From Octopus bimaculoides (taxonomy: Eukaryota): DNA of 34,989 nucleotides. Each line of letters starts with the position of its first letter. Positions within the stretch are counted from its first letter, which is position 1. The notes beneath the pieces are model-generated. The model saw nothing but the letters and a program-made list of their open reading frames with translations, was not told the DNA's origin and made no database searches. Shown one piece after another: positions 1 to 34,989 of the stretch. The stretch covers positions 5,173,048 through 5,208,036 of the forward strand of contig NC_068995.1 of the NCBI RefSeq assembly GCF_001194135.2. The letters run 5' to 3'. Position numbers and translations under genes: made by a program.

Positions 1-314
1 GTTGCCAGTACCGCCTGACTGGCTCCTGTAGGATTTTCGAGCAAGATCGTTGCCAGTGCCCCTGGACTGGCTTGTGCGGGTGGCACATAAAAGACACCAT
101 TTCGAGCGTGGCCGTTTTCGTGCGGGTGACACGTAAAAGCACCCACTACACTCTCTGAGTGGTTGGCGTTAGGAAGGGCATCCAGCTGTAGAAACTCTGC
201 CAAATCAGACTGGAGCCTGGTGTTGCCATCCGGTTTCACCAGTCCTCAGTCAAATCGTCCAACCCATGCTAGCATGGAAAGCGGACGTTAAACGATGATG
301 ATGATGATGATGAT
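1..314 (+). mobile_element. Family C element (RTE-type LINE 3' end or RTE-tailed SINE), young copy truncated by the window edge
   Basis: Contains GGTTGGCGTTAGGAAGGGCATCCAGCTGTAGAAAC...CGTCCAACCCATGCTAGCATGGAAAGCGGACGTTAAACG followed by a (GAT)n tail. Very similar to the copy at 27791-28070. Confidence 0.8.
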
Positions 315-397
315 GTGTGTGTGTATATATATAAATATATGTGTTTGTGTATATATATAAATATGTGTGTGTGTGTATATATATATAAATATATGTG

Positions 398-435
<38 letters not shown>

Positions 436-511
436 TGTATATGTATGTGTGTATATATATAAATGTGTGTGTATATAAATATATGTGTGTGTGTGTGTGT
501 GTGTGTGCGTG
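315..511. repeat. Compound (TG)n/(TA)n microsatellite
   Basis: Directly visible dinucleotide runs. Source of the spurious ORFs 269..673, 288..545 and 315..677. Confidence 0.95.
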
Positions 512-633
512 TGTAGAAACTATGCCAGATTGGAACTTGGTGCAACTCTCTAGCTTACCAATTCCAGTCAAACCGTCCAACCCATGCCAGCATGGAAAGC
601 AGACACTAAATGATGATAATGCTGATGATGATC
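512..633 (+). mobile_element. Family C 3' fragment, diverged
   Basis: GTAGAAACTATGCCAGA...AAACCGTCCAACCCATGCCAGCATGGAAAGCAGACACTAAATGATGAT matches the 3' end of 1-314. Confidence 0.75.
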
Positions 634-1161
634 TTATGACAAGTGAAGCTCCTTTGATATGTTTCTTCTGCATCTAGTTACAGACACTCCCTACTCATAA
701 TCACTCCTGATGCCAAAAATACAGTAAGCTGGTGACAGGTTTATTGCGAGCCGGTGAACTACACCGTTATTGTTCACAAATGATGCTGTAAATTATACCA
801 ATAAAGGAAAATAATGCCAAAACCATGGAAAAGTTTAGAAATGACAAATAGTCTTTAAATAGTTTGGATGCTGTTTACAATTTATTTATTTTTTCAAATT
901 TTCAGTTCATTGTTAAAACTAACTAAATCAACATAACTAAATTAATTTTTACTCCTTAAAAAAAAATTTACACTGTTTAGTGACTTTTATTGCCTTCCTA
1001 TTTCCACCAATTACTACATCATTCCAGCCACTAATCAATCATTTAGCAAATGCCTTGAGACTCATAAAACTTGCTTTAACAGAACTTTTTATGATGTTAT
1101 TTTCTGAAGCAGCTGTGTGTTGTTGTTTCAATAACAGCTTTCTAGCCTAAAAACCTGTTAC

Positions 1162-1271
1162 CATATCTTCGTTTTTGTCTTCTGAAAGTAGGGTAATACC
1201 CAGGAGGATGGTATCTGTTGGAATTCATAGACTGAGGATTGTAAATCAACAAAGCATTTACCGTTTTCTAT
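1162..1271 (-). CDS. Weak candidate internal exon (phase 0 to 2), IENGKCFVDLQSSVYEFQQIPSSWVLPYFQKTKTKI
   Basis: Acceptor gaagttttcag, open frame of 110 nt, donor TG|gtaaca. Phase-compatible with candidate 3190-3266. No homology support. Confidence 0.2.
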
Positions 1272-1596
1272 CTGAAAACTTCACTAAATTGAAATATTTT
1301 GCACTGAAATTTTCCTGCTGTGAAACTATATTTCCATATGGTACATGTTTACAGCTAAGTGGACTGGTCACTGTATATAAATTGTTTATCATTCAGGCAG
1401 GTTGATAGTCTACTCATTTAACCCTTTCGATACTAACCCGGCTGAAACTGGCTCTGGCTCTGTAGTACGAATGTCATGTTTTCAAAAGTTTTGAATTAAA
1501 ATCTTCCACCAAACATTAGCCACAATTTATGTTCCTAACATAAGCAACTGCCTTTTATTCAGACCCTGTAACTAGGAAGACAATATATGAGTTGAG

Positions 1597-1813
1597 GAAG
1601 GTGGTAAGCTGGCAGAAATGTTAGCATGCCGGGAGAAATGCTTAGTGGTATTTCGTCTGTCTTTATGCTCTGAGTTCAAATTACGCTGAGGTCGACTTTA
1701 CCTTTCATTCTTTCAGGGTTGATAAATTAAGTACCAGTTGCACACTGGAGTAAATCTAATCAACTGGCTACTTCCTCAAACATTTTGTGCCTTGTGCCTA
1801 GTATACAAAAGAA
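1597..1813 (+). mobile_element. Family B tRNA-derived SINE
   Basis: Head GGTAAGCTGGCAGAAATGTTAGC (A-box-like), GAGTTCAAATT (B-box-like), core GATAAATTAAGTACCAGTTGCACACTGG. Homologous to 21947-22171 and the reverse copies. Confidence 0.8.
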
Positions 1814-2155
1814 TGAGTTGAGGAAGGTTTAACTGTTATTTCTAACATATCAAGAGTCGTAAGAATATCATTGACAGTCTTTGAGAATCATTAGTCTAAA
1901 CCAACTCATAATGTATTCCTAGGTTGATGTATTCACTTTCAAGAATCTCATGTTAGATATTACCAAAAGATGACCCCAATTTCCAAGAACAAAAATCTGT
2001 TCACCATCCTCATCATGGAAACTTAATTTTCAAAAATTGCAGAATAAAATTGAATTTAAGAGTTTTCTTCTGAAGAGATTGACTGAAAAATAATGTCAGA
2101 CATTTTTCAAACACTGCTACCGTTACTACTGCTACACTAAATAAATAAATACATA

Positions 2156-2188
<33 letters not shown>

Positions 2189-2423
2189 AATAAAGTAAAA
2201 GAAATAATATTATTGGTTGATATTATTATTAAAATTATCTATTTGTTCTCTGACGTCTGTGTGTGCATACACACCTGAACACACACATTATTATGCATAT
2301 ACATACATACATACATACATATATATGAATACATACAAACGTGTGTGTGTGTACACTTTGCATAAACACACACATAAATATATGTGTGTGTAAATATATA
2401 TATATTTGCACACACTGATATAC

Positions 2424-2485
<62 letters not shown>

Positions 2486-2850
2486 CACATACACACACAC
2501 ATACATACATGCAGAAATTGACATATGTGCTTGTGTGCATGTGTGTATCTGTGTTTGTGTGCACGTGTGTGCATCTGTGCGCCTTAATTATAAATATTTT
2601 AGTATATTTTTCAAACTCTGTTCAAATGTATTGAATGATTAACATTTAAATATTAAAACCCCCACAAGGCATAATTAACATATGAATAAAGTTTAAAGTA
2701 TGTCTATGGCTGGTTATTGTGTTTTGATTAAATAATAATGACATATCTACAGACAGATAACCGGTTGCATGAAGAATATATTGGACTGGTAGAATTTCAC
2801 CTGGAGGAGGTTAGATGGTGGCACAAGGAAGCATTCTGCTCTATCTTCTG

Positions 2851-3076
2851 TCTTTTACTCGTTTCAGCCATTAGAGTGTGGCCAGGCTACGGCTATGCTG
2901 GGGCACCGCCTTGAAGAGTTTTTAGTCGAATGAATCAACTCCAGTACTTTTTTACCTTTTTCAAGCTTATTCTATCAGTCTCTTTTGTTGGATTGCTAAG
3001 TGATAGGGATGCGAACACACCAAAACCGGTTGTCAACTAGTGGTGGAAGACAAACATAGACACACACACACACATA
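2851..3076 (-). mobile_element. Family A SINE, 3' half
   Basis: Reverse complement contains GATAGAATAAG...AAGTACTGGAG...CAAGGCGGTGCCCCAGCATAGCC...GGCTGAAACGAGTAAAAGA, matching the 3' half of 8737-9152. Confidence 0.75.
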
Positions 3077-3189
3077 GAGCCATCTAAGAATGCACAAGTC
3101 AGAAAAAATACACACTCATATATTTACCAAGAGAATGAATATATCAATTGATGTGTGCAGTACTATATATCCAATATGGCTGATCTTAC

Positions 3190-3266
3190 CCCTATTACAA
3201 AACTGATTGGTAAGATTGGCCGTAATGCATCCTTATTTTTCCAATCATTATATACATGAACTACCA
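3190..3266 (-). CDS. Weak candidate internal exon (phase 1 to 0), (V)VVHVYNDWKNKDALRPILPISFVIG
   Basis: Acceptor cttttgaagttcag, strong donor GGG|gtaaga, 77-nt open frame whose phase fits directly after exon 5396-5517. No homology support. Confidence 0.25.
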
Positions 3267-3525
3267 CTGAACTTCAAAAGCTCAAAGACAATATAATGTA
3301 TTGGTATAGTTATTTTTTTATATATTATTTTTTTTATATATTATTTTCTTCATTTTGTACTTCTTTGTAAAAAACATTTTCATTCTCCTTCTTGAAAATT
3401 TGCTTCACAATGAAAGCCGGTTAGAAATCTTTATTAAAACATGCTTCCAATTTAGCATTCTGCCTTATTCTTCATTTCCTTATTATTTCTCCACGTGCGG
3501 TTAACACAACCTCACTATTTACTGA

Positions 3526-3562
<37 letters not shown>

Positions 3563-3843
3563 ATAGGCACAACTGTATATATATTTATAGATAGGTATAT
3601 AGATATATATCTATGGCTATATACACACAACACATTCCTACACATTAGTATATAGACATGCATATACATATAAAGATATATAAGCATCCGGTTACATTAA
3701 TACAAACTATTAGAACGTATCTGCATGTTTGAGTGTGTATATGGATCAACACAATATATACATACATGTAACATGTGTATGTGTAGACATATACACATGC
3801 ATATCAACATATAAGTATATATATGTGTGTGTGTCTGTGTGTG

Positions 3844-3903
<60 letters not shown>

Positions 3904-4633
3904 ATCACCCATATACCATAAAATAGATTATAGGGAAATATCAATGTGTGTGTGAATATATATATATATATGCAAACATACACACATGTATATATATGTG
4001 TGTGTGTGTACACATGTATATACATATACATGTGTATATGCATGCATACATGCAATACACATCATGTGTACACACGCACATACACACACACACATATGTG
4101 TGTGTATATATATATGTGTGTGTATATATATATGTGTGTATATATATGCACAGATGTTCACATACGTCTGCAATAAAGTTTTACATACAATAAATATATT
4201 TAAAAAATTTTTTTTATATTATTCATCTTTTGTTGCGAAGCAAAAGTTGAATAACAATTTGTAAAAACAAAATTCTAAAAAATATTTTTGAAAACATAAT
4301 TTGTAGCAGGAAAATCTCACGAAAATATCGAATCATAGTTCTGATCTTTTAACACTCGATTCTTAATCTATTTGATATTTTCAATAAAATTCCATAATTC
4401 CTGAAAACAAATGGAAAAAATGCTAGTTTCTGATATTTTTTCCAAACAATCTTCCTGCAATTGGTAAAAACCTACCCAAAATTCTTATTCTTCTTTGTGG
4501 AAAGACAAACAATGTAGGTGTGAATGAAAGTTTTAAATAATACACACTGAAGATTTTTCTTGCAAATATTTAATATAGAGGGTGTTAGATGATAAATTCA
4601 GTTGTGTAATGGAAAAAAATGTCTAACTTGCTG

Positions 4634-4831
4634 TACAAGGGGGTGCTGAAAAGTTCCTGGCTTTAAGAGTATCATGATGGGCTTGGTTGGAGGCCCAGCC
4701 TTCTGAGTTCTTTTACAGGGCTTAGAAAAACTGAAAGACTGATGTAATAAGTGTGGAATCTGAGAGGGGGAATATGTTGGATAAAATCATAATTAACCGA
4801 TCCTCCTGTATTTTGTTTTACCCAATGCCAG
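4634..4831 (+). mobile_element. Mariner-derived internally deleted element (MITE-like), right TIR truncated
   Basis: TA then CAAGGGGGTGCTGAAAAGTTCCTGGCTTT (TIR-like). Frameshifted translation WLEAQPSEFF/LQGLEKLKD*CNKC..GEYV resembles the mariner transposase C-terminus (FY..GI.KL..RW.KC...GEYVE). Only aatgccag remains of the right TIR. Confidence 0.7.
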
Positions 4832-4990
4832 TGTTGCATGTCCGGTCCACTTAAGAGTACCCTTGATGCATCAGGCGATATGATATGCTTGAGAAGATCT
4901 GTTGGGTCAAGTAAAACCAAAATCGTAGCTGTGGCCAGTGCCCCCTGACTGGCTCCCATTCTGGTGGCATGTAAAATGCATCATCTGAAT
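4826..4990 (+). mobile_element. Family C / RTE internal fragment abutting the mariner MITE
   Basis: GGCGATATGATATGCTTGAGAAGATCTG...TCGTAGCTGTGGCCAGTGCCCCCTGACTGGCTCC...GGTGGCATGTAAAA shares the CTGACTGGC and GGTGGCAYRTAAAA motifs with 1-314. Confidence 0.6.
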
Positions 4991-5022
4991 ACATATATAT
5001 ATATATACACATATACATATAC

Positions 5023-5087
<65 letters not shown>

Positions 5088-5215
5088 AGCTAGATCTGAC
5101 AGAAATAACAGCTAAATTTCCGTTAAAACGCAAAGTATTATTAAGAAATATTTGTTAATGTGATCTCAGATACATTGATTCTGGAGAAAATATTGGATAG
5201 TTATGACTGGAATAT
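5088..5215 (+). mobile_element. Family D repeat fragment
   Basis: GACAGAAATAACAGCTAAAT... resembles the AGAAATAGCAGCCAAA head seen at 22375, 26160 and 33301. Confidence 0.5.
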
Positions 5216-5395
5216 TTTTTTAGTTTTTACCTGAGGTTTTGCTTGCTCAAGTTTTAACTGTCTACACAACAACAACAACAACAGGAATAACGGTAATAGC
5301 AACAACAACAACAACAGGAATAACGGTAATAGCAACAACAACAACAATAACAAGAAGCCAATCTAATGCTGCGTCAAGAAGTGTTGATTACTCAC

Positions 5396-5517
5396 CGTCT
5401 AACTTATTAGTACACAAGAAAGATAATCCTGAATCCATTGCTTGCCATAATAGTTTGACATTATTTGGACAATTTGGCCACTCATTTTTGGCACAATGTA
5501 GAGCATTCACCGTCACA
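5396..5517 (-). CDS. Internal coding exon (122 nt, phase 2 to 1): VTVNALHCAKNEWPNCPNNVKLLWQAMDSGLSFLCTNKLD; Cys-containing, probably extracellular protein, family unidentified
   Basis: Long polypyrimidine acceptor ttttcttcttcttcttctttacag, consensus donor G|gtgagt, a continuous open frame of 40 codons in unique non-repetitive sequence, and a protein-like composition with three Cys. Confidence 0.75.
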
Positions 5518-5949
5518 CTGTAAAGAAGAAGAAGAAGAAAAAGAAAAAGTTAAAAATATGAAAACAGAACAAAACAAAATAGAAACAATTTTTGATTTCA
5601 GTTTTTTTCTTTGTTTTTTTTTTTTCAGTTGTCAAGAATTAACTTTACTGAGGCTGCAGGGAAGGTCACTAGTTGGATTTCGATAGAGGGGAAGGGGGGG
5701 GACACAAGGGATTGGCTATGACTGAGATGCAAGCTGGGTTTACTGTGTGAGTGGGTGCGGGTCTGATGTTGAAGGACTCGATATGAAATCCCCTTAGAGT
5801 TCAAAAGCATCACCAATGATGCATCCCAGAACATCTGTGAGATGTATCTTGAAACTTTAATGAATGAAAAAGAAAAAAAAAAAGTAAAAAGCAACAGCTA
5901 AATGCTGGTGTTGTAACTGTCGTGGTTGTAGTAATATCTGCTTTTGTAT

Positions 5950-6443
5950 TATTATTACTATTATTACTATTATTATTATTATTATCATTATTTTCATATA
6001 CACACAACAGATTAGATTTTTTTGTTGGAAAAGAAAAGAATTCTAACAACGGGCTACAACAATTAACCTTAGATGCCAAGGACCCTCCTGAGTATCCTAG
6101 CTGTCCCTAATAACACTGTTTTCTGGAGCTGTAGTAAACAGGGTTTTGTGCCTATTTCCTCTATCCATCTGTTCAAATCTTTAGGGATAGTTCCTAATGC
6201 ACCTATAACTACTGCGATACTTTTTACCTGCACTTTCCATAGTCTCTGTTAATTCAATGGCTAGGTTCTGGCACTTTGCTATTCTTTCTATACCTCTCAT
6301 ATTGATTTTTTCATCATTTGGGACTATAATGTCAATTATCTGGCACTTTCTATTCTCTTTACTACTACTACTACTACTAAACCAGGCCTTCTAGCTTCTA
6401 TTACTCTGTCAGTCTGAATGTTGAAGTCCCACAACATCTTGCC
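5950..6443 (-). mobile_element. 5'-truncated R4/Dong-clade non-LTR retrotransposon (restriction-like endonuclease C-terminus, 3' UTR, (TAA)n tail)
   Basis: With two frameshifts it translates KMLWDFNIQTDRVIEARRPGLVVVVVV/KENRKCQIIDIIVPND...NLAIELT/RLWKVQVKSIAVVIGALGTIPKDLNRWIEEIG...LQKTVLLGTARILRRVLGI* (stop at 6069-6071). This is the RPD..D..VP and V.GALG..LQK..LLGT.RI motif set of RLE elements. The 3' end runs into (AAT)n. Confidence 0.85.
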
Positions 6444-6697
6444 TTGTAAGTGGATTTGGTAGACAAAAACTGTGTGGAAGCCCTTCATGTGCGTTCGTAT
6501 TTGTCCTGACACTCCTTGAAAACTAGAGATGGTTTGTTTATGTTCTGTAACTTAAAAATTTGGCAAAAGAGATTGACAGAAGTACTTGACTTAAAAGAAT
6601 AAGCACAGGTATCAATTTATTTTACTAAAACCCTTCATGGCAGTGCCCCAGCATGGCTGCAGTCCAATGACTGAAACAAGTAAAAGAATAAAAGAAA
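6441..6697 (+). mobile_element. Family A SINE, 5'-truncated
   Basis: GCCTTGTAAGTGGATTTGGTAGAC...GAAGCCC...GTGCCCCAGCATGGCTGCAGTCCAATGACTGAAACAAGTAAAAGA. Confidence 0.75.
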
Positions 6698-7325
6698 AAT
6701 ATTTATAGTCCATAGAAGTATCTTTTCTCTAGAATATACCAATGTCTATCTTTATAGGTGAACTGTCAATGTCTATAGAAATAGTTGACTATCAGTCTGG
6801 TGCCAAGTAAAAATGGTATGTTAGACCCATTCATTAACCACCATAATTTCAATGTTAATTCAACATTTAGGTTGACATTATTTCTTAGATTTTCAACTCA
6901 TTCCTACTCTCCATTATCGTGATTTGGTATTTACTATATCAATAATTACGACACCATTGTTATTCTTGTCATAGAAAATGTTATTAGGTACCTTTACCAT
7001 TTGTTTGCAGCAGTTTCAAGTGATTGTCTAGAGTACCTCTAAGTGTGTGTATGTGTGTGTGCGTGTGTGTGTGCGTGTGTGTGCGTGTGTGTGTGCGTGT
7101 GTGTGTATGCAACAAAGTCTTATAGGAATTTGGTATAGTGTTTCTGTATCCATTACACTGAATTTATTTCGTTCTGGGCTTTCTTTTATTGTTTCTGGTG
7201 TTATTATAGAGTCTTTTTTTTGTCTGTTTATTGCGTATTAGATGTATAGAGTATATATATATATATATATTAATGTAATTTACTGTATATTCAATATATA
7301 TATATTTTATTGTATATTTGATGTC

Positions 7326-7705
7326 TTTTCTTTTACACTTGTTTCAGTCATTAGATTGTGGCCAAGCTGGGGTACTGCCTTGAAGAATTTTTAGTCAAAT
7401 GAATCAGCCTCACCCCCCGTACTTTATTTGTTCTATCGATCTCTTTTGCCGAACCGCTAAGCTGCGGGAACATAAACATACTGACACCTGTTGTCAAGCA
7501 GTGGTAAGGGACAAATAAAGACACACACACGCACACACACACACACATATATATATATGATGATGGGCTTCTTTCAGTTCCCATCTACCAAATCCACTCA
7601 TGAGGCTTTGATCGGCCCAAGGCTATAGCAGAAGACACTTACCCAAGGTGCCTTGCAGTGGAATTGAACCCAGAGCCATGTAGGAAGCAAGCTTCTTATC
7701 ACACA
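7326..7705 (-). mobile_element. Family A tRNA-derived SINE, near full length
   Basis: Reverse complement runs GGCTGTGTGATAAGAAGCTTGCTTCC...GGGTTCAATTCC...GAGTGGATTTGGTAGATGG, a central (TA)/(TG) run, then ...AATGACTGAAACAAGTGTAAAAG. Confidence 0.85.
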
Positions 7706-8264
7706 GCCTGCAATAGTTTATTAGATGATGATGATGGTTGCCCCATGGAAGTTGTGTAGCACAGGGTGATTACAAAGGATGCATGTTGTGTGGGCTGTGC
7801 TATAGCTCTGGGCAGTATGATTATCATTACAACTAGTATTAGCAATGGTAAACATAGTAACATATTATTATTGTTATTATTATAATTATTACTAGTTGTA
7901 GTAACTGACAAAAATTCCGGTTAGATTTGGTAGCATCTCATTAATTTTCATTCCAATTAAAAATTTTCCAAACCACATCTGCATATAAATTATAATCATC
8001 TGTCAACACTAACCCAACAACAAAAATATTGCCTCTCCTTTGATTACAGCTAAAAATTGAAGTGTAAAATACATACACACACAAAAACACACATATATAT
8101 ACATATATGTATAAATATACATACATATATATATATATATATATGCATATATATATATATATATATGCATATCTATATATACATATATATGTATATATAC
8201 ATATATATCTATATATACGTATATATATGCATACATATATATATATGTATGTATGTATAAAATG

Positions 8265-8665
8265 GAATATATCTTCAGTCTTTCCCTTGTCTCATTAAAA
8301 TGCAGTTTTGCTCCTTGCATTTCTTGGAAGGTTTTTATTTGGACAAATTGGTCTCGGTACTTTTCGCTTTTAAGCTCGGTACTTATGTACTTATTCCATC
8401 AGTCTTTCTTTGCCAAACCTCAAAGTTTCAGGAATGTAAACAAATCATCATTTGTCAAGTGGTGGTGGTGGACAAACACACACACACACATGTATATACA
8501 CACAACAAATTTCTATCACTTTCCATCTACCATATCCACTCACAAAGCTTTGGTTGGCCCAAGGATATAATAGAAGACATTTTCCCAAGGTGACACATGG
8601 TAGGACTGAACTCAGAACCATGTGGTTCTGAAGGAAACTTCTTACCACACAGCCACACCTGTGCC
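8265..8665 (-). mobile_element. Family A SINE, near full length, diverged 3' half
   Basis: Reverse complement head GGCTGTGTGGTAAGAAG...GGTTCTGAGTTCAGTCC...TGTGAGTGGATATGGTAG; tail with GAATAAGTAC...AAGTACCGAG. Confidence 0.75.
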
Positions 8666-8736
8666 CATGTATGCAGTGTGTGAAAATCTGTGTTTCCTTG
8701 TGTGTATACATGTCTATATGTATGTTTATGTATATA

Positions 8737-9152
8737 GGCACATGTATGGTTGTGTGGTAAGAAGCTTGCTTCCCAACCACATGGTTCTGGGTTCAGTCCC
8801 ACTCTGTGACACCTTGGGCAAGTGTCTTCTATAGCCTCAGGCTGACCAAAGCCTTGTGAGTGGATTTGGTGGACAGAAACTGAAAAAAGCCCTTCATATA
8901 TATTTATATGTATATATATCTATGCACATGTGTCTTTGTGTCCGTGTTTGTCCCTCCATCATCACTTGACAACTGGTGTTGGTGTGTTTACATTCTTGTA
9001 GCTTAACAGTTCAGCAAAGGAGACTGATAGAATAAGTACCAGGCTTAAAACTGCACAAGTACTGGGGTCAATTTCTTTGAGTAAAGTTTCTCAAGGCGTT
9101 GCCCCAGCATGGCCACAGTCTAATGACTGAAACAAGTAAAAGATAAAAGATA
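8737..9152 (+). mobile_element. Family A tRNA-derived SINE, full length
   Basis: Head GTTGTGTGGTAAGAAGCTTGCTTCCCAACCACATGGTTCTGGGTTCAGTCCC (A/B-box-like), central microsatellite, core GAATAAGTACCAGG...GTACTGGGGTCAAT, end ATGACTGAAACAAGTAAAAGATAAAAG. Confidence 0.9.
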
Positions 9153-9196
9153 ACAACAACAACAACAACAATAATAATAATAATAATGATAATAAT

Positions 9197-9411
9197 CCTT
9201 TTCTACTGGAAGCACAAAGCCTCAAATTTAGGACAAAGGATTAAGTCAATTATATTGACCCCAGTGCGTAACTGGTACTTATTTAATCAACCCCGAAAGG
9301 ATGGAAGGGAAAGTTGACCCCGGCAGAATTTGAACTCAGAATGCAGTGGCAGATGAAATACCATTAAGCATTTCGCCCAGCGTGTTAACGATTCTGCTAG
9401 CTTGCTACCTT
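9197..9411 (-). mobile_element. Family B SINE, full length
   Basis: Reverse complement of the 1597-1813 family, flanked by (AAT)n and (GAT)n tracts. Confidence 0.85.
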
Positions 9412-9479
9412 AAAAATAATAATGATGATGAGGATGATGATGATGATGATGATAATTCTTGTTGATAGTAACTTCAAAG

Positions 9480-9960
9480 TTTTGCTAGTGGTAGCTTATT
9501 GAAATTGTAAATTTGGAAGGTGCTGGAAGGGCCTAAGAGGGACTGTGGTTGGAGGATTTCAGTACTGTAATACATTACTGAGGAAAGGATGGAATTAATC
9601 AAAATTGGGAACAGAATTAACAATCCACGGAAGTGTCTTTGGTTGAAGAAATGGCAGCGGCTAGAATTTAAATTGGTCCAACTGTGAGTGCAAGGGGAGG
9701 GGTAGGGGTTAATGTGAAATAGAAGTTAGGGTAGGTACAAGAAAAATTAAGGGGTTTGAACTAGAGGGGGAAAATCCAGTGGTGTGTGCTTAGACGAATG
9801 GAATGATTCAATGTAAGTACGAGAGTTAATTGATTAAAAATGGCAGCAGATTTAAGAGAAATGGCATTTGTTATAAATAACTGAAGAGCTAGAGAAGGCA
9901 GCTGTAGATCTATAAAAGATGTCTACCTTAGATTAAATTTACAGTTAGAGATTTGGAAAA
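9480..9960 (-). mobile_element. Possible highly decayed LINE 3' region (CR1/L2/Jockey-like)
   Basis: Non-repetitive, relatively G-rich block whose reverse complement only loosely recalls LINE ORF2 C-termini. All frames are interrupted. Confidence 0.25.
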
Positions 9961-9989
9961 GATTTCATTATTTAAAGAAAATCGTTAAG

Positions 9990-10152
9990 ATGTATTAAGC
10001 AGTAAATCTCTTTTGGATATAAGCTACTGTCTTTCAAAAGAAGGATTCATTAGGAAATGTAGTCCCTGATATACAGAGAGACAGGATGGCCATGGCTGGA
10101 GTTCCTCTGATTTTATGTATACTCAATCTGGACAGACTTGGGGTTAAATAAC
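9990..10152 (+). mobile_element. Family D repeat, diverged
   Basis: AAGCAGTAAATCTC...AATGTAGTCCCTGAT...GGATGGCCATGGCTGG...ACTTGGGGTTAAATAACAAC; the 3' end matches ACCTGGGGTTAAACAA at about 33470. Confidence 0.55.
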
Positions 10153-10452
10153 AACAGCAATGCCTAGAACAAGATTAATCACAAAAAAATATGGAAATGG
10201 TTATAGTAACAACATCCAAACCCACGACAGCAAAATCAACAATTAAAAACAATTAAAATAGCAATCATAAGAGCAACATCAACAGCAACAAGAACAACAA
10301 TGAATATGAGGACCAGGAACAACAACAACAACAACAACAACAACCAGAATGACATCAGAACACAGCAACAACCAAATTGATACCAAAATAACAACAGCCA
10401 AAACAAGAGCAAAAACAAGATCGACATGACTGGAAATAATGTTTTGATACGT

Positions 10453-10735
10453 GGCAAATATCTTCTACTATAGCCTTGGGCCAACTAAAATCTTGTGAGT
10501 GGATTTGGAAGATGGAAACTGAAAGAAGCCCAATGTGTATATATATGTGTGTGTCTTTGCGTTTGTGTTTGTCCCCCCACCCTTGCATCCCCTTAACTTA
10601 GTGGTTCAGTAAAGAGATCGATAAAATAAGTACCAGGTTTAAAAAAGAAGCAGTGGGGTCAATCTATTCAACTAAAAATCCAAGGTGTTGCCCCAGCATG
10701 GCCACAATCTAATGACTGAAAGCAAGTAAAAGAAA
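10453..10735 (+). mobile_element. Family A SINE, 5'-truncated with an internal deletion
   Basis: TCTTCTACTATAGCCTTGGG...TGTGAGTGGATTTGG...AATAAGTACCAGG...GTGGGGTCAATC...CCCCAGCATGGCCACAATCTAATGACTGAAAGCAAGTAAAAG. Confidence 0.8.
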
Positions 10736-11315
10736 AAAAAAGAAGGAACATAATGTTGTCAATCAATTATATTCTGTACAAAATAACCCCAAATCTTCAA
10801 GACACACACGTACACCCATGCTCATTCTCACATAACCACACACACACACACTATCATCATCCCCCCCCACACATACACCACTATGCACACATATCCCTCA
10901 GGCCTTACACCCATGCTCACAGTACCACACGCATTTACATACGCCACCACACCTACACTCACACCAAAACCTACATTCACCGCTCCGCCCCTGCACAATG
11001 CCATGAATTCACCCTCACGCACTCATACACATGCACACATATGCTCATTGTTGCACATGCGCACATATATACATATAGACAGTTGCACACGATGACTTAT
11101 ACGCACATGTATAACCAGATTCATACAAAGAAGCACACACGTAGATTCATATATGTACACACATATACATAGACACACATACACACACACACACATACAT
11201 AGGTATGCAAACATATATACATTATACACATATTCATATACACATACATATATATATGCAAATGCACATACACACGCATGCATACGTAAACACACACACA
11301 TACAAATGCACACAC

Positions 11316-11550
11316 ACATGTGCATACATAAACACACACATGCATACATAAACACACACACACATGCATACATAAACCCACACACATGCATACATAAACC
11401 CACACACATGCATACATAAACCCACACACACATGCATACATAAACCCACACACATGCATACATAAACACACACACATGCATACATAAACACACACACATG
11501 CATACATAAACACACACACATGCATACATAAACACACACATGCATACACA
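11316..11550. repeat. Minisatellite, about 20-24-nt unit CATGCATACATAAA(C/A)CACACACA, about 10 copies
   Basis: Directly visible tandem units. Source of the Cys/Val-rich spurious ORFs at 11023-11706. Confidence 0.9.
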
Positions 11551-12884
11551 CACATATATATACAAATAACGCACACACTGATACATATATAAACATACAT
11601 ATATAATAAAATACACACACACACACACACACACATATAAGCACAGGAACAATATCTTGAGGCCTTTCAGCTTGTGGTTTTCTCTGAGTAGAATGTTTTT
11701 CCCCAATATTTATATATTTTTACATTTCCAACAATAGTTTTTAAAATTAGATTTTCCTCATTCCATATTCTCTATTATCAGCTTTAATGTTTTATTCTTC
11801 CAAGACAAAAATCATGTTTTTTACGTAAACAAAGTTCACTTGGTGTATGAAGTATGCGGAATACTATGTCAATGTAAAAAAGAGCAAAAATACCCCTCAA
11901 AATCTTTGACTAATAACAGAAGCTTCATTCTTATGTTTGTGTTAAGATAAGCTGTCACTAAGCATTCCTGACTTGCTGGTCTCTGCCACTATCATCGCCC
12001 ATATTTTGTCCAGCCACCATAGCTCTCATACTAGCCTCACTTTTCTCCTGTTTTCGCTCCCTAGGACATCATCCCCTAGGGAATAAACTCCCAGCCCATG
12101 TTTATCCAGTCAAAGTCATCAACTTGTAACTCTTTAAGAAGAATACACCTGTCACATCAGTCTCACAGAAGCTGTAAAGGCTTTGGTTACTTTCCCCTTT
12201 CTCAAAAACCCATCATTAAACTGAAAAGAATGGTTTATATGCATGATATTGTCATTCAGAAGACAAAAAGTTTGTTTTCGAAATTCCTCTTTAACTAGAA
12301 AATAATTGAGATATTATGAAAATTGCTGAAATGGTCTTTAGAAATTGAAAATATCTTTTTTACTCTTTCTTTCTCTCTCCTTTGTTCTTATCTCACTTAT
12401 GCTCTTTCTCTCTCTCTCATTGCTCTTTCTTGTTCATTCTCTCCCCCCCTTTTCTCTCCTGTGCTCTCTCTCTCTCTCTCTCTCTCTCATTTGCTGTCTA
12501 TTTCTTTCTCCTTTAAGCTCTCTCTCCCCTCCACTCCTTATCTTTCTCTCTCTCACAAAGCCAATTACCAAGACAAAATGACACCACCAGTTTTAGACAA
12601 CAGCCTGGTTACAAAGCTGGTGTTTGAAATATAAAGATTGATGAGAATGCTCCACAACAATTTCTTTAAACATACTGGGTTGGGGGTATGTAAGCCATTG
12701 ATGCATTTAACCCCACCACTGCCCCTCATTCAAACCAGATTTCCAGTCCTAAGATATTTTGATGCGCTTCTCCATACTGCATCTTCCCTTGTCTATGTCA
12801 CAGTTTGTAACAGGTACAAGGGGTAAAGTGATTCTCAAGCTGAAGACCATCATCATTATCATCACCATTGTCGTCATCATTGTT

Positions 12885-13370
12885 TAGCATCCATTAAATG
12901 ATGATGATGTTTGTTTTTGATGGTGGTATGGGTTGGATGGCTTGACAGGAGTTGGCAAGGCCAGAAACTGCACCAGGTTCCATAATCTGTTTTTGGCTTG
13001 GTTCTTGCAGGTGGATGCATTTCCTAGTGCCAACCACTTTACAGAGTGGTGTGGGTGCTTTTAACGTGGCACTCACACCAGTGCATTTTATGTGGTACCA
13101 GCCCCTGTGCTTTTTTATGTGGTACCAGCCCCTGTGCTTTTTTATGTGGTACCAGCCCCTGTGCTTTTTCTGTGGTACCAGTACTTTTTATGTGGCACCA
13201 TCACCAGTGCTTTTTATGTGGCACCATCACCAGTGCTTTTTCTGTGGTACTAGCACCTGTGCTTTTTCTGTGGTGCCAGCACCAATGCTTTTTATGTGGT
13301 ACTAGCACCAATGCTTTTTATGTGGTACTAGCACCAGTGCTTTTTATGTGGTACCAACACCAAATGCTGG
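12885..13370 (-). mobile_element. Family C element with an internal 26-27-nt tandem array
   Basis: ATGGGTTGGATGG...GGATGCATTTCCTAGTGCCAACCACTTTACAGAG is the reverse complement of the family C tail. It is followed by about 11 units of GTGCTTTTTATGTGGTACCAGCACCA. Confidence 0.8.
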
Positions 13371-14349
13371 TGTAAGCTGTCCTATCCATCAACAAATAAT
13401 TAACTTCCATCTGGTCAACTTACAGAGATGGAAGTAGAGGTTAGCTGCAGCCATCAGTGGCAAGTTCTTTTCCTGGTTTCTCTGTACAAGTCTGAAAGAC
13501 ATCCCACAGTCACAGACACCACCATACTGCATTTGATTAAGTCATAAATAATCGCACATTACTCATTTCCAGAGTTTTGCAACTGATTTTTACTGCTCAG
13601 TTTTATTGTAAAATATTAAAACAAGAAAATGAATAAATAATATATTGATATATTGATAACAGTGATAAATAAATATCAGACAGTGAAGAAATATTCCATA
13701 CAATGTGGATTTGGAAGATATTGGTTGTTCTGTTAGAATTTCTCGGAAGGAAAATAACTCAATTATCAAACTTACAGTAGCTTAAATAACAACTTCCCTT
13801 CGCTTGTGAGACATCAAAGGAAGTTACCATCAATGGATAACTACACATATACACAATCACAGTAGACATACACCTATACACACAGGCACTGTATATATAT
13901 TATATATATATATATATGTATCTATCGTTGCATTTTGGATAGGTCATACTAAGTAAAACAACAACAATAACAACAAAGAAAAAACGAAATCCAAAAGCTT
14001 ATAGTTCATTTCTTTGCTGATTGATTCTGCAACTATATCTCTGTAAAGTTTTCTTCAATGAAGTCTAGCGGAAGAACTTTCATGAAAAAGGAGATAAGAG
14101 TGAAGCAGAAGACTTTGTCACATGTATTTTCATTGACAAAATGACTATGAACTACTATAACCTCCATTTTTGGACTTACTCTATTATACTCTGTGAACAA
14201 TAAATTATCCCTGGAATTTCAGTTTGTATGGAATGGTTTCCTTTAAGGGAAACTGTCCACTTCCCTTCAGTGTCAGAACTTGTATTTGCAGGAGAGCTAA
14301 TAAAGGATTAGAGCTCAGACCTCTAAATCCTCTTTTATCTACATATACA

Positions 14350-14389
<40 letters not shown>

Positions 14390-14390
<1 letters not shown>

Positions 14391-14525
14391 CATCATCATT
14401 TAACATCCACTTTCCATACTGGCATGGGTTGGATAGTTTGACCAGAGCTAGTAAGGCCAAGGGCTGTGCTAGGCTTCATTGTCTGTTTTGGTATGGTGTC
14501 TTTGACTGGATACCCTTCCTACTGC
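14390..14525 (-). mobile_element. Family C 3' fragment
   Basis: CATCATCATTTAACATCCACTTTCCATACTGGCATGGGTTGGATAGTTTGAC is the reverse complement of the family C end. Confidence 0.75.
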
Positions 14526-15555
14526 ATAAGGGTATGAGGGCTTGAGGAGTGCTCAGTCACTTGCATGTTAACTTCATGAGCAGGCTGATCCATTGATCGG
14601 ATCAACTGGAATCCTTGTCATCAAAATCGACAGTGCTAGTTATTTGGTAACTTGTTTTCAAGTTTAATTTTGTTTCAGTTCTCTGTCTGTCTGCCTCTCT
14701 CTCTCTATCTATCTGCCTGCATTTCTATGTATATATTTATGTATGCATGCATGTATGTATGTATGCATATGGCAAAGCGCATTTTGCATTGCACTTCTCA
14801 AGTATAAAATCTTCTCCTTAGATGTGGGGCTTATAATTTCTCATCGAATCTATTTGCAACTGGAAGCGCTTTCTAGCAGAACCCAGGTTAAAGATCTATA
14901 TTCTATGGACCAAGAGAAAGTAGTAACAATTTCAATGTGGGTGTAGAAGTTTGGTAAGGGTGTACAGTGTGACAAGGGAAGGGGCTTTTTACCGTGACTA
15001 ACTTGTAACCCGATACATCCATCCTCCTTTGCATAGCCAGCATGTATTGTTACCGGGGCAGATGTGTGTGTGTGAGTGTGCATGGGGGAAGAGCTACAAG
15101 GACAAATAGATTATATCATCCTCATCAGAAATCAAATCTGTATATGCCTACATATATAGCAATGTACACAATATATGTTTATACACACTGACATACATGC
15201 TCATGTAGACACAGAGTAATGCATTCATATAAACAAACATACTAGAGTCATCGTGTATACACTCACCAAAATACAAAAAGGGGCACTTTAAAATATGTAG
15301 ACGAATGCATAGACACATGCATACGTGCACACACACACACTGATGTGCATCCAAACATTTATACACATAGTGACATATATATGTATATTCACACATATAT
15401 ACATACATACATACATACACCCACTGACATGCATATATCTACATATATACATACATACACACACACACGAAAACAGGCACATAGATAACATACATAGATA
15501 TACACATATATATGAGACAACAAAGAACACCAATATGCATATACATACATACACA

Positions 15556-15605
<50 letters not shown>

Positions 15606-15632
15606 AACACACACACACACACACACATATAG

Positions 15633-15663
<31 letters not shown>

Positions 15664-15704
15664 TAAGCTTACAGACACCCAGGTACATACTTAAAAGTAC
15701 TCAC

Positions 15705-15733
15705 TCACACTTCAAAACTTCAAAGTCATTTTC
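15705..15733 (-). CDS. Candidate 29-nt coding microexon (phase 0 to 2): ENDFEVLKC(D)
   Basis: Acceptor atctatgtttttgccag|G and donor GA|gtgagt. Joined to 5396-5517 it gives ...EVLKCDVTVNALHCAKNEWPNC (C-x8-C-x7-C). An alternative gtgagt donor 4 nt upstream would give a 25-nt exon. Confidence 0.45.
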
Positions 15734-15840
15734 CTGGCAAAAACATAGATGTTCTACTTAAATGTATCGAGCAATCCTTCAGTTTTGATTTTGAATGTAT
15801 TTATGTATAACATGCATGAAAAAAAACAAACAAAACATTA

Positions 15841-15941
<101 letters not shown>

Positions 15942-16909
15942 TGTCTGTCTGTCTATCTATATGGCAAACAGCTTTTGGCATTGCATTTATAAAGCATAAC
16001 AGTTTCTCTTTAGGTATAAGATTTATAATTTAATTTGATAAGTGTTATGCATGAAACTGTCTCACCTTGAGTAACTTATAGATTTACAACTAATAAATGT
16101 AGAAATATAATATAATATAATATAATATATATATATATACACTACTTTTTGTATTGAGTACTATTTCTCCTGTTTGTACTACCAGACCTAGACACATACA
16201 CACTTATATACATATGTGCATTATTGTTATGTGTGTGTGTGTGTGTGTTTGAGGAATTTATCAGTTAAACTGCAGATCAAGTAACAATGTTATGTAGAAA
16301 CCAGCCGAGAAACCATTATATTGTTGTAATTAGTTTCGTGTATTTATTTTGTCCAAACTAAGCTTTGTTACCGTTTCAGAAGCAGGTGGTTAACGTAAAA
16401 TTGAGCTAATATTATGAATAATTTACTGATACACCATTAAAACACAGACACAAACACACATAGCATCTATATACATACATGCATACAAAGTCATGCATAC
16501 ATTCACAGAGACACAGAGACTCTCTCATACATGCAAAAGCACCGATATGACTGCCATTGCATCGTGTGGTCTATATCAGTCTGCTGCATTATCTGTGGTC
16601 TACAGTCTTTTAATGCCAAACCCAATCTGAGTTGACAAGTCCTGTCCTCCTAAATTTGAAACCAAAAACATCAGTTTTATAGCTTCAATGCTGTTGAAAG
16701 ATTTCTGCAAAAGTTTTATCTTAGGAGAAAGAAAAACAAATGTAATTGTATTTTATATGTAGAAACAAACTTCTGAACACACCACAAAAAGCAATGTGAT
16801 GTAATCAGTGTGGTGAGATTATTCATGAGAAACCATGACAGAGCTGGGGAATATAGGCCTGTCTGTACCTTACTGTCTTTGTGAATGATATGAAACATTA
16901 CATTCTTAC

Positions 16910-16936
16910 CAGATAAGAAATGCTTTCTTTCATTGC
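16910..16936 (-). CDS. Weak candidate 27-nt microexon (phase 0 to 0): AMKESISYL
   Basis: ctaat branch-like motif, acceptor gatatttag|G, donor CTG|gtaaga. Phase fits before 15705-15733. Confidence 0.2.
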
Positions 16937-17199
16937 CTAAATATCAACAGCAGATTAGGTTGTAATCTGAGTTTCTGAGAAATTTGAAAACTTGTCCTCA
17001 TTTTCATAGTTGGATTCTCATAGCCAAGAAAGTTGACTGGTGGTACATATACAGTGAGGTATATATGCAGTGCTGGATTAGCCATTATGCAAAATAAGCA
17101 TGTGCTTAGGGCATCAAGGGAAGGAGGGGGCACCAGAGAAATGGCAAATGGTTTATGGCACAAAAGAAATCACTTTAAACTTACTCAAATAATATTCAG

Positions 17200-17478
17200 G
17201 ATGCTTTATCTCTACTAAGTATAGAAGTAGATGTGTTACATAAGATTAATTTTGAGGATCTGATCAAAGACTTTGCAATTAAAAGAAGTAGGTGAAAACT
17301 TTTGAAATATAAAGGAAGTGGAATATATGAAAATAAACATTATTTTCGATCTTACTGTTTTGAAAGCTAAAAACTTATTTTATGGTTTATTATTGTTTAT
17401 ATTTTAAATTACATATATATGGGGATATCCAAATCTTTACAGTGCTAAAGGCTTCTAAGGGTCTTAATTCATCCCTGG
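17200..17478 (+). mobile_element. hAT transposon 3' remnant (dimerization-domain C-terminus plus terminal region)
   Basis: Translation DALSLLSIEVDVLHKINFEDLIKDFAIKRSR*KL resembles the hAT/ZMYM1-like C-terminal motif (L..L.IE.D....I.FEDLI.DFA..K.R). It ends in TIR-like GGTCTTAATTCATCCCTGG. Confidence 0.7.
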
Positions 17479-18099
17479 GCATGTGTAGATGAGGTAAGTT
17501 GGTTGTTATAGAAGTTAACGGATACCTAAATTGTTGAGGCAATATTTGCTGGTTAATAGATATATAAAGGTGAAAGAATGTTAAATTATTTCTCCGAAGA
17601 CAGCAACCAAGAGCTTAGAATTGATAAGTCTTTACATTTTGGTCTGAAGTATGAGTCTGTGATTATCGATATTTTTATGTGCAACAGTGTGACAGAGATA
17701 CTGGGATCACCATCATTCTGCAGGAAAATGGAACAGATTCAGAGATTCATTGGGATGAATGGCTCGTCTAATGGTACATAAACGTCATTGGTTACCAGCA
17801 TTTTATAGGAAACATCAGGAAAATTATGTGGATCAAGTGACAGCAGCTAACACGTAAGTGGCTGAAGGATCACAGTTTGGTGCCAAAAGGCATCAAAATA
17901 AATAAATAAACATGAGAAACACTGGCGGTGAGATGTTCCAAGTATTGTATTGGCTGGAAAAGGACTAAGAAGAAATGAAGATATTTTATTTCTAAATGAT
18001 AAGTGAAGTGTTTATTGATAAAGGTCAATAATCAATTTGAGGCGTGGGATCAGGAAGTTCAATCATTCTTCTTTTTATCATAATACAGGTGATCATTAA

Positions 18100-18295
18100 T
18101 AAATTGTTTAGATGTGTAAATAACATTAATAAATTAGTTACCAGTGTAAATATCTATACATTATTTTACCAGTATAAATATCTATAAATTAGTTAGCGGT
18201 GTCAATATCAAATAGATTATTTAGCTGTGCAAATAACTATAAATTATTTAGCAGTGTAAATAGCTATAAATTAGTTAGCAGAGTAAATATCCTGT
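18100..18295. repeat. Degenerate minisatellite, 27-28-nt unit AAATTAGTTAGCAGTGTAAATATCTAT, 6-7 copies
   Basis: Visible units such as aaattagttaccagtgtaaatatctat and aaattatttagcagtgtaaatagctat. Confidence 0.8.
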
Positions 18296-18449
18296 TGTTA
18301 TTCAATGTATTTTTATCTGCTGTTCACAAGATGATCATTAATAAATTTTGGTCTTTTGCCATTCCAGGTAGACTGGAAAATATTAGGAGAAAAAACGTCC
18401 CTATATATATATGTATGTGTGAGAGTGTACACTTGTATGTGTGTGTGTA

Positions 18450-18484
<35 letters not shown>

Positions 18485-18786
18485 GTGTGTGTGTATGATT
18501 TATAATGATGAAATTTGTAAGCATACATATATTTACATAGTTATCTATATATGTAATGATAAATATATTCACCATATATATATGATTTTAAATACATATA
18601 TATGAATATATATATGTTATATGCATATATAGACATACACATATACATACATGACACCATGGTAGAGAAATGGAAGTATACTTTAAAATGTTGACTATCT
18701 ATCTATCTATCTGTCTGTCTATCTCTCTGTCTATCTCTCTATCTAACTATCTATCTGTTTCTCTCCCTCTTTCTCCACACACACAT

Positions 18787-18821
<35 letters not shown>

Positions 18822-19890
18822 CATTATATATATATATACACATATATATACCAAATAACATATATATACCAAATGAAGAAGAGCAAGAATCAAAAATTGA
18901 GATTGTTTGAAAAAAAAAAAGAATGTAGGAAGAAAAACGACAAAAATAAGAAAATGGTGGAATGTATTTTAAGTTAACTCAATAGAAAAATAGGATAATT
19001 TCAAAAACAATAAAACAATAAAAAATTCAACAGAAAAAAAAATTACAGCAACAATATATACAATAGAAACAATGTAAAAAGCTCCTCCTCACCACTAGAC
19101 TATATACACTCCAACCAGCCCCACCACTCCTGAACGGAAATCTTTGAACACAAACCAACAAATGGTAAAATAGAATTGAAGCAATTCCTTATATTTGAAG
19201 CAAGACTAGAAAAGATAATAACAGGCATAAACGAAGCTACACTCGCTAATTCTATATTATTATATTATTATATTATAGAAATTTGATTTAATTTAATTTT
19301 AGTTTATATTTTATTTTTTGACATTTTTCAAAAATTCATTTTAATTTTCTGACTTTTTCTTCTATTTTGGTTGATTTACCCTCACCTTTTTTCATTAAAA
19401 AAAAAAGACAGATAACTCAAGATATATATATATATATATATATATGCATGTATGTATGTACATATGTATGTGTGTACATATATATATATTGGCACACACA
19501 CAGACAAGTAAACATACACACACGAAGTTATGTTTAAGTAGAGCTTATAGATTTGCATCTTCGATTTGTTTCAGTGCTTTGGAAAATTGAAGGAGACTAT
19601 ACATAAACACACATAGATATGAGCACACAGATACACATAGATATGAGCACACAGATACACAGATATGTATGTGTGTATATGATATGTATACACGCACACA
19701 CATGAACACACATGCATGTTATGTAGATATGTACATTATATAGACATACTAGAGATATAGTTTATATATAAATATATCTGTGTCTATATGTGGCAGTGTA
19801 TATATATATACATACATATATATATTTGTTAACACAAAAATCACACACGCACATAAACACATATGCTTCAATATATGTATATGTGTGTGC

Positions 19891-19937
<47 letters not shown>

Positions 19938-20011
19938 CATATATACATAAATATATATACACATGAATACACGCACACACATATATATATATACATGTAT
20001 ACACGCACATT

Positions 20012-20043
<32 letters not shown>

Positions 20044-20115
20044 ACCATATATATGTAAGTACACACACTCACATATATATACATATATACAAACATATAT
20101 GTATATATATATAAA

Positions 20116-20150
<35 letters not shown>

Positions 20151-20244
20151 ATACATATTTATACATATACATGTATATACATATATACACACACACACAC
20201 ATATATATATATATACACCCACACACACATATTCTTTTGTTTTA

Positions 20245-20373
20245 NNNNNNNNNNNNNNNNNNNNNNNNNNNNNNNNNNNNNNNNNNNNNNNNNNNNNNNN
20301 NNNNNNNNNNNNNNNNNNNNNNNNNNNNNNNNNNNNNNNNNNNNNNNNNNNNNNNNNNNNNNNNNNNNNNNNN
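20245..20373. other. Assembly gap (N run); further gaps at 22779-22788, 25273-25282 and 32015-32186
   Basis: N characters, each gap flanked by low-complexity sequence. Confidence 1.
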
Positions 20374-20959
20374 GTATATATATATAAATGAATTCACAAA
20401 TATATGTATACATACACACAGACATCAACATAAGTATATTTATGAGTGTTTGTGTGTATACATACATACATACATATATATATCTATATATATATATATA
20501 TACGCACACACACAGTTCAGTATATTTTAACATCTATGAAGATTTACCCACCTGTATGCTTACATATACATACAAATTCTCATACATGTGTGCACACACG
20601 CACTCATACACACACACACGGACAAAATAGTAAAATTTGCGAACACAAAAACAGAAAAAACCCTAGAACAAAATGGAAAAATGTATATATACATATTATT
20701 GTTGTTGTTTTTGTTGTGTTTGTTATTCCTCTGTGTGCACCTTGTTGTTGTTAATTCTACTGATTCACCATTTTATTGATTTTCTTTTTTAAAGCTGGGT
20801 TGGAAAAATTGCTTTTAAAAATGGCAACGTAGATTTCAGTGGAAAAGACTGTGTGTTAAAAGGAGTGTACTTTTAGTGTAGATAAAGTGTTGTTTTTAGT
20901 GTAGAATGGAATGTTGCCATTTTGCAACTACAATTAATACGTAAGTTAATTTATGTCTG

Positions 20960-21310
20960 ATAGTGTCAGAGCTGTGATCTCTGAATGATTGCGGAGAAGT
21001 GGCTCAATCTGAAGAGACTTCCTGATGTCTGTAACTTTATTCCAGAGATATTTGGAAGAATCCTATTTTGGTTTTTTCTCATTAGAATGTCACAAGAAAG
21101 AATCACAAGATTTATTTTTCAAGCCAAGCCAGATTGTTGGAGACCAACAGCAAGAGATTCGGATAATATCCATAGATCTTAGTGGGTCCTGCTTGGAAAC
21201 CCAGCTGAAAACAGTAAAGATGTTGCTTCTGATAGGATCCTATGGAAGAGGTGCTTGAGTGTACCTCCCCAGGAATTATGGGAAGAGAAGATGCATGGAT
21301 GGTTAATAAT
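20960..21310 (+). mobile_element. Decayed RTE-clade LINE, 3' end of the RT ORF
   Basis: IRMSQERITRFIFQAKPDCWRP..DNI and DVASDRILWKR resemble the RTE C-terminal motifs (RM...RI.......P.G.RPRGRP...W.DNI and A.DR..WR). It is followed by aataataat. Confidence 0.6.
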
Positions 21311-21330
21311 AATATTACAATGTTTGTTTA

Positions 21331-21558
21331 GGTGTTGGTGCCATGTATAAAACACCTGTGCTGGAACCATGTACAAGGCACCCAGTACACTCTGTAAAGT
21401 GGTTGGCATTAGGAAGGGCATCCAGCCATAGAGACTGTGCTAGACAGATAATTAGAGCCTGGTGCTGCTCTCTGGCTTGCCAGTTGCTGTCAAACCGTCC
21501 AACCCATGCCAGCATGGAAAATGGACATTAAATGATGACGATGATGATGATGGTGATG
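21331..21558 (+). mobile_element. Family C element
   Basis: GTGGTTGGCATTAGGAAGGGCATCCAGCC...AAACCGTCCAACCCATGCCAGCATGGAAAATGGACATTAAATGATGACGATGAT. Confidence 0.8.
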
Positions 21559-21946
21559 TGTATAGGAGACAAATATCATCATGGATGCTGCAATTGTTTA
21601 ATTTACAAAAGTGTTTCACCAATGATATTCTTCTGGATAAAACTCAACAATCAATGAAAACTTCCATCCATTACAGAGTACTCCCACTGCTTACATGGTG
21701 CTGAATGGAATAATGGTGCCATTTCATTTATTGAAGCAATATCAAAGACAGTGTCCATAACAAGCAGGATATTTTAATGGGACAGGTATCCATTGATGGG
21801 TTTTATAAGTATTTATTTGCGAATAACTCGAGAAAGAAACACTATATTCTGGAAAGTAATTCCATTGAATACTGCTAGCAATGAAACACTGGTCAGGTTT
21901 ATCATGCTCCCCCTGCTAACAGTGGTGCAATATGTATGATAGATAA

Positions 21947-22171
21947 GATGGTGAGCTGGCAGAAATGTTAGCATGCAGGACGAAATGCTTAGCAGTATTT
22001 CGTCTGTCTTTATGTTCTGGGTTCAAATTCTGCTGAGGCTGACTTTGCCTTTCATCCTTTTGGGGCCGATAAATTAAGTAGCAGTGGCATAGTGGGGTCG
22101 ATGTAATTGACTTGCTCCCTCCCTCCCACCGAAAAAAAATTTCGGGTGTTGTGCCTATAGTAGAAAAGAAT
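21947..22171 (+). mobile_element. Family B SINE, full length
   Basis: GGTGAGCTGGCAGAAATGTTAGC...GGGTTCAAATTC...GATAAATTAAGTAGCAG...GTGGGGTCGATGTAATTGAC...GTGCCTATAGTAGAAAAG. Confidence 0.85.
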
Positions 22172-22374
22172 ATGTATGATTGATGTAATATGTATGGTAG
22201 ACATTTTGTTGTGACCTACTAGCAGCTATGTGGACTGAGCTTTTGCTAGTTAAAGGTCCTGGATATGGGCACAACACAGTGTTGGACACAGCAGCACATG
22301 TTTTTTTGGTACCTCAGACAGAATTCTCCTCTTCTATTTAAAAAGTGAAACATAATGATAAAGGTAGTTTCTTC

Positions 22375-22555
22375 TGTTAGAAATAGCAGCCAAATCTTAC
22401 TGTATAATTTATCCTTTTAAAATAGGAAGAACACTTGAGTTAATACAATCCTTTTTTGACCAGAAAAACATTGTGATAATCACAGATGGAACATCATTGA
22501 TTGTTGGTATGATTGATTGGAGTTTCCTTTGATCTTAGCAATAGAACAACATCAA
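22375..22555 (+). mobile_element. Family D repeat, diverged
   Basis: GTTAGAAATAGCAGCCAAATC head shared with 26160 and 33301. Confidence 0.5.
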
Positions 22556-22846
22556 GAAGTTAAATATAAGATAAATAGTGTAGTACCCATCAAAACTGAT
22601 GGTGTTTAGAATAAATTATACAAACATTTGTGTGAAAGACTAAGATTGAACAGTGACATTGGCTGAGATAAAGAGATGTGGAGAGAGCTCATCCGATGGT
22701 AGAAGTAAGAATAATCAAGTGAGAAAAATAGAGAGAGAGGGGGGGGTAGAGAGAGAGGGGGGTAGAGAGAGAGGGGGGNNNNNNNNNNCATTCTCTATCT
22801 CTCTCTTACTCTTTCAAATACGAGTATACTGACACAGACTCTCCCT

Positions 22847-22889
<43 letters not shown>

Positions 22890-23557
22890 CCTGGCTTTCT
22901 ATTTATTTAATTGCATTTTATTAATGGCAATGGGGAGCTGCTGCACAACCTTTGTTCCAGGATCAACTTTGAAAATGAAGATTTTGGATTTCACCTTAGA
23001 TGCATTTAGTTCAAGGTGTTGTGTGCATAAATGTATGCATATATGTATTTATGTGTGTGTATATACATGTACACACACAAATATATATATATAAATACAC
23101 ATAAATATATATATATATATATATATATACATACACACAAACATAAATATATATACATATATATAAACACACATGAATATATATATGCATACACATATAT
23201 ATTTATGTATTTAGGTATGCATGCATGCATGTATGTATATATGCATGTATGCATATATATATGTGTATATGAATGTATGCATGTATGTATATATGTATAT
23301 ATATGTATATATGTATGTAGTTGCAAAATATTCCTACAGTATCAGAACCAACCAACAAAAAGAAAATGACATAGGCTACCCCGCCATCTCTTATATATAT
23401 ATACACATACATACATACATACATATATACACATACATGTGTGTGTGTGTATATATGTGTCTCACTGCATCCAGTGATTTGGTGCTTCAGTGTGGCTTCT
23501 CAGTAACAAAATAAATTGGATATTGTGTGTAAGTCTGTCGGAAATATAAATTCTCAG

Positions 23558-23589
<32 letters not shown>

Positions 23590-24644
23590 AAAAGATGAAA
23601 AAAGAACCAACCAAGCACCACCCACCTGGTACCAAGGTGAACTGTGGCAATGTAGAAGGAAGTCTTTTGCACAGAAACATAAAACAACTAATGAAAAACA
23701 AAGTCTGTAAGATGATTGAACTAAAGACACTCTCCAAAATGAAGTTAGTTTTAATACTTTAGCCAATGGTCTATCAGAACACTTCCCTCTCCACCCCTCT
23801 TCACCTCACCCCAAGCATTCTTAACAAAGAGTGAAAATTAAATTCTTATTTCAGAGAGTAAAAAACAGGAAAAAAAAAAGAAAGATAAAAGTCAACTAAA
23901 TATAAAGCAAATATGAAGAAAAGAAACTATGACATCAACAACAACAGCAAAAATAAATTAAAAAAAAAAAATGAAAATTAACAAAAACTAGATTTAAAGG
24001 AAACAAAAACAGAATTACTTAATCATCATCACCACCACCACCACCACCACCACCACCATCATAATCGTCATCGTCATCATCATCAACAACAGCACCAACA
24101 TCATCATCAACATCAACATCAAGTTGATGATAAAAATATAATGATGAAAATGATGATGATGATAATGATGATGACAATAATAATAATATAATAATATTAA
24201 TAATGATATACAAGAATATAATTACTTTATTAAATTTGCAGAAATATTTTCATTAAAACAAACAAATCTGCATGTACACACACACACAAATACATATACA
24301 CATACACACATACACACAAACAAACTCACATAATAAATACATATGCACACATACATATTGAGAAAAAAAAGCAGCCAGACACATGCAAGCGCACACTCTT
24401 TTACACACACACACACATATACACACTCACACACGCAAGCACATGCAAAAACATCTTCACTCAAAAAAACCACATCTCACACACATACACACGCACAGAG
24501 CAACACAGACAGACTCCCACAGGCAGACACTGATACACACCACACACACACATATACACATACATAGACAAAAACAGACATGCAAAACACACACACAGCC
24601 AAAAATAGACAAACAAGCACACACAAACAGAATCACACACACAC

Positions 24645-25070
24645 ACAAAATTAGAAACAAACAGAATTAGACATACAGACACACACGCACACGCACAAAT
24701 AGAGAATTAGAGACAGACAGACAGACAGACACACACACACACACATAATTAGAAACAAACACATACAGAATAAGACGTACAAACACATACACACACAAAG
24801 TGAATTAGAAACAGATGCACACACACACACACACAGGCACACATAATTAGTATCATAAACACATACAGAATTACACATACATGCTCATACATAAACACAC
24901 AGAGAATTAGATACAGATACACATGCACACAGACACACACACCTGCCCATAATTAGAAACATAAACACATACAGAATTAGACACACAAGCTCACACGCAC
25001 ACGTGCGCACACATATATAAAATAAGTTACAGAAACACACACATTTACAGAATTGCATACATAATCGCAG
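24645..25070. repeat. Higher-order (CA)-rich tandem repeat punctuated by AATTAGA motifs (about 100-bp units)
   Basis: Recurrent cataattagaaac..aaacacatacagaatta.ac blocks at about 24745, 24843 and 24948. Confidence 0.7.
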
Positions 25071-25302
25071 ACACATATGCATACAAACACACACAGTATA
25101 TTCCATGCTATGAAATCAAATATTCATTAGTTTATCCATAAATTTACATGTCTGGTCAACCTGTTTAATTCAATTTAACGCAAAAAAACTTGGGTTTAAC
25201 TTTTTCTCCTGAGGTTATGTAGTGGAATGTAGGGTGGCGTGGTGGTTGGAGTCAGTGCGGGGGGGGGGGGGANNNNNNNNNNGAAGCAAGGCAATGATGA
25301 CG

Positions 25303-25348
<46 letters not shown>

Positions 25349-25576
25349 GGAAAAGTGGAACATTTGGATATAGAATAATAATAATAATAATGATAATGAT
25401 GCTGCTGATGATGATTTAAGAACAAAAACAACAGGGAAAAGAAGTGGAACATTTGGATATGAACAAAAGAAAGAATACTAATAATAATAATAATAATAAT
25501 TATAATAACAATAATAATTATAATAATGATAATAACAGTAAAAATAAAAATAAAAATAATGATAATAACAATGATA

Positions 25577-25609
<33 letters not shown>

Positions 25610-25759
25610 CGTAGAAAATAAGAGGAAAGAGAAGCAGCAAATATTAAAGGAAAAAAATGAATGATTAAGAGTGAGAAGAAAGAAAAGAAAAAAAGTGAAG
25701 ATGAATAAGAATAAAGAAACAGAGGAATGAAAGAGAAGGAGAAATATGAAAATGAAAAG

Positions 25760-26075
25760 AAGGAAAACTATGATGATGACGATGATATCAATGACAACTA
25801 TGATGATATCACTTATGATGATGACTGATGATGATGACTATGATGGTGATGATGATGATATCACTGACAGCGATGATGACGATGAAGATGCCAATGAAGA
25901 AGATAACACTAACAGTATTGATGATGGAAGTGGTTATGATGATGGTGATGCTGATGAAGATCACAACAATGATGACGGTGATGATGATGATTCAGTTGAT
26001 GATATTGGTAATAGTGATGATGATGATAATGATGATGGTGTTAGTAATGATGACGACAGCAGTGATGGGAGACAG
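25760..26075. repeat. Degenerate (GAT)n low-complexity tract
   Basis: Triplet-periodic GAT/GAC/GGT run adjoining (AAT)n and purine-rich tracts at 25300-25760. Confidence 0.85.
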
Positions 26076-26149
26076 TGATGGTAACGGTGTTAGGCCAGAC
26101 AGTCATTGCGTTCCTCTGATGTTAACTACAAAACAATGAAAGAATATCT

Positions 26150-26345
26150 GTGTCATAGCTTGATCGTTCAGAAATAGCAGCCAAACCCCCTCTGAAATGA
26201 CAGCTAATTGTTTTTAGAAATAAGGAGGAAGGACAAATTGGCTCTCATAGTCCTAGATAAAACTTCCTGAAATAAAGATGGAATGGTCACAAGCAGGATT
26301 GTCTTTGGTCATACGTTAGTCAATTCTGAGCTAAACAACAACAAC
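26150..26345 (+). mobile_element. Family D repeat with (AAC)n tail
   Basis: TTCAGAAATAGCAGCCAAA...AAAGATGGAATGGTCACA...CTGAGCTAAACAACAACAAC. Confidence 0.6.
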
Positions 26346-26372
26346 AAAAACACAAGTCAGCCTTTCAACATT

Positions 26373-26404
<32 letters not shown>

Positions 26405-26407
26405 GAC

Positions 26408-26598
26408 TTTTTAATTTTGGATCAAGGTTAGTAATTTTGAGGGGAGGGGCAAGTCAGTTACATCGAGCCTACAGTACTTGAAAGGATGAAAAGCAAAGTT
26501 AATTTTGGCAGGATTTGAACTCTGAAAGAAATGACTTGGAAGAAATACTGCTGAGCATTTTGTCCAATGTCCTAACGATTCTGCCAGCTCACCACCTT
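26408..26598 (-). mobile_element. Family B SINE (array copy 1)
   Basis: Head reverse complement AAGGTGGTGAGCTGGCAGAATCGTTAG; core partly deleted. Confidence 0.75.
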
Positions 26599-26617
26599 AA
26601 TGATAATAATAATAATA

Positions 26618-26657
<40 letters not shown>

Positions 26658-26660
26658 TAT

Positions 26661-26825
26661 TCTTTTCTACTAAAGGCACAAGGCTTGAAACTTTGGGGGA
26701 GGGGAATAGTTGATTACATTAACTCCAGTGCATAACTGGTACTTAACTTATTGACCCTGAAAGAATGAAAGACAAAGTTGACCTCGGCGGAATTTGAACT
26801 CAGAACATAACAACAGATGAAACCC
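26661..26825 (-). mobile_element. Family B SINE (array copy 2, 5'-truncated)
   Basis: CCAGTGCATAACTGGTACTT...GTTGACCTCGGCGGAATTTGAACTCAGAAC. Confidence 0.8.
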
Positions 26826-26860
26826 TGCCTGAATAGAAATAATTATGATGATGATGATAA

Positions 26861-27038
26861 TTTATTTCTTTATTGCCCACAAGGGGGCTAAACATAGAGG
26901 GGACAAACAAGGACAGACAAAGGGATTAAGTCGATTACATCGACCCAGTGTGTAACTGGTACTTATTTAATCAACCCTTAAAGGATGAAAGGCAAAGTTG
27001 ACCTCGGTGGAATCTGAACTCAGATGAAAAACCACCTT
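26861..27038 (-). mobile_element. Family B SINE (array copy 3, distinct 3' end, internal 5' deletion)
   Basis: Family B core plus a different tail (reverse complement ...TTTGTCTGTCCTTGTTTGTCCCCTCTATGTTTAGCCCCCTTGTGGGCAATAAAGAAATAAA). Confidence 0.8.
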
Positions 27039-27104
27039 AATAATGATAATGATAATAATAATGATAATAATAATGATGATCGTAATAATAATGATGATAA
27101 TAAT

Positions 27105-27302
27105 CCTTTCTGAAATTTTGGTTTGAGGGGGAAAGTCGATGACATTGACCCCAGTACACAGCTGGTACTTTCGTCACCAACCCCAAAAAGATTAAAAGGC
27201 AAAGTCAACCTTGGCGGAATTTGAAATCAGGATGTAAAGATGGAGGAAATGCTGCAAAGCATTTCGTCACTCATGCAAATGATTTTGTCAGTTTGCTGCC
27301 AT
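27105..27302 (-). mobile_element. Family B SINE (array copy 4, diverged)
   Basis: TTGACCCCAGTACACAGCTGGTACTT...GCAAAGTCAACCTTGGCGGAATTTGAA...AAGCATTTCGTC. Confidence 0.75.
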
Positions 27303-27665
27303 AACAACAGCAACAACAACATTAGAAACTTGAAAATGAAAACAGAAATGAAATCAAACCCGTTGGCTATTTTGAATTTCTGGACAGTAAAAATTTTTTT
27401 TTTTCCAGGGGAGATAACTGCGCCAACGTAACTATTTGAAATGTTCTTTGATTTTATTTTTGAACTAAATCAATAAAATTAGAAACTAAATTCTATTCAG
27501 TTCAATAAATATATTTTAAGCCTACATTGAAATTTGATTATTTATTGTCTCCCCACTACCACCATCACCACACCTAGTTGAATATAATTGATTGATTAGT
27601 TCACTGGTTTTAAATAGCCTCCATATTTCATTCTTTTAATCTGATCTCATTCAACAACTTTTGAG

Positions 27666-27714
<49 letters not shown>

Positions 27715-27790
27715 GCATATATAAGTATATATATATGTGTATGTGTGTGTTTATATATATATATACATAAACACACACACATATATATAT

Positions 27791-28032
27791 GTGCAGGTGG
27801 CACGTAAAAAAACACCTTTTGAGCGTGGTCATTGGCAGAACCACTGACTGGCCCTTGTGTCGGTGGCATGTAAAAACACCCACTACACTCTCGGAGTGGT
27901 TGACGTTAGGAAGGGTATCCAGCTGTAGAAACTCTGCCATATCAGATTGGAGCCTGGTGCAGCCATCTGGTTCGTCAGTCCTCAGTCAAATCGTCCAACC
28001 CATGGTAGCATGGAAAGCAGATGTTAAACGAC

Positions 28033-28070
<38 letters not shown>
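27791..28070 (+). mobile_element. Family C element, young copy with (GAT)n tail
   Basis: Very similar to 95-314 (CACCCACTACACTCTC.GAGTGGTTG.CGTTAGGAAGGG.ATCCAGCTGTAGAAACTCTGCC...). Confidence 0.85.
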
Positions 28071-28071
<1 letters not shown>

Positions 28072-28161
28072 ATATATATATATATATATATATTCATGCT
28101 TTCGGCGTGAATGGTTTTTTTATATGGTGTCATGTTTCACAATCTTGTAAATAATAATAAC

Positions 28162-28472
28162 GGTATTTTTATATAAGCTTAAAGCTTACGGCAATCACTG
28201 TGCAATGACTAAGGAAAATAATCTAATAAAGGGACATATAAGCCCTCGATAGAAAAAAGAAAGCTTTCCTATCCATGTGGGACACAAACCCACATCCCTT
28301 TGTTAACGCGACTAAGTGTGTTACCTGTTAACAAAGGAATGTGGGTTCGACTCCCACATGGATAGGAAATCCTTCTTTTTTCTGTTGATGGCTCATGTGC
28401 TCCTTTATTAGACTAATTTCCTAAGTCATTGCACGGTGATCACCGTAAGCTTTAAGCTTATATGAAAATACC
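28162..28472. mobile_element. Foldback (palindromic) element: 146-bp inverted arms, 19-nt loop, tRNA-like centre; probable MITE-like element, class unknown
   Basis: 28162-28307 aligns without gaps to the reverse complement of 28327-28472 (20 mismatches by hand count). The right arm contains CTGTTAAC and GTGGGTTCGACTCCCAC. Confidence 0.85.
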
Positions 28473-29059
28473 ATAATATTTGTAAAACATAGTAATTCAT
28501 ATCCAGTTGTGGACTTCTGCTCAGTTACAGAGCATATACACAGGAACCAAACTGGGTACACAGTGACATCAACAGAGAAACATTTTCATTGAAAACTGTA
28601 TGTACTGCAATGTATTCTATCTATAACTTGTTATTATTTACCCATGAAGCTGCTGTCTGTAACTAGACTCACACACACACACATACAGCCAGATAATCCT
28701 TAACATTTAGTAACATTCACGTAATATCTGTCATCAGTTTCAAAACACATTTAGAGAATTTATGAGACCAGTTCAGTTTGTCAGTAAATATAATAACAAC
28801 TTTCCTATATTAAATTTCAGAGTAACAATGATTTATGGACTTCAAAACAATTTTGTATCAACTTAAGTCAAATCATAGGAAAATTCTTTTTTTTGTAAAT
28901 GGCTTTCAACTTTATTTAGGTTAACTAAAAAAATATTAGAATTACATTTTTGAAAATATAAAATATATTTATAAATGTGAATATGGAAATTCCACCAACT
29001 CTGAAATACTGACTGCAAAGAATATTACAAAAGGTTTGGTACTTGTAGAGGAAGAACTG

Positions 29060-29450
29060 CAAGAATATTGCTAGCAACCCTTAAGCAATATCCTTACTGA
29101 TCTTCCTCTAAAAGTACCAGCCTTTCAATTTAAGAGAATTTGATGGAATTTCTGTATTTACACCTGTAGCTTGCTGTTGCCCTAACAGCATCAGCTTCTC
29201 ATTTAATAAACTCTCGTTATGGGACACTGGCAACATCAACTTCTTCAAACCACACATCTTTTCTAAATTTGATGTAGACCTGTTCATGAAAAACTTGTAA
29301 ACCATTTATGCAATCTAGTCATACATTTCCCTGAGCATCATTCAAATTGAGGGCTTTATTTCATCCCATGACTCCGGTATGATATCCACAGCTTTCATGA
29401 TATTGAATTTCTTCCAGTAGTCTCTAATTATAAATTGATCCTCCCTCTAA
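29060..29450 (-). mobile_element. Tigger/pogo-like (DDE_1) transposase relic
   Basis: Frame-broken translation IRDYWKKFNIMKAVDIIPESWDEIKPS* ... EEVD ... SHNESLLNEKLMLL resembles Tigger C-terminal motifs (FWK.YNI..A...I..AW.EV; F.EVD..DV.ELL.SH.E.LTNE.L). Confidence 0.65.
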
Positions 29451-29511
29451 GTTGAGCAATAAAAGCTATATGCTATGTCACTCTCTCTCTCTCTCGCGTG
29501 CACACACGCGT

Positions 29512-29552
<41 letters not shown>

Positions 29553-29764
29553 GAGTCTCTCTCTCCCTTACACACACACCACTGTGTAGATACACAACAT
29601 AAGTAGCTACAGACTTTGCTACTATGCTGATGCTATTATTGTTGCTGCCAGTTAGATTTTCAAGAGTTGATGGGTTGCCAGTGGTGGTGGCGTTGGTTTT
29701 GGCGATGATAATGATGGTGGGGTACTGGCGGTAATTGCTTTATCATTCTTATTAATTGTATTGT

Positions 29765-29870
29765 TGTAGCTGTTTTGTCTCATAGACCTAAAATCAATCA
29801 TAGGTCTATCCCAACAGACCTAACATCAAAGAGATTTCATTCAACTTTTAAAATACACTAGGGTACCACA
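29765..29870 (-). mobile_element. Family D 3' fragment
   Basis: Reverse complement ...TCTCTTTGATGTTAGGTCTG...AAAACAGCTACAACAA resembles the family D tail. Confidence 0.35.
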
Positions 29871-30004
29871 TCATTTCATATGATTGTCTTTTATTTTAGA
29901 TGGTGTCGCTTATCTTTTTCATACCATTGTTGCTGCGGTTGTTGGTCATTAAGGAGTTGCTGGGTTGGTCTCGGTGGTGGTGAAGGTTTATATAAATATG
30001 TGTA

Positions 30005-30086
<82 letters not shown>

Positions 30087-30422
30087 CGCGCATTCTCACA
30101 AAAGAAAATATATATATACACACAGACACACAAATATTCACAGTGACAAATTTCACTTCAGACTCTGTAAGCATTTATAGCAGTGCATTTACAAACACTT
30201 GTGTGCGTGCGTGCACACACACACACACACACACATGCACACATCCAAACACACAATTGTGATTATAGTTTTCCAGATAGTTAGTTATACTTTGATCTTA
30301 GCTAAAACAGTAAGAAGTAGCATTTTGGTTAAGGAGTAAATGTAGTTTTTAAATTGTTGAAATTAATCTGAGTTTGTGTCAGAGTGAAATTACAGACCAT
30401 GCACTGAAATTAGTCATCACAC

Positions 30423-30455
30423 ATCACAGTTTGCACAAGTGCAAAATCCTGTAAC
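30423..30455 (-). CDS. Weak candidate second coding exon: VTGFCTCANCD (phase 0 to 0)
   Basis: First AG after a long (CT)n tract (ccactacgtag|G). It would extend the signal peptide of 33808-33849. The donor gtgtga is weak. Confidence 0.2.
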
Positions 30456-30607
30456 CTACGTAGTGGAGAGAGAGAGAGAGAGAGAGAAAGAGAAAGAGAG
30501 AGAGATAGAGAGAGAGAGAGATGTGGGGGCACATGGTTTAGTGGTTGAGGTGTTCAGCTTCATTTATTTTTTTGTTTCAGTCATTTTCACTGCTGGGGAG
30601 TTGTCCA

Positions 30608-30705
30608 AACTCCAGTTGTCTGTTGTGGCATGGTTTTTACAGATGGACGCCCTTCCTAATGCCAACCACTTTACAGTGTGCTGGATGCTTTTATGTGGCA
30701 CCACA
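30608..30705 (-). mobile_element. Family C fragment, preceded by a short family A 3' fragment (30567-30597)
   Basis: GATGGACGCCCTTCCTAATGCCAACCACTTTACAG...GCTTTTATGTGGCACC; TTGTTTCAGTCATT matches the family A end. Confidence 0.65.
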
Positions 30706-30706
30706 T

Positions 30707-30738
<32 letters not shown>

Positions 30739-31430
30739 TGCCAGAAAGAAAAAAGAGCCTACTTCAAAGTTCACGTGTTCATATTGGTCCTTTTATTGTG
30801 TTAAGCAGAGTTATTTCCTCCTGAGGATGAAAGAACATCCGTTGATGGAGGGGAACAAAAGCAAGTGACCCTTTTATAAATGACTTAAGTAACCAAGCAA
30901 CTAACCAACTTACTAATTAACTTATCCACTAATTAACTTATTGCCTTTCATTGTTGGCTCCTTTTGTTGTTACCACTTTCTCAGTCTTTGAATCAGTTTT
31001 TAGCTGACTAATGAAGCTTTACTACAATTATTTAAACTGTCTTGTTTCAATAGTTTCCCTCATGTAACCTTGGCAACAATGAATTCTTCTGACCCCCAAA
31101 GTTAGTGGTCATTGATCAGTGGCAGCAGCGGTGGTGGCAGTGATGAAACAAGCAAACTTTACGATTCTTCATGTTTTCACGAGGAAGCTTCGTGCCGTAT
31201 TTAACATGACTTGTTAGTCAAGCATTGCCATCAATAACAGCACAATAAACCTTCCGATTTTTCACTGGGATCGATGCATAGAAACGAACTAATCTAATTA
31301 TGTATTCGGAAATTAAACACAGCAGGACATAACTGATAAACCGAACGATTGGGAGTAGCTTAGTGGAAATAAACTTCAGCTTTTTTTTAAATACACCAAA
31401 ATATCTCCTGCTACTTACAGCTTCTTCTCT

Positions 31431-31464
<34 letters not shown>

Positions 31465-31873
31465 TTTTCTAATTATTTCTCTCTTATTCTCTCTCTCTCT
31501 AGTTTTTCTGTCACTTTCATTTCTACACACATTCTCTCTTTCACTCTCTTTTAATCTGTCTGTTTAATTGCCTGTCTGTATATGTATGTATATATGCATG
31601 TGTATGTCTCACTTTCTGCATCTATGTATGTATGTATGTATGCATATGCACACACCTACATTTGTCTAGTCTATATTTATGCTACAAAAGTATATATATA
31701 TATACACACACATACATACACACACTCACAGGCATCTATATGCATACAACATGCATGCATCATCTATGTGTGTGTGTGTGTGCATGTGTGTTTAAATGTA
31801 TATAAACATACATAAACAGACATTTACGTTTCCATGCATATGGACGGTTACAAACACACAGTCTCCTTTCTTG

Positions 31874-31919
<46 letters not shown>

Positions 31920-32246
31920 CACAAACATATATAGAGACACACATACACACACAAACGCATACAAACATATATACATACATGTATTTAAACACATGAGTGT
32001 GTGTGTATATATATNNNNNNNNNNNNNNNNNNNNNNNNNNNNNNNNNNNNNNNNNNNNNNNNNNNNNNNNNNNNNNNNNNNNNNNNNNNNNNNNNNNNNN
32101 NNNNNNNNNNNNNNNNNNNNNNNNNNNNNNNNNNNNNNNNNNNNNNNNNNNNNNNNNNNNNNNNNNNNNNNNNNNNNNNNNNNNNNTATAGGTATATATA
32201 TGCATATGTATATAAATACATGTGTGTGTGTGTGTGTATGGATCTA

Positions 32247-32281
<35 letters not shown>

Positions 32282-32899
32282 TCCCGAAGAGATTTGTTCC
32301 TCTTCATTTACTCAACCATTTCTCTCCATTTTATTGGTCTGTTTCCTACATTCTTTCACTCGCTCCTTCCCACTCTCTCTATCTCTCCTATTCTTTCACT
32401 CTGCATCTCTAACACCACTTTTCTCATACTGGTCTATCTGTCTATCTATCTATCTATCTATCAATATGCTTGTCTGCCTGCCTGCCTATCTCTCTCTCTC
32501 TCTCTATCTTAATATGTATGTATGTATGTGTTTATGTCTGTCTGTCTGTTTGTCAAATTCTCTCTCCCAGTCTTTCTCTTCTCACTTATTCTCTTGAAAT
32601 TATTCCATTCCATACCAAGTCTATCCCACCATCTCCCTTTCCTCCTCCTCCCAATTATTCTCTACCATTGATTAAACACAACGCCCAGTTAACTACAAAA
32701 CGTGAAGCATCTGCTTTAATCTTTACCAAAGACTAATTCTTTCCGAAATCTTTTAATGAAATGTTCCTGCCATAGATTCCCACAATTGCTTTCACTAACA
32801 CAAATTTACGCTATTCATTTCCTTCCTTCCTTTTTTGTTTCTTTTCTTCTTTCTGTCACATTATTTCCCATTTTTTAAAAATTTCATCTTCATTTGCTT

Positions 32900-33190
32900 C
32901 TCTTCTGTCATCATCGTTGATAACGTTGTCATTGTCGTCGTCATCATCATCATCATCATCATCGTCGTCATTATCATCATCTCCTCCTCTATTATGACCA
33001 CCATAATCATCATCGTCATCACCATCACTATCATTAATGCTACCATCATCACCGTCATCGTTGTCATCACCATCATCATCATCGTCCTTATCACTGCCAT
33101 TGCCACCATGATTGCGATCATCACCACCATCATCACCTTCACTGTCATCATCTCATTCTCTTCCTTCTCCTCCTCCTCCTCCTCCTCCTC
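32900..33190. repeat. Degenerate (CAT)n/(CCT)n low-complexity tract
   Basis: Triplet-periodic. Source of the spurious 208-aa poly-Ile/Ser ORF. Confidence 0.85.
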
Positions 33191-33300
33191 TTCTTACTCA
33201 AAATTTGTTCAACAGAAATCTGAAGTTGTGAAACAAGAAGATGAGAGTTCACATCCACATCCTGGCACCCAACAAGCTTTCCCCACATGGTCGAGTGACC

Positions 33301-33480
33301 TGTTAGAAACAGCAGCCAAACAACTGGAATCACATCTTACCAGAGCAAAAAAAAAAAAAAGGAGAATTTGGATAATAAAATCTTTTAAATATCTGGATAA
33401 AAGTAGTGGATCATTTCAGTTGGGGCATCTTTTGGTTATAAACCTGCTTGAACAGGTTTGACCTGGGGTTAAACAAAAAC
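33301..33480 (+). mobile_element. Family D repeat; an inverted family D 3' fragment follows at 33515-33590
   Basis: GTTAGAAACAGCAGCCAAA...TTTGACCTGGGGTTAAACAAAAAC. The reverse complement of 33515-33590 reads AAAGATGGGAAGGTCACAATTGG...GATCATAGGTCTG...GCTGAACAAC. Confidence 0.55.
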
Positions 33481-33807
33481 ACCATTGACCAGTGGGCTCT
33501 AGGTATAAATCTGTTGTTCAGCTTCAGATGAACTTTGATCTGACAGACCTATGATCAACAGCGTTCCAATTGTGACCTTCCCATCTTTTTCACATGTGCT
33601 TATCCGTCAAATGTAAATAATGTAAATAATGCACATAATTCCTCATCTCTTAAATATAGAACTGTATTAGGTTAATCCTTGATATCAATATTCTGAATAA
33701 ATCTCCCTTCCAAATTACAACATATATTGAGGCCGCTACATGTGGCCACCACATCGCTCACAGAGAAAATCACGATGGAATCAACAACAAAAATATTCCT
33801 CGTTTAC

Positions 33808-33849
33808 CATTATAAGACACAAAGACCACAGCAAAGTCTTCGACTTCAT
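33808..33849 (-). CDS. Candidate first coding exon encoding a signal-peptide N-terminus: MKSKTLLWSLCLIM (phase 0)
   Basis: AGAATGA start context (A at -3), basic n-region then hydrophobic h-region, donor ATG|gtaaac, in a unique CpG-retaining block (33720-34000). Possible upstream acceptor gattgttag at about 33958. Confidence 0.5.
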
Positions 33850-34989
33850 TCTTTATTATTTTTTTGTTCTTCAACGAAATGTATTCACTATCACGTGTCA
33901 AATACACACCCATGAATGGGGTAATTCAAATGTCCCTTTAGCACGAATATAAATCAGCTAACAATCGAGGACAATTGAGATCATTCAGGTTTTTAATATA
34001 TCTTACGATTTTTCCCCCTCCTTCTCTCGTAAAATATAGATATATTTCGTTTTTGCATTTGGTTTGCAAGATTCTTTATGTGAATTCGTGTGTTGAAGCA
34101 TATTTTATTATGTCTATATATTTATATAAACATATGTATACAAACATACATACATATATATATATATGTGTATATATAAAATGTTCACCAATTGTGATAT
34201 ATATACATAAATAAATTAAATGAAAGAGGAATCTACAACCAGAGCGTATAAACACAGATAGCTGTTATTACGTGAAGAAAGGAGGCATAAAAAGGAGACA
34301 AAACATATGACCACCACTACCGATGGCATATAAATCGTTCACCATCGCTATCGTCATTATCACCATCTTCCGCATTACCACCATCATCTGTAAAACACAA
34401 TCATTATCGTTTCATAGAACCCACCCCACCGCATTGCCACTACTGGTGCCCCTGCCGCTGCTATCCCCTACAACCACCACCACCACCGGCGCAACACTGC
34501 GGCCGCCATCACCACCACCACCACTACCTCTTTATTTTTCTCTTCCTTTTCCTCCTGCACCACCGTCACCACCTGCATCGACTTAGTTATCATAACACAA
34601 AAACAAACAACCAATAATGAAATCAAAATGAACGAACATAAAAAAAAGTACAAATAATGGATATTGTAGGAAACACGCACACACACACACATACACACAC
34701 AACCCCAGCACAAATAACAACGCAGACAGCAACAACAACAACATGCAAGTCTGAGACAAACTGTAATCACAGAGAATACAGCCTACAACTAACATGGCAT
34801 CATGGAGTGAATTGAAATCAATAAAGGAAAACAAACGTTCACACGCAACATATATAAGGACAGAAATCGCACTAAATATACATACACACACACACACACT
34901 GTTTATTGCCTCACAAACACACCTACATACAAAACATTCGCATATACAAGTGTATGTATGTATGTATATATATATATATATATATATAT

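What the first reader, a model, noticed from the sequence alone, without database searches (positions are those of the whole stretch)
28162..28472. 311-bp foldback element built around a tRNA-Asn-like anticodon and T-arm
Seen: two 146-bp arms align without gaps (126/146 identical; 14 transitions and 6 transversions by hand count) around the 19-nt loop GCGACTAAGTGTGTTACCT. The inner end of the right arm reads CTGTTAAC-AAAGGAAT-GTGGGTTCGACTCCCAC: an anticodon-loop-like CTGTTAA (GTT) followed by a T-arm hairpin with a B-box-like GGTTCGACTCC. The left arm carries a decayed mirror copy. The outer ends hold small palindromes (AAGCTTAAAGCTT, CGGTGATCACCG), and the left flank is an (AAT)n run. Known: eukaryotic tRNA-Asn has CTGTTAAC...GGTTCGA, and tRNA-derived SINEs normally carry one tRNA head at one end. 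Inference: this is a non-autonomous element made by head-to-head inverted duplication of a tRNA-derived sequence. It may have had outward-facing Pol III B-boxes, and as RNA it would form a roughly 146-bp hairpin in either orientation (ADAR, Dicer or cruciform substrate). It fits no standard SINE or MITE layout that I recognise.
Basis: partly seen in the sequence, partly recalled or inferred. Interest (0 to 1): 0.75.

Follow-up and report, generated by a model that had tools for sequence, protein, structure and literature searches.

The report
Head-to-head pair of truncated SINEs
The 311-bp "foldback" is real, but it is two decayed, 5'-truncated copies of an abundant tRNA-derived SINE lying head-to-head at one locus, not a new kind of mobile element; at most it is a passive source of double-stranded RNA.

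Summary
In detail: 126/146 identical, 14 transitions, 6 transversions, 19-nt spacer. With gaps the arms run 28132-28307 and 28327-28500.

Read laying shows the arms belong to a repeat family of hundreds to thousands of copies in organism A, also present in at least two other organisms. At least 80% of family reads that reach the "loop" leave at 28321-28326 and continue into a different sequence. That continuation completes a tRNA-like head: ARAGORN at default calls a 75-nt cloverleaf, and the head is 51/70 identical to a published tRNA-Arg-TCT.

The "loop" is therefore 19 extra SINE bases of the left copy. The "CTGTTAA anticodon loop" is a junction artefact, because the family reads CGCGTTAA. 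The isotype is unresolved (Arg, Asn and Thr all possible).

Both copies lack the A box. I found no significant TSD, no junction microhomology and no second copy of the junction.

Each arm is closer to the family consensus (91%, 89%) than to the other arm (86%). They share three minority states.

As RNA, either strand folds into a roughly 170-bp duplex (z about -24). One low-depth RNA contig carries three A>G changes on the minus strand that five DNA datasets lack, a thin hint of ADAR editing.

Verdict: ordinary inverted SINE pair, low interest.

The parts
28115..28326 (-). Left SINE copy (sense on the minus strand). It is 3'-complete or nearly so and 5'-truncated inside the D-loop of the tRNA-like head.
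   Evidence: The reconstructed family consensus aligns to 28326-28115 at 91.0% over 212 nt without gaps. Family depth is 100-400 reads against 0-2 in the flank. Low-depth family signal continues to about 28100.
28308..28326 (-). The 'loop'. These are 19 extra bases of the left copy's tRNA-like head (3' part of the D arm and 5' strand of the anticodon stem), not a spacer.
   Evidence: Family depth is undiminished across 28308-28324 at 210-270 reads per run, with no majority differences. Reads leave only at 28321-28326.
28326..28327 (.). Junction of the two 5' truncation points. It is blunt: no filler and no microhomology.
   Evidence: The family continuation after 28326 is TTACACCAGC..., and family sequence upstream of the right copy is ...TTAGTCGC. 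Neither matches the window across the junction.
28327..28500 (+). Right SINE copy (sense on the plus strand). It is 5'-truncated in the anticodon loop, has a deletion in the (ATT)n stretch, and ends about 30 nt short of the left copy's 3' extent.
   Evidence: The consensus aligns to 28327-28477 at 89.4%. The gapped arm alignment reaches 28500. Family depth falls to 0-1 beyond 28480.
28341..28357 (+). T arm with a perfect B box (GGTTCGACTCC) in the right copy.
   Evidence: Rfam gives a T-arm-only match (tmRNA model, 15.1 bits). The family version GTGGGTTCGAGTCCCAC is identical to the T arm of the published human tRNA-Arg-TCT.
28277..28293 (-). Decayed T arm and B box of the left copy (GTGGGTTTGTGTCCCAC in sense).
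   Evidence: Differences from the family majority at 28284 and 28286, the latter a CpG decay.
28175..28187 (-). 13-nt palindrome AAGCTTAAAGCTT in the SINE 3' region (left copy).
   Evidence: Identical in both arms and in the family majority.
28447..28459 (+). 13-nt palindrome AAGCTTTAAGCTT in the SINE 3' region (right copy).
   Evidence: Identical in both arms and in the family majority.
28422..28453 (-). Three candidate A-to-I sites (28422, 28446, 28453) on a minus-strand transcript.
   Evidence: X19 RNA-type contig 28382-28542 at depth 2.4 shows T>C at these places. Five DNA datasets match the window exactly there. All three are A-U pairs in the duplex with a 5' U.
27947..28093 (+). Neighbouring unrelated SINE-like repeat with a (GAT)n(AT)n tail. 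It abuts the 3' end of the left copy and obscures any target-site duplication.
   Evidence: Four copies of this repeat occur in the window: 211-312, 529-630, 21451-21552 and 27947-28048.

Best explanation
**What it is.** The locus holds two old, 5'-truncated copies of one abundant tRNA-derived SINE family, joined head-to-head at 28326|28327. The left copy (28115-28326) reads in sense on the minus strand. The right copy (28327-28500) reads in sense on the plus strand. The '19-nt loop' is simply the extra head sequence that the left copy retains. Probability of this identity: about 0.85-0.9.

**What it does.** Neither copy keeps the A box, so the pair is not an autonomous Pol III unit and is not mobile as a foldback. 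Its only plausible activity is passive. When Pol II reads through it on either strand, the RNA folds into an imperfect duplex of about 170 bp, the standard substrate for ADAR.

**How it formed (inferred, not shown).**
- Most likely (about 0.45), both copies arose in a single retrotransposition-linked event. For example, two cDNAs primed from the two nicked strands of one target could each be 5'-truncated and then joined by end-joining.
- A later local inverted duplication has probability about 0.2.
- Two independent insertions have probability about 0.3.

The two copies then decayed independently, mainly by transitions and CpG loss.
For: **Family status.**
- Depth inside the arms is 100-400 reads against 0-2 in the flank, at roughly 0.8x sampling.
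- The contig word-depth ratio is about 5,000 for the 3' body (273,002/54.9) and about 460 next to the head (25,373/54.9).
- The family is present in organisms A, B and C.

**The unit is a monomer.**
- 175 of about 210 X21 reads leave at 28321-28326. Their continuation is the same in seven runs from three organisms: TTACACCAGCGAATCAGCCTCC.
- All long X1 contig pieces on the right side start exactly at 28327.

**tRNA head.**
- ARAGORN at its default threshold calls a 75-nt cloverleaf in the reconstructed head. Only 3 of 500 shuffles give any call, even at the relaxed threshold.
- The minimum-free-energy topology is a cloverleaf.
- The head is 51/70 identical to the published tRNA-Arg-TCT, and 0 of 500 shuffles score as well.

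**Decay pattern.**
- The left arm differs from the family majority at 11 of 146 sites and the right arm at 14 of 146. These are mostly transitions, and the CpG count falls from 6 to 2 and 3.
- Each arm is 91% or 89% identical to the consensus but only 86% to the other arm.

**Relatedness of the arms.** They share three minority states (28189/28445, and CGCG>CATG at 28275-6/28358-9). From the read frequencies, the chance that a random family member shares these is about 0.008-0.025. With sites placed at random the hypergeometric P is 0.07.

**dsRNA and editing.**
- Folding gives z of about -24 on both strands.
- One RNA contig carries three T>C changes that five DNA datasets lack. All three lie in A-U pairs with a 5' U.
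Against: - The family consensus is reconstructed from read majorities and 30-nt overhang consensuses, not from aligned full-length copies.
- I could not run a covariance model on it. Rfam's tRNA model does not match the window.
- The head's folding energy is no better than shuffles (z -0.32).
- No significant TSD was found under any formation model. The best is a 6-nt ATTCAT, and 38% of shuffles do as well.
- There is no microhomology at the junction, so the single-event origin rests on geometry and shared variants only.
- The right copy ends about 30 nt short of the left copy at its 3' side, which fits a simple symmetric event less well.
- The junction was not confirmed in independent reads.
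- Transcription is marginal. Three deep RNA-seq runs, each sampled at about 6%, gave no reads on the unique flank. The editing hint is a single contig at depth 2.4.
Confidence: 0.85

Rival explanations
1. Two independent insertions. A second SINE copy happened to integrate, in the opposite orientation, exactly at the truncated 5' end of an older copy.
For: No composite TSD can be shown. The two copies have different 3' extents. The arms are no more alike (86%) than typical family members are to the left arm, where most reads are under 90% alike. SINEs are very dense in octopus genomes, at 11.6% (PMC13282606), and this window is packed with them.
Against: The two truncation points abut with no intervening base. 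With about 10^3 copies in a genome of about 2.4 Gb, my estimate of chance same-family pairs within 20 bp is far below one. The arms share three minority states. Their divergence from the consensus is similar, at 11 and 14 of 146.
Confidence: 0.3
2. DNA-level inverted duplication. A single 5'-truncated copy (the left one) was partly duplicated in inverted orientation by fold-back priming or a replication template switch, leaving the usual short spacer.
For: An inverted duplication with a short spacer (19 nt) is the classic fold-back signature. The right arm covers only 28132-28307 of the left copy, an arbitrary segment. Shared minority states would be inherited. The palindrome GTTAAC sits at the inner end of both arms.
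Against: There is no microhomology between the 3' end of the 'loop' and the switch point. Only 3 shared differences stand against 8 and 11 private ones, so the duplication would have to follow the insertion almost at once. The outer end of the right arm lies close to the family's natural 3' region rather than in unique DNA.
Confidence: 0.2
3. One reading: a mobile, non-autonomous foldback (MITE-like) element built from an inverted tRNA-derived duplication.
For: Long terminal inverted repeats with a short centre; small palindromes near the ends.
Against: The junction is not repeated. At least 80% of family reads leave at the loop, and no contig crosses the junction. There is only one copy in 35 kb. 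No TSD was found. The arms are 14% diverged while each is closer to a monomer consensus.
Confidence: 0.03
4. A selected hairpin RNA gene, such as a miRNA or endo-siRNA precursor.
For: Rfam's long-hairpin miRNA models give sub-threshold scores: MIR5048 at 62 bits against a gathering score of 160, and mir-1252 at 36 against 70. The fold is very stable.
Against: The scores are far below gathering and reflect generic hairpin shape. The arms decay at the neutral-looking rate of the family, with no compensatory pattern. There is essentially no expression.
Confidence: 0.03
5. Assembly artefact: a false palindromic join of two SINE copies.
For: The window comes from a gapped scaffold with four N runs. 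The junction-word search found no run.
Against: A graph fold-back artefact gives perfect arms, but these differ at 20 of 146 sites. The right arm's exact sequence, contiguous with the unique flank, is in five independent datasets. The junction has no shared sequence through which an assembler could misjoin.
Confidence: 0.04

Closest known systems
tRNA-derived SINEs (type-2 Pol III head, body, 3' region), including the octopus families OK, OR1 and OR2 of Ohshima & Okada 1994 and the roughly 900 unclassified SINE families annotated in Octopus vulgaris (PMC13282606)
   Same: A tRNA-like head with a perfect B box and a recognisable A box; a unit of about 240+ nt; hundreds to thousands of interspersed copies; copies that are 3'-complete and 5'-truncated; a 3' body shared with other heads (modular families).
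   Different: I could not compare it with OK, OR1, OR2, Repbase or Dfam sequences, so it is unknown whether this exact family is already named. By eye the body shows no CORE-like sequence. The LINE partner is not identified.
Inverted SINE pairs as ADAR substrates (inverted Alu pairs in primates; repeat-derived dsRNA in octopus, PMC5625713)
   Same: Two inverted copies of one SINE that pair within a single transcript into a long imperfect duplex. Octopus has the strongest hyper-editing signal and a very high density of such loci.
   Different: Here the copies abut, with a 19-nt loop instead of hundreds of bases between them. Both are head-truncated. Evidence of transcription and editing is one low-depth contig.
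L1 twin priming (5'-inverted insertions; PMC2912911)
   Same: An inversion inside a single retrotransposition product, made by priming on both strands of the target. The junction lies in the interior.
   Different: Twin priming inverts the upstream part of the same RNA, so the two segments are consecutive and non-homologous. Here both arms cover the same SINE positions, which would need two RNA molecules or a copy-back. Such inversion is reported as rare for trans-mobilised Alu and SVA (section heading).
MITEs and foldback DNA transposons (also the palindromic Harbinger repeat of frog, PMC5625713)
   Same: Long inverted arms around a short centre; hairpin-forming as RNA.
   Different: Those are multi-copy as whole units with TSDs. 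This junction is unique, and the repeated unit is the monomer.

Membership tests
tRNA-derived SINE | 5' head derived from a tRNA, with internal Pol III A and B boxes | tested here: met
   This holds for the family, not for the two window copies. ARAGORN at default calls a 75-nt cloverleaf in the reconstructed head, and only 3 of 500 shuffles give any call. The head is 51/70 identical to the published tRNA-Arg-TCT, with 0 of 500 shuffles as good. The B box GGTTCGAGTCC is perfect. By eye the A-box region TGGTGTAAAGG matches 7 of 9 specified positions. The window copies retain only the 3' half (T arm and B box).
tRNA-derived SINE | [quoted passage not shown] | tested here: met
   The unit is about 240+ nt. 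Depth ratios imply about 460 copies (head-proximal) to about 5,000 copies (3' body). Overhangs beyond the family's ends diverge.
tRNA-derived SINE | 3' region or tail used for target-primed reverse transcription; copies 3'-complete and 5'-truncated | tested here: inconclusive
   Both copies extend to the family's 3' region and are cut at the 5' side. The family's 3' end is only roughly located, and no LINE partner could be searched.
tRNA-derived SINE | Target-site duplications flank an insertion | tested here: inconclusive
   The best candidate is a 6-nt ATTCAT (28092 / 28495), matched or beaten by 761 of 2,000 shuffles. The left boundary is masked by a neighbour's microsatellite tail.
MITE / foldback transposon | The whole inverted-repeat unit is multi-copy with conserved ends | tested here: not met
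   Family reads leave at 28321-28326. All long contig pieces on the right side start at 28327, and none crosses. There is one copy in the window.
MITE / foldback transposon | TSD of characteristic length at both ends | tested here: inconclusive
   No significant direct repeat flanks the composite.
tRNA-Asn-derived sequence | Anticodon loop CTGTTAA in an anticodon stem, and best overall match to tRNA-Asn | tested here: not met
   CT (28325-6) belongs to the left copy and GTTAA to the right copy. The family reads CGCGTTAA. ARAGORN assigns CGT. Overall identity is 51/70 to Arg-TCT, 48/70 to Asn-GTT (sequence from memory) and 40/71 to Thr-CGT (from memory). The isotype is unresolved.
Rfam tRNA (RF00005) | Covariance-model score at or above gathering | tested here: not met
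   There is no tRNA hit in the window even at E<=10. ARAGORN finds 0 genes. This is expected because both copies lack the 5' half. The model could not be run on the reconstructed family head.
miRNA precursor families MIR5048 / mir-1252 | Score at or above the family gathering threshold | tested here: not met
   62 bits against 160, and 36.4 against 70. These are generic long-hairpin matches.
L1-type twin-priming inversion | Inverted and direct segments are consecutive, non-overlapping parts of one template RNA | tested here: not met
   Both arms cover the same consensus positions: 50-200 for the right copy, 31-242 for the left.
Inverted-repeat SINE pair edited by ADAR | Long intramolecular dsRNA, plus clustered A>G in RNA that is absent from DNA | tested here: inconclusive
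   The duplex is shown. Editing rests on one contig at depth 2.4 with three T>C changes that five DNA datasets lack. The raw RNA-seq runs gave no reads on the unique flank.
CORE-SINE (octopus OR1/OR2) | Shared CORE central domain of about 60 bp | not tested
The two papers read disagree on which OR family is the CORE member.

The most novel reading that the evidence does not exclude
The pair was born as a hairpin in one retrotransposition event. Target-primed reverse transcription could have started on both nicked strands using two SINE RNAs, or there could have been a copy-back, with the two truncated cDNAs then joined end-to-end. If that process recurs, it would be a direct generator of tight long-dsRNA loci, and so of ADAR substrates, in a genome already known for extreme RNA editing.
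Probability: 0.25. Interest if true: 0.4.

Novelty: new member of a known kind. Interest (0 to 1): 0.17.

Why it matters
As it stands, this matters little. Inverted SINE pairs are the commonest source of long dsRNA in animal transcriptomes, and this one is old, truncated and barely transcribed.

The useful outcomes are three corrections:
- the apparent "new element layout" dissolves once the family's monomer is seen;
- the "tRNA-Asn anticodon loop" is a junction artefact;
- the tRNA origin is real but its isotype is open.

If head-to-head abutting pairs proved to be over-represented genome-wide, they would point to a two-sided priming or copy-back mode of SINE integration. They would also point to a built-in source of ADAR substrates in cephalopods. 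That would be of moderate interest to people who study retrotransposition mechanisms and RNA editing.

Tried and rejected
- **tRNA models on the window.** ARAGORN found 0 genes and Rfam gave no tRNA hit, only a 17-nt T-arm match.
- **Other copies in the window.** Searches with the element and with the reconstructed consensus found none.
- **Fishing real family copies from public contigs.** I searched the protein collection with a 45-aa open frame of the consensus, hoping for spurious ORF calls. It found no candidate, and I did not repeat the costly search.
- **Alternative SINE tail.** I first read the palindrome AGGTTCGTCCATCGATCGATGGACGAACCT, seen after many family reads, as an alternative SINE tail. 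I rejected this because it occurs only in the three "GENOMIC OTHER" runs of one study, sits next to arbitrary positions, and is absent from the window. It is most likely a proximity-ligation linker. For the same reason I do not use the "opposite strands" joints in those reads as evidence for other inverted dimers.
- **TSD searches.** Three formation models gave nothing significant.
- **Junction-word index search.** No run was listed, which is uninformative.
- **Literature.** A string search for the family sequence found only tRNA-Arg-TCT papers. The 1994 octopus SINE paper is not held.
- **Thermodynamic test of the head.** The topology is a cloverleaf, but z is only -0.32.

Full report
**1. 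Observation**

The inverted repeat exists exactly as described. Arms 28162-28307 and 28327-28472 are 126/146 identical, with 14 transitions and 6 transversions, around the 19-nt GCGACTAAGTGTGTTACCT. The repeat finder gives 151-nt arms at 85%. A gapped alignment extends homology to 28132-28307 and 28327-28500. As RNA, the region folds into an almost continuous hairpin on either strand: -199 and -212 kcal/mol, with shuffles near -77 and z about -24. The T-arm-like hairpin GTGGGTTCGACTCCCAC is at 28341-28357.

**2. Covariance and tRNA tests on the window**

ARAGORN finds no tRNA in the 35-kb window. Rfam at E<=10 gives no tRNA match. It gives only a 17-nt T-arm match through the tmRNA model (15 bits) and sub-threshold matches to long-hairpin miRNA families (MIR5048 at 62 bits against 160; mir-1252 at 36 against 70). 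Nothing reaches gathering score anywhere in the window.

**3. The arms belong to a high-copy family whose unit is a monomer**

I laid raw DNA reads and contigs on 28100-28660. The unique right flank gets 0-2 reads, while the arms get 100-400 reads at about 0.8x sampling. The same family is present in organisms A, B and C. Contig word-depth ratios suggest about 5,000 copies of the 3' body (273,002/54.9) and about 460 copies of the head-proximal part (25,373/54.9).

Family reads run through the left arm and through the "loop" at undiminished depth, and then leave. In X21, 175 of about 210 reads end their match at 28321-28326. Their overhang has a reproducible consensus, TTACACCAGCGAATCAGCCTCC..., in seven runs from three organisms. 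All the longest contig pieces on the right side begin exactly at 28327, and none crosses the junction.

The repeated unit is therefore not the foldback. The 19-nt "loop" is part of the left copy, and the foldback junction is a single-locus feature.

**4. What the family is**

I joined the family majority over the left arm, the loop and the 30-nt overhang, and read the result in sense (minus strand of the window). It gives:

...GGCT GATTCGC TG GTGT AAAGGTA ACAC A CTTAG/TCGCGTTAA/CAAAG GGAT GTGGG TTCGAGT CCCAC GCGGATA GG...

- ARAGORN at its default threshold calls a 75-nt tRNA here. Only 3 of 500 shuffles give any call, even at the relaxed threshold.
- The minimum-free-energy topology is a four-arm cloverleaf, although its energy is no better than shuffles (z -0.32).
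- The 17-nt T arm is identical to that of human tRNA-Arg-TCT as printed in two papers. The whole head is 51/70 identical to that tRNA, with 0 of 500 shuffles as good.
- Identity to Asn-GTT is 48/70 and to Thr-CGT 40/71. Both of those sequences I recalled from memory, so they are leads only.
- ARAGORN reads the anticodon as CGT, in a loop with non-canonical positions 33 and 37.

The family is a tRNA-derived SINE with a perfect B box and a recognisable A box, but its isotype is unresolved.

The family reads CGCGTTAA.

The 3' part of the family continues ...AAGCTTTAAGCTTATATAAAAATACC ATTATTATTATTTACAGGATTGTAAAATACGGCGCC.... So the "(AAT)n flank" is internal to the SINE. The AAGCTT(T/A)AAGCTT palindrome is a family feature, whereas CGGTGATCACCG is a locus-specific product of substitutions. 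Many reads share the 3' body but switch at 28257/8 to other head sequences. That fits the modular SINE families described in molluscs.

**5. Anatomy of the locus**

The reconstructed consensus aligns to 28326-28115 on the minus strand at 91.0% over 212 nt without gaps. It aligns to 28327-28477 on the plus strand at 89.4%. The left copy is cut inside the D-loop and the right copy inside the anticodon loop. Both lack the A box. The right B box is perfect and the left one has decayed.

The junction is blunt, with no filler and no microhomology. The left copy's 3' end abuts the (GAT)n(AT)n tail of an unrelated SINE-like repeat that occurs four times in the window.

No TSD can be shown under any formation model. 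The best candidate, a 6-nt ATTCAT, is matched or beaten by 38% of shuffles.

**6. History**

Against the family majority, the left arm has 11 differences in 146 sites and the right arm has 14. Three are shared: T>C at 28189/28445, and CGCG>CATG at 28275-6/28358-9. Eight are private to the left arm and eleven to the right.

The private changes are mostly transitions, several at CpG. The CpG count falls from 6 in the consensus to 2 and 3.

Each arm is closer to the consensus than to the other arm (91% and 89% against 86%). There is therefore no sign of arm-to-arm gene conversion.

From the read frequencies, a random family member would carry all three shared minority states with probability of about 0.008-0.025 (my calculation). 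With sites placed at random, the chance of three or more coincidences is 0.07. The arms therefore probably derive from the same source lineage or the same event.

Jukes-Cantor distances are 0.079 (left to consensus), 0.103 (right to consensus) and 0.151 (arm to arm). That puts the copies at roughly 20-30 My.

That age agrees with contigs from organisms B and C. They carry the orthologous right flank and start inside the right arm (X14 record 16 and X15 record 24).

**7. How the pair formed**

This part is inference. With about 10^3 copies in a genome of about 2.4 Gb, I estimate that chance head-to-head abutment of two same-family copies within 20 bp is expected far less than once per genome. 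Combined with the shared variants and the similar ages, I favour a single retrotransposition-linked event at about 0.45. That could be reverse transcription primed on both nicked strands using two SINE RNAs with the truncated cDNAs joined by end-joining, or it could be a copy-back.

A simple snap-back is disfavoured. The 3' end of the "loop" cannot pair next to the switch point.

Classical L1 twin priming does not fit. It inverts a different, upstream segment of the same RNA, whereas both arms here cover the same positions (PMC2912911).

A DNA-level fold-back duplication (about 0.2) and two independent insertions (about 0.3) remain open. An assembly artefact is unlikely because the arms differ at 20 sites. 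The right arm, contiguous with its flank, is also exact in five independent datasets. The junction itself, however, was not confirmed in independent reads.

**8. Function**

The window has no credible coding ORF. Three deep RNA-seq runs, each sampled at about 6%, put no read on the unique flank. The reads they place on the element come from an expressed paralogous copy elsewhere in the genome.

One small RNA-type run (X19) has a 161-nt contig covering 28382-28542 at depth 2.4. It spans the right arm and the unique flank and shows T>C at 28422, 28446 and 28453. Locus-specific contigs from five DNA datasets match the window exactly at those positions.

On the minus strand these three sites are adenosines in A-U pairs of the hairpin, each with a 5' U (UAG, UAC, UAA). 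The chance of three 5' U neighbours is 0.04.

This is the expected signature of ADAR acting on a rare minus-strand read-through transcript. It fits the very high hyper-editing and dsRNA density reported for octopus (PMC5625713). But it is one low-depth contig from another animal, so private SNPs are not excluded.

**9. Verdict**

The finding is a decayed head-to-head pair of truncated copies of a tRNA-derived SINE. It is a known kind of structure and not a new element class. Interest is low.

The residual curiosity is the exact abutment of the two truncation points. It would matter only if such pairs proved to be over-represented genome-wide.

Noticed in passing
Reads of runs X21-X23 laid on window 28100-28560 (not in the window itself): A perfect 30-nt palindrome, AGGTTCGTCCATCGATCGATGGACGAACCT, follows family reads at arbitrary positions (28162, 28188, 28321, 28362, 28367, 28393, 28460, 28473). 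It appears only in the three 'GENOMIC OTHER' runs of one study and is absent from the window. It is most likely a proximity-ligation bridge or linker. Chimeric joints in those runs should therefore not be read as genomic rearrangements.
   Followed up: partly
window 211-312, 529-630, 21451-21552, 27947-28048: Four copies of another SINE-like repeat (...TGGAAAGCAGATGTTAAACGA) each end in a (GAT)n tail that grades into (GT)n or (AT)n microsatellite. One of them is the immediate left neighbour of the foldback.
   Followed up: no
window 9291-9364, 26476-26549, 26755-26828, 26975-27048, 27182-27255: Five copies of a third repeat contain a T-arm-like GGAATTTGAACTCAGA. Four of them are clustered at 207-279-bp spacing just upstream of the finding, each followed by (AAT)n-type tails.
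   Followed up: no
window 13051-13387: A tandem array with a 26-nt period (ACCAGTGCTTTTTATGTGGCACCATC-like units, up to 90% identical).
   Followed up: no
window 29037-29119: A separate small inverted repeat with 36-nt arms, 86% complementary, and an 11-nt loop (TGGTACTTGTAGAGGAAGAACTGCAAGAATATTGCT / AGCAATATCC...) lies about 550 bp to the right of the foldback.
   Followed up: no
RNA reads laid on window 28252-28326: One paralogous copy of the SINE head region is clearly expressed in all three RNA-seq runs, at 40-55 reads each. All reads share 28284 A>T, 28286 A>G, 28308 G>A and 28310 G>A, and continue after 28325 into ATTATATCTGTTTTAATAAAGATTTTGTAC. This looks like a 3' UTR with an AATAAA signal at another locus.
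   Followed up: no
Family reads leaving at window 28257/28258: A large share of reads match the SINE 3' body (28140-28257) but switch to other sequences at 28257/8, for example GAGGGCTTACCTATCCGGCACCGAAATATA. Several SINE families with different heads appear to share this body.
   Followed up: partly
window 20145-20373 vs 32053-32281: The 'longest inverted repeat' reported for the window (229 nt, 86%) overlaps the N runs 20245-20373 and 32015-32186. It is largely an artefact of N pairing with N and of microsatellites.
   Followed up: no
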